Shown piece by piece: positions 1-64,000 of a stretch of 64,000 bases of DNA. The stretch comes from a virus (Duplodnaviria > Heunggongvirae > Uroviricota > Caudoviricetes), in IMG/VR virus record IMGVR_UViG_3300046318_000589, one strand, 5' to 3'. The notes beneath the pieces were generated by a model that saw nothing but the letters and a program-made list of their open reading frames with translations, was not told the origin of the DNA and did not search any database. The translations under genes and the position numbers were made by a program. Numbering within the stretch: position 1 is the first letter of the stretch; each line of letters opens with the position of its first letter.

Positions 1-8463: not shown

Positions 8464-10311
8464 TTAGGAAAAACCTGTTATTGGGGTGGTTTGATACGAA
8501 ATCGACCCCAAGCCACCACCACCAACAGCTACAGCATCAATCTCACCAATAGTAGAAATCTCATCACTGCCGATCCTAAGGAGCTGATTAAATTTAGGAT
8601 TTAAATCTAAAGAACCTGGACGCAAATAAACCCTTATTTCATCAGTAACATCAGGTGTAAAATTCTTCAATACTATAAATCCTCTACTTTTAATCAAATA
8701 TCCCACATCAGTTAATAATGTTAATATTTCATTATTCACTTTTCTATAGAGGAATAATTGTCTTTTATCAATATCATTTGTTGGCTTATCGCCTAGAAAA
8801 TATGTTTCCCCATTTATAACGATTGGGGTGGATGATACGGTAAATTCTGTGGAATTTGTATCGAATGATGCGTTGGTAAAGCTCAATTCAAAATAATTTT
8901 TATTATTATTCACGGGTGTTATAATTTTATACATTAAACTACTTACTACGTTTGATGTAATTGATGGATTTGATGCGTCAATTAATGTTAATAAATTTGA
9001 ATAACGAAACACCCCACTAAATTTTTGTAATACAGTATTATTATAATTCATTACAACTGCATATATTAAATTATTCAAGTCAAGTATTGAAAGGGAAGTA
9101 TTATTTGAATTATATTTATAATCAATTTTAAGACTGATATTTGTATAATCGGGGTTTACTATTACGGGTGTTATTGTTCCAACCTGTTTAGGTTTTAAAA
9201 TACGGTTAATTATTTCGTCTTTTTCTATGAGGGTTAAATTATCTCTTAAATATGGTTTGATTGATATGTATGTTTTACCATATTCAGGTGTGGGTAAATT
9301 CTCCCCACCATATACAGTAATTGTTTCAATGTCATCGAATTGGTTGGATATAATTGCAAGATAATCTGTTTCAGTAACACATCTATCTTGAGCAGTAAAT
9401 AATCTTTTACTATTAAAGCGGATTGTTTCAATATCTTCTCTATCTAAACCACTTGCGGATATTGCCACCACAGATAGGGTAATGTCATTATTACCCCCAA
9501 TCGCATCAGATATGGAGAATGTCTTTGCACCATTCACTTCCAATCCCTTAGTTGAAATATATTGTGCATGAATGACGTTATTATTTTCTAATTTCTTTCC
9601 CATAACATCATCACCAAATGATATTTGGAATAGTCCGTCATAATTTTCATCAATAAAATAAATTTGCGAATCAATATTAATTTCCCGTAAACTTGTGTAT
9701 CTTGTATAAACAACTGAATTTAACGCTGAATCATGCTCCTTTACTGTTATCAATAATGTGTTGGTGTCTATATTATAATCAGGAATAACAAATACAGGAT
9801 AAGTATCTCTATCATCATATACAAAATATGTATCCTTTAAAACGCCCTGTACAATTTCAATATTAGTAAAGCGGAATTTTCCGTCCAATGATTTACTTGA
9901 TGAATAACTTTGATTTGTTACAAATGGATATTCCGTATTGTTTATTGTTGTTGTAAAGCGTGTACCTTTTGGTAGAATTAATGTATTTGAAACGCCTATT
10001 GGATTATTAACGGTTATATTTACTACAGCTTTTGACGCTATTTTTGAACGAGGTTTATACCCTAGAGCAGATGCACGAGTAACAACATTCCCCCTAAGTT
10101 GTGCTGATTCTATATTTGTTTCGTTAAAGTTAATATAAGCATTAAGAGCCATAATATGTGTGGAATAACTAAGCGTATCAAGTAAAATGTTGAGGTTTGA
10201 CCCTTCAAAATTAAAATCTTGATAAGTGCTTTTACTGGAGAGATATTGTTTGAAAGATTCCTTTATCTCAGAAAAGTCAAGTTTTTTAGGGTCAATTCTT
10301 GTTTTAGCCAT
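8464..10311 (-). CDS. baseplate wedge subunit, T4 gp6-like
   Basis: KQYLSS...DFNFEGSNLNILLDTLSYST and RCVTETDYLAIIS match T4 gp6 blocks (DYDFEGSRLNVLCDLLAYNT and RCVTATDYDTFVS). Length is 615 aa. Confidence 0.75.
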   Translation of the reverse strand: MAKTRIDPKKLDFSEIKESFKQYLSSKSTYQDFNFEGSNLNILLDTLSYSTHIMALNAYINFNETNIESAQLRGNVVTRASALGYKPRSKIASKAVVNITVNNPIGVSNTLILPKGTRFTTTINNTEYPFVTNQSYSSSKSLDGKFRFTNIEIVQGVLKDTYFVYDDRDTYPVFVIPDYNIDTNTLLITVKEHDSALNSVVYTRYTSLREINIDSQIYFIDENYDGLFQISFGDDVMGKKLENNNVIHAQYISTKGLEVNGAKTFSISDAIGGNNDITLSVVAISASGLDREDIETIRFNSKRLFTAQDRCVTETDYLAIISNQFDDIETITVYGGENLPTPEYGKTYISIKPYLRDNLTLIEKDEIINRILKPKQVGTITPVIVNPDYTNISLKIDYKYNSNNTSLSILDLNNLIYAVVMNYNNTVLQKFSGVFRYSNLLTLIDASNPSITSNVVSSLMYKIITPVNNNKNYFELSFTNASFDTNSTEFTVSSTPIVINGETYFLGDKPTNDIDKRQLFLYRKVNNEILTLLTDVGYLIKSRGFIVLKNFTPDVTDEIRVYLRPGSLDLNPKFNQLLRIGSDEISTIGEIDAVAVGGGGLGSISYQTTPITGFS

Positions 10312-10410
10312 ATATTATAATCTTTATGATAATTAGCAATTATTTTTACCTTTACAAACATTAGTTTTTATGTTATTTTATAAAAAATTAAACAATTATA
10401 GGAACATATT

Positions 10411-11397
10411 ATGAAAAACGGTATTTTTATTGGTCGGTTCTCCCCCCTCCACGAAGGTCATTATAGTTTGATAACAAGGGCTATTGAAAAATACAGTATT
10501 GATAAACTATATATTGGTATTGGTAGTGCAAACATTTCTGGAACTATTAAGAATCCCATGACTGTTTTTGAAAGAGAAAGCTATATTAAACAATTTTTTA
10601 TTCATAAGGGGGATATTTTTAACCTAGAAAAATTGTCATTTGAGTATATAGATGATTCTTATAATGAAGAACGTTGGCTATATTACATTGATAAAAAAAT
10701 AAAAGATTATAAAATTGATTATTTATTTTATCATGCAAAAAAAGATGGCTCAAGTTCATGGGTGGAAAATGTTTATTGTAAAAATGTTATTGATATTGAA
10801 CCAATTACAGATATATCAGCAACACAAATTAGACAATCTATCATTGACAATCCTCTCGTGGAAAACTATTTTTACGACTTCAATCCATATAGGGAGTATG
10901 TAAAATTTATAAATGATTATAATTCTAAATTTACCCATCCATACTGCAACAAAACAACTCATGTAACTGTTGATTTACTAATAAGAACAATAGATAATAA
11001 CCATAATAATGCTATTGTATTAATTAAACGAAATAAAGGCTTGGGTAGCGGTAAATATGCTTTAATTGGGGGGTTTGTTGAACCACATGAAACTTGTCTT
11101 GATGCAGTGATTAGAGAGTGTTACGAGGAAACAGGAATTATTATCCCTAAACAATTAATAGATGATGAATCAAAAGTATTTGATGCTCCAAATAGAAGTG
11201 ATAGAGGACGTATCATCACCCATGTTTATCAATGTTATTTGGAGTATTATAAATTGTTGGACATTATAAATAATTTTAAACCTAACGATGAAGTATCTGA
11301 AATAAAAATTGTATCTGAAGGAGAATTTAATTCAAATATTAAATATAACTCGTTTGAAGACCATTCTCTATTAGTCGATTATTGTATGAATTGGTAA
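10411..11397 (+). CDS. natV: bifunctional NMN adenylyltransferase / Nudix hydrolase (NatV/NadM-Nudix)
   Basis: The N-terminal GRFSPLHEGH matches the nucleotidyltransferase (H/T)xGH motif. The C-terminal Nudix box is GGFVEPHETCLDAVIRECYEETGI. Confidence 0.85.
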   Translation: MKNGIFIGRFSPLHEGHYSLITRAIEKYSIDKLYIGIGSANISGTIKNPMTVFERESYIKQFFIHKGDIFNLEKLSFEYIDDSYNEERWLYYIDKKIKDYKIDYLFYHAKKDGSSSWVENVYCKNVIDIEPITDISATQIRQSIIDNPLVENYFYDFNPYREYVKFINDYNSKFTHPYCNKTTHVTVDLLIRTIDNNHNNAIVLIKRNKGLGSGKYALIGGFVEPHETCLDAVIRECYEETGIIIPKQLIDDESKVFDAPNRSDRGRIITHVYQCYLEYYKLLDIINNFKPNDEVSEIKIVSEGEFNSNIKYNSFEDHSLLVDYCMNW

Positions 11398-11401
11398 AAT
11401 T

Positions 11402-11902
11402 ATGAGTTATTGGTCTCAAATATCAGGATTAATTGTCGTCAGTGGATTTTTTGACATCAAAATCATTAATAAAAACTCTCCTTTTGGTAGCGAGGGTGGG
11501 TTGGATTTTACTATAAACAGCTCCATAACAAACGATTATGGCACAAGTTATAGCAATAAACACCCTCAAGGAAAATCATATTTAAAATCAGAAATGTTCA
11601 CCAATATATCATTTTCTGGAAATTTGAGAGATTTTGAATCTGATAAAATCGTAAGAGTTGAAAAATGGTTAAATGGAATAGCACAATATTTTACTAAATT
11701 AAGTGATACTAATAAATATAAATATTTTAATGATGGTAAGGATTATCATCCTGAAAAACTAATGCCAATATTGTGTGATGTGAATATAAGAGTTTATAAT
11801 CGAGATTTATTAGTACATTTCTATCTTGATGAATCCTTTAAAGACAACACCACCATATACGAAATCTATAAAAGAGAAATCATAGAAAAGGAAATTATAT
11901 GA
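11402..11902 (+). CDS. hypothetical protein
   Basis: ORF of 166 aa, translationally coupled to natV. Confidence 0.45.
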   Translation: MSYWSQISGLIVVSGFFDIKIINKNSPFGSEGGLDFTINSSITNDYGTSYSNKHPQGKSYLKSEMFTNISFSGNLRDFESDKIVRVEKWLNGIAQYFTKLSDTNKYKYFNDGKDYHPEKLMPILCDVNIRVYNRDLLVHFYLDESFKDNTTIYEIYKREIIEKEII

Positions 11903-12129
11903 AACACAACCTATTATTAAACAGTGATGCTTACAAACATTCGCACAAAGATATGCTAGATAATGACATAGCATATATGAATAGTTATCTTGAATCTAGG
12001 GGAGGAACATTTAATAAAGTTTATTTCTTTGGGTTACAATATATCTTAAAAGAATATTTAACTACACCAATAACCCAAGCAGACCTTGATTATGCTTTTC
12101 CTATCCTCGATACAATAGGAACTGGATAG
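11899..12129 (+). pseudogene. nadV: NAMPT (NadV) N-terminal fragment, truncated by IS insertion
   Basis: NSDAYKHSHK...VYFFGLQYILKEYL aligns to NAMPT residues about 15-95 (DSYKVTHYKQ...FYGLQYILNKYL). The frame runs straight into the IS end, which supplies the TAG stop. Confidence 0.75.
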
Positions 12130-12149
12130 TTACAAATTTCTATGAAAAA

Positions 12150-13376
12150 TCAAGAAACTTGTTTTAGATGTAAACATCTTGGGTGAACTACAACACCCTC
12201 TATTTCATTCTTATTTTGGAATAATCCTGAAATTGCCTTTCTCATAATATTAAACGCACCGTTTAAATCAGAGTTTATTAATCTTCCATCCGAAGCACGA
12301 AACATTCCACGTTTAATTCTTTTACCTTTATATGTTTCATGTTTCTTGACATCTTCTAAGTCAAGAAAACTACACTTACTTGTATAAGATTCTTCGTGCT
12401 TGTTTACTACTATCCCAACTAATTCACATTTATAAGTTATCATTTTAACAAATGTATCATGGGGTATGTTTACAAAATTTTGATTATTCTTACTACCAAT
12501 ATTGATTTCTTGTTTTTGGTTAATGTTTTTCCCAATAATTAAATTAGTAACATCATTGGAAACTAAATGATTAACCAATAATCGACTTGCTTTATGCAAA
12601 TAATCGTTTATTTTATTGTTACGCTTAAATGTAAGCTTTTCTATGGATAATGAACTTTTCTTCCCTCCCTTTAATTTAATTTGAAGTTTTGCTTTCTTTT
12701 TATTATAGAACTGGTTCATTGATTTTAATGGATTGCCGTTAATAATAAATGGATTTTTCAAATCTGAGAAAGCAACAGTTGCTAAGTTTTTTAAACCTAA
12801 GTCAATAGAAGCTATATTTCCAACATCCTCTTTAAATGGGGTAATTTCTTTATTATACACAACCTCCACAACATAATGTGATTTCCTAGGTACTACCCTG
12901 ACTTGAGCTATATCGTTAAAATTTTCTATTTTACTTTTAATTCTAACATCACATCCTGAGAGTTTAATATATCCTTTTTTAAACTCTGTTTTTGAAATCG
13001 CTTGATTAGTAAATATTGTTACAAATCTTCCATCTGTTTTATCTAGGTAGCCAGGTATTTTCGGTTTACCTAAATATTTCTTTGGATTTTTCTTATAATC
13101 ATTATTTGCTTTAAAAAAACTTACAAAATTTTTATCAAGAACTTTTAATGTTTGTTGTACAACTTTAGCAGGTAATAATGAATAGCATTCCTTATATTTA
13201 GTTTTTAATTTCTTTTCAACTGAATAATAATTTAAATATTTTTCATTTTTTATAAATTCCTGTCTTATTAAGAAAAGTCCCATATTATAAATATTCTTAG
13301 ATTGAAAACATAATTCATCTAAAGACTTAAATGTCTTATTTGATTTCTTTATAATATGTTTCTCTACTAATTGCAT
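12150..13376 (-). CDS. tnpB: TnpB (OrfB, RuvC-like RNA-guided nuclease family)
   Basis: 408 aa with a RuvC-like split (SIDLGLKNLA ... E ... CxxC zinc finger ... NSDLNGAFNI). A hairpin AGATG-TTTA-CATCT lies at the 3' end. Confidence 0.85.
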   Translation of the reverse strand: MQLVEKHIIKKSNKTFKSLDELCFQSKNIYNMGLFLIRQEFIKNEKYLNYYSVEKKLKTKYKECYSLLPAKVVQQTLKVLDKNFVSFFKANNDYKKNPKKYLGKPKIPGYLDKTDGRFVTIFTNQAISKTEFKKGYIKLSGCDVRIKSKIENFNDIAQVRVVPRKSHYVVEVVYNKEITPFKEDVGNIASIDLGLKNLATVAFSDLKNPFIINGNPLKSMNQFYNKKKAKLQIKLKGGKKSSLSIEKLTFKRNNKINDYLHKASRLLVNHLVSNDVTNLIIGKNINQKQEINIGSKNNQNFVNIPHDTFVKMITYKCELVGIVVNKHEESYTSKCSFLDLEDVKKHETYKGKRIKRGMFRASDGRLINSDLNGAFNIMRKAISGLFQNKNEIEGVVVHPRCLHLKQVS

Positions 13377-13945
13377 GATAATTCTTGTATAAGTTTTTCA
13401 GTTTTACGTTTGGTTCGTCTTAGTCCGTATAATCGTGCAGTGAATGAAGTTATGATAGAAACAAAATCTTCCATTAAATCTTCTTTAATATTTTCTGGTG
13501 GGTTAATTATCTCAATACGCCTATTATCATTTGCCATAAGTTTCTCAATATAATTTAAACCAAATCTACAGAATCTATCTGAATGTTCAACAACTATAAC
13601 ATTTATATTTCTATTAGTCAATAACTTTTCTAGTTTAGGTCTTTTATCATTTAACCCAGAACCAATTTCACAGACAGCCTGCTCAACAATATATCCTTTA
13701 GCACTACAATAATCTAAAAGTCTATTCTTTTGTTTTTCTAAATTATCTTTGTTTTCAGATGATGACACTCTTGCATATATAGCAACTTTATTTATCGTAT
13801 CATTATCTTCTTCCACAACAAAGTTCAAACCTGTTGTTAATTTTTCAATTTTGATAAGACCTTTATAAAACCAGTTCCAAACAGTCCTCACAGTAACACC
13901 ATGCTTTTTAGCATAGTCAGATAACTTTAATATTTTTCTTGACAT
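13367..13945 (-). CDS. tnpA: IS607-type TnpA serine recombinase with N-terminal MerR-like HTH
   Basis: Catalytic YARVSS motif. HTH segment LSDYAKKHGVTVRTVWNW. It overlaps the tnpB start. Confidence 0.85.
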   Translation of the reverse strand: MSRKILKLSDYAKKHGVTVRTVWNWFYKGLIKIEKLTTGLNFVVEEDNDTINKVAIYARVSSSENKDNLEKQKNRLLDYCSAKGYIVEQAVCEIGSGLNDKRPKLEKLLTNRNINVIVVEHSDRFCRFGLNYIEKLMANDNRRIEIINPPENIKEDLMEDFVSIITSFTARLYGLRRTKRKTEKLIQELSCN

Positions 13946-14042
13946 TTACTTCCTTTCTTTATATAATTAGCTAATGTTGTTTTATGAAAAATTACATTAT
14001 TTTTTCATAATATTTCATAAGAAAATAAGAAGTTATTTAATA

Positions 14043-14798
14043 CCTGCCCTACAATTATTGATTGATTATTATAATTACCTACCCACTAATCCTATTAGCG
14101 TAAGAGCGTCTGAGCATAGCATCATGTGTCAACGAGGACGTTTAGGTGAACATGATATTGCTAGAAATATTGTATTATCACACCCCGATAAAATCACATC
14201 TATTGTAATTGATGCGTACAACGATGAAAAATTCTTGGATTTTATTGGCACTGAATTAAAAGAAGATATTAAGAAAAGAACAGCACCCCTGATTATAAGA
14301 CCTGATAGTAAGACACCGATCGAAGCAATTATGATGTGCTTTAATAAATTGGAATATTATTTTGGTTCAACATTTAACTCTAAAGGGTATAAAGTTCTAC
14401 CACCATATATCCGTATTATTCAAGGAGATGGTATCAATATTGATTCTATTGATGAAATATTAATACAGTTAGTCGATAATAAAATATCCATTGATAATGT
14501 TATTTTCGGTATGGGAGGTGCGTTGTTGCAAAAAATTGATAGAGATACCCAAAAATTTGCAATCAAATGTAGTCAAGTAACATTAAAAGATGGTACTACA
14601 AGAAATGTTTTCAAAGACCCTATTGGTGATAAGGGTAAGAAGTCTAAATCAGGTAAACTGGCATTAATTTATGATGATGGTTATCACACAATGAGAATAC
14701 AAGAAATTCGAGGAAAAGAAAATTTATTGAAATTAGTTTATAAAAACGGTAAACTAATGAACGAACAATCATTTCCATTCAAGGTAACGTCAAACTAA
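14043..14798 (+). pseudogene. nadV: NAMPT (NadV) C-terminal fragment
   Basis: LLIDYY..PISVRASEHS...IIRPDSKTP...KGYKVLPPYIRIIQGDGINIDSIDEI...FGMGGALLQKIDRDTQKFAIKCSQV...NVFKDPIGD..KSKSGKLAL aligns to NAMPT residues about 225-430. Residues about 95-225 are missing. Confidence 0.8.
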
Positions 14799-14805
14799 AA
14801 AAACT

Positions 14806-14840
14806 TGACAAACGTCATATTATATATTATAATAAATCTG
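14806..14840 (+). promoter_or_regulatory. consensus sigma70 promoter (TTGACA, 17-nt spacer, TATAAT)
   Basis: Perfect -35 and -10 hexamers with a 17-nt spacer, upstream of the 14880 ORF. Confidence 0.55.
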
Positions 14841-14879
14841 TAGAAGCTAAAATTTCTACATTTTTATGAAGATTATTTT

Positions 14880-15134
14880 ATGCCATATATAAAACCAACA
14901 GACCGACCAAACCTTGACGATATTATATCTACTTTAGATATATTTGAACTTGATGTGGGGGATATTAATTATCTGGTAACAAAGTTACTGAAGGAATATA
15001 TAAGTATTCATGGGGAAAATTATGAAAATTATAATTCTCTTGTGGGTGTACTTGAATGTATTAAGCAGGAGTTTTATCGGAGGCAGATCGCACCGTATGA
15101 AGATATAAAAATTCGGCAGAACGGTGATGTCTGA
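14880..15134 (+). CDS. hypothetical protein
   Basis: ORF of 84 aa. Confidence 0.4.
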   Translation: MPYIKPTDRPNLDDIISTLDIFELDVGDINYLVTKLLKEYISIHGENYENYNSLVGVLECIKQEFYRRQIAPYEDIKIRQNGDV

Positions 15135-15468
15135 AAATTTAAAATGGTATCGTTATGATATGGATAACTATCAGAACTTCTTCCGAACGAATCTTCCAAT
15201 AAAAGATAAACCTTTAACTATTTACCACATAGAGAAACATGATAAATTTACTTACCTTGACAACATATATTCTTTTGTATTATGTTTGGATGACACCGAT
15301 AATTTCTTTAAAGAAAATTCAGATTACCATTTAAGAAATCCCAAATACCCATCAAGAACAGTAGATTTTCTTGGTAATGACGGATTGGTGGAATCTTATT
15401 TTTTAAGAGATGATAAAATAGATTGTTTAATATGCGAAATTGTTAAAAATAGAAAGGAAAGAGTTTAA
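15124..15468 (+). CDS. hypothetical protein
   Basis: ORF of 114 aa that overlaps its neighbours. Confidence 0.4.
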   Translation: MMSENLKWYRYDMDNYQNFFRTNLPIKDKPLTIYHIEKHDKFTYLDNIYSFVLCLDDTDNFFKENSDYHLRNPKYPSRTVDFLGNDGLVESYFLRDDKIDCLICEIVKNRKERV

Positions 15469-15662
15469 TGGAAGAAAAATTTGTCATAACAAAAGAACAA
15501 CTTTTGGACTTTATTGAGGCTTCAATTAAAGTGAGAGCTTACGAGAGAATGCCAAGCTATAATAGGGTTTTACTTGATTATCTTCTCGATGAATGGATAA
15601 ATAGTTTTAGAGATGAAGCGTTAAATCGACTTGGAAATTACGAACAATTACCACAAAGTTAA
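15468..15662 (+). CDS. hypothetical protein
   Basis: ORF of 64 aa. Confidence 0.35.
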   Translation: MEEKFVITKEQLLDFIEASIKVRAYERMPSYNRVLLDYLLDEWINSFRDEALNRLGNYEQLPQS

Positions 15663-15667
15663 AATAA

Positions 15668-16549
15668 TTAAATTGATGGTAACGGTTTACTTATGATCGT
15701 ACCGCTTGGATTACCCTGTGCTTTAAAAAAATCAGGTAGGGGGGTTGAAGTTATATTATCGGATACGTTAAGATTTTCTAAAAAACCCCCAACACTTTTT
15801 AATGTACTAGAAACAGCGTCAGTTAAGTCCCCAAACATTTCACTGATACTATATTCCTCAAAATCATCATAAGCAAAAGTAACGTTATATGTTACATAAG
15901 CGTTCATTTCACTTTCATTAAATACCATTTCAGATTGTGTTATGGGAAAAGCCCCTTTTATTTTTACGACATAATTGGGAATATTATTATCATCACAACA
16001 TACGATAAAAGCATCTCTTGCATATTGGTTTTTGTATTTCACCCTATTTGTTTTACGATCAACGATAGATTTTTCCCACGTCTTAAACATTCTTGGAATA
16101 AAATAATCATTCGTAACGATAAAACTTATACTAAATTCCGTATTATTAAAACCATTTACCATAGTTTGATTATGTTTTTCAAGAGAATAATTAAACGTGT
16201 TTAAATTGCTTGATGGTATTGATACGGATTCACAAAAAATACCAATATCCCTTGGATCATCTAAAAAACTTTGAACATACCCATTACTTAAACCGTATGC
16301 AATAGACATAGCATTTTGATTAAATAAATTATAATCGGGGGTTTTCATTATAACAGAAAATCTATTAGTACGAGCAATAGATCCGTGACGATTAATACCT
16401 GCTTTTAAATCTTCAGCAGTGTTTCCAAGGATTGTTGCTGTAACTTTTCCCGCAGCTTTTGTTAGATTCCTTAATCCTGAATCTGTAAAATCAGTCAGTC
16501 TGTTAAGCCCAACGGAATTTGCTAGACCTCCAAGGCGGGGGATACTCAT
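15668..16549 (-). CDS. baseplate tail-tube cap/initiator, gp48/gp54-like
   Basis: The N-terminal ARTNRFSVIMKTP resembles the xRxNRFxV tube-family N-terminal motif. 293 aa. A CCTAATTATCATAAAAG motif lies upstream. Confidence 0.4.
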   Translation of the reverse strand: MSIPRLGGLANSVGLNRLTDFTDSGLRNLTKAAGKVTATILGNTAEDLKAGINRHGSIARTNRFSVIMKTPDYNLFNQNAMSIAYGLSNGYVQSFLDDPRDIGIFCESVSIPSSNLNTFNYSLEKHNQTMVNGFNNTEFSISFIVTNDYFIPRMFKTWEKSIVDRKTNRVKYKNQYARDAFIVCCDDNNIPNYVVKIKGAFPITQSEMVFNESEMNAYVTYNVTFAYDDFEEYSISEMFGDLTDAVSSTLKSVGGFLENLNVSDNITSTPLPDFFKAQGNPSGTIISKPLPSI

Positions 16550-16571
16550 AATTTGTTATCTTTTATGATAA

Positions 16572-17207
16572 TTAGGTTAATGATTTTCTAATATAATCAT
16601 TCCACACAGAACTATCACTAGCACCTTTTTGCCATTGTGCGGTTGGCGTTGTTAATGCTATATCCATATATTTTAAAGGGATACAATAAAAATTGGTCTG
16701 CACCTGCGATAAAAGATATTTTTTGTAGGAAAAACCAAATCCATTATTTTCAAGCAATCCTTTCAAAGCGTAATAATCACCAACCCCAGTAAATTTATTA
16801 ACATTATTATCCATATTCCAATAATTGTATTTTTCTATTAATTTTTGCATTATACGAAATCTAACAGTTAAAGGTAGATAATGGAAATTTATTCCATCCA
16901 TGTAGATTCGACCATTTTCCGTCCATTTGTTTATAATTAATGTCATAGGATAAGCATCAAAATATTTTAAACTCTCCGTTATTGCTTCATATTGAAAATA
17001 AACTAACATACCACTTTGAACTTGAGAAATATCTAATAATTCACTATCCTTAGCGAAACCTGGTGATTTTCTCAGACTAGACCGTAAAAGCTTTATTCTC
17101 TTAATAAAAAAATTGAAACTATCAATGGTTCTAGGGCGTAGCCCTGCATTTGATGCTTGTTGACGGAGCTTGTATAAAATCGAGGTCTTTTCACTTATAT
17201 CTACCAT
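16572..17207 (-). CDS. hypothetical baseplate-associated protein
   Basis: 211 aa, co-directional with the gp48/54-like gene. Confidence 0.35.
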   Translation of the reverse strand: MVDISEKTSILYKLRQQASNAGLRPRTIDSFNFFIKRIKLLRSSLRKSPGFAKDSELLDISQVQSGMLVYFQYEAITESLKYFDAYPMTLIINKWTENGRIYMDGINFHYLPLTVRFRIMQKLIEKYNYWNMDNNVNKFTGVGDYYALKGLLENNGFGFSYKKYLLSQVQTNFYCIPLKYMDIALTTPTAQWQKGASDSSVWNDYIRKSLT

Positions 17208-17214
17208 ACCTTAA

Positions 17215-17892
17215 TTAGAGTATAAATGTCCACTGATACCCTTTATGTGATTTACTTTTACCGATACAACATTTTGAAACAGTGCTAAAATCGAACCCGT
17301 CTAATTTTGTTGCATTAACTGATGGGTATTCCTTTATAAGGACATCATCTTTATATTGACCAACTCTTTTCTTTGGTTTTGCATCACTCATTTTCTTTCT
17401 TGTTTCATCTGTATGTTTATATCCTAAACTATTTGTATTACCTTTATATGCGTCACTTATTTTCTTTCTTGTTTCATCCGTCCTTTTTTTACCCCTATTA
17501 CCATCACTCATTTTCTTTCTTGCTTCTTCAGTATGTTTATAACCAACAGAACCCTCTCCTCCTGCTGTCATATTCACTAAAGTACCAGTTCCTAAATCTC
17601 TTCTCCCATAAAGTAGAATAAACTCAACTTCTTTTCTATTTGCTTCCTCTTCTGATAAGCCCTCTATCATTATTTCTATTCTATATTCAGTTTTATTAAT
17701 CACATTATGCCAATGTGGATTACTACGGTGTGTATTTTTACTTCTTTCATATTTTCCATCAATATTAGTTCCTTTACCTATATAAAATACTTCATTTTTA
17801 TCTAAACGAATATGTCTGTATATGTAACAGAGTTTTTGTTCTTGATTATTTTTATTATTTATGGTACTATGACCATGTGGATTATTATCCAT
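17215..17892 (-). CDS. GIY-YIG homing endonuclease with NUMOD3 repeats (Seg/I-TevI-like), copy 1
   Basis: [19 protein letters not shown] (GIY-YIG), three TEEARKKMSD-type NUMOD3 repeats, and a C-terminal CCIGKSKSHKGYQW. The probable start is MDNNPHG at 17892; the ORF-track Met at 17922 lies inside the leader hairpin. Confidence 0.8.
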   Translation of the reverse strand: MDNNPHGHSTINNKNNQEQKLCYIYRHIRLDKNEVFYIGKGTNIDGKYERSKNTHRSNPHWHNVINKTEYRIEIMIEGLSEEEANRKEVEFILLYGRRDLGTGTLVNMTAGGEGSVGYKHTEEARKKMSDGNRGKKRTDETRKKISDAYKGNTNSLGYKHTDETRKKMSDAKPKKRVGQYKDDVLIKEYPSVNATKLDGFDFSTVSKCCIGKSKSHKGYQWTFIL

Positions 17893-17975
17893 GCTGATGT
17901 CCTCTCTGACGTTAGAACCCACAGATGTTTCAGCATCGTGGTGGGTATAATTTAATTAGCCTTTATTATAACATT
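17893..17975 (-). promoter_or_regulatory. conserved homing-endonuclease leader (GCTAATTA promoter motif plus hairpin)
   Basis: GGCTAATTAAATTATA followed by a CCCACCACGATG-N7-CATCTGTGGG hairpin, then an AGAGAGG Shine-Dalgarno sequence. It is paralogous to the leaders of three other GIY-YIG genes. Confidence 0.6.
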
Positions 17976-18086
17976 ATAGGTTTTACAATGTCAAATTTAT
18001 TTACCACTTACAAAGCAATGACTTACATAATAATTATCTAAAATAAATTGTTTCCCTAATTACTTTAAAATATTAAGGAATACAAT

Positions 18087-19451
18087 ATGCCAGCTAAAGC
18101 AATGCACTCGAGCAGGATTAACAATGCACAAAACTTCATTGATGATGTTGCTGAAAGTGGTAACTCATTTTTTGTGGGAATCGGAAAATCCGACAGTTGG
18201 TCTGACACATTTGATGATTTTACGGATGATAATCTTTACCCCGAATTAGTTAATGGTGCAACCCGTACATTGACATACGAAGCACAAGTAAGACAAAATA
18301 TACTAGCAATGAAAAAACTATCTGTGCCATTTGTATCACATGGGATAAGAAGATATAATTGGATAAGTGGACAGACTTATGTTGCATGGGATTCGACTGA
18401 TCCAGATATATTTACGAAAAGATTTTATGTAGTTACGGATGATTTAAATGTTTATAAATGTATTCGGAGAGGAGCTGGTGCATCATCTGTTCGTCCATCC
18501 CACACAAATGCAACACCAACGACTGAGGCTGATGGGTATATGTGGCGTTTTATGTATTACCTTTCTGCTGTTAATACGCAAAGATTTTTAACGGATGTAT
18601 ATATACCTGTTAAGACTGTTTTGGGTGTTGGTGCTATTGACGCTGATAATGACCAATATGCAAATCAATTAGAATCCTTAAATATCAAAGGGGACATTTA
18701 CACCATTAAAGTTGTTAATGGGGGCAGTGGCTATACATCTGCAACTGTTGTTATTGATGGGAATGGTACTGGTGCTACTGCAACAGCTACTTTATCGGGG
18801 GGTGTTGTTACAGGAATTACAGTAACGAATGTTGGAAGTAACTATAACGTAGCCAAAGTAACAATTACAGGTAATGGTACGGGTGCTACTGCTGTTGCTG
18901 TTTTATCACCACCAAACGGACATGGCTATGATCCTGTGGCTGAACTTGGGGGAGAATTTGTACTTGTTAGCTTTACATTGGTTGGGGATGAAGAAAATAC
19001 ATTTATTGTGGATGATGATTTCCGTCAAATTTCCCTTATTAAAAATCCTTTAAATTTTGGTACGTCTGTTATAGCAACTGCTGATAGGTTAGAAGCTGTT
19101 AAAACTATGCGATTAAGTTCAGTAACAAATGGTACATCTTTTACACAAAGTAACGTGGGTTCTGTTATAAGAAGTCAATCGGACGAATCGATCAAGGCTT
19201 TTGTTGTTAGTTATGATACAGCTTCTGGTGATTTAAAATATACACAAAATGATAAGACTGGATATAAGCCTTTTGTGCAAGGCAGTACGATTTTATCGAA
19301 TACCGGTGCGACAGGAACAATATCAGTTTTAGCACAAGCAACGCCTGATGTAAATATTCATAGCGGACAATTACTTATTGTGGATAATATCCAAGCTGTG
19401 AATAGAACTATTACTGGACAAGAATCTTTAACATTTATTATTCAACATTAA
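18087..19451 (+). CDS. structural (baseplate/tail) protein with tandem beta-repeats
   Basis: 454 aa with repeated [23 protein letters not shown] / [20 protein letters not shown] modules. A CCTAATTACTTTAAAATATTAAGG motif lies upstream. Confidence 0.45.
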
Positions 19452-19461
19452 AATATGGATT

Positions 19462-19496
19462 GACATAATTTATTTCTCGTGTTATTATTATTTTAA
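19462..19496 (+). promoter_or_regulatory. sigma70-like promoter (TTGACA, 16-17 nt spacer, TTATTAT)
   Basis: TTGACA at 19462 with a weak -10 element, upstream of the 19517 ORF. Confidence 0.35.
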
Positions 19497-19516
19497 AATT
19501 AACATGGAGAATTTAA

Positions 19517-20062
19517 ATGTCTGAAAAAAATTACACATTACTAACTTGGGCTTACAATGATAGTGGTGTTTGTATTGGCGATGTAGAACTTGCCAAAGAA
19601 TTATTCCAATTAGGGATTGATCCACAACCAGCAAAACCTAGAAATCAAGTATGTAGTATTGGTTGGTGTGAACATGAACAAAAATGGTACGGTTGGTCAC
19701 ATCGTGCGAGATGGGGCTTTGGTATTGGTTCTGGGGTTAAAAAAGGCGACATAGCATATAATCCTGCTAACCTAGATGATTGGATAGAGAATAAAGTAGC
19801 GTTTGAGGTTGATGAGTATCAAACACTTATAAGAACTGAAATAAAACCCAATCAAAAAGTCGATCTTGATGATAGTGGGGATAGAACGGTTCTTACTATT
19901 ACTACACGTTACAATAATGAAGTACCGATCGAAAGTCGCAGAAATACTATTAATCATGATCATTTTGTAGTTCCTGAAACATTTGGACGTGGGGAGTGGA
20001 CAGCACAAACTCTTGAAGATGCAAAACAGATGGCTATAGACTTCGCAGATAACACAGGATAA
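19517..20062 (+). CDS. hypothetical protein
   Basis: 181 aa with a GGAGAA ribosome-binding site. Confidence 0.5.
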   Translation: MSEKNYTLLTWAYNDSGVCIGDVELAKELFQLGIDPQPAKPRNQVCSIGWCEHEQKWYGWSHRARWGFGIGSGVKKGDIAYNPANLDDWIENKVAFEVDEYQTLIRTEIKPNQKVDLDDSGDRTVLTITTRYNNEVPIESRRNTINHDHFVVPETFGRGEWTAQTLEDAKQMAIDFADNTG

Positions 20063-20065
20063 ATA

Positions 20066-20266
20066 ATGGACAAAGACAAACTTTTAGAACAAATATTAAA
20101 AGCTAAAGATACTATTACAATGTTTAATATTGAAGAACTTGTTGAGGAATGTGATTTTTTTATGCCTGAAAAAGTTAAGAATAGGGTACAAGATGCTATA
20201 AAATTCCATGACGCTCTTTTCATCGGGAGAATAAATAGGCTATTAAGAAAAGATGATTTAAAATGA
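20066..20266 (+). CDS. hypothetical protein
   Basis: 66 aa. Confidence 0.35.
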   Translation: MDKDKLLEQILKAKDTITMFNIEELVEECDFFMPEKVKNRVQDAIKFHDALFIGRINRLLRKDDLK

Positions 20267-20586
20267 TAATGCCTGATAAAATGATTACAGCATCTCAATC
20301 ATTATTTTACAAATCTTTACTAATCCTAAAGGAATTAAATAAAACCAAAGAACCTGTGAAAATATTTTTAGCATTACAAAATTCTATGAGTGCTAAGGAT
20401 TTTATTTTATGTTTAAACTATCTATTTATTATAGGGGAGATCACTATGGAAAAAGAGCCGTCCAATCATTTAGAAAGCTATGAAAAACCAAATGACGAAA
20501 CCATTGAAGCTATGGAAGATGCGATAAATGGTAACGTCATTCATTATAATTCTGTTGATGAATTATTTGATGATTGGGAACAATAA
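20263..20586 (+). CDS. hypothetical protein
   Basis: 107 aa. Confidence 0.4.
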   Translation: MIMPDKMITASQSLFYKSLLILKELNKTKEPVKIFLALQNSMSAKDFILCLNYLFIIGEITMEKEPSNHLESYEKPNDETIEAMEDAINGNVIHYNSVDELFDDWEQ

Positions 20587-20644
20587 TAAAAAAATAATTA
20601 TCTATTCCCCTTTGCTAATTAAGTAAAACATAGTGGAATAGATA

Positions 20645-23600
20645 ATGCCAATTACCCCTTACGAATCGTCCCCATACCATGACGATTTTGACCAAGCAAA
20701 AAACTTTTATAGAATATTATTCTCGGGGGGTAGACCAGTCCAACCAAGAGAATTAAATCAATTACAAACAATTATAAATAATCAATTTGATCAATTAACA
20801 AGTCATTTTTTCAAAGATGGCTCTCCTGTTGTTGGTGGTAATGTTGTTTTTAATAATGAATATTCCTTTGTTAAATTAGAATCAACATTTACACATTCCG
20901 CTACAAGTTATACTGCTACGAATTATGCAAACGAATATGTGGGTACGATATTAACTGGATTGACATCAGGCGTTAAAGCACGAGTATTACAAGTTGTACA
21001 GCCTGTTGGTTCTGATCCGCTAACAATATATGTTCGATATGAAGGTTCAGGTACAGACAATGAAACAAAGACGTTCTCACCATCGGAAGTATTATCATCG
21101 AATGGTTCGCCAGTAAGATATGCCAAAGTAAAAAACTTAGCATCTGTTCCAACTGGGTATGGGGCTAGTTTTTCTGTCGATGAGGGTTATTGGTATGTTA
21201 ATGGTGCTTTGGTGTATGCACCGTTTCAATCTATTATTTTAGGTAAATATTCCCCCGATAATATTAATACGAGATTATCTTATAAAATATCCGAACAGAC
21301 AGTAACATCTGCTACAGACAGTTCATTGTTTGATAATACTTTGGGTGCTACTACACTTGGGGGTACAGGTGCAGATAGACAAAAAATAAGTCTTGCATTA
21401 ATACGAGAAGATTTAGATTATGATAATAGAGATCCGTTAAACAATAAACTTATACAATTAATAGTTATTGAAAATTCAAGAGTAAAGAAAAGTGCAAAGA
21501 CTGAATATTCCGATTTGGGAGATACTTTAGCCCAAAGAACTTATGATGAATCGGGTAATTACACCGTTAATAACTTTGGTATTAACATTAAAGAACATTT
21601 AAATGATGGTAGTAATTTAGGACAATATACTGCTGAGGGAGGTGGCACTGCTACTAAACTTGCTGTTGGTATTGAAAAGGGGAAAGCTTATGTATATGGT
21701 TATCCCATTGAAATAGAAGATACCATTTATTTAGATGTTGATAAATCAAGAGATGTTGAATATAAAAATAATGCGTCCCTAACAGTAAAATATGGTAATT
21801 ATATTGAAATTAATACTGTTGTATCAATACCTGATATACAAAATTTTACAACAGCGAATTTAAGAAATTCAGGGAATACGACTATAGGAACAGCAAGAAT
21901 TAGACACATTCAATATGTTTCTGGAAGTGGTAGCAGTGCTAAATATAGGTTATATATTTTTGATGTTATAATGAATAGCGGACAGTCCTTTTCTAATGTG
22001 GATAACATTCAACAAACTGTACCTTATGGAGGATCTGCTTTTACTGCTGATGTCATATCTGCATCTTCCTTATTTGATACTGACACAAATAAAATGTTAT
22101 TTGATTTACCGTTCGCTACAACTAAAACATTAAGAGATACATTAGGGAATATAGAATCTATTTACGATGCTAAAGTATTATTAAGTGGAACTGTTACAAC
22201 AGGTTCTGTTACTATCAATACTGGCAATGCTAATATTACGTTCAATTCGTCATCTACATCTGAGTATATTATAACACGAGATGATAATGGTACGATTATA
22301 TCACCAACATCCATTACTATAAATTCTCCTGCCAATACTGCAACACTAACATTTACAGGACAAGATGGTAATCTTATTTATGTATATGCCCCCGTTACAA
22401 AAGTTAATACAAGTGCAAGAGAAAAAACTAAAACTCTCACCACTGGTGCAACAGTCAATCTTAGTTCGCCCGATGTAACATCCAGTGGTGTTTTCTATTC
22501 TCTTGGTAAGTGTGATGTATTACGCATTAATTCCATTACTAATGGTGGTGTTAATATAACAAATAGATTTACCCTAGATAACGGACAAAGAGATAATTTT
22601 TACACAGTATCAAGGGTTCAACTAAAATCAGGGTTTAGTCAACCAAGTGGAACAACCACAGTAAATTTTGATTATTTCACTCATGGTGCGGGGGATTATT
22701 TTTCAGTGGATTCGTATGCCAATATTGATTATGAGGATATACCATCTTACAAGGGGAAATCCTTACGAGATTTATTGGACTTTAGACCTGTTAAAGATTA
22801 TGCAGGGGTTAATTTTACATCTACAGGAGCTTCTAAGGGGGATGTTATTGAACCTAATAGTGTATTTCGTTCTGATATGCAATTTTACTTACCACGCATT
22901 GATAAAATATTCATTAATAAAAGTGGTAAATTTGGCATTGTAAAGGGTATATCTTCTGTACCTCCCCAAGTACCAAATAACCCAAAAGACAGCATGGTAA
23001 TATATACCTTAACGATTAACCCCTTTACCTTTGGTGCGTATGATGTCATTCCTAACCTGGTTGATAATTCTCGCTCCACTATGGAAGATATTAGAAGATT
23101 GAAGAAGCGTGTTGATAAATTAGAATATTACGTTGCATTATCATTACTTGAAAAAGAGACTTCAAATTTACAAATATTTGACGATTCAGGATTAGAAAAG
23201 TATAAAAACGGATTTATTGCAAATTCTTTTTATGGACATAATTTATCATACACAACACATCCCGACTATTCTTGTTCGATTGATAAGATTAAAGGACATT
23301 TAAGACCACAGTTTTATCAAGACAACGTAAAGATGTATTATAATTCAGGAGCGTCAACTAATGTGCAAAAAACAGGGGCGTTATTAACATTACCATATAG
23401 CAAAGTGGTGGAGGAAAGACAACCATTTGCCACTGAAGCTATCAATGTAAACCCATACAATGTGTTTTTGTGGTCTGGTACAATGACTTTATCCCCCAGT
23501 TCTGATGAATGGAAAGAAACCAAAAGAAGACCTGACGTTATTTTTAACAACGAGGGTATATATGATTCTCTTGTAAATATTATTGATGAAACAAATGCTA

Positions 23601-25939
23601 ATGGTACACTATGGAATGAATGGACGACAAATTGGATAGGTGTTGAAACCAACCAACAGACCGTTTTTGACAGTGCTACAGCTCACGGTCTTAGTATGAG
23701 TGAAACATTAGGAACAGCAGTAAATTTCAATAGAGGAATAGGTATTGGTGCTAATGGATCTCACTTACGACAAACTGATTCTGTTATAACAACCACATCA
23801 ACGGGACAAGCTAGAACAGGCATAGAAAGACGCACGGTAAGTGAAACATTAACAAACAATATTGGCGATAGAGTTGTTGAAGTAAACTTTATTCCGTTTA
23901 TGCGTTCTCGTAAAGTATATTTTAAAGCGGAAAGATTAAAACCAAATACCAAAGTATATCCATTTTTTGACGGACAAGATATAAGTAACTACGTTAAATC
24001 TGAAACTTTTGTGGAATATTCAGATGTAAATGATTCAGACGTAACAAATTATTTAAATCGTACAAGCCATCCTAATGGTTCGTCCGCATTAATAACTAAT
24101 GCTAATGGTGTGGTTCAAGGATCATTCATTATACCAAATAATAGTAGTTTAAGATTCAAAACGGGGGCAAGACCGTTTAAACTAACAGATTCCCCAACAA
24201 ATAATACAAACGAAGAAACAACAACTTCTGAGATTATTTATGAAGCGAAGGGTATAATTGAACAGAAAGAAAATGTTGTTATATCTACACAAGTACCACG
24301 GATTGAGAGAAGTGTTGTGCGGGAAAATCGTGTTGTTGTTGATACAAGAATACAAGAAACGACACAATGGATCGATCCTTTAGCACAATCATTTTTATTG
24401 GATCGTGTGGGGGGTGTATTTCTTGAATCTATTGATATATTTTTCAAAACTAAAGACCCATCAATACCTGTCACATTACAAATAAGAGTTATGGAAAATG
24501 GTATTCCAACAAACAGAATAGTACCATTTTCAGAAGTAACCATATTACCTGCAAGTGTTAATATTAGCAATAACGCATCCTCATCAACTAACTTTAAATT
24601 TAGAAGTTTAGTATATTTACAACAATCTGTTGAATATTGTTTTGTTTTATTATCTAACTCTGATAAGTATCTTGTATGGATTGCCACGTTGGGGGGTACT
24701 GACGTTACAAACACATCATATCGTGTTGATAAGCAACCATACGCAGGTGTTATGTTTAAATCCCAAAATGCTTCTACATGGACACCAGAACAGACACAAG
24801 ATATTAAATTTACCCTTAATAGAGCGGATTTTACACAAACATCAGGTACAGCAGTTTTTAATAACGTGATAATGCCTTTAGCTTTACTTGATACAGATTC
24901 TTTAGAATTTACAAATGGTTCTAATGTTATAAAAGTGTACCATAGAAATCATGGTATGTTTGAGGGGTCAAGAGTAAGAATATCGGGTGTTCAAGCGACA
25001 TCAGGATCTAACATTAACAATATACCGCTAACACAAATTAATAAAGTTGCATCATCAAATGATACAACACCCCAAACAACAAATACTCATGCTATATCAG
25101 ATGTTGAAATGGATAGTTATAAAATAACTGTTACAACAAATGCTAATGCTACTGGAAGAGCAGGTGGTTCTGCCATATATGCTTCGGAGAATAACGTAGC
25201 GAATACAATGACCCCCATTGTTCAAGAGATTGTATTGCCAAACACAGACATAAGTTATCGGTGCAGAATTTCAACAGCACAATCATTAGCGGGTTCGGAA
25301 ACACCATATTCCCTATCTAACTATTTTAGTGTGATACCAAATGAAACACTATCGTTGCGTCAACCCTATTGTGTTGCAAGTCAACAAAACGAAACCTTAT
25401 CTGCTTTATCAGGTGCAAAGTCTTTAAGATTTGAAGCGAACTTCACCACAACACAAAGCAATTTAAGCCCCGTTATAGACTTAGAAAGAATATCTTTAGT
25501 AACTGTAGCTAACAGAATAGATCGCCCTAGTAACACTGATATAAATGGATTTAACACGGTTTCAGGATTTGTTTCTCATACTAAGGGAATTGGTGGCAGT
25601 GCGTTGGCGTGTCATGTTGATAAAAAGTTTGTGGTTAAGGAAGATGCCGATTCTCTAAAAGTATATTTCAATGTAAGTCGTCCATCAGGTAGTTATATTG
25701 ATTTTTATTATAAAATATCTTCGGGGGATGAAAGTAATTTTGATGAAACTGATTGGGTTTTAGCAACACCTGACGATCCGATTAAATTTTCAGAAACGCT
25801 AGATACGTTTAATGAGGTTTCATATACTATAAATAACTTGGAAAACTTTACAACGTATTCGGGGAAAATAGTTTTAACATCAACTAATTCATCAAATGTA
25901 CCTGTAATTAAGGATTACCGTATAATCGCAACTACCTAA
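20645..25939 (+). CDS. very large virion structural protein (baseplate wedge or fiber-like)
   Basis: 1764 aa, Ser/Thr/Asn-rich with no catalytic motifs. A GCTAATTAAGTAAAACATAGTGG motif lies upstream. Confidence 0.5.
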   Translation: MPITPYESSPYHDDFDQAKNFYRILFSGGRPVQPRELNQLQTIINNQFDQLTSHFFKDGSPVVGGNVVFNNEYSFVKLESTFTHSATSYTATNYANEYVGTILTGLTSGVKARVLQVVQPVGSDPLTIYVRYEGSGTDNETKTFSPSEVLSSNGSPVRYAKVKNLASVPTGYGASFSVDEGYWYVNGALVYAPFQSIILGKYSPDNINTRLSYKISEQTVTSATDSSLFDNTLGATTLGGTGADRQKISLALIREDLDYDNRDPLNNKLIQLIVIENSRVKKSAKTEYSDLGDTLAQRTYDESGNYTVNNFGINIKEHLNDGSNLGQYTAEGGGTATKLAVGIEKGKAYVYGYPIEIEDTIYLDVDKSRDVEYKNNASLTVKYGNYIEINTVVSIPDIQNFTTANLRNSGNTTIGTARIRHIQYVSGSGSSAKYRLYIFDVIMNSGQSFSNVDNIQQTVPYGGSAFTADVISASSLFDTDTNKMLFDLPFATTKTLRDTLGNIESIYDAKVLLSGTVTTGSVTINTGNANITFNSSSTSEYIITRDDNGTIISPTSITINSPANTATLTFTGQDGNLIYVYAPVTKVNTSAREKTKTLTTGATVNLSSPDVTSSGVFYSLGKCDVLRINSITNGGVNITNRFTLDNGQRDNFYTVSRVQLKSGFSQPSGTTTVNFDYFTHGAGDYFSVDSYANIDYEDIPSYKGKSLRDLLDFRPVKDYAGVNFTSTGASKGDVIEPNSVFRSDMQFYLPRIDKIFINKSGKFGIVKGISSVPPQVPNNPKDSMVIYTLTINPFTFGAYDVIPNLVDNSRSTMEDIRRLKKRVDKLEYYVALSLLEKETSNLQIFDDSGLEKYKNGFIANSFYGHNLSYTTHPDYSCSIDKIKGHLRPQFYQDNVKMYYNSGASTNVQKTGALLTLPYSKVVEERQPFATEAINVNPYNVFLWSGTMTLSPSSDEWKETKRRPDVIFNNEGIYDSLVNIIDETNANGTLWNEWTTNWIGVETNQQTVFDSATAHGLSMSETLGTAVNFNRGIGIGANGSHLRQTDSVITTTSTGQARTGIERRTVSETLTNNIGDRVVEVNFIPFMRSRKVYFKAERLKPNTKVYPFFDGQDISNYVKSETFVEYSDVNDSDVTNYLNRTSHPNGSSALITNANGVVQGSFIIPNNSSLRFKTGARPFKLTDSPTNNTNEETTTSEIIYEAKGIIEQKENVVISTQVPRIERSVVRENRVVVDTRIQETTQWIDPLAQSFLLDRVGGVFLESIDIFFKTKDPSIPVTLQIRVMENGIPTNRIVPFSEVTILPASVNISNNASSSTNFKFRSLVYLQQSVEYCFVLLSNSDKYLVWIATLGGTDVTNTSYRVDKQPYAGVMFKSQNASTWTPEQTQDIKFTLNRADFTQTSGTAVFNNVIMPLALLDTDSLEFTNGSNVIKVYHRNHGMFEGSRVRISGVQATSGSNINNIPLTQINKVASSNDTTPQTTNTHAISDVEMDSYKITVTTNANATGRAGGSAIYASENNVANTMTPIVQEIVLPNTDISYRCRISTAQSLAGSETPYSLSNYFSVIPNETLSLRQPYCVASQQNETLSALSGAKSLRFEANFTTTQSNLSPVIDLERISLVTVANRIDRPSNTDINGFNTVSGFVSHTKGIGGSALACHVDKKFVVKEDADSLKVYFNVSRPSGSYIDFYYKISSGDESNFDETDWVLATPDDPIKFSETLDTFNEVSYTINNLENFTTYSGKIVLTSTNSSNVPVIKDYRIIATT

Positions 25940-25960
25940 TTATTTTAGAAAGATTTAATT

Positions 25961-26182
25961 ATGGCAAGAAAAAAAGCGAAAGTATTAGATAACCCCGATT
26001 TAGAAAAAGATTTAGAAACTGGGGTTATCATTAACAACAATAAGAGTAATTTAATTAACCGCAAGATGGTTAAAAGGAATATCTTACAAAAGGAAAATGA
26101 TTTACAAAAATATAAAGATTTATGTGAAACTCTAATTCAACGCCTTGAAATCATTGAAGACAAAATTCAACAATCTAATTAA
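25961..26182 (+). CDS. hypothetical coiled-coil protein
   Basis: 73 aa. Confidence 0.35.
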   Translation: MARKKAKVLDNPDLEKDLETGVIINNNKSNLINRKMVKRNILQKENDLQKYKDLCETLIQRLEIIEDKIQQSN

Positions 26183-26199
26183 GTTAAAGTGGAAAAATA

Positions 26200-29100
26200 A
26201 TGTCTGAAAAAATTAGAGATGGCGTTACTGGTGGGACATACAACACTGGTATAGAGTTTGAAATGTTTGCTCCAACTGGAGACAGATTGGGGGTTACTGG
26301 AAAATTCAATCTATTAGTTGATGAAGTAGGACAAATAACATCTTTAAATACTACAAATAAATCTTCCATAATCAATTCTATCAATGAGGTAAATACGAAT
26401 GCAAATGCCTCTGTAAAATTAAACAGCTCTCCTCAAACGCTTGTTGGATCATACACGTTCGGTAATGCTGTAGGAACATCAAATAATGTTATGTTTAAAC
26501 ATGACGTTGAATTTCAAGGATCTGTAAGATTTACTGGTGGTGCGGGTGATACCCTAGATTTAAGCAATACTTTTATTGCTTTGGGAGATGATACATCTCT
26601 AACACCAGTTGGAGATGGTGGTCTTATTTTACAAAGAGCCAATAATATACCTGATGCAAGAATTTTTTGGGACGAATCAGAAAATGAATGGAAGATGAAA
26701 CCTGGTACAGCACTCTCTTATGGAGTGTTACACAAAGGTAACGTCAACGCAACAGCATTACCTTACATTTTAACGGGAGATCTTAACGCAGGAGATTTAG
26801 AATTAATAAGTAATGCACCCTTTTTAAGAACAAGAAAATCCAATGGTACATCAAACGGTAAAGTTTGGTCGTTTAATAATTCTACTACGAATGATGATTT
26901 ACAGATAAGAGGATTATCGGATAACTTTGCAACACCTTATCAAGCGTACACAATAAACAGAACTTCAGGTTCTATTACAGGGCATCAATTTTTTACAAAT
27001 GAACTTGAAAGATTAAAAATTGATAATACCAATGTAACAAGTACCCTACCAATTTTAGTTAATACTATATCTGAAAGAACATTGAATAATGGTGTTCTTG
27101 TTGACAGTTTAATTATCAAAGATGAAGGTATCTTAAATGGTGCGAATCGACTTGTAAGTTATTTAAATAGCGGAAGTATATTCAATCCCACATCTGCAAA
27201 TTTAGATTTCACTATTAATGGACAAGGTACTGAAGCATTATTCATTGATGCAAGCAGTACACAAATTTTTAATAGATATAATACTTATTTAGACCAAGGG
27301 TTGTTTGTTGATACAATTAACCAAAGAAATTCAAATGGAATAACATTTAATCATTTAGCTAAATTTAATGCCAATATAAATATTTCTAAATCAAACCCCA
27401 AAATAGTATTAAACGCAACAGATCAAGGCGTTGACAGTAAGAATTGGGAGGTTTATTCCACCTCAGGAACGTTTAGAATCTCAAGTAACAATGATGCGTC
27501 AAATGCTCTTAAACAGGCATATTCCATAGGCAGAACAGGGAACTCAATAGTTTCTCACTCATGGAATATTGGCGATAATGTAAATCTTCTTTTACAAGGT
27601 ACTACATTAACTGTTGGGGATACAGTCAATGATGCCAATCAGCAAATAACATTACAATCCAAAGTTGGCTTCAATACAAGTGTAGTATTTAGACAAAGTG
27701 ATGGAGTAAAGGGCAGTATAGGGTACAGTGATTCAACGAATAGATTTAATATTAGTAGAAATGCGGATGTTGGAGGAGGATTACTTGGGGGGATTTTTAT
27801 CAGTGAAACTGATGTTCTAGTTGACAATCTTACACTCAGAGTAGAAACCAGCTTAGAAGCAAATACTATTAACCCTTACTCAGGCAATTTAACTGCATTT
27901 GGACAAAATGTTAATATCACTGGCATATTATCAACAAATTCCGATAAATTAGTGTTTGGTTCATTTGCTAGTCAAGACGATAGAATTGAATTTGATGAAG
28001 CAAGTAATGAATTTAGGTTTTTTGAAGGTAATGATATATCAAATTCATCTATAAAAACAGGAAACATTCAGCTATTTTCTTCTTCAGCCCCATTAAATAC
28101 AAAAACAACAGCGATTGATGTATTCAACAGTGGTGCATTTGTTATATTCAATATTTCAGATGATGGTGCTACGACAAACAATCTTTATACGATACTTAAA
28201 ACAGGCATTTCCCCAACAAGTCATAATTTTTATATTGGGGATGTCATTGAAACAAAAATATCCAATGGTGTATATGAATTTGGTAATGGAACAAACGACA
28301 ACGCAACAACTATAAAATTAGTATCAAAAGACGCATTTAATAATGTTTTGACATTTACACAGGCAGGTGATGCGTTAAAAGGTGATATTGGCTATATAGA
28401 TTCTACCAATGTGTTTAGTATTAATAGATACGCCAATTCAGGAGGATCTTTACTTGGAGGTATTAGATTACATGAAACAAGAATAAGTGTTGATACTCTT
28501 CCCCTAGAAACGCCTGCATCCTTAAAAACAAATAATATATTGGAACTTACTAATAATAATGGCGTTGACATTGATGGTGTTCTAATAAAAGATGGGTCTA
28601 TAAATTTAGGAACAGGTAATGCTATTCAATCTATTGGTGATGTGAATATCGTTTTAGATTCTGATAATAATGCAACAACTAACTTTAACATATATTCCAA
28701 TTCTATAAATTCCACCAACAGATTATTTGGTATAACCGAATTAGGAACTACCACTATAAATTCTGTTTCTGGTGGTGATATTTTAAGTATCGTTGATGCC
28801 AATGCTACAAGTGCTGTGCTAGCTAATCCAATTATAAGCTTTGATTACTCCAACGGTGTTGGGGGTGCTATAACACGGGCAGGATATATAGGATTTGGTA
28901 CAACATCTAATGACAGTCTATATGTTCTTAACGATACAGGATCTATTATATTATCAGGTACAAACATTACATTAGATGCTAATAATCTTGATTTAAATAC
29001 AGTAATAACCACCAGTAATAAAAATATCAATATAGGTTCTGGTAGTTTAACCATGGGGCTTAGTGGATTATATTTTGATACAGGCGATATAGTATTAAAA

Positions 29101-29775
29101 CAAAATACATCTGGTGCAAATACAATAAGGTTTCAAAGTTCTGGGGGTATGGTATTTAATATTGACGATGACAATAATAATACTGGTAAGGATTTTCAAT
29201 GGAGACATAACGGTGTTGGGTACGGCGGATCGCCATTAATGCAATTAGATGATACTGGAATTTTATCTCTATATGGTCGGTTGGATACAAGAAATAATGA
29301 TATTCACGTTGGTACTGGTAATTTATCGTTTGCGTCTTTAAATTCAGATTATATTAGTTTCAATGATTCCACAAATGAATTTGCATTTGTCGCTGATGGT
29401 GCAACAGCCAGTTCAAAAATTGCAGTGGGTACAGTGGATACAAATACTGTTAATACTGCTACAATATTATCATCAAACGGACAAGTTATTTCAACTTGGT
29501 GTACGTTTAATGGCACAGGAACACCACAAATTATAGATTCCTATAATATAAGTTCCATAACAGATAACGGAGTGGGGGATTACACATTAAATTTCACTAA
29601 TCCTCTCCCTGCTAACTACTGTGTTTCAGTATGTGGTGATTTTTCTGGTGGTATATATCAAGTTGCTAGTCCAGCAACAACTTCCGTTAGAATAAGAGCA
29701 AGAAGTTTTGATGGAAATCTTTTTAACCTAGGTGACCCAACAAGAATTTATGTAACGATTAATTGTAAGCAGTAA
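26200..29775 (+). CDS. tail fiber-like protein
   Basis: 1191 aa of repetitive G/N/S/T-rich beta-structure. Internal duplications recur (IGYSDSTNRFNISRNADVGGGLLGGIF versus IGYIDSTNVFSINRYANSGGSLLGGIR). Confidence 0.5.
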   Translation: MSEKIRDGVTGGTYNTGIEFEMFAPTGDRLGVTGKFNLLVDEVGQITSLNTTNKSSIINSINEVNTNANASVKLNSSPQTLVGSYTFGNAVGTSNNVMFKHDVEFQGSVRFTGGAGDTLDLSNTFIALGDDTSLTPVGDGGLILQRANNIPDARIFWDESENEWKMKPGTALSYGVLHKGNVNATALPYILTGDLNAGDLELISNAPFLRTRKSNGTSNGKVWSFNNSTTNDDLQIRGLSDNFATPYQAYTINRTSGSITGHQFFTNELERLKIDNTNVTSTLPILVNTISERTLNNGVLVDSLIIKDEGILNGANRLVSYLNSGSIFNPTSANLDFTINGQGTEALFIDASSTQIFNRYNTYLDQGLFVDTINQRNSNGITFNHLAKFNANINISKSNPKIVLNATDQGVDSKNWEVYSTSGTFRISSNNDASNALKQAYSIGRTGNSIVSHSWNIGDNVNLLLQGTTLTVGDTVNDANQQITLQSKVGFNTSVVFRQSDGVKGSIGYSDSTNRFNISRNADVGGGLLGGIFISETDVLVDNLTLRVETSLEANTINPYSGNLTAFGQNVNITGILSTNSDKLVFGSFASQDDRIEFDEASNEFRFFEGNDISNSSIKTGNIQLFSSSAPLNTKTTAIDVFNSGAFVIFNISDDGATTNNLYTILKTGISPTSHNFYIGDVIETKISNGVYEFGNGTNDNATTIKLVSKDAFNNVLTFTQAGDALKGDIGYIDSTNVFSINRYANSGGSLLGGIRLHETRISVDTLPLETPASLKTNNILELTNNNGVDIDGVLIKDGSINLGTGNAIQSIGDVNIVLDSDNNATTNFNIYSNSINSTNRLFGITELGTTTINSVSGGDILSIVDANATSAVLANPIISFDYSNGVGGAITRAGYIGFGTTSNDSLYVLNDTGSIILSGTNITLDANNLDLNTVITTSNKNINIGSGSLTMGLSGLYFDTGDIVLKQNTSGANTIRFQSSGGMVFNIDDDNNNTGKDFQWRHNGVGYGGSPLMQLDDTGILSLYGRLDTRNNDIHVGTGNLSFASLNSDYISFNDSTNEFAFVADGATASSKIAVGTVDTNTVNTATILSSNGQVISTWCTFNGTGTPQIIDSYNISSITDNGVGDYTLNFTNPLPANYCVSVCGDFSGGIYQVASPATTSVRIRARSFDGNLFNLGDPTRIYVTINCKQ

Positions 29776-29780
29776 AATTT

Positions 29781-30200
29781 ATGGATATACATTTTAACCC
29801 AAATGAAATCATGCTAAAAATAGAGAGAATTGATTTAGCCATGGTTCATTTTAAAGAAACTCTATCAATCATTAAAAGTAATGATGAGGATATTACTAAT
29901 ATTGAAAAACATATTATTAATATCACAAATGAATTGAGGGATATTCGTAAAGATGTTAAATATATTGAGGATAAACTTCACACTAAACTTATTTCAATAG
30001 AAGATAACAACAATAAACTACATAAAAAATTAGAAACTGTTATAGAAAAAATACAATCTGAAAAAGAAAACAATACTTTAAATCTTCTCAATAAAAATAA
30101 ATTAGTTACATTATTGGTTTCCATAATATCCTTATTGTTTATATCATCTAATGAGAAGACCCAAGAAATATTAACTAAGATTTTAGCAATGATATTATAA
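29781..30200 (+). CDS. coiled-coil protein with C-terminal transmembrane segment
   Basis: 139 aa, a heptad-rich middle region and a hydrophobic C-terminus. Confidence 0.4.
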   Translation: MDIHFNPNEIMLKIERIDLAMVHFKETLSIIKSNDEDITNIEKHIINITNELRDIRKDVKYIEDKLHTKLISIEDNNNKLHKKLETVIEKIQSEKENNTLNLLNKNKLVTLLVSIISLLFISSNEKTQEILTKILAMIL

Positions 30201-30202
30201 CA

Positions 30203-30502
30203 ATGAACATATTTTTTTATCTCTGTATTTTTATATTCGTAGCCAATATTATAATTGGGTTGTACATATCAAAGCAAATCATAGATAAAACCCACCCTCT
30301 TATATACAGTTTTTTGTTATACACCATTACAATGTCATTATATTTTACGATAGTAACGTGTAGTTGTCATTTTATTCTTCTAGAACATAATATAATTCAG
30401 ATAATAACAAAAGTTACAATATCGGTATTTATTCTTTTATTTTACTACATTTTGTTATTTAAATCGAAAACTTTAAGTTCGGTAAAAAATTTGACAAATT
30501 AA
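30203..30502 (+). CDS. small multi-pass membrane protein
   Basis: 99 aa with three hydrophobic segments. Confidence 0.35.
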   Translation: MNIFFYLCIFIFVANIIIGLYISKQIIDKTHPLIYSFLLYTITMSLYFTIVTCSCHFILLEHNIIQIITKVTISVFILLFYYILLFKSKTLSSVKNLTN

Positions 30503-30542
30503 AATAAAGCATCTATAATTTAAGTAATCATTTAGGAATAGC

Positions 30543-31268
30543 ATGGTTCGACAATACAAATCAAAAACTAAAACATCTCTATTAATAGATAGTGATGAAA
30601 AAATACCAAATACAGGTAAATACAACCCCCCTTTTGAACTAACAAGTAAACAGAAAAATATAAAAACCGCTTTTTCCAAGAATCATATAATTCTTGATGG
30701 TTCAGCAGGTACTGGTAAAACATACATTTCTCTTTATTTATCATTACTTGCTCTACAAGAAAAAAAGTTTGAAAAAATCATTATTGTGAGAAGTCCACAA
30801 CAGACGGTGGAGGTAGGTTTCTTACCAGGTGGTATAGATTTTTCAACGGACGGTGCTAAATTAGCACCTTTTTTAATACCCTATGAAAACATTGTAAATG
30901 AAATTGCAGGTAAGGGTTTTTGGTTTAGTAATTTTGGTAAAAGAATTATATTTGAACCTGGTGTTGCAATAAGAGGATTAACTTTTGACAATGCTATTGT
31001 TTTTGTTGATGAAGCACAGAATTTTAATTTTCATGCGTTGGACAGCATTATTACAAGACTTGGTAAAAATAGTAAATTCATCATGGCGGGGGATTACTAT
31101 CAAACAGATTTAAAGAAATCCCATGATAAAAATGGTTTTTTAGACTTTTTAAATATCCTAGAGAATGTTGATTACTTTACAAGATTTACCTTTGCACATA
31201 AAGATATTGTGCGAAGTGAATTGGTAAAATCATATATTATTGCAAAAGAGAACTATCAAAAACCCTAA
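30543..31268 (+). CDS. phoH: PhoH-like ATPase
   Basis: Walker A LDGSAGTGKTYISL, a Walker B region FVDEAQN, and GFLPGG. These are typical phage PhoH motifs. Confidence 0.8.
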   Translation: MVRQYKSKTKTSLLIDSDEKIPNTGKYNPPFELTSKQKNIKTAFSKNHIILDGSAGTGKTYISLYLSLLALQEKKFEKIIIVRSPQQTVEVGFLPGGIDFSTDGAKLAPFLIPYENIVNEIAGKGFWFSNFGKRIIFEPGVAIRGLTFDNAIVFVDEAQNFNFHALDSIITRLGKNSKFIMAGDYYQTDLKKSHDKNGFLDFLNILENVDYFTRFTFAHKDIVRSELVKSYIIAKENYQKP

Positions 31269-31340
31269 TTTTCTATTGACAATTTTACTTTTTTATGATT
31301 TAATAATAATTGTTAAAATATTTTTCAGAAAGTTAATAGA

Positions 31341-32687
31341 ATGACTATTTCATTTTTTTATATTATAAGTGGCTTAATTATAGTTACTTTATGTGCATTG
31401 GGTGCTTGGGTAACAAGCCTAAGGCGTGTCGTAAGCACTAATGAAGTGCATATAATCCAAAGCTCAAAAACGACAATTTCATTTGGTAAAGATGAAATGT
31501 CAGGTAACAGTTATTATGAATTTCCAAGTTGGATACCCGTTATAGGTATAAATGTTATTAAATTGCCAGTCAGTGTTTTTAGTTTAAGATTAAATAATTA
31601 TGAAGCTTATGATAACGGAAGATTACCATTCGTATTAGACCTAGAGGCTTTTTTTAGAATTGAAAATTCAAATGTTGCCGCTCAACGAGTATCGAGTGTG
31701 CAAGAATTAAATAATCAATTAACATCAATTTTACAAGGAGCTGCACGAACTATTCTTGCTAGTAAAACTATTGAAGAGATTATGCAAGGTCGTTCTGAGT
31801 TTGGAGATGCTTTCACAAAAGAAGTTAATGAACAATTAAAGGCTTGGGGTGTGGTCACTGTTAAAAATATCGAATTGATGGATATTCGAGATAGCAGAGA
31901 AAGTAATGTCATTCAAAATATTATGGATAAGAAAAAATCTGAAATAGAAAAAGAGAGTAGAATTGTTGTTGCTTCAAATAAAAAAATAGCTCAAAATGCA
32001 GAGATTGATGCTAATAGGGAAGTCGAATTAAACAAGCAAATGGCTAGTGAACAAATTGGTATTCGTACAGCTGAGAAAGATAAAGCTATTGGTATATCGC
32101 AAGAAAAAACCAACCAAGACATAAAGGAACAACAAAAAATAACTGCTGAAAAAAGTATGGAAGTTTCGAGAATAGAAAATGTTAAATCTGCGGAGATTAA
32201 CAAAGACGTTAATATTGTTAAGGCGGAGGAACAACGTCAAACAGAAATTGTAAAAGCTGAAGGTGAAAAGCAAAAAACTGTCTTGATAGCGGAAGGTAGA
32301 TTAGAAGCACAAAAACGTGAAGCTGAAGCTGTGTTGGCTAATGGTAAAGCAAAAGCGGAATCTGAAAAACTATTACAACTTGCTCCTGTAGAGGCTCAAA
32401 TTGTCCTTGCTAAGGAAATTGGTGATAATGGCAACTATCAAAAATACTTAATAACCATAAGACAGATTGAATCGTCCCAGGCTATAGGTATAGAACAAGC
32501 AAAAGCATTAGATAAAGCTGATATTAAAGTTATAGCAAATAGTGGTACTGTTACCAATGGCATCAATTCTATTGGTGATTTATTTACTTCGCATGGCGGT
32601 ACTTCCATTGCATCTTCTTTGGAGGGATTAGCACAAAGCCCAATAGGAAAACAAATTATTGATAAGATAACATCAATTAAGAACTAA
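31341..32687 (+). CDS. SPFH/band-7 (flotillin/stomatin-like) membrane protein
   Basis: An N-terminal transmembrane segment, an SPFH-like core, and a long EA-rich coiled coil (AEGEKQKTVLIAEGRLEAQKREAEA). Confidence 0.6.
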   Translation: MTISFFYIISGLIIVTLCALGAWVTSLRRVVSTNEVHIIQSSKTTISFGKDEMSGNSYYEFPSWIPVIGINVIKLPVSVFSLRLNNYEAYDNGRLPFVLDLEAFFRIENSNVAAQRVSSVQELNNQLTSILQGAARTILASKTIEEIMQGRSEFGDAFTKEVNEQLKAWGVVTVKNIELMDIRDSRESNVIQNIMDKKKSEIEKESRIVVASNKKIAQNAEIDANREVELNKQMASEQIGIRTAEKDKAIGISQEKTNQDIKEQQKITAEKSMEVSRIENVKSAEINKDVNIVKAEEQRQTEIVKAEGEKQKTVLIAEGRLEAQKREAEAVLANGKAKAESEKLLQLAPVEAQIVLAKEIGDNGNYQKYLITIRQIESSQAIGIEQAKALDKADIKVIANSGTVTNGINSIGDLFTSHGGTSIASSLEGLAQSPIGKQIIDKITSIKN

Positions 32688-32776
32688 TCAAATAACCTTT
32701 CGTATTTCCCCCTCAAAGGATTATTCTTTTGGGGGGTTTTTATTATAAAACCTAATTAATTTAAAACGGATTAATA

Positions 32777-33529
32777 ATGGTAACGAAAGCTCAATTAAAA
32801 GATAAGGTACTTGCAAAACTAGGTCAAGGAGCTATTCGTCCAAATATTACCGATACGCAACTTACCAATGCCATCGATGAAGCAATACAATTCTTTCACG
32901 ATAGGGTGGAAGATGGTACTGAACAAAAATACTACAAGTACCTTATCACGCAAGATGATGTTACAAGAGCGGATAATGCAATTACGTTACCAACACAAAT
33001 CGTTGATATATTAAAATTTATACCTGTACGAAAAAGAGCATCTTTATCTATTGAGGATGGTGTTGACGTTTATTCCGCTTTAAATACAGGTGTTATGACA
33101 ATGAATCATACAAACACCAGTACAATATCCGATTATTATATAGCCAAGCAATACATTGAATTATTTAAGTCTGTATTTTCCACATCGGACGGTTTCTCTT
33201 ATTCTAAATTTTCCAATAGAGTACAACTCGATTTAGAGATTGGTATTGATATTGTAGCGGGGGATTACCTTGTATTTTTAGTGAAGACTATTGTTGATCC
33301 TGAAGTACATAATAAAATGTATGGGGATAGGTTATTATTAAATTTAGCGACAGCATACGCCTCAAAATATGAAGCAGTAAATCTTACAAAATTAAATGGC
33401 ATTGATATTCCAGGGGGTATCAAATTTGATGTGGCTAGATTGGAAAAAAGAGCGGACGAAGCAATAAGTAAATTTGAGCAAGAAATTGAGAATTATTATA
33501 GAATGCCATTAGGGATTTATGTTTACTGA
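32777..33529 (+). CDS. neck protein, T4 gp13-like
   Basis: The N-terminal KAQLKDKVLAKLGQGAIRPNITDTQLTNAIDEAIQFF parallels T4 gp13 [55 protein letters not shown] motif lies upstream. Confidence 0.55.
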   Translation: MVTKAQLKDKVLAKLGQGAIRPNITDTQLTNAIDEAIQFFHDRVEDGTEQKYYKYLITQDDVTRADNAITLPTQIVDILKFIPVRKRASLSIEDGVDVYSALNTGVMTMNHTNTSTISDYYIAKQYIELFKSVFSTSDGFSYSKFSNRVQLDLEIGIDIVAGDYLVFLVKTIVDPEVHNKMYGDRLLLNLATAYASKYEAVNLTKLNGIDIPGGIKFDVARLEKRADEAISKFEQEIENYYRMPLGIYVY

Positions 33530-34431
33530 TGACAATTAATAATCTAACAGCTTTCGTTGATATTGACGCACAAAATATGTACAAGCAGTTGGCGGATGAT
33601 ATTATCCAAGCTGTTGGAACTGATTTTTATTACTTACCAAAAGAACGCTTGGATGTTGATGCTTTCCTAAGAGAAGATATACATAGAGTATTTAAAAATG
33701 CGTATATAATTGAAGGATATGTAAAAAACAAAGAACAATATGTTCATACGATTAATGCACAAGCAAAATACGGTATGGATTATAGAGAATATATTACATT
33801 ATGTATCACTAAAAATAGATTCCACCAAGTATTACCTATTGAATTTGCAAGACCACGCACGGGGGATTTAATTTATTCCCCTGTTTATAAGGGTGTATTT
33901 ACAATTAATTATACTGAACATGAAATGCCTTTTTACCAATTACAACAATTAACTTTTTATGAATTATATTTAGAAAGATATGTTTATAATCAAGATACGA
34001 TTGAAACGGGTATTGCAGTTGTTGATAATATACAATATGAATATGGCTATCAAATTACAATACAATACACAGATAGGGTCGGTACATTTGTTGTGGGAGA
34101 TAAAGTTGATCAAACATGGAGCGGTATCACGATAAGGGGTAAAATAGCAAGTATTGATACGGTAAATAACCGCATGACAATCACTGATATTACATCCAAC
34201 AATGAATTACAATTAAATTTTGTTGTATCTGAAACATATCTAGTATATAAAAGCACAGATAATACTCGAAGATTTGAAATCAGTAAGATTTATGATGTCA
34301 ATAGCACCTTAGCTACCAATGAAACCGATTTAGTAATACCTAATTCTGATCAAGCACAGAATCAAGAGTTAGAAAAAGATATTAAGGATTATATAAATCC
34401 TGTACCGTCAAATAACCCATTTTGGAGTTAG
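33529..34431 (+). CDS. neck protein, gp14-like by synteny
   Basis: 300 aa, translationally coupled to the gp13-like gene. Confidence 0.35.
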   Translation: MTINNLTAFVDIDAQNMYKQLADDIIQAVGTDFYYLPKERLDVDAFLREDIHRVFKNAYIIEGYVKNKEQYVHTINAQAKYGMDYREYITLCITKNRFHQVLPIEFARPRTGDLIYSPVYKGVFTINYTEHEMPFYQLQQLTFYELYLERYVYNQDTIETGIAVVDNIQYEYGYQITIQYTDRVGTFVVGDKVDQTWSGITIRGKIASIDTVNNRMTITDITSNNELQLNFVVSETYLVYKSTDNTRRFEISKIYDVNSTLATNETDLVIPNSDQAQNQELEKDIKDYINPVPSNNPFWS

Positions 34432-34434
34432 TAA

Positions 34435-35169
34435 ATGGCAATAGCAACATATAACGAAGCAACAAGAAAATTACTAACAGCATTTGGTGATTTGTTTAAT
34501 AATATTACAATACATAGAAATACCAATAATGGATATAAGCCTGTAAAATTACCAATACATTTTGCACCTGCATCGTATGATTATCTTAATATATTGGAAC
34601 ACCCCAATCTAACAAACATTAAACCATCAATAAATTTACCTATCTTAACTTTTGAGATAACACGAATGGAATTGGATTCAAGTCGAAAAGAAAATAGGTA
34701 TTTTACTAAAACTTCTTGTGTTGCTAATGCAAATGGAACTTTTGATGTTATTCGTTCACCAACACCATTTATTGTAAATTTCAGTCTTTATTTATATACA
34801 CATTACCTCGATGATGTTTATGAAGTACAAGAAAGAATATTTACAGGATTTAATCCCAAGGTTACAGTTCAAATAAAACAGGATAATGGTATAGTTACGC
34901 AAGTGCCAATTACTTTTGCAGGTATATCAAAAACTGATAATTATGAGGGTTCACCAAAAGATAAATCAAGATTAATAATGACTACATTTAGTTTTGATGC
35001 TAAGATGGATTTCTATCGTACAAGTGGGGAAGTAGTGGATGTTATTAAAAAGATAACATTAAAGTATGATTATCCTCCGTCACCTCAAATAGATCATACC
35101 ACAGAAATAAAGGTTGACCCAATAGATGCGGACGTAACGGACAACTGGACAATTATTGTTACTCCTTGA
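34435..35169 (+). CDS. tail completion/sheath stabilizer, gp15-like by synteny
   Basis: 244 aa, third gene of the putative neck module. Confidence 0.3.
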   Translation: MAIATYNEATRKLLTAFGDLFNNITIHRNTNNGYKPVKLPIHFAPASYDYLNILEHPNLTNIKPSINLPILTFEITRMELDSSRKENRYFTKTSCVANANGTFDVIRSPTPFIVNFSLYLYTHYLDDVYEVQERIFTGFNPKVTVQIKQDNGIVTQVPITFAGISKTDNYEGSPKDKSRLIMTTFSFDAKMDFYRTSGEVVDVIKKITLKYDYPPSPQIDHTTEIKVDPIDADVTDNWTIIVTP

Positions 35170-35233
35170 TAATAATTTCTCTTTACTTTTTAAAAAATAT
35201 ATGCTAATTTATTAAAATTAAAAAAGGAACATT

Positions 35234-36718
35234 ATGCAGAACATATTTTCGGAAAAAATGTTATTAGTTGCATTAATAAGAGAAGAAAAAATAAGCAACA
35301 CCATATCGCATATAAAATCAGAATACTTTAACGATAACTATTATCAATACATCTTTAAATCCTTAAAAAAATACCATACTGATTATAATACTTTGCCGAG
35401 TATGGATATAATTATGGATATGTCTTTGAAGGATATGTCTTTTCATAAGTTTTTCAAAGAAGACCAAGATATTTATCAGGAAAAACTTGGGGAATTATAC
35501 CAATATAATAAAGCTGATATAGACATACCATATATTACAAATGAAACACAAAATTGGTTAGTGAACAACAGTGTTTTGGGTATTGGTGTAAAAATACAAG
35601 ATATACTACAAAAACCTAATGAGAGTAAAGAAAAGTTTGATGAAATAGGACGACTTGTTCCTGAATTGACTGAGGCTGTAAATTTAAGTTTAACACCTAA
35701 AAAAGTAACGAAACTTAATGATATAAATACATACTTCTCTTTAATTAAAGAATTGAGTGAGGGTAAGCCATTAGTTGCAACATCTTTAAAAACTATTTCT
35801 GAAGTTGCGGGATTTAACTTAAAAAGAGGTTCTACAAATGTTGTTATTGGTGCAACAGGTTCTGGTAAATCATGTCATCTCATGGGACATTATATCGGTG
35901 CTTTAGATATGGGTTATAACTGTCTATATGCTTCATTTGAATTACAAGAGGCTGATCTAATACAAAGATACATGAGTAACATATATGACATTCCAATGAA
36001 TGAAATATATGCAAAATCTCTCAAAGAAACTGATGATTTCACTAGCCATTTCAAAGATAAATTCAATGATTTATCATCCCATACAAGAGGGGAAAGTTAT
36101 GTATCATATTTTTCACCCAAAAGGACGGGCGTTGAAGAAGTTGAAAATTATGTTAAGTTTATTGAAGACCGTGACAATATAAAGATAGATTGTGTTATTT
36201 TTGATTATCTTTCTAAAATGAAATTGGGACGTATGTTTGGTAGAAACACCGATGCGGAATGGTCACAATTAATATCCTTAACCAGAGAGATGGATTCCTT
36301 TTCAAAAGCCAATAATTTGGTATCATGGACAGCGATGCAATTAAAACCCGACGCACAACAAAAAGAATATTTAAGTTCTGTTGATATTGCTTATGCTAAA
36401 GGTATTTTAGATGAGGTATCATTTGCTTATGCGTATTTAGAAGATAAAGAAACAAAACATCACAAATGTTTCACATTAAAAAGCAGACAAGGTAAAAAAA
36501 CAGATTTATTTATGTTAGGCTTTAATCCTGCCTATCAAAGAATATACGATATAGATCAATCCATATTAAAGGTGACATCATTTGACAGAGAAATAATTGA
36601 AGCGTTGAAAGTTGATGTTAAGAGTGTTGATGAAATGAGATCGTATAAACCACAACAAAATATATTTGGCATGACTACCCCCACAAACGTACATAACGCT
36701 TTTAATTTAACTATCTAA
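35234..36718 (+). CDS. DnaB-family replicative helicase (T4 gp41-like)
   Basis: Walker A GATGSGKS, a Walker B region IDCVIFDYLSKM, and a DnaB-type N-terminal domain. Confidence 0.75.
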   Translation: MQNIFSEKMLLVALIREEKISNTISHIKSEYFNDNYYQYIFKSLKKYHTDYNTLPSMDIIMDMSLKDMSFHKFFKEDQDIYQEKLGELYQYNKADIDIPYITNETQNWLVNNSVLGIGVKIQDILQKPNESKEKFDEIGRLVPELTEAVNLSLTPKKVTKLNDINTYFSLIKELSEGKPLVATSLKTISEVAGFNLKRGSTNVVIGATGSGKSCHLMGHYIGALDMGYNCLYASFELQEADLIQRYMSNIYDIPMNEIYAKSLKETDDFTSHFKDKFNDLSSHTRGESYVSYFSPKRTGVEEVENYVKFIEDRDNIKIDCVIFDYLSKMKLGRMFGRNTDAEWSQLISLTREMDSFSKANNLVSWTAMQLKPDAQQKEYLSSVDIAYAKGILDEVSFAYAYLEDKETKHHKCFTLKSRQGKKTDLFMLGFNPAYQRIYDIDQSILKVTSFDREIIEALKVDVKSVDEMRSYKPQQNIFGMTTPTNVHNAFNLTI

Positions 36719-36735
36719 TTTAATAAAGGTAAAAC

Positions 36736-37428
36736 ATGAAACAGAAAATAGTCTTAATAAATGGTGATATTGGTATAGGAAAGTCATTTCTTTCCAATAT
36801 TTTCGTGCAAAATGGTTTCATTAAGGAATCATTCGCTCATACCCTTAAAGAATTGGCGTACACCATGATGAAAGAATATTTTGATGGGGTAGTACCTGAA
36901 ATGATTTACGGTGATTATAAAGCAAAAAAACAGCGTTTAAAGTCATGTAAGGATTTTCGTGCAATAAATGCTTCTTTATATTTTGATTATTGGTTGAGAT
37001 GTCAAAAAATATCGTTATTGGATGATAAGACTATATCGGAATGTAAGGTTGATTTATTTAAAAAACTATCCAGCCCTAAAATAACAGCGAGAGAAATTAT
37101 GCAATATTTAGGGACGGAAATTCTAAGAGATAGAATACATAAAGACTTTCATGTCTTATCATTTTTAGATAGAAATAAAGGGGAAGAAAACAATATCGTT
37201 ATAGATGATTTTAGATTCCCCAATGAATATATTATTCTTAATCGTAAAAGAAAATTTGACACATATTCTATTAAGATTGAAAAAGATTATAAAGAGGGTA
37301 AAAAAAGAGATAGTCATGTTTCCGAAAACCAAGATTTACATATTGACTTTACTGTAAAATTGGAACAGGATGAATTGGTATCAATCAAGCACTATCAACA
37401 AATTATGGATTTTATAAATGGATTATGA
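36736..37428 (+). CDS. P-loop kinase, possibly dNMP kinase-like
   Basis: Atypical P-loop GDIGIGKS. HTLKELAYTMM resembles the T4 gp1 YPIKEALAIAW region. Confidence 0.35.
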   Translation: MKQKIVLINGDIGIGKSFLSNIFVQNGFIKESFAHTLKELAYTMMKEYFDGVVPEMIYGDYKAKKQRLKSCKDFRAINASLYFDYWLRCQKISLLDDKTISECKVDLFKKLSSPKITAREIMQYLGTEILRDRIHKDFHVLSFLDRNKGEENNIVIDDFRFPNEYIILNRKRKFDTYSIKIEKDYKEGKKRDSHVSENQDLHIDFTVKLEQDELVSIKHYQQIMDFINGL

Positions 37429-37906
37429 AATAGATGCGAGATTTAAAAAGGTCTTAAAGAAAACTAAAAAAGGTTATACTTATGAGGAAACTTTTTCTAA
37501 CGATGTGAGATGTATGATACAGGATTCATTAACAATGGAATCTGATACTTACGCCCCATGTAATTGTCATTTAGAACCAATAGAAAATGAGGAAGATCCT
37601 CGTAACGTGTCGATATTCCCTCTTCCAATGATTACCCCCGATATGAATAACATTATATATTTATCCTTGAGAATTATATGCACTGATTGTGGGGCTTTGA
37701 GGGATTTTGAATTGGAAACTGTTGTTAGAGAAGTCGAAAAACACAATGCTTTTATTGATAAGATAATAAAGGACATTGAAACTTATGAGAAAAAACCGAA
37801 TGATGGTACAAATATTATTCCAATACCCGTCAATACTAAAAAGCCTCAAGGGAATAATGGCATGGGTAAGGTTATTAAATTTACCAAAGATAAATCTAAG
37901 GAATAA
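37418..37906 (+). CDS. hypothetical Cys-rich protein
   Basis: 162 aa containing CNCH...CTDCG. Confidence 0.4.
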   Translation: MDYEIDARFKKVLKKTKKGYTYEETFSNDVRCMIQDSLTMESDTYAPCNCHLEPIENEEDPRNVSIFPLPMITPDMNNIIYLSLRIICTDCGALRDFELETVVREVEKHNAFIDKIIKDIETYEKKPNDGTNIIPIPVNTKKPQGNNGMGKVIKFTKDKSKE

Positions 37907-37908
37907 CT

Positions 37909-38847
37909 ATGCCTTATACGATTTCTATTTTTGGGGATAATAAAGTTCTCGTTGGGGATAAATACCAGGACAAGGTTTCTAATATTATACACTTCTCAGA
38001 ATGGGAACATTTAAAGAAATGGTTATACGAACAACATAATATATATACCCCCTCCAAGAAAAACAATTTACATATTGTATCGGGGGAAACAACAACAGGC
38101 TTTAGAAAAAAGGGTTCTTTCCCATCGACAAGTTGTTGTTATTTTATGGATATTGATAATTTAAATGGTATGTCCATGAATGGCTTTATTGAAAAGTATA
38201 AACATTTAAACCATCATTACATAGCATATAACTCAGCGTCATGTCGCAGAGAAGATATAAGATTTAGGTTGGTATTTGAATTGGATAGACCTGTTGAAAA
38301 TAAAGAATTTTTACATTTTTGGACAAACCTTAATCGTTTATATGATAATTTATTTGATAAACAGACAAATTTCATTGAAAAAACCAATGCTTGTCCAAGA
38401 ACTTTTGACGGATCGTTAAATTTTATTTTAGAAAAGGGGAGTAAAAAAGTATGTGTAAACAAAGTCAAAAACGCCTTTATATATACACCACCCCCAAAGA
38501 CTTTAGATATGGAAATGTTTTCTGATTTTAAAGCGAAACAGATAAAATTAAATGGGAGAGATATTTATTGGAGTAGCATTCGGGATTGTCCTTTTGTTCC
38601 AATGGATAAGGTACAAGAATACCAATCCATTATGAATACTGATGGCACAGGACGATTCGATTTATTTTTTAGAATAATGTGTTCTGTCAGTAGTAAAGCT
38701 TATAAGAGAAAATATCCTTTAACGACATCAGAATTAAACATGATTATGTCGGAAGTAGATGCTAATGGGTATCAACGTAGAGAAAAGAAAATGAGTTATA
38801 TTAAATCCCTCACAAACGCCATTAAACTTGGTCAAACTGCTGGATAA
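37909..38847 (+). CDS. hypothetical protein with a DxD motif; an AEP-type primase is one possibility
   Basis: 312 aa. CYFMDIDNL looks like a beta-strand DxD motif. Confidence 0.3.
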   Translation: MPYTISIFGDNKVLVGDKYQDKVSNIIHFSEWEHLKKWLYEQHNIYTPSKKNNLHIVSGETTTGFRKKGSFPSTSCCYFMDIDNLNGMSMNGFIEKYKHLNHHYIAYNSASCRREDIRFRLVFELDRPVENKEFLHFWTNLNRLYDNLFDKQTNFIEKTNACPRTFDGSLNFILEKGSKKVCVNKVKNAFIYTPPPKTLDMEMFSDFKAKQIKLNGRDIYWSSIRDCPFVPMDKVQEYQSIMNTDGTGRFDLFFRIMCSVSSKAYKRKYPLTTSELNMIMSEVDANGYQRREKKMSYIKSLTNAIKLGQTAG

Positions 38848-38865
38848 AAATAATGCTTGATTTTT

Positions 38866-38900
38866 GTAAAAAGTTATGCTATATTAACAAAGATAAACAT
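38866..38900 (+). promoter_or_regulatory. sigma70-like promoter (TTGATT, 17-nt spacer, TATATT)
   Basis: It lies inside the annotated 38853 ORF. The real start of that gene is more likely the ATG at 38916, preceded by an AAAGGAGAA ribosome-binding site. Confidence 0.45.
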
Positions 38901-38915
38901 TCAAAGGAGAATACA

Positions 38916-39296
38916 ATGTCATTTCTAAATATTTTTAAATCAAAACAACCCATTATTAAAAAAGAATTACCTGAAAGTCAAAAAACACTCATTAAATGTC
39001 TAATGAACGGTGGAGGTGATTACGGGTATCGTATTAGTGCGGATAAAAAAGAATTATTTTTTGAAAATTATAAAGTAATCATGTTAAAACCGAAAGACAA
39101 ACAGCATTCCCCCACATTTATCATATCGGAAAATGGTGAATTTGTAAAAGACCAAGTACATATAGATGATATGTACGAATACGATCATCATTTGGTTTCA
39201 TACATCAAAGATAGACTGGAAGGTCTATTAATCGACTTTAACACTATTGTTAAAAAAGAATTATCTGAAGAAGTTTATGAACTAAGAAACGAGTAA
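38916..39296 (+). CDS. hypothetical protein
   Basis: Begins MSFLNIFKSK and has a strong ribosome-binding site. Confidence 0.45.
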   Translation: MSFLNIFKSKQPIIKKELPESQKTLIKCLMNGGGDYGYRISADKKELFFENYKVIMLKPKDKQHSPTFIISENGEFVKDQVHIDDMYEYDHHLVSYIKDRLEGLLIDFNTIVKKELSEEVYELRNE

Positions 39297-39302
39297 AAAA
39301 TA

Positions 39303-40139
39303 ATGATTATAAACGAGCAAGAATTGCAGTACCACAATTTATTACAAGAAGTTTTAGATTGTGGTAAAGAAAATATTGATAGGACAGAGGTAGGCACTCT
39401 ATCTTTGTTCCGTCCAGACACCATGAAATTTTATTTGGATGATGGTAAGAACTTCCCCCTGTTTACAAAGAAATTTGTTAATTTTAACGCCATTGTTAAA
39501 GAATTATTATGGTTCTTATCAGGAAGTAATAACATAAACGATTTAGATTCAAGTATATGGAATCAATGGAGTAATGAAGAAGGTTCTATCGGTGAGATGT
39601 ATTCAGCTCATTTCAGAAATATTGACGGTGAAGACCCATATATGGATATTGTAAAACAAATCAAAGAAGATCCTTATAGTAGAAGGCACTGCATCACAAC
39701 ATGGCGACATTCATTTTTACCTTTAAAAGGAATACCCTTAACTGAGAACGCTAAGTTAGGCAGGGGAAATTTAGCTTGTTGTTGGGGTACTGTAATTCAA
39801 TGGTATGTAAATTCCGATGGAGAGTTGGACGCTTCAACGTACCAACGTTCATGCGACACCTTTTTAGGGGGATTTTTTAATATTCCACAACAAGCATTAT
39901 TATTAATGATAACTGCTAAATTAACAGGTTATAAAGCAGGAACGCTTTTTTATGACATCGGAAACGCACATATTTATAAAAATCATATCAATCAAGTTAA
40001 AGAATATTTAACAAGACCATTTTTACATAAATCGCCATCCGTTGTTATAAACGAGTGTGACGGAATACCTACATTTGATGATATTCATTTATTAAACTAC
40101 CAACATCAATCAAAAATAAAAGCACCAATAGCAGTTTAA
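39303..40139 (+). CDS. thyA: thymidylate synthase family (ThyA or a ThyA-like pyrimidine hydroxymethylase)
   Basis: DRTEVGT, ELLWFLSGSNNINDL, DPYSRRH, the catalytic Cys in LACCW, YQRSCDTFLGGFFNIPQQALL, and a C-terminal IKAPIAV (E. coli ThyA ends IKAPVAI). There is an insertion of about 11 aa before the catalytic Cys. Confidence 0.8.
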   Translation: MIINEQELQYHNLLQEVLDCGKENIDRTEVGTLSLFRPDTMKFYLDDGKNFPLFTKKFVNFNAIVKELLWFLSGSNNINDLDSSIWNQWSNEEGSIGEMYSAHFRNIDGEDPYMDIVKQIKEDPYSRRHCITTWRHSFLPLKGIPLTENAKLGRGNLACCWGTVIQWYVNSDGELDASTYQRSCDTFLGGFFNIPQQALLLMITAKLTGYKAGTLFYDIGNAHIYKNHINQVKEYLTRPFLHKSPSVVINECDGIPTFDDIHLLNYQHQSKIKAPIAV

Positions 40140-40150
40140 AGGAGTAAACC

Positions 40151-40420
40151 ATGATAGAAATGACTGATGATGAAAAAATAGCAACATTACAACTTGCCAT
40201 AAGATGTTCTTTGAGGGGTTTAACTACCATTGACGATAGAATAGTACCTACATTAGAGCGTAATTGGGATAAATTCGATGATGGATTTAAAGCATTTATT
40301 AAAAGAGAAGTTAAAAGTGCTTACGATTTCATGGGAGCAGATGATGATTACCCCACATATAGATCAGCAGACCATCGAACAATTACTAATCATTGGATTA
40401 AATTTTTGACGATGGAATAA
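40151..40420 (+). CDS. hypothetical protein
   Basis: 89 aa. Confidence 0.4.
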   Translation: MIEMTDDEKIATLQLAIRCSLRGLTTIDDRIVPTLERNWDKFDDGFKAFIKREVKSAYDFMGADDDYPTYRSADHRTITNHWIKFLTME

Positions 40421-40423
40421 ATT

Positions 40424-40657
40424 ATGTCATTTAAACATAAAGGAATAGTAGAAAATGGTCGAAAATCCAAACCTATAAAATTATTTACTAAAGAAGAACT
40501 TGACATTGAATTAAATGACAATCAACTAGAATCTTTAAACAGAAGAGTTAGAAAAAAACATTCAGAAAAGGAAAGTTATGGTTATTGGGGAATAGTTTGT
40601 TGCACTAACAGAAAAAAATCTTTAAGAAGTACGTCTATATGGAAACATTTAAATTAG
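40424..40657 (+). CDS. hypothetical protein
   Basis: 77 aa. Confidence 0.35.
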   Translation: MSFKHKGIVENGRKSKPIKLFTKEELDIELNDNQLESLNRRVRKKHSEKESYGYWGIVCCTNRKKSLRSTSIWKHLN

Positions 40658-40665
40658 CCTTGACT

Positions 40666-40700
40666 ATAAATTATTTTTATGCTACAATGTTAAAGATAAA
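40666..40700 (+). promoter_or_regulatory. sigma70-like promoter (TTGACT, 17-nt spacer, TACAAT)
   Basis: Upstream of the 40722 ORF, which has an AAGGAG ribosome-binding site. Confidence 0.5.
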
Positions 40701-40721
40701 ACATAAATAAGGAGCAAAATT

Positions 40722-40982
40722 ATGTTTAATTGTGTAAAAAAACTTTTTTGTAATCACGATTATAAAAATATTATGAAACACAGCGAAGATTTACTTGATA
40801 TTGCAGTACATATAAATTACTGTAAAAAATGCAAAAAGGTTCAAGTTAAAAAACTATCCACAGATAAAGCAATATTTTCTAAATGGGTTCTATTTAAGAT
40901 GGGTACGTTAAGTTTAATTTTTATCTTTGGTGTAATATATTATGTTCATTCTTTAATCAACATATTTTTTAATCATGTATAA
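40722..40982 (+). CDS. small zinc-ribbon plus transmembrane protein
   Basis: CNHDY...CKKCKK and a C-terminal hydrophobic helix. Confidence 0.4.
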   Translation: MFNCVKKLFCNHDYKNIMKHSEDLLDIAVHINYCKKCKKVQVKKLSTDKAIFSKWVLFKMGTLSLIFIFGVIYYVHSLINIFFNHV

Positions 40983-41565
40983 AATTATGATTTCCAATAA
41001 AAAAGTTTATTGTTGTAATTGTCAATCTGATATGACGTGTAATCTGATTGATGCAAAGACAGCAAAGACAGCATATCCACATAGGAACGATATATATGCT
41101 CATTTTTGGCAATATCCATCATGTAAACATTTTGTTGGTTGTCATAACGGAATCAAGAAAAGACCGCTTGGTTGTATTCCAACCCCTCACATAAAATATG
41201 CACGGTCAAAATTACATGAAATAATTGATCCTTTATGGCAAAAAGGTAAAATTACTCGTGGTGATTTGTATCGTAAAATATCAGAACATTTAGGATGGCA
41301 ATATCATACAGCAGAATTGCGAACTATTGAGGATTGCCGAAAAATTTGGACTTTCGTTAAAAAGTTAGAAAAAACCTTGACTGGACATATTTTAGGAATA
41401 ATAGATAAACCGCAAGATTATATCGGTCAAAAAGTTCACGTTGTCGATTGGCATATTGGTATGGTTTTTTATTTAAAATCTATTGAGAATGGATTTTTCA
41501 TACTTGAAACCCCCAAGAATAAAAAAATCTACAAAACTAAAAATCAATTAGCATATTTAAGGTAA
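40975..41565 (+). CDS. hypothetical Cys-rich protein
   Basis: 196 aa containing CCNCQ...CKHFVGCHNG. Confidence 0.4.
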   Translation: MYKIMISNKKVYCCNCQSDMTCNLIDAKTAKTAYPHRNDIYAHFWQYPSCKHFVGCHNGIKKRPLGCIPTPHIKYARSKLHEIIDPLWQKGKITRGDLYRKISEHLGWQYHTAELRTIEDCRKIWTFVKKLEKTLTGHILGIIDKPQDYIGQKVHVVDWHIGMVFYLKSIENGFFILETPKNKKIYKTKNQLAYLR

Positions 41566-41567
41566 GT

Positions 41568-42041
41568 ATGAAAAAACACATTGAAAGAATAGAAAATTTA
41601 ACCACACCACTAGACATAAATAATTTGACCATTGAAAAATTGGGGAATTTTAATCTGTTTTGTGGTAAAGTAGAAAATGGCTACAATGATATTATTCCAT
41701 ATTTAAAAGGTTATTTTGATATTGGCGAACGTAACTGCCAAAAATCGCCTGTAAAGGTATTTGACAATTTTTTGCATTTTTCACATTATACAAAATTAAA
41801 GTTTTACATAAAACATTTTTTTATTGAGTGTCAAATGGATTATCAAATATTTGCAACAACCCAACGCCTCGATGTTATCCAAGTGTTCGCAGAAGTAGCA
41901 CAAGAATATAAAGATGTGGAGGCTTATTATTATCGGTTAGGACGTAGTGCAAGAAACAGTACAAAAAACCAATCAATAGCCACAATGTATGATATAGAAG
42001 ATTTAATTAACTTAACAAATCAAAATATAGAGGTAAGATGA
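41568..42041 (+). CDS. hypothetical protein
   Basis: 157 aa. Confidence 0.4.
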   Translation: MKKHIERIENLTTPLDINNLTIEKLGNFNLFCGKVENGYNDIIPYLKGYFDIGERNCQKSPVKVFDNFLHFSHYTKLKFYIKHFFIECQMDYQIFATTQRLDVIQVFAEVAQEYKDVEAYYYRLGRSARNSTKNQSIATMYDIEDLINLTNQNIEVR

Positions 42042-42241
42042 TGACTGATAAAAAAAATTATCTAAGGAAAGCATTGATTCACATCACAATATTCATAACA
42101 TTAGCTATTTTAATTTTAATTATCGGATATTACTTCAACTCAAGCGATTTATTAGGACTTTGTGTTGTTGTTATGTGGATTAATATAGTAATATTTGGTG
42201 AAAGGGATGTTTATTTTACTAGAAAATTGGGCGATAAATAA
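42038..42241 (+). CDS. small membrane protein
   Basis: 67 aa with two hydrophobic segments. Confidence 0.35.
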   Translation: MMTDKKNYLRKALIHITIFITLAILILIIGYYFNSSDLLGLCVVVMWINIVIFGERDVYFTRKLGDK

Positions 42242-42492
42242 TGTACTCCTGTAAAATTATTAACATTAACGATGACATTACCTTTAATGTAAAAGCCATT
42301 AATTATAAGGATGAAAATGCAGTTTTGCTATTAACTTTTCATTTTTATGAAGTAACTAATCCCAATATGATTAAATTGGGAAATTTATTTGATTGGAATA
42401 TTGGTGATGAAGAAGTAACTATTAAAGAATATATTATAGTCACTGAAATTTTGACAATAACAGATGAACAAATTAACAATATTTTTGAGTAA
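42241..42492 (+). CDS. hypothetical protein
   Basis: 83 aa. Confidence 0.35.
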   Translation: MYSCKIININDDITFNVKAINYKDENAVLLLTFHFYEVTNPNMIKLGNLFDWNIGDEEVTIKEYIIVTEILTITDEQINNIFE

Positions 42493-42850
42493 AATAATGG
42501 AAATATCAGAATTAACATTAACAAACGGCAACATTTACCTCTTACAAAATTTCTCGCTACAAAAATTTATAATTTTTACGCTTCGTAAAAATATATTTAA
42601 ATTTATTGATTTTCGTTATGAAGATGGTGAACCTGAAAAGGGATATATTCAATTTAATAATTTTGGTTCATGTTTTTCTATATCATGCAAAGAATTATCC
42701 GATAGGAGACTTTATATATTAAATGAAAGATTGTGGAATCTCAGTAGTGACGAACTTAATATGATAACTTTATTAGATTTAAACCAATATCATCCCTTTA
42801 CTACGAGAGAAAAAATTATTCGCAATTCTTTTTTAATAGATTTAACATGA
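42464..42850 (+). CDS. hypothetical protein
   Basis: 128 aa. The start is likely MEISELT at 42497. Confidence 0.35.
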   Translation: MNKLTIFLSKIMEISELTLTNGNIYLLQNFSLQKFIIFTLRKNIFKFIDFRYEDGEPEKGYIQFNNFGSCFSISCKELSDRRLYILNERLWNLSSDELNMITLLDLNQYHPFTTREKIIRNSFLIDLT

Positions 42851-43257
42851 AACATTATTTAGAAATACGCAACTTACGCAAAACCCTTGGATTAGATTCG
42901 GGTTATGTTAAAAAGACGGGATGTTATATTGAGGTGATGCGTTCTGATGTAACCATTAACATAGCAAAGGATTTTTCACGAACTCCCTATGGCAGATATT
43001 TAGGTAGTAGTTCCGCTAAAGTTTTTAAGGATAAATTTCTAAAACCATTTATTGATATTGGTGCTGATAAAATAATAATTATTCTTGATGGTACTTATGG
43101 ATTTGTTTCTTCATGGTTACATGAAGCTTTTGGCAATCTCTTAAAAGAATACCCCCAAGAAAAAAGACAATCCATAATGGATATGTTTTCACTTATCTCA
43201 GATGAAGACCCATCAGTGGCTGTAGAAATAAGAGAATATATGTGGGAAAATTTGTAA
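42847..43257 (+). CDS. hypothetical protein
   Basis: 136 aa. Confidence 0.4.
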   Translation: MKHYLEIRNLRKTLGLDSGYVKKTGCYIEVMRSDVTINIAKDFSRTPYGRYLGSSSAKVFKDKFLKPFIDIGADKIIIILDGTYGFVSSWLHEAFGNLLKEYPQEKRQSIMDMFSLISDEDPSVAVEIREYMWENL

Positions 43258-43263
43258 TTCTTT

Positions 43264-44223
43264 CTATAAATATTTCCAATAATAACTTTTGTGTGATTTA
43301 CGTTTACCTAAACAACAAGCACTGACATTACTGGGGATATAACCATCAGCTCTGGTAGCTTCAATGGAATGATATACTTTTATAAGAATACCGTCCTTAT
43401 ATTGTCCTACTGGTTTACAGTATGACGCATGACGCAGATTTTCTTTAGCCTCCTCAGACATTTTCTTACTTTTATGTTTATCGCTAATTTTCTTTCTAAC
43501 CTGTTCCGATTGACAGGCATTCTCAAATCCATATTTTTCCAAATTAGTCTTTTTTACCTTATTACGAACCTCCTCTAAAAGAAATACGTTTTCTACCCCA
43601 TATTTTTCTAAAAAACTATTTTTTCTTTTTTTATTTATAAGATCATACCCTACAGAACTTTCTGTGCCATACCTTATTACATTAGTTTTATTCCTTTTTT
43701 CTTTAACGTACTCGCTACTTCTAGCATCCTCAACACCATACTTTTTTAAATTAGTTTCCCTAGTTTTACTTGCAACAGAATCTGATAATAAAGGACATTC
43801 CACCCCATATCTCTCTACGTTTGTATTACGTCTTTTCTCCTTAGATTCCTCCGTTGTTAATGCCCCATGACTACCCTGTCCACCGCTTGTTTTATTTACT
43901 AAAGTTCCTGTTCCTAAATCAACTCTTCCATATAATTTAATAAAATATTTTTCCTTTTTACCTAACATCTTAACAGGAACGTCTTTTAGCAAGATTTCAA
44001 CTCTATATTCTGTATTATCAACTACTTCACTCCATTCGTCACTCCTATCCCTTGAATAAGCACGTTCATATTTTCCGTTATCCGTGGTACTTATACCTAT
44101 GTAAAACGGCATATTAGTATCAAGTCTTATATGACGATAAACATACCCAAATTTAATTTTATCTTGATTTTTTGTTTCTTCTGTGTTATCATTAACACAT
44201 GAATTAGCGTTGCTAATTATCAT
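43264..44223 (-). CDS. GIY-YIG homing endonuclease with multiple NUMOD3 repeats, copy 2
   Basis: Starts MIISNANSC. Contains [19 protein letters not shown], six or more KYGVE/EKYG NUMOD3-like repeats, and a C-terminal CCLGKRKSHKSYYWKYL. The ORF-track Met at 44271 lies inside the leader hairpin. Confidence 0.8.
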   Translation of the reverse strand: MIISNANSCVNDNTEETKNQDKIKFGYVYRHIRLDTNMPFYIGISTTDNGKYERAYSRDRSDEWSEVVDNTEYRVEILLKDVPVKMLGKKEKYFIKLYGRVDLGTGTLVNKTSGGQGSHGALTTEESKEKRRNTNVERYGVECPLLSDSVASKTRETNLKKYGVEDARSSEYVKEKRNKTNVIRYGTESSVGYDLINKKRKNSFLEKYGVENVFLLEEVRNKVKKTNLEKYGFENACQSEQVRKKISDKHKSKKMSEEAKENLRHASYCKPVGQYKDGILIKVYHSIEATRADGYIPSNVSACCLGKRKSHKSYYWKYL

Positions 44224-44300
44224 AACCTGGTGTCCTTCCTTGACATTAGAGCCAACAGATGCTGAACACATCGTGTTGGCGTTTTTATATAATAATTAGG
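44224..44300 (-). promoter_or_regulatory. conserved homing-endonuclease leader with hairpin
   Basis: CCTAATTATTATATAAAAAC followed by GCCAACACGATG-N8-CATCTGTTGGC, then TCTAATGTC and an AAGGAAGG Shine-Dalgarno sequence. Confidence 0.6.
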
Positions 44301-44359
44301 AAAATATAAAAATAATTTCAAATGTCAACACCACCAAAGACTTACGTCTTTAAAAAAAT

Positions 44360-44395
44360 TTGACATTTCTAAACGTCTTGTGATATTATATGTAT
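44360..44395 (+). promoter_or_regulatory. sigma70-like promoter (TTGACA, 17-nt spacer, TATTAT)
   Basis: Upstream of uvsX. Confidence 0.4.
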
Positions 44396-44417
44396 ATAAA
44401 ATAAGAAAGACAACACA

Positions 44418-45563
44418 GTGGCGACAAAACCGAGTAATTATGTAAAAAACTTAAAAAGAGAATATGATTTTAAGATTGGGTGCAGCCCATCAGACCTAGA
44501 AGAAAGTGTTATATCATATCCAACACCATACCCTACATTAAATTTCATGTTATCGGGCGATTTCTTTGGCGGATTGCAAACAAATCGTGGATATATGCTA
44601 GTCGGAGAGGCTTCTTCGTTCAAAAGTAGTGTAGCTTTAGCTTGTGCGGCAAGTGTTTTGAGACAAAATCCCAATGCTATTTTTATAGGGTATGATAGTG
44701 AGGGGGTACTAACACTTGAAAACTTCCAAAAATTTGATATAAATTTAAACCAAATTGTAAAACCTAGAAAATTCTACGATCCTGACGAATTAGGAAGATT
44801 GGTTTTAAATGATACTTTAAATATTATACAAGCTAAAGGTAACGAAGATAAAACTTTTATTTTAGTTATTGATGGTATAGGGCAAATTGGTACAACTACT
44901 GAAATCAGCCGTGTTATCGAAGATGATGTTAGTCCACAACCTGCTGTTAGAGCAAAAAAACTAAACGAAGTTGCCAGACATCTTTTAACTGTGATAAATA
45001 ACCATAATGTTATATTGATAACAGTCAATCATTCTTATCAATCTATTGGTGGACTTTATCAAAAATCTATCCCATCTGGTGGCACTGGATTCGTTAAGAT
45101 TTCAGATAGCGTGATATTAATGTCAGCAAAAAATATTTCAGCGGACAAAGACGAAGAAACGAAAGTATCCTATGGCTCTACATTTTCCATGAAAGCATTA
45201 AAATCCAGAAGTATTTCAAAAGATTTTTCATTACCACTTGATGTCAGCTATGATTCAGGAATTTTAGCCTACAGTGGTTTATTTGATTTACTCATTCGTA
45301 TGTCAAGTCATTTAAAGCAGGTAACATCACAAAAGTTTTCTCTTATTAGTAAGGATGGTGAAATACTTGAATATAATAAAAAACTTGATTTTAAGCGGAC
45401 TGATGTTGAACATTCCAATGATTTTTGGAGATTCGTCTTTAAAAATACTTCATTCTCCGATGAGGTAAAAAGTAAAGTTTCCCTTAAAGAAAAAAAACTT
45501 ATTGATGAAAAAGCTTTAGCGTCATGGGACTTAATCTCTGAATTTTCAAATAATTCTAATTAA
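44418..45563 (+). CDS. uvsX: UvsX/RecA-family recombinase
   Basis: PTLNFMLSGDFFGGLQ...GEASSFKSSVAL...IFIGYDSE aligns with T4 UvsX PMMNIALSGEITGGMQ...GPSKSFKSNFGL...LFYDSE. GTG start. Confidence 0.8.
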   Translation: MATKPSNYVKNLKREYDFKIGCSPSDLEESVISYPTPYPTLNFMLSGDFFGGLQTNRGYMLVGEASSFKSSVALACAASVLRQNPNAIFIGYDSEGVLTLENFQKFDINLNQIVKPRKFYDPDELGRLVLNDTLNIIQAKGNEDKTFILVIDGIGQIGTTTEISRVIEDDVSPQPAVRAKKLNEVARHLLTVINNHNVILITVNHSYQSIGGLYQKSIPSGGTGFVKISDSVILMSAKNISADKDEETKVSYGSTFSMKALKSRSISKDFSLPLDVSYDSGILAYSGLFDLLIRMSSHLKQVTSQKFSLISKDGEILEYNKKLDFKRTDVEHSNDFWRFVFKNTSFSDEVKSKVSLKEKKLIDEKALASWDLISEFSNNSN

Positions 45564-45579
45564 CAAGAAAGCCATATAA

Positions 45580-45984
45580 ATGACAACTAGCGAACCCACC
45601 CCAGAAATTCCTTATGAAGCGGGAATAAGATTTTTGGAAGAAGATTCCGAAATAAACGCATATAATTCAAAATACCGTACTCAAATAAACCATGAGTATG
45701 AAGAGGATTTTATAGATTTACTATATGTGTTTACCTTTAAAAAGGATGAAAAGTTAATTGAGGTATTTGTTAAGGGTATTAACTTTGATGAAGAACCTGA
45801 TCCGATAGATGGTTATAGAAATGGTATTATCATATATGGTATTATGACATTAGAGCCGTATGATGTCGATTTAACTGAGGAAGATTTAGCGATTGCGAAA
45901 CAACTAACGGAGGAATCCGTTAATAAATACATTAACGATCTGCAAGTTGCATTGGAGAACATTAAAGGCTATGGCGGTATTTGA
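45580..45984 (+). CDS. hypothetical acidic protein
   Basis: 134 aa. Confidence 0.45.
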   Translation: MTTSEPTPEIPYEAGIRFLEEDSEINAYNSKYRTQINHEYEEDFIDLLYVFTFKKDEKLIEVFVKGINFDEEPDPIDGYRNGIIIYGIMTLEPYDVDLTEEDLAIAKQLTEESVNKYINDLQVALENIKGYGGI

Positions 45985-46582
45985 TGAAAATGGGGAATAC
46001 ACCCCCCATTATTTAAAAGAATATAGAAAATATTTGAAATATACATTTTTAGGATATGACAATAGTCCCGATAAGAATGAATATTTTAAACATAAAGAAT
46101 ACAAGGAATTTGTCGATTTAGATAAATTATTTAAAAACATTAAAAAAGTAGAAAGAAAAGATATGATACAAAAAGGAAGACCTAAAAAGGTTAATGTAAA
46201 AGAAGAAGTACAAGAAATCAGAGAGGTAGTTCAAGAAACCCCAACGATTATTGATACCCAGGAAACTGTGGTGGTGCAACCAACAGTACAAAGAACTAAA
46301 TATTCGATAAGACCCATTCAATATTTTACAAAGTTTGAGGACTTAAATCGAGCATTTCATTTAATATTACATACCCTCAATGAAATTGGGTTTATAAAAA
46401 TAAATGCGGAAGAATTTAAGAAATTGTCGGAAAACCCCACAAACGCACAAAAGACGAACTTATTATGTTATTCTATATTATTTGATAAACTATCCCAAAA
46501 TGGTTTATTTCAATATACAGACGAGGAATATTCAAAACTTCCCGATATGTTTAAAAAAGGTATTTTATTATACAATGCTTGA
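45971..46582 (+). CDS. hypothetical protein
   Basis: The start is taken as MAVFDENG; it overlaps the upstream stop codon. Confidence 0.4.
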   Translation: MAVFDENGEYTPHYLKEYRKYLKYTFLGYDNSPDKNEYFKHKEYKEFVDLDKLFKNIKKVERKDMIQKGRPKKVNVKEEVQEIREVVQETPTIIDTQETVVVQPTVQRTKYSIRPIQYFTKFEDLNRAFHLILHTLNEIGFIKINAEEFKKLSENPTNAQKTNLLCYSILFDKLSQNGLFQYTDEEYSKLPDMFKKGILLYNA

Positions 46583-46997
46583 TGTTTGGTATTTTAAGGA
46601 TACCATATTTACAGTATCTGATATAGGGGATTACACAGGATTTGTATATCAGATACACAATCTTACCAATGATAAAAAATATATTGGTAAGAAAGAATTT
46701 TATAAGGTTATAAAAAGACCCCCTTTAAAAGGTAAAAAGAATAAAAGAAAAGCTACTGTATTTACAGATTGGCAAACCTATACAGGTTCATCAAACGATT
46801 TAAATAATGATATAGGATTAGGGCATATAATAAGAAAAGAAATACTAAAATTATGCACCTCTAAAAGCTCCACAACATATTATGAATTAAAAGAACAAAT
46901 GTTTGTTGATGCTTTATTTAAAGATGATTACTATAATCAGATAATAAATATTCGTTTATCAAGTATCTGTAAAAATAATATTTTAAAAGATTTATAA
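46575..46997 (+). CDS. short GIY-YIG domain protein (degenerate homing endonuclease?), copy 3
   Basis: GFVYQIHNLTNDKKYIGKKE fits the GIY-x10-YIG pattern. No NUMOD3 tail. The ATG overlaps the upstream stop (ATGCTTGA). Confidence 0.45.
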   Translation: MLDVWYFKDTIFTVSDIGDYTGFVYQIHNLTNDKKYIGKKEFYKVIKRPPLKGKKNKRKATVFTDWQTYTGSSNDLNNDIGLGHIIRKEILKLCTSKSSTTYYELKEQMFVDALFKDDYYNQIINIRLSSICKNNILKDL

Positions 46998-47678
46998 ATA
47001 TCCCCACTCATAACCTCCATGGGTTTTACGTTTACCTAAACAACAATCACCTACATTAGCAAGAATAAAACCATCTAATTTAGTTGATGTTAATGATGGG
47101 TATTCTTTTATAAGGATTCCATCTTTATATTTACCTACTCTTTTCTTTGGTTTTGCATCGCTCATTTTTTTTCTTGATTCTTCAGTGCGTTTTTTACCCG
47201 TGTTAGATTTTATCCGTTTTGTTATGTGTTCTTCAGTCTGTTTTTTACCTAAACAATATTTATGTCCTTTATTTGCATCACTTTGTTTCTTTCTTGTTTC
47301 TTCAGAGCGAATAGCACCACTAGAACCCTCTCCACCATCAGTCATATTCACTAAAGTACCTGTCCCCAAATCCCTTCTTCCATATAATTTAATGAAATAT
47401 TTTTCTTTTTTATTGACTTCCTCTTCTGATAATTCTTCCAACATTATTTCTACTCTATACTCACATTTATTAACCACATTATGCCAATGTGGATTGACCC
47501 TATCTTTAGAGTATGCTCTCGAATATCTACCGTTCGTATTTGTTCCTTTACCTATATAAAACACTTCATTTCTATCAAGTCTTATATGACGATAAACGTA
47601 ACCTAATTTATTTTTTGATTGATTTTTATTTGAATATGTGATACTATTTTCACATGATTTAGCAATGCTAATTATCAT
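46992..47678 (-). CDS. GIY-YIG homing endonuclease with NUMOD3 repeats, copy 4
   Basis: MIISIAKSC start, YVYRHIRLDRNEVFYIGKG, and a C-terminal CCLGKRKTHGGYEWGYL. Confidence 0.85.
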   Translation of the reverse strand: MIISIAKSCENSITYSNKNQSKNKLGYVYRHIRLDRNEVFYIGKGTNTNGRYSRAYSKDRVNPHWHNVVNKCEYRVEIMLEELSEEEVNKKEKYFIKLYGRRDLGTGTLVNMTDGGEGSSGAIRSEETRKKQSDANKGHKYCLGKKQTEEHITKRIKSNTGKKRTEESRKKMSDAKPKKRVGKYKDGILIKEYPSLTSTKLDGFILANVGDCCLGKRKTHGGYEWGYL

Positions 47679-47760
47679 ACCTGATGCCCTCCTATGGCGT
47701 TAGTGCCAACAGATGTGACAAGCATCGTGTTGGCTTTATAATTTAATTAGCTAAAATAAA
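47679..47760 (-). promoter_or_regulatory. conserved homing-endonuclease leader with hairpin
   Basis: GCTAATTAAATTATAAA followed by GCCAACACGATG-N8-CATCTGTTGGC, then ACTAACGCC and an AGGAGGG Shine-Dalgarno sequence. Confidence 0.6.
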
Positions 47761-47821
47761 TCCCTTTACAAACAAATTATTTTATGTTATAAACAATTTA
47801 AGTAAACAAAAGGAGCAACTT

Positions 47822-48037
47822 ATGTATAGCATGGGTAACGAATGGGAGGAATTTATCAAACCACCACTAGGATCGGTTTGGGATATTAAAATAATTTCAA
47901 ATAATCAAGAGTTCACAATTAATAATGTATATTTTGTTGATGGACGAGTAATGTCTTGGTATAAAAATTGGACTGATTTTGAAAAGATATATCCGAATTA
48001 TACTATAACAAAAATTAGACATCACAAAGGAAGATAA
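47822..48037 (+). CDS. hypothetical protein
   Basis: 71 aa with an AAGGAG ribosome-binding site. Confidence 0.4.
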   Translation: MYSMGNEWEEFIKPPLGSVWDIKIISNNQEFTINNVYFVDGRVMSWYKNWTDFEKIYPNYTITKIRHHKGR

Positions 48038-48040
48038 CCC

Positions 48041-49234
48041 ATGAAATTTATCACCATAATCACAGGTATTCCCAGTAGTGGAAAATCCACATTCATTAAT
48101 AATTCTCTTTTATCTCATCATGTTATATCAAGAGATAAAATTAAAGAGATGTTTTTTGGTACAACTATTGAAAATGGTACTATGGTAAGAGATAATCATT
48201 CCATGGATAAAAGCCATAATAATACAAACAGTAAGAAAATATACTCTACCATTCTTAGAAACCGTATGGTTAAAGGTGATTTTATCGTACTCGATGAGAC
48301 AAATTGCATCATTTCTAATATACAAAATCTTTTAAATCTATGTTCATGTTATCAATATGAACCATTATTTATAGACTTCTATATCCCTTTAGAAGAGGCG
48401 ATTAGTCGTAATAATAATAGAAAGGGTACTATTGGTTATGTACCTGAACACGTCATAGAAGATTTTTATGAAAAACAAAAAGAGGTTATTGCTTATCTCA
48501 AAAAGAATAAACATAAAATATATGATAAAGGGGAATTTAAAGATGGTAATGATGTTTTTGATGTCCTGAATAAAATTAATCAAGATAAAATTTCCACAAT
48601 TCAAAAAACAATATCAAATTATGATAATGTCTATTTTGTTGGTGATATTCACGGCTGTTATGATAAGTTAAAATCATTTATAGATAACCATTATAACGAT
48701 AAATGTTTTTACATCTTTACTGGCGATTACACCGATAGAGGGACACAAAACAGAGAAACAATAGAATTTCTTTCTAAATTTTCCAAGAATAAAAATACAT
48801 TATTTCTTATAGGAAATCACGAGAGATACGTTTCTACATGGCTAGCTCACCCAAACCACCCAACCAATCATGGACAATTTAATAATGTTACTAAATTTGA
48901 GTTAGAAGGTATAAATAAAGAGCAATTAAAAGCATTTTATAATAAGATGGTTGATTATGTTAATTTTCATTATGATGGTTCTTTTTATTTTGTATCACAT
49001 GGTGGTGTAAACCCAATAATATCTGACGTAAGAATCCCCAGTATCCATTACTATAGAGGGGTTGGAGAACATTCAGATAACACAGCGATCACATTACAGA
49101 CGCAAGACGTTATTATTGTACACGGTCATCGAAACGAACATAATAATCCAATAAGAGTAGGTAATGTCATTAATTTGGAACAGAAGATTGAATTTTATGG
49201 TGAATTAGGTTTTTATAAAATCACAAAGGAGTAG
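48041..49234 (+). CDS. polynucleotide kinase-phosphatase-like protein (P-loop kinase plus calcineurin-type phosphoesterase)
   Basis: The N-terminal GIPSSGKST matches T4 Pnk GCPGSGKST. The C-terminus has GDIHGCYD, GDYTDRG, GNHE and HGG/GH motifs of metallophosphoesterases, an architecture like bacterial Pnkp without the ligase domain. Confidence 0.6.
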   Translation: MKFITIITGIPSSGKSTFINNSLLSHHVISRDKIKEMFFGTTIENGTMVRDNHSMDKSHNNTNSKKIYSTILRNRMVKGDFIVLDETNCIISNIQNLLNLCSCYQYEPLFIDFYIPLEEAISRNNNRKGTIGYVPEHVIEDFYEKQKEVIAYLKKNKHKIYDKGEFKDGNDVFDVLNKINQDKISTIQKTISNYDNVYFVGDIHGCYDKLKSFIDNHYNDKCFYIFTGDYTDRGTQNRETIEFLSKFSKNKNTLFLIGNHERYVSTWLAHPNHPTNHGQFNNVTKFELEGINKEQLKAFYNKMVDYVNFHYDGSFYFVSHGGVNPIISDVRIPSIHYYRGVGEHSDNTAITLQTQDVIIVHGHRNEHNNPIRVGNVINLEQKIEFYGELGFYKITKE

Positions 49235-49452
49235 TTTATGACAATAATATATATCATTATGTTTTTGGGGTTTATCTCAATATCATTCCCTATGATTTTA
49301 GGATATTTATATCCCCATAAAATATGCAATAAAGAGTTGGTAATATCCATAATTAGCGGTGTAAATAAAAACTCATAATTAATTTAGTAAAATATAGAAA
49401 AGCCTTGAAAACTTTTCCTAATTACATTATAAGGTATAAAAAAGGATTGTCA

Positions 49453-50013
49453 ATGAAAAAAATATCACAGTACGCTAAAGAGTGTGGTCTTTCTTACAGA
49501 ACAATATGGAATAGATGTAAAGAAGGAATTATCCCATATCACAAAGATATTAAAGGGAATATTTTTATCTTAGATAATGTTACTAAGAAAAATGATGCTA
49601 TCATCTATGCAAGGGTTTCAAATAACAATAGAAAAGAATCATTAATAGAACAGCAAAAATTCTTAGAAACATACGCATCATCAAAAGACTATAACATAGT
49701 TGGAAGTTTTAAAGAATTGGCTAGTGGAATGAATGATGAAAGAAAAATATTATCGTCTATTTTAAAAAGAGATGATTGGAATGTATTGGTTGTTGAGAAT
49801 AAAGATAGATTAACAAGATTTGGGTTTAATTATATAAAGACATTACTTGAGAAAAATAACAAGAGAATAGAGGTTGTGAATATTACAGATGATGATAAAC
49901 ATGACATTATGACAGACCTTGTTTCTGTAATATATAGTTTCTCCGCAAGAATTTATGGCAAAAGAAAAGCTAAAAGAAAAGAACAAATAACTGAGTTTTT
50001 AAACGAAAAATAA
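49453..50013 (+). CDS. tnpA: IS607-type TnpA serine recombinase
   Basis: MKKISQYAKECGLSYRTIWN (HTH) and IYARVSN catalytic serine motif. The ORF-track start at 49405 is probably too far upstream. Confidence 0.8.
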   Translation: MKKISQYAKECGLSYRTIWNRCKEGIIPYHKDIKGNIFILDNVTKKNDAIIYARVSNNNRKESLIEQQKFLETYASSKDYNIVGSFKELASGMNDERKILSSILKRDDWNVLVVENKDRLTRFGFNYIKTLLEKNNKRIEVVNITDDDKHDIMTDLVSVIYSFSARIYGKRKAKRKEQITEFLNEK

Positions 50014-51230
50014 TGATATTAACAGAAAAACATCAATATAAGTTTAATCAAGAGATGGATGATATATGCTTCCATACGAAAAACGTATATAATAGTTGTT
50101 TGTATATCATACGACAACACTTCTTTGAAACAGGAAAATATATTGGTGTTTACGATCTTTATCATAAAATAACAAAAGAGCCTGTGTGGAAAGAAACACC
50201 TTTACCCAAAAGGGTTTTAAATCAAACAATGAAATTGGCAGATCAAAATTTTAAATCATTTTTTAAAGCATTTGCAAGTTACAAAAAGACCCCATCAAAA
50301 TTTAAAGCAAGACCTAAAATACCTAGCTATAAAGACAGTGTTAAAGGTAGATTTGTTGCAACTTATGAAAAAGGTGCTATAAATAAAAAAGATTTCAAAA
50401 AAGGATATATTAAACTTTCAGGCTCTAATGTTTTAATAAAAACAAAAGTTGAAAATTTTAGTGACATAAAAGAAGTTAAGGTAATTCCTACAATCTATGG
50501 GTTTGAGGTTCTTGTTGTATATGAAAAATTATCTAAATCCCTTAAAGAAAGTGGATTGATATGCTCCATTGATTTAGGATTAAATAATCTTGCAACAGGG
50601 GCTTTTATTAATGGACAACAGCCTTTTATTATTAATGGACGACCTTTAAAGTCTATTAATCAATATTATAATAAGGAAAAATCTAAAAAACAGAGTAATT
50701 TAACAGGAGGAATAAAAACAAGTAAGTCAATTAAAACACTTACGCACAAAAGAAACAATAAAATGAACGATTATTTGCATAAAGCAAGTCGATTATTGGT
50801 TAATCATTTAGTTTCCAATGATGTTAGCTGTCTTATAATAGGCAATAACAAGCAATGGAAGCAAGAAATCAATATTGGTAGTAAGAATAATCAAAATTTT
50901 GTAAACATACCACACAACAGATTTATAGATATGTTAAAATACAAATGTGAACTGGAGGGAATTTTAGTTACTACTACAGAAGAATCTTATACCTCCAAGT
51001 GCAGTTTCTTAGACCTCGAAGAGGTCAAAAAACATGAAACATATAAAGGTAAAAGAATTAAACGTGGAATGTTCAAAGCGTCAAACGGACGCATGATAAA
51101 TGCTGATGTTAATGGTGCGTATAACATTATGAGAAAAGTAATCCCCGAAGCGTTTACGCATGAGGGGATAGAGGGATTTGCAGTAATCCCATCGAGAATG
51201 TCAAGACATTCTCTTAAAATAGTGATATAG
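50013..51230 (+). CDS. tnpB: TnpB
   Basis: 405 aa, about 60% identical to TnpB-1 (SIDLGLNNLA, YTSKCSFLDLEEVKKHETYKGKRIKRGMF, DVNGAYNI). Confidence 0.85.
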   Translation: MILTEKHQYKFNQEMDDICFHTKNVYNSCLYIIRQHFFETGKYIGVYDLYHKITKEPVWKETPLPKRVLNQTMKLADQNFKSFFKAFASYKKTPSKFKARPKIPSYKDSVKGRFVATYEKGAINKKDFKKGYIKLSGSNVLIKTKVENFSDIKEVKVIPTIYGFEVLVVYEKLSKSLKESGLICSIDLGLNNLATGAFINGQQPFIINGRPLKSINQYYNKEKSKKQSNLTGGIKTSKSIKTLTHKRNNKMNDYLHKASRLLVNHLVSNDVSCLIIGNNKQWKQEINIGSKNNQNFVNIPHNRFIDMLKYKCELEGILVTTTEESYTSKCSFLDLEEVKKHETYKGKRIKRGMFKASNGRMINADVNGAYNIMRKVIPEAFTHEGIEGFAVIPSRMSRHSLKIVI

Positions 51231-51282
51231 TTTTCTATATTATTATGTACTGTATCCAATATATAATCATATCATTCAAACA

Positions 51283-51504
51283 GTGCAAACTTACACAGAG
51301 GAAAATCTGCATTTAGAAAGAAAAGAATTTGCGATCAAATGTAAAGACAAACAACCTGACTTAATGTATTTAATTATGAATGAGTACCTCAATCATAAAT
51401 TCCCCGAAAAATCCAAAGAGATTAATTATAAAGAATTTGCCATTAAAAACATGAAAAAACTATTTAAAATTAATGATGTTGATATTCCTCTTGACATTAA
51501 ATAG
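51283..51504 (+). CDS. hypothetical protein
   Basis: 73 aa. Confidence 0.35.
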   Translation: MQTYTEENLHLERKEFAIKCKDKQPDLMYLIMNEYLNHKFPEKSKEINYKEFAIKNMKKLFKINDVDIPLDIK

Positions 51505-51544
51505 AAAATAAGTTAATAATATAAAAAACAAAGGAGCAACCAAA

Positions 51545-51727
51545 ATGAATGATACTATAAACGCATTACCCCTCGACACCATGATAGAATTTCCCGATGT
51601 TATTCGGTTTGAACTGATTGATAACAATGGTACTGTGAATATTAAAGATAAAAAAGACTTTCAACTATGCCTACAAGATAATAAAAAAACTTTAAAAATA
51701 TTTATTGATGGAGTTATCAATGCGTAA
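51545..51727 (+). CDS. hypothetical protein
   Basis: 60 aa with an AAGGAG ribosome-binding site. Confidence 0.35.
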   Translation: MNDTINALPLDTMIEFPDVIRFELIDNNGTVNIKDKKDFQLCLQDNKKTLKIFIDGVINA

Positions 51728-52217
51728 ATTATTTTCATTCTTATTGGGGAATTTCATAAAATCTTTTATGAAGTCTGTTTTATATAACGTAGTTGGGTAC
51801 ATTACTGCGTTATTATTTTTAATAACTGTTATATGGTTTTTAGTTACATATCCTTTTACGTTTGAGTATAAAGTCATTGTAACGGATAAACAAACGACAT
51901 ACAATAAGCAAACTAAAGACAGTGAGTATGGATTAATAAATGTGGGGGAATGTTATAAATTTAAAGCCTTTGGATATAGAGTTCCCCTCTTTACAATGTA
52001 CCCCAACATTATTGACTTTACTCAAAGCGAATGTAAATTAGCAAAAAACGATACCATAAAATCCCTGTTAGAGCAATACAAAGAACAACAAAACGATGAT
52101 ATTAAAAACGATATTATTGATAGCCTTAATTATTCAGTTAAAACAAGTACAGATATAGATAAAAAAACCATTGAGAAAATAAGAAAGCTCGATGACAAAT
52201 GGACAGTGAGGTCATAA
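51705..52217 (+). CDS. membrane-anchored hypothetical protein
   Basis: 170 aa with an N-terminal transmembrane helix. Confidence 0.4.
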   Translation: MMELSMRKLFSFLLGNFIKSFMKSVLYNVVGYITALLFLITVIWFLVTYPFTFEYKVIVTDKQTTYNKQTKDSEYGLINVGECYKFKAFGYRVPLFTMYPNIIDFTQSECKLAKNDTIKSLLEQYKEQQNDDIKNDIIDSLNYSVKTSTDIDKKTIEKIRKLDDKWTVRS

Positions 52218-52218
52218 C

Positions 52219-52713
52219 ATGGAACTATTTAAAACATTGGAAAAGTTTATTGATATATTTCAGTTTAATTACGAAATAAAAACTTACACTCGGTTTGATG
52301 TATTTTATGTCACTCTTTTATTGGGACATGAAAAGTTAGAATTTGAAAGAGAATTTAAAGCATTTTCTTACATTACTGAAGATAATTTTATACAAAAAAC
52401 TTATAATAAGTTAAATAATGTTTTGATGGAGGTATTACCATCAGAGCATGACAGCAATGATTTAATGCAGTCATGGATAATATTACAAGAAACTACAACC
52501 GCAATAAGAAATCAGTACAAGGAAATCAAAGATACTGACGATTTAAAAGACCATCATCAGACAAAAAATTATTTAATAACGACAATGGCTCAATACGATA
52601 CAGATAAATTTTATACAAATCGTGAAATGCGTTTTTTAAAGAAAAATTTGCACACAAGAGGGGCAGTAAAAAACAAGCCTGTCGATAGTTGGAATAAAAT
52701 TTCTTTTGAGTGA
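52219..52713 (+). CDS. hypothetical protein
   Basis: 164 aa. Confidence 0.4.
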   Translation: MELFKTLEKFIDIFQFNYEIKTYTRFDVFYVTLLLGHEKLEFEREFKAFSYITEDNFIQKTYNKLNNVLMEVLPSEHDSNDLMQSWIILQETTTAIRNQYKEIKDTDDLKDHHQTKNYLITTMAQYDTDKFYTNREMRFLKKNLHTRGAVKNKPVDSWNKISFE

Positions 52714-52719
52714 GGATTT

Positions 52720-53346
52720 ATGAATATATATGATTTTACGACATATCTAAACAAGAATAATATTTATCTTCATAGCCCCCAAAGTTATGGAGCATTACAC
52801 AACGCTGTTTATGATACATCTACTGCAACAAAGCATGAGGATATTGTTGCACAAATGAACCATTTAATCCTACATTACTACCCCAAAGCATATAATAATG
52901 TTTTGGTGCTTAGGGGTATTTCAAAAGAGGGACATGAAGAAATCCCCCTACATAATGAAAAAGTCAAAACAAAAATGGATTTCTTTAAGGTTATTCTTTA
53001 TCCATGCGGTAAATGGGATAAGTTGGATTTAACAAAGAATAAATCATATCAAACGATTTATGATAACGGTATCGGTGATATTTTAGAATCTTATGTAAAT
53101 GCTAATAATGAATATTTCGATAAGAGAAATTTTAAACTGACTTTTTCCTATAATCTACGGAATTATAAATTTCCTTTAAAGATTTCTGAGAATAAGAAAA
53201 AGATTTTCGATAAAGTTTATAATTTAAAGAATGGTTTATCGGATGAAGATAAAAGGGAATTGGAGGATTTAGTTAAAATGCTATTAAGTAAAACTATAAA
53301 ACCTTACCATCAAGATAAGTTAAAAGATTATGTACGTTCCGTCTAA
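52720..53346 (+). CDS. hypothetical protein
   Basis: 208 aa. Confidence 0.4.
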   Translation: MNIYDFTTYLNKNNIYLHSPQSYGALHNAVYDTSTATKHEDIVAQMNHLILHYYPKAYNNVLVLRGISKEGHEEIPLHNEKVKTKMDFFKVILYPCGKWDKLDLTKNKSYQTIYDNGIGDILESYVNANNEYFDKRNFKLTFSYNLRNYKFPLKISENKKKIFDKVYNLKNGLSDEDKRELEDLVKMLLSKTIKPYHQDKLKDYVRSV

Positions 53347-53605
53347 AATAGAAATTGAGATAAGAAAACGAATTAGACTACTCATAGCAGCTTATGCCTA
53401 CGAATATTTAGCGGAAAGTTGGTTATCTGATTATGAATTTGATAAATTAGCATATTCTATTGACCCCACCATTACAACAGGACATGATGTTATGGATAAA
53501 TTTTTTAAGGAGGAATTTCATCCTGCAACAGGTTCGTGGATTTACGACTTACCCAGAGAAGAAAAAGATAAATTAAAAATATTAGTTAAGATGTTGATTA
53601 AATGA
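53330..53605 (+). CDS. hypothetical protein
   Basis: 91 aa. Confidence 0.35.
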   Translation: MYVPSKIEIEIRKRIRLLIAAYAYEYLAESWLSDYEFDKLAYSIDPTITTGHDVMDKFFKEEFHPATGSWIYDLPREEKDKLKILVKMLIK

Positions 53606-55289
53606 TTGTTGGGTTCTTAGACTTATCCTCAAATACATAAAAAATATGTTTACCTATTGTTTTAGATACTACAGTATCATATATTGAGAAAACTGGCTTA
53701 CGAATTGATTTTGTGTGATAAAAAACTGCACCGCCCGTGGGATCTGATACTTCATTATTAATTACCTTTACTGCAATTTCTAATGCCTTACAAAAGGCAT
53801 CCTTATCCGTTGGGATATTAGAAATCACATCTTCTACCCACGAAAATTGTTTTCTCTGGTAAACACAAGAAGCATAACTATTAGGGAATAAATTTGAAAA
53901 TGTTCTATTTTTTACTACCCAACATACTGCAATCTGCCCTTCCTCCGATTCACCTCTCGCTTCAAAATACGCATTTAAAGCAAGTGCTTGCAAATCATCA
54001 TTTTTATTTATTACTGTCGGTAAATCACATTCAGGTGCTGTAATTTTTTTAGTTACCTCTGACACAGAACACCCTTTCGGTCTGCGTATTGCTATTAATT
54101 TCATAAAACTACCCTCAACAGTTAAATAAGATACCTTGAGCGTATTCCCTTGGTTTCCACCTAAAACACCAACACGTCCATTTTGAGCGTTATATTCTCC
54201 AGTATAAAAACCAACGTGTCCTGCATTACCACCTCTTGAAAATACTAAAATATCCCCTGCAACAGCATTATTAATACTATCTACCATATCACCATAATTT
54301 GCATAATTTCTAGCCCACGCTGTACGCAAATATTTATGACCAGTTCTTTTTAATATAGCAGAAACAAAAACAGCACACCACGCAATTTTATTTTTAACTG
54401 CATAATCGCTATCTAAAATTCCCACTTCTTCCCATATCTGTTTTATAGGTGACGTATCCGTTAAATCGTACTCATCCCAATTTAAATCTAAAAGACCTGT
54501 TGCATAAGTATAAGGATTCTCTGCTCTTTCAAAAGCACATATAGTCCCTGTCGTACCATCTTCTTTTTGTTCGGGATTTATTGGGTTATCGGGATTATCA
54601 TTATCATCGGGAATTTTTACTGTAATAATGTTGGGTTGATAAAATGCCTTATTTTCTATAAACCCTGCGTTTCCACCACCAAAAGTTGAGTTTAAATTAA
54701 TTCTATTGCCATAAATATTACAATCTCCCTCAACTTTCAAGGAATAATCCCCCGATACATTGACTGATGAATTACCCTGTATATCAACGGAAGAATTGCC
54801 ATTAATAATTATAGAAGAATTTGTTGATAATTCAGATTTATCTTTATATGCAAAAATAACATCACCATTAGCTAATAATTCTATTCTACTTCCAGAGCGG
54901 TGGTTAATATGTATTCTTTCTTTACCAAGGGTATCATCTAATTCTATTACATGACCTGATGGGGTTACATTAACTTTGTTGTATGGATAATTTTCTAACG
55001 CCTGTGTAGGCATATCATTTTGACCGTAGAATGATCCTAAGATTACAAAGTGTTGCTGGAATTGATCGAGAAAAGTACCTATGATGTGCGAGCCTACAAT
55101 TAATCCATGATTTTGTCCAATACCCCCCATTGAAGCAGATGTAGTTGGTGAAATTACCACTGACCAAAATAGTTTTTCTGTTGGAAGATCGGATTCATTC
55201 TGTGAATGGACGTGAAACACCCGTGTTTTAACCCTATTTTGTTTGAGGGGGTCATTAATAGATTCAATTTTTCCGAAAAATAGTTTCAC
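53598..55289 (-). CDS. baseplate hub/tail-associated lysin (gp5-like) with CHAP and SleB-type hydrolase domains
   Basis: N-terminal hub-like region, a middle beta-helix (INGNSSVDIQGNSSVNVSGD), a CHAP-like Cys/His (KIAWCAVFVSAIL...GHVGFY) and a SleB/CwlJ-like motif (ALNAYFEARGESEEGQIAVCWVVKNR). GTG start. A GCTAATTACCTTATATATTAGG motif lies upstream. Confidence 0.6.
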   Translation of the reverse strand: MKLFFGKIESINDPLKQNRVKTRVFHVHSQNESDLPTEKLFWSVVISPTTSASMGGIGQNHGLIVGSHIIGTFLDQFQQHFVILGSFYGQNDMPTQALENYPYNKVNVTPSGHVIELDDTLGKERIHINHRSGSRIELLANGDVIFAYKDKSELSTNSSIIINGNSSVDIQGNSSVNVSGDYSLKVEGDCNIYGNRINLNSTFGGGNAGFIENKAFYQPNIITVKIPDDNDNPDNPINPEQKEDGTTGTICAFERAENPYTYATGLLDLNWDEYDLTDTSPIKQIWEEVGILDSDYAVKNKIAWCAVFVSAILKRTGHKYLRTAWARNYANYGDMVDSINNAVAGDILVFSRGGNAGHVGFYTGEYNAQNGRVGVLGGNQGNTLKVSYLTVEGSFMKLIAIRRPKGCSVSEVTKKITAPECDLPTVINKNDDLQALALNAYFEARGESEEGQIAVCWVVKNRTFSNLFPNSYASCVYQRKQFSWVEDVISNIPTDKDAFCKALEIAVKVINNEVSDPTGGAVFYHTKSIRKPVFSIYDTVVSKTIGKHIFYVFEDKSKNPTII

Positions 55290-55540
55290 AAAATTCCTAA
55301 TATATAAGGTAATTAGCGGGGATATTTAACATAAAAAAAGACCCAACAAATCAATGTGGGTCTTCCAATTAAAAATATTATATTTTTTAAAAGCCTTTTA
55401 TTAAACTTTTAATATCACAATGTACTCCAAAACAAACCATCATCAAAGCAAATATTAACGTAATTAAGGACATTCCATTATATAGGTATAATATAACTTC
55501 ATATATAATTATGAAAAATAAAGAAGAATCTATGAAAATT

Positions 55541-55575
55541 TACTTGACAAATATTTAACTTAAAGGTAATATATA
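55541..55575 (+). promoter_or_regulatory. sigma70-like promoter (TTGACA, 17-nt spacer, TAATAT) driving the solo tnpB
   Basis: Consensus -35 hexamer, 17-nt spacer, -10-like hexamer. Confidence 0.5.
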
Positions 55576-55579
55576 TTTT

Positions 55580-56794
55580 ATGATTATAACAAGAAGCAGT
55601 AAGCATTATATCGTTGACATGAACCAAGGGAAGCACCGCTCCCTTGGGCTTATGTACAACGTCTTAAAAGATGCTACTGCTTCGTTTGTTAAACAAATCA
55701 TTCACGGTAATTTACCTTTAAAGACTAATTTGTCAAGTAAAGTATTACCATCAGTTGTTGGTGTTTCGCCGTGTGGTAACGTAGTTACCATAAACGGCGG
55801 ACAATACAAGCAACTGATATATAAGACTGCAAGCGAAATCGTGCGTTCCAATCTTGACTACGTCAAGGGACGCACGTTTAAGCGTTATAAGAAACTTTAC
55901 GCTTATTTTAAAGAAAGAAACCGACAGGTTTCCTTTATTAATAAGCGTTACAAAGATTTAAAAATAAATTATTTAAAAAGAATTGATATAGACCTTAACA
56001 AGTTTTCAATAAACCTCGACGAGAGGTTTATTGACTTTAGTCAAGGTCATCACTTTGATAATTTTATAAGAATTAAAACTGTTTTCATGGATGACAAGCA
56101 CAAAAACCGCAGGGTTTTTGTGAATTGTCCCATTAAAAACCATAAACATTCCAATAAATTTAAGGAATGGACAAGAAAAAAGACCGTGAGGCTGTCGAAA
56201 GACAGTACGAACGGTCGTCTTTATTTATCTTTTACTTATGAGAAGAAGATAGAAGAAAAAGTAACCAATGGTCAAATAGGATTTGACATTGGTTACAAAA
56301 AGCTATTATCTTCTTCCGAGGGTAATCATTATGGTACGCATCTGCATGAAATATACGGACGACTAGCACGCAAAGAGCGTGGTAGTCGTAACTATACGCA
56401 GATGCTACATCATAAGAAAACAGAGATAAATAGGGTTATAAACGGCTTAAAAATCAATAACAACGACATCGTTGTGGAAGATTTAAAAGCCGTAAGATAT
56501 AAATCTAAGTTAAGTAGTAAACTTTTGAATAAGTTGCAATACTGGAGTTATGGACAGGTATTGACTAAGCTGGAATCATTAAGCCAAACGGAAGGTTTCC
56601 GTTTGGTTAAGATTGACCCAGCTTATACAAGTCAAACCTGTCATTTGTGTGGTACAATAGACAGAACCGCCCGAAAGGGCGAATTGTATGAGTGTACCAC
56701 TTGTGGGCTTACGATTGACGCAGACACAAATGCGTCAATCGTCATACTACAACGAGGAACGTATAGTTCCTCGACACAAAAACAAGTTTCTTGA
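55580..56794 (+). CDS. tnpB: solo TnpB-like RuvC nuclease with no adjacent tnpA
   Basis: GFDIGYKK (RuvC-I), a CHLCG...CTTCG zinc finger and DADTNAS (RuvC-III). The C-terminus KQVS* is the same as TnpB-1. The 3' end shares 38 identical nt with the IS copy-1 right end. Confidence 0.75.
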   Translation: MIITRSSKHYIVDMNQGKHRSLGLMYNVLKDATASFVKQIIHGNLPLKTNLSSKVLPSVVGVSPCGNVVTINGGQYKQLIYKTASEIVRSNLDYVKGRTFKRYKKLYAYFKERNRQVSFINKRYKDLKINYLKRIDIDLNKFSINLDERFIDFSQGHHFDNFIRIKTVFMDDKHKNRRVFVNCPIKNHKHSNKFKEWTRKKTVRLSKDSTNGRLYLSFTYEKKIEEKVTNGQIGFDIGYKKLLSSSEGNHYGTHLHEIYGRLARKERGSRNYTQMLHHKKTEINRVINGLKINNNDIVVEDLKAVRYKSKLSSKLLNKLQYWSYGQVLTKLESLSQTEGFRLVKIDPAYTSQTCHLCGTIDRTARKGELYECTTCGLTIDADTNASIVILQRGTYSSSTQKQVS

Positions 56795-56816
56795 TTTTTC
56801 ATAGAAATTTGTAACT
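56735..56816 (+). ncRNA. candidate omegaRNA/right-end scaffold of the solo TnpB
   Basis: An 8-bp hairpin CGAGGAAC-GTATA-GTTCCTCG is followed by AACAAGTTTCTTGATTTTTCATAGAAATTTGTAACTAT, which is identical to the copy-1 right end. This call is an inference from TnpB biology. Confidence 0.4.
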
Positions 56817-57141
56817 ATGAATGAATTGATAAAAATAAAAACACAACATTTAAATTTCTTACAAACTGTAAAAAATACTTACCTACCATCCATTTTTGAT
56901 GATTATCCTCACATATCAATGATAAATTATCAGATGAATTATCGTCATCAGATGACAATTTCATAATCCAATAACCACCCATCAACATATATAATATTAC
57001 CCCACCAAGCATAATTAAGCTCTCCCCAATAGAATAACCGTAAATTATAGGAATAACAAGGCAACCTAACCCTAACTCTTTCATATTGGTAGCTATATAC
57101 TTTTGTATTCTTTTGTTTTGTAATGTTTTAAATATTGTCAT
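56815..57141 (-). CDS. small two-transmembrane membrane protein (holin-like)
   Basis: 108 aa with two hydrophobic helices. Confidence 0.35.
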   Translation of the reverse strand: MTIFKTLQNKRIQKYIATNMKELGLGCLVIPIIYGYSIGESLIMLGGVILYMLMGGYWIMKLSSDDDNSSDNLSLICEDNHQKWMVGKYFLQFVRNLNVVFLFLSIHS

Positions 57142-57184
57142 AATTACTATCCTTTCTCACAAATATATGGCATTGTTATATTAT

Positions 57185-64000: not shown

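What the first reader, a model, noticed from the sequence alone, without database searches (positions are those of the whole stretch)
11899..14798. IS607-type transposon splits the phage NAMPT gene (nadV) and removes about 130 codons, while natV stays intact
The fragment at 11899-12129 matches NAMPT residues about 15-95. The ORF at 13974-14798 matches residues about 225-430 from codon ~24 (about 14043) onward. A TnpA (YARVSS serine recombinase) plus TnpB element sits between them, and its right end supplies the TAG that stops the N-fragment. The middle of NAMPT is absent, so this is an insertion with an accompanying deletion and not a simple interruption. NadV plus NatV form the phage NAD+ salvage pair thought to counter NAD-depleting defences, so this phage has apparently lost that capacity to a selfish element. 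An IS607 element inside a T4-like phage auxiliary gene is unusual.
Basis: partly seen in the sequence, partly recalled or inferred. Interest (0 to 1): 0.7.

Follow-up and report, generated by a model that had tools for sequence, protein, structure and literature searches.

The report
IS607 transposon disrupts phage nadV gene
A 1.9-kb jumping gene carrying a serine transposase and a TnpB nuclease sits inside the NAD-salvage gene nadV of an uncultured T4-like phage, and about 373 bp of that gene are missing, so the gene is dead; this is an ordinary kind of event, but the element's target site and the way the deletion formed are unusual.

Summary
ORF 11899-12129 is the N-terminus of NAMPT. ORF 13974-14798 is its C-terminal two thirds, starting at about 14040. 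Between them, on the minus strand, lies a complete IS607-family element (12126-14042). It carries tnpA (a serine recombinase that passes the NCBIfam IS607 cut-off) and tnpB.

No other part of the 64-kb window encodes the missing NAMPT core. Against the closest uninterrupted relative (L032), 124 codons plus 1 nt are absent, including the GTDT motif. Excision of the element would therefore not restore the gene. natV (10411-11397) is an intact ORF.

New details from this work:
- Comparison with relatives, and a 40-nt repeat elsewhere in the window, fix the ends of the element. They are flank-G|TAT…AACTAT|flank, not the GG core of characterised IS607 elements.
- Both nadV junctions lie on such TAT sites.
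- In a related element family, two independent deletions next to the right end stop exactly at GTAT.

I conclude the deletion was made by the element itself, most likely by TnpA recombining the right end with a nearby target-like site.

The disrupted allele appears in at least 23 contigs from about ten samples, and no element-free allele was found. The window also holds a second autonomous IS607-like element and a non-autonomous element with matching ends.

This is a new member of a known kind and is of moderate interest.

The parts
10411..11397 (+). natV: bifunctional NMN adenylyltransferase / Nudix hydrolase, an intact 328-aa ORF.
   Evidence: Pfam CTP_transf_like covers residues 5-142 and NUDIX covers 196-306. 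Alignments to the NCBIfam bifunctional NMNAT/Nudix models span nearly the whole protein, for example residues 5-318 against profile positions 13-335 of 346, but score below the curated cut-offs.
11402..11902 (+). Conserved 166-aa ORF of unknown function between natV and nadV.
   Evidence: It has no Pfam, NCBIfam or PHROG match. It is 53% identical to the ORF in the same position upstream of nadV in L032.
11899..12129 (+). nadV N-terminal fragment, a 76-aa ORF. Sequence derived from nadV runs to 12125. ATA at 12126-12128 is the triplet shared with the right end (RE) of the element, and G12129 completes the TAG stop.
   Evidence: Pfam NAMPT_N, E = 2e-14. It aligns to PDB 8igz residues 19-87. It is homologous to L032 NadV residues 1-76, up to GTG, where L032 continues with Tyr.
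12106..12125 (-). Inferred guide of the TnpB ωRNA: the first 20 nt of flank after the RE, 5'-CCAGUUCCUAUUGUAUCGAG, antisense to nadV codons 70-76.
   Evidence: This is an inference from the known IS605/IS607 architecture, in which the guide begins at the RE boundary (PMC10690162; PMC10711439), combined with the RE boundary fixed. It was not tested.
12126..14042 (-). IS607-family element 'IS-A', 1917 bp counting the TAT triplet at both ends. On its own strand it reads flank ...GCAGG|TAT-TAAATAAC...(tnpA, tnpB)...TTTGTAAC-TAT|CCAGTT... flank.
   Evidence: Left end (LE): similarity to L027 (TnpB 90% identical) and to element IS-C starts at GG|TAT. RE: relatives in seven different flanks all end at ...GTAACTAT. 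An exact 40-nt copy of the RE ends at the same base at 56818. Four Logan contigs stop at 12155, which is 30 nt inside the element, as expected from a k=31 graph branching at 12125|12126.
12126..12246 (-). Putative ωRNA scaffold overlapping the 3' end of tnpB and the RE. It is closed by a helix between UAUGAGAAA and UUUUUCAUA.
   Evidence: The last 70 nt or so are 98-100% identical among three copies that are otherwise 80-90% identical. dS falls from about 0.74 to 0.27 in the last 144 nt of tnpB. The minimum-free-energy fold has z = -2.6. RNAalifold on 5 sequences gives 37 pairs, 8 of them with compensatory changes. There is no Rfam match.
12150..13376 (-). tnpB, 408 aa. It belongs to the clade with a relocated RuvC glutamate (E_alt) and no zinc finger.
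   Evidence: Pfam OrfB_IS605 plus Cas12f1-like TNB. NCBIfam guided_TnpB, 192 bits. D192, E328 (the E-x6-C pattern) and D370 are invariant in 32 aligned sequences. The canonical glutamate position is G-K-N, and only one Cys lies in the TNB region. dN/dS against L027 and L028 is 0.08-0.09.
13367..13945 (-). tnpA, 192 aa: an IS607-type serine transposase with an N-terminal DNA-binding part, a C-terminal catalytic domain and the YARVSS motif.
   Evidence: NCBIfam transpos_IS607 equivalog, 176 bits against a cut-off of 110, covering profile positions 2-187 of 187. Pfam Resolvase covers residues 54-178. dN/dS is 0.04-0.05.
13946..14042 (-). LE of IS-A, with repeated TATGAAA / TTTTCATA motifs.
   Evidence: It is 95% identical to the L027 LE and recognisably similar to the LE of IS-C at 55487.
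13974..14798 (+). nadV C-terminal fragment. The 274-aa ORF starts inside the LE of the element. Sequence derived from nadV starts at 14040-14043 (Ile-Pro, ATA CC).
   Evidence: Pfam NAPRTase, E = 1e-29. It aligns to PDB NAMPT residues 222-468. It is homologous to L032 from residue 201 (IPGLKLL) onward.

Best explanation
An autonomous IS607-family insertion sequence (IS-A, 12126-14042, minus strand) sits inside nadV of an uncultured T4-like phage. It carries a serine transposase TnpA, a TnpB nuclease and a presumed ωRNA.

This subfamily does not use the GG core of characterised IS607 elements. It recombines at a TAT triplet (core dinucleotide TA or AT) preceded by G in the target. On the element's strand the layout is flank-G|TAT-IS-AACTAT|flank.

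The left end (LE) is joined at the ATA-CC of Ile201-Pro202 of nadV. The right end (RE) is joined at the GG-ATA of Gly76-Tyr77. The 373 bp between those two target-like sites are gone.

The most likely history has two steps:
1. A simple insertion at one site, probably Ile201. This guess rests on analogy with relatives that keep the LE flank and lose RE-side DNA.
2. A TnpA-catalysed intramolecular recombination between the RE and the second G-TAT site in the same orientation. This would excise the intervening segment, giving an 'adjacent deletion'.

The result is a dead nadV. The catalytic middle, including the GTDT motif, is lost, the two remnants are out of frame with each other, and excision cannot restore the gene. 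natV is left without its partner, so NARP2-type NAD+ reconstitution is presumably lost.

By analogy with studied TnpBs, the TnpB-ωRNA complex now carries a guide matching nadV codons 70-76. It could cut uninterrupted nadV alleles of co-infecting relatives and drive copying of the element into them.

What is shown: the anatomy, family membership, boundaries, missing segment, presence across samples and purifying selection on both element genes. What is inferred: the order of events, TnpA as the agent of the deletion, ωRNA function and the phenotypic consequence.
For: - Identity of the four ORFs.
- No NAMPT core elsewhere in the window.
- Deletion mapped against L032.
- LE boundary, from three IS-A-type LEs and three independent LE flanks of the P0176 family, all ending G|TAT.
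- RE boundary, from seven different flanks in the P0176 family, the exact 40-nt RE copy at 56779-56818 and the Logan contig ends at 12155.
- The intact relative L032 has ATAC (GTAT on the element's strand) exactly at codon 201, where the window's LE junction lies.
- Site-specific deletions next to the RE occur in relatives. L039 lacks 63 nt present in L043, and L040 lacks 941 nt present in L045. LE flanks are 845/846 identical and both deleted segments end in GTAT. The background GTAT frequency is 0.0037, so the chance of both is about 1e-5.
- Both element genes are under purifying selection (dN/dS 0.04-0.10).
- The RuvC D-E(alt)-D residues are invariant.
- ωRNA-like conservation and covariation.
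- The same structure is present in 23 contigs from about ten samples.
- Background on IS607 and TnpB mechanism: PMC6188088, PMC10690162 and PMC10711439.
- Background on NARP2: bioRxiv 10.1101/2024.02.11.579819.
Against: - No element-free or deletion-free allele of this phage was found, so the ancestral sequence at the two sites is inferred from a relative only about 60% identical. That relative has GGT TAT at Gly76-Tyr77, not the GGA TAC needed for a full GTAT there.
- Adjacent deletions by IS607 transposases were not found in the literature searched.
- The same product would arise from two insertions followed by recombination between the copies.
- The excised circle would be only about 373 bp, which is small for synapsis.
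- The TnpB clade lacks zinc-finger cysteines, and no activity data exist for it.
- The ωRNA evidence rests on five sequences, three of them nearly identical.
- The core being TA or AT, and the G being a requirement, rests on about six LE and nine RE junctions, not on an experiment.
Confidence: 0.65

Rival explanations
1. Two copies, then recombination. IS-A inserted independently at both TAT sites of nadV in the same orientation, either in one genome or in two co-infecting genomes. Homologous recombination between the copies, which is very active in T4-like phages, or TnpA acting on the copies, then removed one copy together with the 373 bp between them.
For: This gives exactly the observed product, with both junctions at canonical target-like sites. 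The phage carries several related elements, which shows repeated colonisation. IS607 elements transpose through an excised circle that can reinsert locally (PMC4058570).
Against: It needs two hits in the same orientation within 373 bp. In the P0176 relatives, five variants share one LE flank and differ only on the RE side. That pattern is expected for nested one-ended deletions. Under this rival one would also expect variants with shifted LE flanks, and none was seen. No contig shows the tandem intermediate.
Confidence: 0.25
2. Deletion first. nadV had already lost 373 bp by slippage between the two short ATA(C) repeats, and the element later inserted into the GTAT created at the deletion joint.
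For: Both end points carry the same ATA triplet, so a microhomology-mediated deletion is possible in principle. The nearest relative's nadV carries an independent 19-nt deletion, which shows the gene decays without any IS.
Against: The element would have had to choose the deletion joint itself. nadV alone has about 19 GTAT/ATAC sites and the genome has far more. The analogous element-adjacent deletions ending at GTAT in relatives show that the element family produces this pattern.
Confidence: 0.07
3. The locus is still functional. The element is spliced out like an IStron, or the two NAMPT pieces work as a split enzyme.
For: Both fragments are open reading frames without internal stops. IS607-type IStrons that splice out of host mRNA are known (PMC10690162).
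Against: There is no group I intron or any other Rfam match in 11000-15500, even at E <= 1. The element lies antisense to nadV. About 124 codons, including the GTDT region, are absent from the whole window. The two remnants are in different frames across the joint.
Confidence: 0.02
4. Assembly chimera. A bacterial IS was joined to phage sequence by the assembler.
For: Contigs of this phage often break inside the element.
Against: Both junctions are crossed by many independent contigs from two assembly pipelines and about ten samples. The breaks are explained by k-mers shared with IS-B and by the 40-nt RE repeat within the same window.
Confidence: 0.01

Closest known systems
IS607 / IS1535 / CboIStron-type IS607-family elements (serine TnpA plus TnpB)
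   Same: tnpA encodes a small serine recombinase with the DNA-binding domain at the N-terminus, and it overlaps a downstream tnpB. There are no terminal inverted repeats and no target-site duplication. The same short core sequence sits at both junctions. Subterminal repeats are present, and a conserved RNA-like region overlaps the 3' end of tnpB and the RE (PMC6188088, PMC10690162).
   Different: The junction core is TAT, preceded by G on the LE flank, instead of GG, (G)GG or TGGG. There is no group I intron. The host is a lytic-type T4-like phage. The element is associated with a precise deletion of adjacent DNA.
E_alt ('rearranged glutamate') TnpB clade related to Fanzor (Yoon et al. 2023, PMC10711439)
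   Same: The canonical RuvC-II glutamate is absent (G-K-N in its place). An invariant glutamate lies seven residues before the first Cys of the TNB region (the E-x6-C pattern), and the clade is associated with IS607-type TnpA.
   Different: The CxxC...CxxC zinc finger that is part of the published search pattern is missing in this whole clade, where only one Cys remains. RuvC-I is D-L-G, not D-P-G.
Phage NARP2 / KVP40 NadV-NatV NAD+ reconstitution pair
   Same: natV (NMNAT-Nudix) and nadV (NAMPT) lie close together in a T4-like phage.
   Different: nadV is split and lacks its catalytic middle, so only natV is intact. A conserved 166-aa ORF of unknown function sits between the two genes.
IS200/IS605 TnpB elements in T4-related Campylobacter phages CP220/CPt10 (PMC2853527)
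   Same: TnpB-carrying insertion sequences, several per genome, occur in virulent T4-related myoviruses.
   Different: Those are IS200/IS605 elements, either with a Y1 transposase or TnpB-only. No serine-transposase element and no disruption of an anti-defence gene is described there.
Classical adjacent deletions by intramolecular transposition (IS1, IS10, Tn3-type; from general knowledge)
   Same: One element end stays fixed, and DNA from that end to a nearby target site is lost.
   Different: Here the candidate enzyme is a serine recombinase working through a 2-bp crossover, so the deletion end points are exact core-sequence sites. This activity was not found described for IS607.

Membership tests
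IS607 family insertion sequence | The transposase is a small serine recombinase with an N-terminal DNA-binding domain and a C-terminal catalytic domain. | tested here: met
   NCBIfam transpos_IS607 equivalog, 176 bits against a cut-off of 110, covering profile positions 2-187 of 187. Pfam Resolvase covers residues 54-178 of 192, and the YARVSS motif is present.
IS607 family insertion sequence | tnpB lies downstream of tnpA, co-oriented and overlapping it. | tested here: met
   tnpA 13367-13945 and tnpB 12150-13376 overlap by 10 nt on the minus strand. TnpB matches NCBIfam guided_TnpB at 192 bits against a cut-off of 100.
IS607 family insertion sequence | No terminal inverted repeats and no target-site duplication; the same short core sequence at both junctions. 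| tested here: met
   The ends are not inverted copies of each other; only subterminal TTTTCATA-type motifs recur. Only TAT is shared at both junctions.
IS607 family insertion sequence | The crossover or target dinucleotide is GG, as in IS607, IS1535, ISXfa1 and the CboIStron. | tested here: not met
   Junctions are G|TAT...AACTAT| in IS-A, IS-C, L027 and the P0176 relatives. There is no GG at the RE. GG is a property of the characterised members rather than of the family definition, so this marks a subfamily difference.
IS607 family insertion sequence | An ωRNA is encoded at the 3' end of tnpB and the RE, with its guide taken from the flank. | tested here: inconclusive
   There is excess nucleotide conservation and reduced dS at the 3' end, a fold z-score of -2.6 and 8 covarying pairs in a 5-sequence consensus. 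There is no Rfam family match and no expression data.
Active RNA-guided TnpB nuclease | An intact RuvC D-E-D triad. | tested here: met
   D192, E328 (in the relocated position) and D370 are invariant in 32 aligned sequences. The alignment to solved TnpB-like chains places D192 and D370 on the catalytic Asp motifs. Catalytic activity was not tested.
Active RNA-guided TnpB nuclease | A CxxC...CxxC zinc finger in the TNB domain. | tested here: not met
   Only Cys335 is present in that region, in IS-A and in IS-B. The Pfam TNB domain is still matched.
IStron (IS607/IS605 fused to a group I intron) | A group I intron in the sense orientation of the interrupted gene. | tested here: not met
   There is no Rfam match at E <= 1 in 11000-15500, and the element is antisense to nadV.
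NARP2 (phage Nampt plus Nmnat NAD+ reconstitution) | A full-length NAMPT with its catalytic core. | tested here: not met
   Only NF006629 profile positions 3-69 and 206-454 of 465 are encoded. The GTDT column block is absent. No further piece exists in the window.
NARP2 (phage Nampt plus Nmnat NAD+ reconstitution) | An NMN adenylyltransferase (NatV) gene next to nadV. | tested here: met
   The 328-aa ORF has CTP_transf_like and NUDIX domains and aligns along its whole length to the bifunctional NMNAT/Nudix models. Its activity was not tested.

The most novel reading that the evidence does not exclude
This phage-borne IS607 subfamily uses a G-TAT target instead of GG. Its serine transposase also catalyses precise deletions between the right end of the element and nearby G-TAT sites. 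Combined with TnpB/ωRNA-guided cutting of uninterrupted alleles during co-infection, the element would act as a homing element that spreads a deleted, irreparable nadV allele through a T4-like phage population. That would be selfish-element-driven erosion of an anti-defence (NARP2) gene. The same genome also holds a non-autonomous element (IS-C) with matching ends and an unrelated TnpB, which would imply modular exchange of RNA-guided nucleases between IS607 shells that are mobilised in trans.
Probability: 0.3. Interest if true: 0.7.

Novelty: new member of a known kind. Interest (0 to 1): 0.5.

Why it matters
This is a natural knock-out of a phage counter-defence gene by a TnpB-carrying transposon. 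It is fixed in a wild phage population sampled many times, which suggests NARP2 can be dispensable or costly in that setting.

For transposon biology it offers testable leads:
- an IS607 lineage whose ends and targets carry TAT rather than GG;
- sequence evidence, here and in relatives, for exact element-adjacent deletions;
- one phage genome holding two autonomous IS607-like elements plus a non-autonomous one that shares its ends with IS-A but carries an unrelated TnpB.

The compact TnpB clade, with a relocated glutamate and no zinc finger, and its presumed GTAT-type target-adjacent motif (TAM), may also interest genome-editing groups.

Tried and rejected
1. Closely related phages in GenBank: megablast of 9000-17500 found nothing. 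NAMPT relatives there are at most 44% identical.
2. IMG/VR: NAMPT relatives are at most 43% identical. Exact-pattern scans for the RE of the element, the nadV junction flank, the empty sites of P0176-type insertions and the P0176 RE all returned nothing.
3. JGI metagenome contig collection: two scans, both empty. This phage's samples are apparently not in that collection.
4. Host identification through TnpB in species-representative genomes: only 43-56% identical hits in unrelated taxa. The host remains unknown.
5. IStron or group I intron: no Rfam match. Rejected.
6. NAMPT middle relocated elsewhere in the window: tblastn negative. Rejected.
7. Element-free alleles: the search of 5.8 billion proteins returned the junction ORF itself and nothing else above 61% identity. 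All contigs carrying the upstream 166-aa ORF run into the element.
8. Phage context of the P0176-family loci: PHROGs gave no hits for the neighbouring genes, so I do not claim those loci are phages. P0183 is a solo TnpB in a single context and gave no information on flanks. The crAss-like phage csAssE-Sib TnpB (50% identity) lacks recognisable GTAACTAT ends.
9. Apparent chimera L056 (IS-A joined to IS-B): this turned out to be 4 nt at a contig end.
10. Exact ends of IS-B: not resolved. The RE probably ends ...GTACTGTAT at 51255, and no LE was identified.

Full report
**What is there**

Between 10.4 and 14.8 kb the plus strand carries, in order:
- natV (10411-11397);
- a conserved 166-aa ORF (11402-11902);
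- a 76-aa ORF (11899-12129);
- after a 1.9-kb block encoded on the minus strand, a 274-aa ORF (13974-14798).

The 76-aa ORF is the N-terminal domain of NAMPT:
- Pfam NAMPT_N, E = 2e-14;
- residues 19-87 of Xanthomonas NAMPT;
- NCBIfam NF006629 profile positions 3-69 of 465.

The 274-aa ORF matches the NAMPT catalytic domain from about its residue 24:
- Pfam NAPRTase, E = 1e-29;
- PDB NAMPT residues 222-468;
- profile positions 206-454.

The minus-strand block encodes two genes:
- A 192-aa serine recombinase. It passes the NCBIfam IS607-transposase equivalog cut-off (176 bits against 110) over the full profile.
- A 408-aa TnpB that overlaps it by 10 nt (guided_TnpB, 192 bits against 100).

tblastn with five longer NAMPT homologues finds no other NAMPT piece in the 64-kb window.

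**It is real and fixed in the sampled populations**

The exact 274-aa junction ORF, whose first 22 or so residues are read from the left end of the element, lies on 23 contigs. These come from JGI and Logan assemblies of about ten samples, the longest being 146.7 kb. All contigs that carry the identical TnpB, or the upstream 166-aa ORF, show the same arrangement.

The search of 5.8 billion proteins found no NAMPT closer than 61% identity apart from this ORF. No element-free allele of this phage is therefore on record.

Four Logan contigs end at 12155, which is 30 nt inside the element. That is what a k=31 graph produces when the only branch is a repeat starting at 12126. An alternative allele at the junction would have stopped them at 12125.

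**Size of the loss**

The nearest relative with an uninterrupted nadV is a 4.4-kb Logan contig, L032. It shares the orf166-nadV synteny, with 53% identity for the small ORF.
- The window's N fragment is colinear with L032 NadV through ...AFPILDTIGTG (residues 1-76).
- The C fragment is colinear from IPALQLL (residue 201).

So 124 codons are missing, including the block that aligns with the GTDT motif and the preceding core strands. From my knowledge of NAMPT structures, this region holds the residues equivalent to human Phe193, Arg196 and Asp219. I did not test that here.

The two junction triplets occupy different codon phases: positions 3-1-2 at Gly76/Tyr77 and 1-2-3 at Ile201. The loss is therefore 373 bp, and even a precise excision would leave a frameshifted, truncated gene.

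**Ends of the element**

I fixed the ends by comparison rather than by inspection.
- Two short contigs carry copies with 90% and 87% identical TnpB (L027, L028).
- A family with 60% identical TnpB (P0176) occurs in several different contexts (L039-L048).

On the element's own strand, similarity between the window and L027 starts at GG|TATTA(A/T)ATAACTTC. In the P0176 family three independent left flanks end in G before TATCGTAAC. Seven different right flanks begin immediately after ...AAGTAACTAT. The window reads ...TTTGTAACTAT|CCAGTTCC.

Within the window, the last 40 nt of this right end recur exactly at 56779-56818 and again stop at ...GTAACTAT|GAATG.

The element is thus 12126-14042, bounded by TAT on both sides, with G on the left flank in six of six cases. 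Characterised IS607 elements recombine at GG (PMC6188088, PMC10690162, PMC10711439). This lineage evidently uses TA or AT within G-TAT. The T and A of the TAG that ends the N fragment belong to the shared triplet, and only the G comes from the element.

**How the deletion arose**

Both nadV junctions fall on target-like sites. On the element's strand the left junction is ...GCAGG|TAT. L032 has ATAC (GTAT in reverse complement) at exactly that codon. The right junction is TAT|CC, the reverse complement of GG-ATA. It would be a full GTAT if the lost Tyr77 codon was TAC; L032 has TAT there.

The P0176 relatives show that such structures recur.
- L039, L042 and L044 have the same left flank as L043 and L047 (845/846 identical) but lack 63 nt next to the right end.
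- L040 lacks 941 nt that L045 has.
- In both pairs the missing segment ends in GTAT, and the sequences are otherwise colinear (1386/1400 and 520/520 identical).
- GTAT occurs at a frequency of 0.0037 in these flanks, so two exact coincidences have a probability of about 1e-5.

A fixed left flank with nested, site-specific losses on the right side is what one-ended intramolecular recombination would give: the transposase pairs the right end with a nearby target in the same orientation.

I therefore favour this history for the window: insertion at Ile201, followed by a deletion from the right end to the Gly76/Tyr77 site.

Two other routes remain possible.
- Two insertions followed by recombination between the copies would give the same product. 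This is the main rival.
- A prior microhomology deletion followed by insertion exactly at its joint is possible but needs a coincidence.

I found no report of adjacent deletions by IS607 transposases.

**State of the element**
- tnpA and tnpB are full length and under strong purifying selection relative to L027 and L028 (dN/dS 0.04-0.10).
- TnpB has D192 and D370 in the RuvC motifs. It lacks the canonical glutamate (invariant G-K-N) but has an invariant glutamate seven residues before Cys335. This is the relocated E_alt pattern described for Fanzor-related IS607 TnpBs (PMC10711439).
- The zinc-finger cysteines are absent from the whole clade.
- The last 70 nt or so of tnpB plus the right end are 98-100% identical among copies that are otherwise 80-90% identical. 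Synonymous divergence drops about threefold there.
- The region folds better than shuffled sequence (z = -2.6).
- A five-sequence consensus gives a scaffold closed by UAUGAGAAA/UUUUUCAUA, with eight compensatory pairs.

This fits an ωRNA but is not proof, and Rfam has no match. If the architecture is that of studied elements, the guide is now the 20 nt antisense to nadV codons 70-76. It would target uninterrupted nadV alleles that carry GTAT at Tyr77.

**Biological reading**

NadV plus NatV form the NARP2 pathway, which rebuilds NAD+ and defeats Thoeris and DSR2 in experiments (bioRxiv 10.1101/2024.02.11.579819). Here natV is an intact ORF with both domains, while nadV cannot make a functional enzyme. 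Loss of the pathway is a reasonable inference.

Two things suggest the gene is dispensable in this lineage: the allele is fixed across samples, and L032 carries an independent 19-nt frameshifting deletion in its nadV. This agrees with the cost that the NARP2 paper proposes for PRPP consumption.

The phage is a distant T4 relative. It has gp6, gp2, gp5-lysozyme and T4 baseplate domains, and its gp6 is 33% identical to those of Methylophilales phage Melnitz and cyanomyoviruses. Its host is unknown.

**Context and novelty**

Relatives of this TnpB occur in only 39 of 50,697 phage records. These include crAss-like, Lak, Bacillus phage G, Nodularia, Twort-like and Helicobacter phages, and none of the 30 listed is T4-like. 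T4-related Campylobacter phages are known to carry IS200/IS605 TnpB elements (PMC2853527).

An IS disrupting a phage accessory gene is a known kind of event, and the element is a member of a known family. The noteworthy parts are:
- the non-GG core;
- the evidence for site-specific adjacent deletions;
- the density of related elements in this one genome, with a second autonomous IS607-like element at about 49.4-51.3 kb and a non-autonomous element at 55487-56818 that has IS-A-type ends around an unrelated, canonical TnpB.

I rate this a new member of a known kind, with moderate interest.

Noticed in passing
window 49405-51255 (+): A second, complete IS607-like element (IS-B). It has a serine TnpA (49405-50013, 43% identical to TnpA-A) and a TnpB (50013-51230, 59% identical to TnpB-A, about as distant from it as the P0176 family is). 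The right end probably finishes ...GTACTGTAT at 51255. The left end was not identified. It lies between a kinase/phosphatase-like gene and small ORFs.
   Followed up: partly
window 55487-56818 (+): A non-autonomous element (IS-C). Its left end begins AGG|TATAATATAACTTCATAT and resembles the left ends of IS-A and L027. It carries a 404-aa canonical TnpB (VVEDL glutamate, CxxC...CxxC zinc finger) with no detectable similarity to TnpB-A. The last 40 nt of its right end are identical to IS-A, including the stop codon. It has no tnpA. This suggests mobilisation in trans by TnpA-A and exchange of the nuclease cargo between elements.
   Followed up: partly
window 8389-8441 (+), in the 400-nt gap 8062-8463: A decayed relic, 94% identical over 53 nt, of the 3' end of tnpB-A and the proximal part of its right end. 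It lacks the terminal GTAACTAT. It lies between the T4 baseplate gene and gp6.
   Followed up: no
L032 1520-1545 (Logan SRR33769875), compared with window 14255-14290: The closest relative's nadV is uninterrupted but carries a 19-nt deletion that shifts the frame, so it is called as 278-aa and 173-aa ORFs. This is either an independent inactivation of nadV in the clade or an assembly error in a single contig.
   Followed up: partly
L033 4486-5000 (ENA ERZ25039529, 169-kb contig): Another phage-like contig has NAMPT split into 212-aa and 256-aa ORFs by a 515-nt, GC-rich insert that looks structured and has no ORF. The insert lies just after the GTDT motif, within a few codons of the window's left junction. 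It has no Rfam match at E <= 0.1. It may be an unrecognised intron or a miniature element.
   Followed up: partly
L048 (Logan ERR11570184) 201-779 and 2716-2949: A P0176-family IS607-like element splits a DUF723/DUF4379 gene. Fragments of the gene lie on both sides of the element, which appears to be a simple insertion.
   Followed up: no
window 17215-17922 (-): A homing-endonuclease-like ORF with NUMOD3 repeats lies next to the gp2-like gene. It is another selfish element in the same region.
   Followed up: no
L057 (JGI 3300046319), compared with window 10532-11397: A population variant of natV with a 9-nt in-frame deletion. The rest of the contig has no mismatches to the window.
   Followed up: no
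window 11402-11902 (+): The 166-aa ORF between natV and nadV is conserved in position and sequence in L032 (53% identity). It matches no Pfam, NCBIfam or PHROG family. It may be an unrecognised third component of the NAD+ cassette.
   Followed up: partly

What the first reader, a model, noticed from the sequence alone, without database searches (positions are those of the whole stretch)
17893..17975. Conserved structured leader cassette upstream of four GIY-YIG homing-endonuclease genes, with compensatory base changes
The four leaders lie at 17893-17975 (-), 44224-44300 (-), 47679-47760 (-) and 58435-58517 (+). They share (G/C)CTAATTA(A/T)(A/T)TTATA(A)AAA, then a GCCAACACGATG-N7/8-CATCTGTTGGC hairpin (11-bp stem with one bulge), then TCTAA(C/T)G(T/C)C and a purine-rich Shine-Dalgarno sequence before the MIISNANSC-type start. 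The stem covaries: GATG/CATC becomes AATG/CATT in the 58.4-kb copy, and GCCAACA/TGTTGGC becomes CCCACCA/TGTGGG in the 17.9-kb copy. That argues for selection on RNA or DNA secondary structure rather than plain sequence identity. The ORF-track ATGs at 17922 and 44271 fall inside this hairpin, so the true starts are downstream. The cassette may provide translational control that limits endonuclease toxicity, or act as a mobile promoter-hairpin unit that helps these freestanding endonucleases move, as the promoter-stem-loop cassettes of T4-type phages do.
Basis: seen in the sequence. Interest (0 to 1): 0.75.

Follow-up and report, generated by a model that had tools for sequence, protein, structure and literature searches.

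The report
Conserved control leader of phage homing-endonuclease genes
The four repeated leaders are real and belong to a very widespread, uncatalogued control module placed in front of selfish nuclease genes of T4-like phages, and its conserved hairpin seems to be selected on the strand opposite to the gene, which hints at antisense control.

Summary
Four about 75-nt leaders precede four paralogous homing-endonuclease genes (HEGs). A covariance model built only from unrelated IMG/VR sequences finds these four sites and nothing else in the window (31-51 bits).

They are AT-rich members of a large family: at least 165 distinct leaders in viral contigs and a few metagenome-assembled genome (MAG) contigs. 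Rfam has no match.

The layout is: phage late-promoter box, hairpin P1 (6 bp, bulged C, R-Y pair, bulged C, 4 bp), UCUAAYG, a 3-bp helix P2 overlapping the Shine-Dalgarno sequence, CAYCAG, AUG, then an inverted copy of the promoter box within codons 2-4. P1 and P2 covary strongly: 92-94% of cells are paired, against 30-62% in slid controls.

The same leader precedes unrelated HEG families (GIY-YIG, HNH, HNH_3 and others). The inverted box occurs in all three reading frames, so it is a nucleotide signal.

Mismatches in the outer stem and R-Y pair of P1 are A.C 56 times and G.U once, so the hairpin is selected on the antisense strand, where a U-rich tract follows it.

Best model (inferred): a self-contained late-expression module with convergent late boxes and a short cis-antisense RNA ending at the hairpin. 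Main rival: T4-style occlusion of the start codon in read-through transcripts.

Dassa et al. 2009 partly anticipated the element.

The parts
17946..17959 (-). Late-type promoter box CTAATTAAATTATA of the 17.9 copy
   Evidence: the same box precedes late structural genes
17917..17946 (-). Hairpin P1 of the 17.9 copy (ACCCAC-C-A-C-GATG / CATC-T-G-TGGGT)
   Evidence: 51 bits with model R2
17893..17916 (-). UCUAAC, P2 (GUC 17910-17908 with GAC 17901-17899, Shine-Dalgarno purines in the loop) and AUCAGC of the 17.9 copy. The ATG is at 17892-17890. No inverted box follows it (MDNN start).
17215..17892 (-). HEG, 225 aa (NUMOD3; phrog_314 homing endonuclease; remote GIY-YIG)
44288..44299 (-). Late-type box CTAATTATTATA of the 44.2 copy; 5' arm of the possible long-range helix P0
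44251..44280 (-). Hairpin P1 of the 44.2 copy. On the plus strand it is followed by GTTTTTATATAAT.
44224..44250 (-). UCUAAU, P2 (GUC 44244-44242 with GAC 44234-44232) and ACCAGG of the 44.2 copy
44213..44224 (-). UAUGAUAAUUAG: the start codon plus the inverted copy of the box (plus strand reads CTAATTATCATA). It is the 3' arm of P0, or an antisense box.
   Evidence: duplex -10.3 kcal/mol; 0 of 200 shuffles as good
43264..44223 (-). HEG, 319 aa (DUF7487 insert)
47737..47750 (-). Late-type box CTAATTAAATTATA of the 47.7 copy
47705..47734 (-). Hairpin P1 of the 47.7 copy. On the plus strand it is followed by TTTATAATTT.
47679..47704 (-). ACUAAC, P2 (GCC 47698-47696 with GGC 47688-47686, a compensatory variant) and AUCAGG of the 47.7 copy
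47667..47679 (-). UAUGAUAAUUAGC: the start codon plus the inverted box
   Evidence: -9.6 kcal/mol; 3 of 200 shuffles as good
46992..47678 (-). HEG, 228 aa
58443..58454 (+). Late-type box CTAATTATTATA of the 58.4 copy
58462..58491 (+). Hairpin P1 of the 58.4 copy (inner stem AAUG/CAUU, a compensatory variant)
58492..58517 (+). UCUAAU, P2 (GUC 58498-58500 with GAC 58508-58510) and ACCAGG of the 58.4 copy
58516..58528 (+). GUAUGAUAAUUAG: the start codon plus the inverted box
   Evidence: -11.6 kcal/mol; 1 of 200 shuffles as good
58518..59234 (+). HEG, 238 aa (identical to P0004, seen on 12 public contigs)

Best explanation
Each leader is a copy of a self-contained expression-control module that travels with free-standing homing-endonuclease genes of T4-like phages.

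Shown:
- The module consists of the phage's late-type promoter box, hairpin P1 with two bulged C's, UCUAAYG, the 3-bp helix P2 overlapping the Shine-Dalgarno sequence, CAYCAG, the AUG, and an inverted copy of the promoter box inside codons 2-4.
- P1 and P2 are kept by compensatory changes.
- The module precedes unrelated HEG families.
- P1 is selected for pairing on the antisense strand.

Inferred mechanism:
- The sense box drives a late HEG mRNA that begins at or just before P1.
- The inverted box, about 75 bp downstream and facing it, drives a short antisense transcript of about 65-80 nt. This transcript starts about 5 nt past the box, at the complement of CAYCAG(C/G), which reads (G/C)CUGRUG.
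- The antisense transcript carries an anti-Shine-Dalgarno CUCC in or next to the small helix. It ends at the antisense form of P1 plus the U-rich complement of the sense box.
- By pairing with the whole 5' UTR, and by head-on transcription, it holds down translation of the nuclease, much as IS10 RNA-OUT does for its transposase.
- Because the single-stranded parts are conserved between copies, one copy's antisense RNA could also act on other copies.

In the window, this applies to the 44.2, 47.7 and 58.4 copies. The 17.9 copy lacks the inverted box and has a sigma70-like promoter upstream.
For: Family and structure:
- At least 165 distinct leaders.
- On the selected 116-leader alignment, 92% of P1 cells are paired against 32-43% when slid, and 12 of 12 proposed pairs show double changes; one of these, the loop-closing pair 18/27, was dropped as unreal because 74 of its cells are unpaired.
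- RNAalifold independently returns P1 and P2, with 13 of 13 pairs covarying.
- P2 is 94% paired, with 11 distinct complementary triplet combinations.

Antisense-strand selection:
- In the outer stem and R-Y pair, mismatches are A.C 25 against G.U 1 in one set of 79 leaders, and 31 against 0 in a second, non-overlapping set of 86.
- The antisense hairpin is the more stable one in 56 of 79 leaders, Wilcoxon p = 2.6e-6.

Terminator-like tail on the antisense strand:
- ACUUUUAUUUAU in canonical leaders.
- GUUUUUAUAUAAU in window copies 44.2 and 58.4, and UUUAUAAUUU in 47.7.

The inverted box:
- TATTTA follows the ATG at offsets 2, 0 and 1 (74, 10 and 8 cases), so in all three frames, and also in HNH-type ORFs.
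- It changes to TAATTAG exactly in the subfamily whose sense box is CTAATTA: the window copies, L081, L090, L406, L407, L409, L411, L412 and L414.
- Both boxes lie a modal 5 nt from a conserved G.
- The box is present in 29 of 30 cassettes co-oriented with both neighbours and in 44 of 52 opposite to both. It therefore does not depend on outside transcription.

Supporting context:
- The sense box is a late-type promoter: in the window it precedes baseplate hub, PAAR and gp5-like genes.
- There is a precedent for an antisense RNA covering the 5' UTR of a HEG in a T4-like phage: CfrI of S-PM2 (PMC2984593; annotation).
Against: - There is no transcript evidence of any kind. Both promoters and the terminator are inferred from sequence.
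- The A-rich sense box automatically gives a U-rich tract on the other strand, and any sequence that pairs with a promoter box is automatically a box on the other strand. These two features do not on their own separate this model from the pairing model.
- In the window subfamily the inverted copy reproduces CTAATTA but only TA of the following TATA (CTAATTA-TCA-TAMC). If TATA(A)A is the essential -10 part, the antisense box may not fire.
- P1 has bulges, which are unusual in intrinsic terminators. The simple terminator scan did not flag it.
- Within-leader variants of the two boxes are uncorrelated: 39 identical against 38.7 expected.
- The strict conservation of UCUAAYG and CAYCAG is not explained by cis-antisense pairing alone.
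Confidence: 0.4

Rival explanations
1. T4-style temporal gating on the sense strand. In transcripts that start upstream (early, middle or read-through), the RNA copy of the promoter box pairs with the start-codon region. This long-range helix, P0, is closed over P1 and P2 as a three-way junction and blocks initiation. Late transcripts start just 3' of the box, lack the 5' arm of P0 and are translated. In those late transcripts P1 is a 5'-terminal stem-loop that protects the mRNA from 5'-end-dependent decay.
For: - This logic is established for I-TevI, I-TevII, I-TevIII, segB and Aeh1 mobE (PMC2988022). Dassa et al. invoked it for hairpins carrying TATAAATA upstream of free-standing endonucleases in ocean metagenomes (PMC2677866).
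- In the window, P0 is 8-13 bp and includes the AUG. Duplex energies are -9.6 to -11.6 kcal/mol, with 0-3 of 200 shuffles as good.
- RNAfold puts P0, P1 and a small Shine-Dalgarno hairpin in the minimum-free-energy structure of copies 44.2 and 58.4, z about -3.3.
- Across 115 leaders the box/start duplex averages -5.2 against -3.4 kcal/mol for controls, p = 1e-7 to 1e-10.
- Sigma70-like promoters lie upstream of the box in copies 17.9 and 44.2.
- The sense box sits 5 nt before P1, so a late transcript would begin at the base of the hairpin.
Against: - In the canonical family the complementarity is only the 6-7 A/U pairs of the box itself.
- Positions flanking the box do not pair above chance.
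- Box variants are not compensated: CTAAATA boxes occur with TATTTAT, and TACTTAT occurs with ATAAATA.
- This model gives no reason for the 56:1 excess of A.C over G.U in P1.
- The inverted box is kept in 44 of 52 cassettes whose upstream neighbour is divergent, where read-through is not expected.
Confidence: 0.3
2. Insulator. The hairpin plus U-tract is an intrinsic terminator for the surrounding operon, whose transcription enters the cassette antisense to the HEG. The cassette thus carries its own promoter and a terminator so that it can sit in either orientation. The inverted box is incidental, or serves the pairing model.
For: - Most cassettes are opposite to their neighbours: 52 opposite to both, 30 co-oriented with both. 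Three of the four window copies are opposite.
- The mismatch asymmetry and the U-tract on the antisense strand fit a terminator there.
- In the window, a strong sigma70-like promoter for uvsX (44360-44389, plus strand) follows the 44.2 hairpin on the plus strand.
- The 17.9 copy is co-oriented with the genes downstream of it and has the weakest U-tract.
- PeSL cassettes show that promoter-plus-terminator units exist in T4-like phages (PMC2839356).
Against: - The terminator sits at the 5' end of the HEG, after antisense transcription has already crossed the gene. It therefore protects neither the ORF nor, clearly, the promoter.
- P1 and the inverted box are just as well kept in the 30 co-oriented cassettes.
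- This model does not explain UCUAAYG, P2, CAYCAG or the inverted box.
Confidence: 0.15
3. DNA-level or protein-binding element. The palindrome with extrahelical bases is recognised as DNA (a bottom-strand hairpin, a cruciform or an operator), or the conserved single-stranded motifs are bound by a phage or host protein. An example would be autorepression by the endonuclease, as I-TevI does at its own late promoter.
For: - The bulged C-R-C motif, UCUAAYG and CAYCAG are conserved in sequence while the helices vary, which suggests a specific partner.
- G.T wobbles are also tolerated in single-stranded DNA hairpins, so the mismatch asymmetry would also fit a bottom-strand DNA hairpin.
- I-TevI autorepression provides a precedent (PMC2988022).
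Against: - The endonucleases behind the leader belong to unrelated families with different DNA-binding modules, so a common autoregulator is unlikely.
- A dimeric operator would conserve half-site sequence rather than complementarity, yet 11 of 11 pairs of the final P1 structure covary freely.
- No recombinase or other partner gene is consistently nearby.
Confidence: 0.1

Closest known systems
Late-promoter-in-hairpin translational control of T4-family homing endonucleases (I-TevI, I-TevII, I-TevIII, segB, Aeh1 mobE; Edgell, Gibb and Belfort 2010, PMC2988022)
   Same: - A phage late promoter lies immediately upstream of a HEG.
- RNA structure sits in the 5' leader.
- The promoter sequence is complementary to the translation-initiation region.
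- The presumed purpose is to restrict or limit nuclease expression.
   Different: - In the known cases one local, strong hairpin buries the ribosome-binding site, and the promoter lies inside that hairpin.
- Here the conserved hairpin lies between the promoter and the Shine-Dalgarno sequence and does not bury it. The complementarity to the promoter is a separate long-range A/U-rich match placed after the AUG.
- Here one sequence family is shared by hundreds of HEGs of unrelated protein families.
- Here the hairpin is selected on the antisense strand.
Hairpins with TATAAATA and two complementary conserved motifs upstream of free-standing endonucleases in 'fractured genes' of ocean metagenomes (Dassa et al. 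2009, PMC2677866)
   Same: - This is probably the same element: hairpins in 15 of 16 endonuclease 5' UTRs, 10 of them with a T4-type late promoter, and two conserved motifs that pair in the stem.
- It was seen with both GIY-YIG and a new Vsr-like endonuclease family.
- A zinc-finger ORF that by eye resembles that Vsr-like family (this was not tested) also carries the leader here.
   Different: - I could not see their motif logos (no supplement is held), so identity is not proven.
- They described single hairpins from RNAfold and suggested sequestration of the ribosome-binding site.
- The bulged architecture, P2, the inverted box, the covariation statistics, the spread across freshwater and jumbo-phage contigs, and the strand asymmetry are not in that paper.
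PeSL promoter-early stem-loop cassettes of T4-type phages (Arbiol et al. 2010, PMC2839356; Comeau et al. 2014, PMC4122927)
   Same: - A conserved regulatory cassette of about 100 bp (promoter, stem-loop, Shine-Dalgarno sequence, start codon) is shared by unrelated downstream ORFs.
- It is repeated within a genome.
- It could serve as a recombination linker that shuffles ORFs and brings its own transcription signals.
   Different: - PeSLs have sigma70-type early promoters. Their stem-loop lies between or over the -35 and -10 boxes and terminates upstream sense transcription.
- PeSLs flank small ORFans in hyperplastic regions, not HEGs.
- Here the promoter box is of the late type, and the hairpin lies downstream of it with its U-tract on the other strand.
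IS10 RNA-IN/RNA-OUT and other cis-antisense controls of mobile-element genes; CfrI antisense RNA of cyanophage S-PM2 (Millard et al. 2010, cited in PMC2984593)
   Same: - Face-to-face promoters are arranged so that a short, stem-loop-containing antisense RNA covers the ribosome-binding site of a mobile element's enzyme gene.
- CfrI covers the whole 5' UTR of the HEG F-CphI in a T4-like phage.
   Different: - No transcript has been shown here.
- The S-PM2 leader is not a member of this family.
- What is said about IS10 rests on my own knowledge, not on a tool result.

Membership tests
This HEG-leader family (defined here by models R1 and R2) | Match to a covariance model built without the window sequences | tested here: met
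   R2, built from IMG/VR leaders only, scores 51.1, 34.3, 32.6 and 31.2 bits with E values of 3e-13 to 3e-7. The next hit scores 13.5 bits.
This HEG-leader family | Order of parts: promoter box, P1 with the C-R-C bulge motif, (U/A)CUAAY, P2 around the Shine-Dalgarno sequence, CAYCAG, AUG | tested here: met
   All four copies have this order. The first C of C-R-C is paired to an extra G in the window subfamily.
This HEG-leader family | Inverted copy of the promoter box within codons 2-4 | tested here: met
   Met in copies 44.2, 47.7 and 58.4 (ATGATAATTAG against CTAATTAT). Not met in copy 17.9.
T4-type hairpin sequestering the ribosome-binding site, with an embedded late promoter | The Shine-Dalgarno sequence or start codon lies in a stable hairpin whose 5' arm or loop holds the late promoter | tested here: inconclusive
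   P1 does not contain the Shine-Dalgarno sequence. A long-range box/start helix is strong in three window copies (-9.6 to -11.6 kcal/mol) but weak and without covariation in the wider family.
T4-type hairpin sequestering the ribosome-binding site, with an embedded late promoter | Late transcripts start inside the structure and so escape repression | not testable with these tools
   This needs 5'-end mapping.
PeSL cassettes | Sigma70-consensus early promoter as the promoter part | tested here: not met
   The box is CTAATTA-N3-TATA in the window and (A/C)TAAATA in the family. In the window it precedes late structural genes.
PeSL cassettes | Stem-loop between or over the -35 and -10 boxes that terminates upstream sense transcription | tested here: not met
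   The hairpin lies downstream of the box, and no U-tract follows it on the sense strand.
Any Rfam 15 family | Match at or near the gathering score | tested here: not met
   No hit at gathering score in the window. Only noise below 17 bits appears for a window copy and for a canonical copy.
Intrinsic terminator (antisense strand) | G+C-rich hairpin followed at once by a U-rich tract | tested here: inconclusive
   The hairpin scores -12 to -16 kcal/mol. The tails are GUUUUUAUAU (44.2, 58.4), UUUAUAAUUU (47.7) and AUAAUUUAAU (17.9). The simple scan did not call it, perhaps because of the bulge.
GIY-YIG homing endonucleases (the downstream genes) | GIY-YIG catalytic domain | tested here: inconclusive
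   Pfam PF01541 does not hit, even at E up to 5. The proteins match phrog_314 'homing endonuclease'. hhalign against PF01541-positive proteins gives 87% probability and E 4e-6, aligning the YIG, Arg, Glu and Asn motifs.

The most novel reading that the evidence does not exclude
The module encodes a dedicated small cis-antisense RNA. It would have its own late promoter inside codons 2-4, an anti-Shine-Dalgarno sequence in or next to a small helix, and the conserved hairpin as its terminator. It would throttle homing-endonuclease synthesis. Because its single-stranded parts are conserved between copies and between phages, it could also act in trans on other HEG copies during single or mixed infection. 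That would be a copy-number or competition control shared by unrelated selfish nuclease families.
Probability: 0.3. Interest if true: 0.85.

Novelty: new variant of a known kind. Interest (0 to 1): 0.66.

Why it matters
Free-standing homing endonucleases are the main mobile elements of large lytic phages. They shape which phage genes win in mixed infections. How the phage, or the element itself, keeps these nucleases in check is known for only a handful of T4 and Aeh1 genes.

This analysis defines a single, strongly covarying control element shared by hundreds of endonuclease genes from unrelated families in uncultured T4-like and jumbo phages. The element is absent from Rfam. It comes with a clear and testable prediction: convergent late promoters and an antisense RNA.

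If the prediction holds, this would be a general antisense brake on homing endonucleases and a new RNA family. Even if only the sense-strand model holds, the element has three uses:
- It is a ready marker for annotating HEG starts, which gene callers often place inside the hairpin or extend through the leader, as in P0014, P0026 and P0027.
- It reads out late-promoter boxes in uncultured phages.
- It helps to study how regulatory cassettes are swapped between selfish genes.

Tried and rejected
- A megablast of the region against 50,697 phage records found nothing. A blastn of a canonical leader against the same records gave only noise, so BLAST cannot trace this element.
- The exact window hairpin pattern is absent from IMG/VR. 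Only patterns anchored on the conserved single-stranded parts worked.
- The protein route was largely unproductive. Of 160 loci found by similarity to the window HEG, only about 9 carry the leader. The leader follows phage lineage, not protein family.
- The scan of 596 Gb of bacterial and archaeal genomes gave 58 pattern hits. Only 5 loci are real, all MAG contigs. The element is not cellular.
- The seg43 hairpin of Aeromonas phage 25, the 'unusual' hairpin upstream of a ribosome-binding site in the Edgell review, is a different hairpin. The model finds nothing in the first 50 kb of that genome.
- The S-PM2 F-CphI leader is not a member.
- HEGs of cyanophages S-SRM01, ACG-2014f and S-N03 lack the leader. 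Pseudoalteromonas phage XG4 has only a P1-like hairpin.
- I looked for covariation that would extend the box/start helix beyond the 7-nt box and found none. I looked for matched box variants within leaders and found none.
- I looked by eye for pairing between the P1 loop and CAYCAG. I found nothing convincing and did not test it formally.
- An intrinsic terminator on the sense strand was rejected, because no U-tract follows P1 there.
- Known small ribozymes were rejected, because Rfam gave no hit at E up to 10.
- T4 itself was not scanned.
Full report
**1. The observation**

Reading the four sites directly and aligning them confirms the description. Each site has:
- an A/T-rich block CTAATTA-N3-TATA;
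- a hairpin of 11-12 bp with one bulged C;
- (U/A)CUAAYG;
- a purine-rich Shine-Dalgarno sequence;
- CAYCAG;
- the ATG of a 225-319 aa ORF.

The four ORFs are paralogues, 47-62% identical. They match NUMOD3 and phrog_314 'homing endonuclease'. Their N-terminal domain aligns with bona fide GIY-YIG domains in a profile-profile comparison (87% probability, E 4e-6).

The ORF-finder starts at 17922 (a GTG) and 44271 (an ATG) lie inside the hairpin. The downstream ATGs are the real starts. They keep Shine-Dalgarno spacing, and the same ATG position holds in more than 100 relatives. Database proteins P0014, P0026 and P0027 are visibly over-extended translations of the leader.

**2. What the window is**

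The window is 30.7% G+C. It has no close relative among 50,697 phage records. It encodes UvsW-, UvsX-, gp2-, gp5- and gp6-like proteins and PAAR and baseplate proteins. It therefore comes from a divergent T4-like phage.

The block CTAATTA-N3-TATA occurs nine times; by my own composition-based estimate about 0.5 would be expected by chance. Besides the four HEGs, it precedes a baseplate hub gene, a PAAR gene, a gp5-like hub/lysozyme gene and a serine recombinase. I therefore read it as this phage's late-type promoter box, not as part of a HEG-specific motif. It differs by one base from the CTAAATA form of the T4-type late box seen in relatives.

Homology between the four cassettes starts at the box and ends at the stop codon. 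Flanks are at background, about 50% identity. The leader is only a little more conserved than the coding sequence (68-84% against 62-78%). The window alone could therefore not prove selection on structure.

**3. The family**

The exact window hairpin is absent from IMG/VR. A pattern that fixes only the inner stem and UCUAAYG found 59 loci. Nearly all hits show the same layout:
- (A/C)TAAATA box;
- about 5 nt of spacer;
- a 6-bp outer stem;
- a bulged C;
- one R-Y pair;
- a bulged C;
- a 4-5 bp inner stem with a 6-8 nt loop;
- UCUAAYGCU;
- GGAG;
- CAYCAGC;
- ATG.

Covariance models recover at least 165 distinct leaders, often two or three per contig. Model R2 was built from IMG/VR leaders only. 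With filters off it finds exactly the four window sites (31-51 bits) and nothing else.

Rfam 15 has no matching family. In 596 Gb of bacterial and archaeal genomes only five loci are real, all MAG contigs. Among cultured phages I found only a partial relative, in Pseudoalteromonas phage XG4.

Only about 9 of 160 loci chosen by protein similarity to the window HEG carry the leader.

**4. Structure**

On an alignment of 116 leaders, the P1 pairs are formed in 92% of cells, against 32-43% when the 3' partners are slid. All 12 proposed pairs showed changes on both sides (389 cells). I dropped one of them, the loop-closing pair 18/27, because 74 of its cells are unpaired; the final P1 has 11 pairs.

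One caveat applies: the outer stem was a selection criterion for that set. However, the inner stem and the R-Y pair were not. The outer stem also varies freely in the set retrieved without any stem requirement.

RNAalifold independently predicts P1 and a second helix, P2. In P2 the three bases after UCUAAY pair with three bases that overlap the Shine-Dalgarno sequence. All 13 predicted pairs covary.

P2 is 94% paired against 30-62% slid. It occurs in 11 different complementary combinations:
- GCU/AGC is the commonest.
- GUC/GAC occurs in three window copies.
- GCC/GGC occurs in the 47.7 copy.

**5. The leader is not tied to one protein family**

The ORFs behind the leader include:
- PF01541 GIY-YIG enzymes;
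- two kinds of HNH enzyme (PF01844 and PF13392);
- proteins with only NUMOD3;
- a zinc-finger protein whose C-terminus looked PD-(D/E)xK-like to me by eye;
- others.

Almost all begin MxIY, MIFI or MYL. These are three readings of one nucleotide motif: TATTTA placed 2, 1 or 0 nt after the ATG (74, 8 and 10 cases). The constraint therefore acts on the nucleotides. TATTTAT is the reverse complement of the late box ATAAATA.

In the window subfamily the sense box is CTAATTA, and the ORFs begin ATG-NTA-ATT-AGC (MIIS, MVIS, MLIS). These codons contain TAATTAG, the reverse complement of that box.

Relatives that start MD... lack the inverted box. They are window copy 17.9, L410, L413 and L416. They have TTGACA-N17/18-TATAAT promoters upstream.

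**6. How it may work: two readings of the inverted box**

*Reading A: the T4 paradigm (PMC2988022).* In read-through RNA the promoter sequence pairs with the initiation region. Late transcripts lack that arm and are translated.

Evidence for reading A:
- In the window this long-range helix is 8-13 bp and includes the AUG. Energies are -9.6 to -11.6 kcal/mol, with 0-3 of 200 shuffles as good.
- It appears in the minimum-free-energy fold of two copies.
- Family-wide the duplex is only modestly better than controls: -5.2 against -3.4 kcal/mol, p = 1e-7 to 1e-10.

Evidence against reading A:
- The helix does not extend beyond the box.
- Box variants are not compensated.

*Reading B: the inverted box is a second late promoter facing the first.*

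**7. The decisive-looking clue: mismatch asymmetry in P1**

In two non-overlapping sets (79 and 86 distinct leaders, retrieved without any stem requirement), the outer stem and R-Y pair contain A.C or C.A 25 and 31 times. They contain G.U once and never.

Single transitions create both kinds of mismatch equally. An RNA that folds on the sense strand should keep G.U and lose A.C. The reverse is seen, so the helix is selected on the antisense strand, or on bottom-strand DNA. I did not count phylogenetically independent events, and some of the A.C cells may be inherited from a shared ancestor.

Further points fit reading B:
- The antisense hairpin is more stable in 56 of 79 leaders (p = 2.6e-6).
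- On the antisense strand the hairpin is followed by the U-rich complement of the sense box. The tails are ACUUUUAUUUAU in canonical leaders, GUUUUUAUAUAAU in copies 44.2 and 58.4, and UUUAUAAUUU in 47.7.
- The inverted box sits a modal 5 nt from the complement of the invariant CAYCAG. This is the same distance as from the sense box to the first G of P1.
- The inverted box is kept in 29 of 30 cassettes co-oriented with both neighbours and in 44 of 52 opposite to both (orientation was called crudely, from the longest ORF). Its conservation therefore does not depend on outside transcription.

Together these points suggest a compact antisense transcription unit of about 65-80 nt. It would cover the Shine-Dalgarno sequence and the whole 5' UTR.

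A precedent exists in a T4-like phage. CfrI of S-PM2 starts 57 nt inside the HEG F-CphI and covers its 5' UTR (PMC2984593). That leader, however, is not of this family.

**8. Weighing the models**

Nothing here shows a transcript. Two features cannot separate the readings, because they are automatic:
- A sequence that pairs with a promoter box is itself a box on the other strand.
- An A-rich promoter gives a U-rich tract on the other strand.

In the window subfamily the inverted copy reproduces CTAATTA but only part of the following TATA.

A third reading is an insulator: a terminator for the surrounding operon, since most cassettes lie opposite to their neighbours. It fits the strand asymmetry. 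It does not fit the terminator's position at the 5' end of the HEG, nor its conservation in co-oriented cassettes.

A fourth reading is a DNA-level or protein-binding role. It is made less likely by the free covariation and by the diversity of the endonucleases. The conserved C-R-C bulges, UCUAAYG and CAYCAG do still call for some specific partner.

I put the models at:
- antisense-RNA model: about 0.4;
- sense-strand gating with a 5' stem-loop: about 0.3;
- insulator: 0.15;
- DNA or protein element: 0.1.

The first two are not mutually exclusive.

**9. Relation to what is known**

The kind of regulation is known: a late promoter plus RNA structure in front of a phage HEG (PMC2988022).

Dassa et al. 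2009 (PMC2677866) very probably saw this element. They reported hairpins in 15 of 16 endonuclease 5' UTRs in ocean 'fractured genes', 10 of them with TATAAATA, and two conserved motifs that pair in the stem. I could not check their logos.

The following appear to be new:
- the defined architecture (P1 with bulges, P2, the inverted box);
- the statistical support;
- the spread over unrelated HEG families and over freshwater, marine and jumbo-phage contigs;
- the absence from Rfam;
- the strand asymmetry.

PeSL cassettes (PMC2839356, PMC4122927) are a functional parallel for modular shuffling. Their defining features, a sigma70 early promoter and a terminator stem-loop within the promoter, are not met here.

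**10. Verdict**

The window shows a diverged subfamily of a widespread HEG control leader. I rate it a new variant of a known kind, with a testable and more novel antisense reading.

Noticed in passing
window 49418-51230 (+): An IS607-type pair sits inside the phage and is preceded by a late-type box (CTAATTACATTATAA at 49418). The pair is a serine recombinase (49453-50013, PF00239) and a TnpB-like protein (50013-51230, PF01385 plus PF07282).
   Followed up: partly
window 46404-46997 (+): A fifth homing endonuclease of the SegE GIY-YIG type (PF19835) lies tail to tail with the 47.7 HEG and overlaps it by 6 nt. It has no leader of this family.
   Followed up: partly
window 8089-8379 (-): A PAAR-like ORF (phrog_281) has no in-frame ATG, GTG or TTG start after the upstream stop codon. 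It may start at ATT at about 8361. Two late-type boxes lie upstream, at 8448 and 8391.
   Followed up: no
IMG/VR loci such as L185, L189, L195, L198, L225: Many canonical leaders carry a conserved GTCAA 9-11 nt upstream of the ATAAATA box. The geometry does not fit a sigma70 -35/-10 pair, and its role is unexplained.
   Followed up: no
window 17961-18010 (-); L410, L413, L416 at 300-400: Leaders whose ORFs start MD... lack the inverted box after the ATG. They have strong sigma70-like promoters (TTGACA-N17/18-TATAAT, often with TG) just upstream, which suggests an early-expressed variant of the cassette.
   Followed up: partly
L406-L416: Close relatives of the window HEGs sit at the same kinds of sites in other contigs: next to uvsX/recA-like genes, gp2, thymidylate synthase and terminase. 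They are usually opposite in orientation to both neighbours.
   Followed up: partly
P0012 against P0004 (window 58518-59234): Another JGI sample holds a 204-aa variant of the 58.4 HEG with an internal deletion of NUMOD3 repeats, so the gene varies within the population.
   Followed up: no
window 57726-58145 (-): A small protein with a GmrSD N-terminal domain (PF03235) lies next to the 58.4 HEG.
   Followed up: no
L211 8051-8112, L215 3220-3281: These leaders have intact P1, UCUAACG and GGAGCATCAGC but no ATG or ORF behind them. They may be remnants left after loss of the endonuclease, as Dassa et al. noted for one locus.
   Followed up: no
L344 1436-1500 (Pseudoalteromonas phage vB_Psh_XG4): A cultured-phage HEG is preceded by a P1-like hairpin with the CGC bulge motif but without UCUAAYG. 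A longer GAAUU/AAUUC helix surrounds its Shine-Dalgarno sequence. This is a diverged relative that could be tested experimentally.
   Followed up: partly

What the first reader, a model, noticed from the sequence alone, without database searches (positions are those of the whole stretch)
55541..56836. Solo TnpB with its own sigma70 promoter shares an identical 38-nt right end with IS copy 1, giving candidate omegaRNAs
Three TnpB genes are present: 12150-13376 (-), 50013-51230 (+) and 55580-56794 (+). The third has no tnpA and is preceded by TTGACA-17-TAATAT. Its last codons and the 38 nt after them (AACAAGTTTCTTGATTTTTCATAGAAATTTGTAACTAT) are identical to the right end of copy 1 at 12126-12163 on the minus strand, even though the two proteins are diverged. 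That conservation is the signature expected of an omegaRNA scaffold. Each TnpB 3' end also carries a hairpin: CGAGGAAC..GTTCCTCG, AGATG-TTTA-CATCT and GAGAATGTC..GACATTCTC. If the right-end boundary is just after GTAACTAT, the predicted guides are GAATGAATTGATAAAAATAA (56817-56836) and, for copy 1, CCAGTTCCTATTGTATCGAG (the minus-strand sequence of 12106-12125, which lies inside nadV). A phage-encoded, independently expressed TnpB could work as a programmable homing or anti-competitor nuclease.
Basis: partly seen in the sequence, partly recalled or inferred. Interest (0 to 1): 0.75.

Follow-up and report, generated by a model that had tools for sequence, protein, structure and literature searches.

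The report
Hitch-hiking TnpB element in a phage
[quoted passage not shown] The identical 40-base right end is a guide-RNA hairpin module most likely copied recently from that neighbour, so this is a variant of a known system and not a new one.

Summary
The identical block is 40 nt (56779-56818 = 12126-12165 on the minus strand), and the predicted guide is 56819-56838.

The third TnpB (22% identical to the other two) is not a free phage gene. It is a 1329-bp non-autonomous IS607-family element (55490-56818). The first ~60 nt of its left end are homologous to the left end of IS copy 1. Its right end stops at the family-wide motif ...GYAACTAT.

Across about 40 related elements, mostly on viral contigs, two features recur. 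A covarying hairpin lies in the last codons. A terminal hairpin of variable sequence ends 6 nt before the boundary. Together these fit the 3' part of an omegaRNA, and the shared block is that terminal module.

The exact identity is not scaffold conservation. The closest TnpB3 relatives (88% and 76%) differ inside the block. TnpB1 relatives (90% and 87%) carry it. The best explanation is recent gene conversion from copy 1, which also gives the element the repeat motif of the copy 1 ends.

The junctions read GT[A/G]T at the left flank and ACT[A/G]T at the right end, unlike the canonical GG of IS607. No RNA data or empty site could be found. Verdict: a new variant of a known kind, of moderate interest.

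The parts
55485..55489 (+). Predicted target-adjacent motif (TAM) GGTAT, abutting the left end of the TnpB3 element. The last two bases (AT) are the presumed crossover dinucleotide.
   Evidence: Homology among five elements starts at GTAT and the flanks differ before it. GGTAT occurs in WIN3, copy 1, L185 and L145; CGTAT occurs in L008.
55490..55579 (+). Left end (LE) of the TnpB3 element. It holds TTCATA/TATGAA repeats (55498-55503, 55510-55519, 55531-55539).
   Evidence: In alignment A7 the first ~60 nt are shared with L007 and L008 (solo TnpB3 elements) and with copy 1 and L185 (TnpA+TnpB1 elements).
55544..55572 (+). Sigma70-like promoter TTGACA-17-TAATAT inside the LE, upstream of tnpB3.
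   Evidence: 10/12 consensus match. TTGACA and a -10-like hexamer are kept in L007 and L008. Function is inferred.
55580..56794 (+). tnpB3 (404 aa), a RuvC/zinc-finger RNA-guided nuclease homologue of a clade found mostly on viral contigs.
   Evidence: Pfam Cas12f1-like_TNB. NCBIfam guided_TnpB 103 bits, cutoff 100. E300 and D382 are invariant and D236 nearly invariant in the 39-sequence alignment A4. dN/dS is 0.18-0.19 against L007 and L008.
56711..56742 (+). 12-bp stem-loop across the DADxNA codons, a candidate inner omegaRNA stem.
   Evidence: It is part of the minimum-free-energy fold. Across 30 relatives it is 67% paired with some compensatory pairs (helix 7). Support is moderate.
56753..56773 (+). 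Conserved hairpin CGAGGAAC-GTATA-GTTCCTCG in the last codons of tnpB3.
   Evidence: RNAalifold shows changes on both sides at 5 of 7 pairs. It is 91% paired, with G-U in 7-15 sequences (helix 8).
56779..56818 (+). The 40-nt block identical to copy 1. It comprises an A-rich linker, the terminal stem-loop ACAAGTTTCT/AGAAATTTGT (56782-56812, whose loop carries ATTTTTCATA at 56794-56803) and the unpaired tail AACTAT (56813-56818). It also supplies the last 4 codons and the stop of tnpB3, and the TAG stop of the convergent ORF.
   Evidence: The block is native to the TnpB1 lineage.
56819..56838 (+). Predicted omegaRNA guide (GAATGAATTGATAAAAATAA), the flank just outside the right end.
   Evidence: Assigned by position only. 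Its only close match in the window is itself.
56815..57141 (-). Flanking 108-aa membrane-protein-like ORF truncated by the insertion.
   Evidence: Removing 55490-56818 in silico restores a 141-aa ORF that continues through 55489-55387. No intact homologue is on record.
12126..14039 (-). IS607 copy 1 (1914 bp). It holds tnpA1 (13367-13945), tnpB1 (12150-13376) and the right-end block (12126-12165). TAM GGTAT is at 14044-14040. The predicted guide is the minus strand of 12125-12106.
   Evidence: It lies inside nadV.
49363..51253 (+). IS607 copy 2 (1891 bp). It holds tnpA2 (ATG at 49453, ending 50013) and tnpB2 (50013-51230). Its own inverted repeat AATATAGAAAA is at 49391-49401 and 51231-51241. 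The right end stops at GTACTGT. The putative TAM GGTGT is at 49358-49362 and the predicted guide at 51254-51273.
   Evidence: The covariance-model hit ends at 51253 but is not significant. The left boundary is inferred by analogy: 90 nt from the junction to the ATG, against 94 nt in copy 1.
8389..8441 (+). Relic of a copy-1-type right end: the last 14 codons of a tnpB1-like gene plus the first ~27 nt of the block, without the terminal AGAAATTTGTAACTAT.
   Evidence: I12, 94% over 53 nt.

Best explanation
The region 55490-56818 is a non-autonomous, TnpB-only IS607-family element inserted into a small membrane-protein ORF of a T4-like phage.

**Proposed mechanism (inferred from the established TnpB/omegaRNA model)**
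1. A promoter in the left end transcribes tnpB3 through the right end into the flank.
2. TnpB3 binds the 3' part of its own transcript. This part comprises stems over the last ~110 nt of the ORF, the conserved hairpin at 56753-56773, an A-rich linker, the terminal stem-loop at 56782-56812 and the tail AACUAU. TnpB3 uses the next 16-20 nt (56819 onward) as guide.
3. The complex would cut the element-free joint GGTAT|GAATGAATTG..., which arises after excision or exists in a co-infecting relative.
4. Recombinational repair from an element-bearing genome copies the element back. The result is retention or homing.

**Mobility**
Movement would depend on the serine transposase TnpA1 of IS copy 1 acting in trans. 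The element shares copy 1's left end (~60 nt) and right-end terminus.

**Origin of the 40-nt identity**
The perfect identity arose by short-patch gene conversion from a copy-1-type right end into the TnpB3 right end, within this phage lineage. It replaced the native terminal hairpin with one of the same architecture. It also installed the ATTTTTCATA repeat that matches the left-end repeats.

**What is shown and what is inferred**
Shown from sequence: the boundaries, the shared ends, the conserved and covarying RNA-like structure, the origin of the block, and purifying selection on tnpB3. Inferred: transcription, RNA processing, the TAM, cleavage, mobilisation by TnpA1 in trans, and homing.
For: **Family membership**
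- TnpB3 relatives are abundant on viral contigs. A subset have an IS607-type TnpA directly upstream.
- TnpA1 and TnpA2 are IS607 transposase equivalogs.

**Boundaries**
- The right-end terminus GYAACTAT is shared by at least 21 distinct elements and by copy 1, and the flanks diverge immediately after it.
- Left-end homology starts at GTAT in five elements with unrelated flanks.

**Crossover dinucleotide**
- In the near-identical elements L104 versus L110 and L107, the left junction reads GTAT versus GTGT and the right end reads ACTAT versus ACTGT. The penultimate base changes at both ends together, as expected for a 2-bp serine-recombinase crossover.
- Copy 2 shows a putative GGTGT (picked by eye) with ACTGT.

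**RNA structure**
- The fold z-score is -8.87.
- Helix 8 is 91% paired, with 5 of 7 pairs compensatory.
- A terminal hairpin ends 6 nt before the boundary in nearly all of ~47 elements.
- The sense strand folds better than the antisense strand in 30 of 38 elements (p=0.0006), with 42 versus 22 G-U pairs.

**Origin of the block**
- L185 and L186 (TnpB1 at 90% and 87%) carry it with one substitution.
- L007 and L008 (TnpB3 at 88% and 76%) differ by an indel plus about 9 mismatches, although the rest of the element is 88% identical.
- The G variant at position 8 of the block is shared by the window's two full copies and its relic, but not by L185 or L186.
- Copies 1 and 2 share exact tracts of 61, 50 and 44 nt, so conversion between IS copies recurs in this genome.

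**Other support**
- tnpB3 has dN/dS of 0.18-0.19 and intact RuvC residues.
- The mechanistic model comes from PMC10690162 (IS607 TnpA_S/TnpB: the TAM equals the target motif and the scaffold ends in the core dinucleotide) and from PMC10278001 (TnpB processes its own mRNA).
Against: - There are no expression or RNA data.
- No element-free allele was found for any of the three insertions. The metagenome collection does not contain this phage at all, so that search was uninformative.
- All contigs of this phage carry the insertions, so nothing shows current mobility.
- The TAM rests on about 5 objectively bounded elements plus several junctions picked by eye. One subgroup (L092-like) shows no clear GTAT.
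- The terminal hairpin could not be aligned column by column, so its covariation is not formally scored. The sense/antisense bias could partly reflect base composition.
- A palindrome near the end could also be a TnpA dimer site, independent of any RNA role.
- The direction of conversion rests on two relatives per lineage, and the L185 and L186 contigs stop 9-16 nt short of the boundary.
- Copy 1's two flanks are not contiguous in nadV: about 125 aa are missing and the flanks are out of frame. For copy 1 the simple model 'guide matches the empty site' cannot hold as written.
Confidence: 0.72

Rival explanations
1. First reader's view. The 38-40 nt are identical because they are a functionally constrained omegaRNA scaffold segment that both TnpB proteins require.
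For: The block does lie in the structured 3' module: a terminal hairpin plus the AACUAU tail. The last 13 nt (AATTTGTAACTAT) really are conserved across the family.
Against: The hairpin's sequence varies freely among relatives while its position is kept. The nearest TnpB3 relatives differ within the block, whereas TnpB1 relatives have it. The two proteins are 22% identical and their upstream scaffolds are unrelated: the covariance model aligns copy 1 only over the shared block, with the TnpB3 hairpin deleted. In ISFba1, the one IS607 TnpB with a solved RNA complex, nucleotides -1 to -21 of the scaffold are disordered and dispensable (PMC11061315).
Confidence: 0.1
2. The shared block is primarily a DNA site for the TnpA1 serine transposase (subterminal repeat or imperfect inverted repeat). 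The identity is maintained by selection for mobilisation in trans, and the RNA hairpin is incidental.
For: IS607 ends are known to carry short direct repeats and an imperfect inverted repeat near the ends, bound by multiple TnpA dimers (PMC6188088). TATGAAAAAT in the TnpB3 left end (55510-55519) is the exact reverse complement of ATTTTTCATA in the right-end block (56794-56803). Copy 1's left end has the near-identical TATGAAAAAAT (13999-14009), one extra A, and a direct TTTTTCATA (13983-13991). Copy 2, whose TnpA is only 43% identical, uses a different repeat, AATATAGAAAA. Very similar right ends occur with different TnpB clades, for example L123 (TnpB3-like) and L187 (TnpB1-like). L007's native right end lacks the perfect repeat partner that the converted window right end has.
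Against: The sense-strand bias in stability and in G-U pairs suggests RNA-level selection as well. This rival is largely compatible with the best explanation: it gives the reason a converted end would be kept. It does not by itself account for 40/40 identity.
Confidence: 0.15
3. Artefact or chance. The identity would come from assembly chimerism at a repeat, or from chance in AT-rich DNA.
For: Short-read contigs of this phage break at the repeat.
Against: None of 100 shuffles gave two matches. Both junctions, each with its own flank, recur in independent assemblies from 5 and 2 samples.
Confidence: 0.01

Closest known systems
IS607-family IS with TnpA_S + TnpB/omegaRNA, as characterised for the Clostridium botulinum IStron (PMC10690162)
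   Same: It pairs a serine-recombinase transposase with TnpB. The guide RNA is encoded at the right end. The motif at the left flank resembles the last bases of the scaffold but differs at one upstream position: TGGG versus UCGG there, GTAT versus CUAU here. The crossover dinucleotide is present at both junctions. TnpB-only derivatives persist.
   Different: No group I intron is present (Rfam found nothing). The termini and target read GT[A/G]T with core [A/G]T instead of the 'strict' GG. The host is a lytic-type T4-like phage genome. The solo element carries a different TnpB clade from the autonomous element whose ends it shares.
ISFba1-type IS607 TnpB with RAGATH-18-derived reRNA (PMC11061315)
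   Same: An IS607-associated TnpB of about 390 aa forms an RNA-guided dsDNA nuclease, with the guide immediately 3' of the transposon end.
   Different: No RAGATH-18 match was found, even at E<=10. In ISFba1 the ~184-nt RNA starts 13 nt downstream of the stop codon. Here the right end stops 24 nt after the stop codon, so the scaffold must overlap the ORF. The TAM there is AGGAG or GAGGG. TnpB3 matches PDB chain 8iaz_A (a 384-aa 'Transposase'; its identity as ISFba1 was not checked) only at E=3.6e-5 over the C-terminus.
ISDra2/IS200-IS605 TnpB-omegaRNA (PMC8612924, PMC10055086)
   Same: The omegaRNA overlaps the 3' end of tnpB and the right end. The guide is the flank. The role is cutting the empty donor joint so that the element is retained.
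   Different: The transposase partner is a serine recombinase, not an HUH/Y1 enzyme. There are no subterminal DNA hairpins for single-strand transposition. The best solved-structure match is weak (E=6e-12, C-terminal 115 aa only).
Non-autonomous IS derivatives mobilised in trans (MITE/PATE-like elements); free-standing homing endonuclease genes of T4-like phages
   Same: The element has matching ends but no transposase. It sits between or within phage genes, and its predicted spread is by double-strand break plus recombinational repair between co-infecting genomes.
   Different: It keeps a full-length nuclease gene under purifying selection. Target recognition would be RNA-guided rather than protein-based.

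Membership tests
IS607 family insertion sequence | Encodes a serine-recombinase transposase (TnpA) | tested here: not met
   No tnpA lies within 55490-56818. The feature is met for copy 1 and copy 2 (NCBIfam IS607 transposase equivalog, 176 and 151 bits) and for some TnpB3-clade relatives (L107, L108, L117, L128, L129). The TnpB3 element is therefore filed as a non-autonomous derivative.
IS607 family insertion sequence | No terminal inverted repeats or target duplication; short repeated motifs and an imperfect inverted repeat near the ends | tested here: met
   The termini (AATATAAC... and ...GTAACTAT) are unrelated. TTCATA/TATGAA repeats are present, and TATGAAAAAT (left end) pairs with ATTTTTCATA (right end). 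The feature is as described in PMC6188088.
IS607 family insertion sequence | Terminates in, and inserts at, a GG dinucleotide | tested here: not met
   The right ends stop in AT (or GT) and the left junction reads GT[A/G]T. A GG often lies 3 nt further out (GGTAT). This is the main departure from described IS607 elements (PMC13565253).
TnpB-omegaRNA (OMEGA) RNA-guided nuclease | TnpB with an intact RuvC D-E-D triad and zinc finger | tested here: met
   E300 and D382 are invariant, D236 is nearly invariant, and the CxxC...CxxC cysteines are invariant in A4. NCBIfam guided_TnpB scores above its cutoff.
TnpB-omegaRNA (OMEGA) RNA-guided nuclease | Conserved structured RNA at the tnpB 3' end and right end, ending at the transposon boundary | tested here: met
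   Fold z-score -8.9. Helix 8 covaries. The terminal hairpin is at a fixed distance from the boundary in ~47 elements and shows a sense-strand bias. The inner stems are only partly conserved.
TnpB-omegaRNA (OMEGA) RNA-guided nuclease | TAM at the left-end flank equals the transposase target motif | tested here: inconclusive
   GTAT or GTGT occurs at 8 objectively bounded junctions and at several picked by eye. The L092 subgroup is unclear. There is no cleavage data.
TnpB-omegaRNA (OMEGA) RNA-guided nuclease | RNA is expressed, bound by TnpB and directs DNA cleavage | not testable with these tools
   Needs RIP-seq or small-RNA-seq and cleavage assays.
RAGATH-18 reRNA-guided IS607 TnpB (ISFba1 type) | RAGATH-18 motif downstream of tnpB | tested here: not met
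   Rfam search at gathering threshold over the whole window gave 0 hits. At E<=10 over 56300-56900 there was no RAGATH-18 hit.
IStron (IS607/IS605 + group I intron) | Group I intron at the left end | tested here: not met
   No group I intron or any other Rfam family was found in the window.
TldR (nuclease-dead TnpB-derived repressors) | Inactivated RuvC site; guide targets a host promoter | tested here: not met
   The RuvC residues are intact. The guide region matches only its own flank.

The most novel reading that the evidence does not exclude
A TnpB clade found mostly on viral contigs has repeatedly been packaged between the ends of a different, autonomous IS607 lineage: ~60 nt of left end plus the guide-proximal right-end module. 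It would then parasitise that lineage's serine transposase. In T4-like phages it would spread mainly as an RNA-guided homing endonuclease between co-infecting genomes. On this reading the guide-proximal stem-loop of the omegaRNA is an interchangeable cassette set by the transposase and not by the nuclease. This IS607 subgroup also uses a GT[A/G]T target with an [A/G]T crossover instead of GG.
Probability: 0.35. Interest if true: 0.65.

Novelty: new variant of a known kind. Interest (0 to 1): 0.42.

Why it matters
This is a natural experiment on which parts of a transposon end serve the transposase and which serve the guide RNA. Two TnpB nucleases only 22% identical carry the same last 40 nt of scaffold, and one appears to have received it by gene conversion.

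If TnpB3 still works with the swapped module, the guide-proximal stem-loop is a free design element for compact TnpB editors. That would fit the dispensable -1 to -21 region of ISFba1.

The GT[A/G]T junctions would extend the target and TAM repertoire of IS607 systems beyond G-rich motifs.

Several IS607 elements in a T4-like phage, next to free-standing homing-endonuclease-like genes, make RNA-guided homing between phages directly testable.

Tried and rejected
- **Rfam at gathering threshold on the whole window:** no family of any kind. A permissive Rfam search around the right end gave only chance-level hits and no RAGATH-18. The ISFba1-type reRNA and IStron readings are therefore rejected.
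- **Megablast of the locus against GenBank phages:** no match.
- **Search for element-free alleles.**
  - Exact-protein look-ups of the gp5-like and NadR-like neighbours returned only contigs with the insertions, or contigs that break at the repeat.
  - The reconstructed 141-aa flanking ORF has no intact homologue.
  - A gapped empty-site DNA pattern found nothing in the metagenome collection. The same collection does not contain the occupied allele either, nor does the viral-contig collection, so this is not evidence of fixation.
- **In-silico rejoining of nadV across copy 1:** this failed. The flanks are out of frame and about 125 aa of NadV are missing. Copy 1 cannot be used to read a TAM/guide joint.
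- **Covariance model of the TnpB3-type 3' module:** it scored 66.6 bits on the window's own element and 33 bits on copy 1, via the shared block only. Copy 2 scored 13.5 bits, which is not significant. It therefore gives no evidence for a common fold across the three loci beyond the shared layout.
- **Mapping the window's minimum-free-energy structure onto 30 relatives:** only helices 7 and 8 are conserved. The other window-specific stems were dropped.
- **Automated left-end boundary calling by all-against-all BLAST:** it gave clean junctions for two subgroups only.
- **TldR-like domestication:** rejected, because the RuvC site is intact.
Full report
**1. Observation**

The window holds three TnpB ORFs at the stated coordinates.
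- TnpB1 (12150-13376, minus strand) and TnpB2 (50013-51230) match Pfam OrfB_IS605 and the TNB domain. Each follows a serine recombinase that NCBIfam calls an IS607 family transposase (176 and 151 bits, cutoff 110).
- TnpB3 (55580-56794) hits only the TNB domain in Pfam. It just passes NCBIfam guided_TnpB (103 bits, cutoff 100).
- TnpB3 is 22% identical to each of the other two. TnpB1 and TnpB2 are 59% identical to each other.

The identical stretch is 40 nt: 56779-56818(+) and 12126-12165(-). None of 100 shuffles gave two matches. It is the only exact match of 15 nt or more between the two elements. Both junctions recur with their own flanks in independent assemblies. TTGACA-17-TAATAT is at 55544-55572 and is kept in two relatives.

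Two corrections apply. A fourth, degenerate copy of the copy-1 right end lies at 8389-8441.

**2. Genome context**

The neighbours are T4-type baseplate genes: a gp5-like hub/lysozyme, gp6-like and T4_baseplate. The gp6 homologue is only 33% identical to Methylophilales phage Melnitz and to cyanomyoviruses. The host genome is therefore an uncultured T4-like phage, seen in several JGI and SRA metagenomes.

**3. TnpB3 is a mobile element, not a stand-alone phage gene**

A protein search found an identical protein on 9 contigs, relatives at 88% (L007) and 76% (L008), and well over 100 relatives at 38-55%. A pattern scan of viral contigs returned about 60 near-full-length relatives, often several per contig. 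Five of these have an IS607-type TnpA directly upstream (L107, L108, L117, L128, L129). Most are solo.

*Right boundary.* The window, L007, L008 and copy 1 all end in AATTTGTAACTAT and diverge immediately afterwards. GYAACTAT, with 0-1 mismatch, terminates more than 40 distinct elements.

*Left boundary.* Homology among the window element, L007 and L008 (solo TnpB3) and copy 1 and L185 (TnpA+TnpB1) begins at GTAT. It runs for about 60 nt: GTAT.A.ATAACTT..TAT.T..TTATGAA..AT.A.GAA. All five upstream flanks are unrelated.

The element is therefore 55490-56818. It is flanked on the left by GGTAT, and it carries the left end of the copy-1 lineage.

**4. Junction chemistry**

Canonical IS607 elements end in GG and insert at GG (PMC6188088; PMC10690162; PMC13565253). 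Here the left junction reads GT[A/G]T and the right end reads ACT[A/G]T.

The strongest evidence is a natural comparison. L104, L110 and L107 are near-identical elements. L104 has GTAT at the left and ACTAT at the right. L110 and L107 have GTGT and ACTGT. The base changes at both ends together, as expected if [A/G]T is the 2-bp crossover of the serine recombinase.

Copy 2 fits, although its left junction was picked by eye: GGTGT at 49358-49362, right end ...GTACTGT at 51253, and 90 nt from the junction to the tnpA ATG against 94 nt in copy 1.

The left-flank motif (G-T-A-T) and the scaffold end (C-U-A-U) differ at one upstream position. This parallels TGGG versus UCGG in the C. botulinum element. 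It suggests the same way of avoiding self-targeting. The TAM itself is inferred.

**5. RNA structure**

The last 219 nt up to 56818 fold far better than shuffles (-82.6 kcal/mol against -45.6; z=-8.87). For copy 1 the z-score is -4.0.

In an alignment of the last 225 nt of 30 relatives:
- RNAalifold keeps one helix, the hairpin at 56753-56773. Five of its 7 pairs change on both sides.
- On the window's own fold, that helix is 91% paired, with G-U in 7-15 sequences.
- The 12-bp stem over the DADxNA codons is 67% paired.
- The remaining stems are not conserved.

Folding the last 62 nt of 47 elements shows a terminal hairpin of very different sequence in nearly every one. It ends exactly 6 nt before the boundary and leaves AACUAU or GACUGU unpaired. 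Over 38 non-redundant elements the sense strand folds better than the antisense in 30 (Wilcoxon p=0.0006). G-U pairs number 42 on the sense strand and 22 on the antisense.

All three window elements share the same layout:
1. A hairpin in the last codons.
2. An A-rich linker.
3. A terminal hairpin.
4. A tail reading (A/U)ACU(A/G)U.

This is the architecture expected of the 3' part of an omegaRNA. The 40-nt block comprises the linker, the terminal hairpin and the tail.

No Rfam family matches. In particular there is no RAGATH-18, the motif of the only structurally characterised IS607 TnpB RNA. That RNA lies wholly downstream of the ORF. Here only 24 nt separate the stop codon from the boundary.

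**6. Why the block is identical**

The window TnpB3 element and L007 are 88% identical overall. Inside the block they differ by a 9-nt indel and about 9 mismatches. L008 differs even more.

Copy 1's relatives tell the opposite story. L185 and L186 carry TnpB1 at 90% and 87% and come from other samples. They have AAAACAAATTTCTTGATTTTTCATAGAAAT: the block with one substitution, as far as their contigs reach. The block is therefore native to the TnpB1-type IS and foreign to the TnpB3 lineage.

The window's two full copies and the relic share G at position 8 of the block, where L185 and L186 have A. This points to exchange within this phage lineage. Copies 1 and 2 also share exact tracts of 61, 50 and 44 nt inside genes that are otherwise about 75% identical. 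Short-patch conversion between IS copies is therefore recurrent here.

A covariance model built from 33 TnpB3-type right ends scores copy 1 at 33 bits over the shared block only, with the TnpB3 hairpin deleted. It does not detect copy 2 (13.5 bits, E=6.6).

The identity is therefore recombination-derived. It is not convergent or conserved scaffold sequence.

**7. Why the converted end might be kept**

IS607 ends carry short repeats and an imperfect inverted repeat that load multiple TnpA dimers. The repeats here are as follows.
- TATGAAAAAT in the TnpB3 left end (55510-55519) is the exact reverse complement of ATTTTTCATA in the block (56794-56803).
- Copy 1's left end has the near-identical TATGAAAAAAT, one extra A (13999-14009), and a direct TTTTTCATA (13983-13991).
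- Copy 2, whose TnpA is 43% identical, uses AATATAGAAAA at both ends.
- L007's native right end has only a degenerate partner.

Very similar right ends also accompany different TnpB clades elsewhere, for example L123 (TnpB3-like) and L187 (TnpB1-like). The right-end module therefore seems to track the transposon chassis more than the nuclease.

In ISFba1 the 21 scaffold nucleotides next to the guide are disordered and dispensable. That makes an exchangeable guide-proximal stem-loop plausible.

**8. Is tnpB3 functional?**

E300 and D382 are invariant, D236 is nearly invariant, and the zinc-finger cysteines are invariant in the family. dN/dS is 0.19 against L007 and 0.18 against L008. The conversion rewrote the last four codons to KQVS-stop, the same as in TnpB1. 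The closest solved structures match only the C-terminal ~115 residues (E=6e-12).

**9. Insertion sites**

Deleting 55490-56818 in silico restores a 141-aa membrane-like ORF. The right end currently supplies the TAG stop of its 108-aa remnant. No intact homologue exists in the protein database.

Copy 1 lies in nadV. The N-part aligns to NAMPT residues 19-89 and the C-part to about 215-468. The flanks are out of frame, so a deletion accompanied or followed the insertion.

No empty site was found for any copy. The metagenome collection lacks this phage altogether. The guides match nothing else in the window.

**10. Verdict**

Its central inference is wrong, because the identity does not reflect scaffold conservation.

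The object is a TnpB-only IS607-family element that rides on the ends of a co-resident autonomous IS607. Its right-end/omegaRNA terminal module was recently overwritten by that neighbour.

Against known systems it is a variant in five respects:
- It has non-GG termini.
- Its scaffold overlaps the ORF and lacks RAGATH-18.
- Its TnpB clade is found mostly on viral contigs.
- Its ends are shared across TnpB clades.
- It resides in a T4-like phage.

Transcription, processing, the TAM, cleavage, mobilisation in trans and homing all remain inferences.

Noticed in passing
window 8389-8441 (+): A relic of a copy-1-type right end with no gene attached. It holds the last 14 codons of a tnpB1-like ORF plus the first ~27 nt of the shared block. 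The A-to-G change in the AGATG/CATCT hairpin keeps a G-U pair. The terminal AGAAATTTGTAACTAT is replaced by sequence that also occurs at 44282-44309.
   Followed up: partly
window 11899-12125 and 14040-14798 (+), around IS copy 1: IS607 copy 1 interrupts nadV. The two fragments align to NAMPT residues 19-89 and about 215-468, so about 125 aa are missing and the flanks are out of frame. nadV is a broken gene here, while the NadR-like NMNAT/NUDIX gene upstream (10411-11397) is intact.
   Followed up: partly
window 13939-13967 (+): A perfect TTGACA-17-TATAAT (12/12) lies on the strand opposite to tnpA1 and overlaps its start codon. It points out of the IS into the nadV C-terminal fragment, so it could be an IS-borne outward promoter.
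   Followed up: no
window 12344-12668 versus 50766-51073: tnpB1 and tnpB2 (59% aa identity) share exact DNA tracts of 61, 50 and 44 nt. This indicates gene-conversion mosaicism between the two autonomous IS607 copies.
   Followed up: partly
window 17221-17856, 43267-44303, 46982-47747, 58439-59244: A multi-copy, diverged gene family (60-86% DNA identity, both orientations). One member has a faint NUMOD3 hit. These are probably free-standing homing-endonuclease genes, so this phage carries both protein-guided and RNA-guided homing candidates.
   Followed up: no
L092, L096, L097, L135, L156 (about 3620-3640 in each locus): TnpB3-family genes on these viral contigs carry an in-frame TGA inside the catalytic DAD-x-NA motif (GAT TGA AAT). 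This suggests phages that read TGA as a sense codon.
   Followed up: no
L112 and L113, about 200 nt upstream of the TnpB gene: These elements keep an ORF that corresponds only to the N-terminal helix-turn-helix part of the IS607 TnpA and lack the catalytic domain. It could be a retained end-binding or regulatory remnant.
   Followed up: no
L011 (uncultured Bacilli MAG), L142, L160: TnpB1-type and TnpB3-type elements sit within 1-2 kb of each other in other genomes too. In L011 the neighbouring TnpA is 64% identical to TnpA1. Co-residence of the two lineages is therefore not unique to this phage.
   Followed up: partly
window 49239-49379 (+) and 49358-49362: IS607 copy 2 also sits in the 3' end of a small hydrophobic ORF, and the left end supplies that ORF's last codons and stop. 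All three IS copies are thus inserted within ORFs.
   Followed up: partly
window 57726-58145 (-): A 139-aa ORF with a GmrSD_N (type IV restriction-like) domain lies two genes from the TnpB3 insertion.
   Followed up: no
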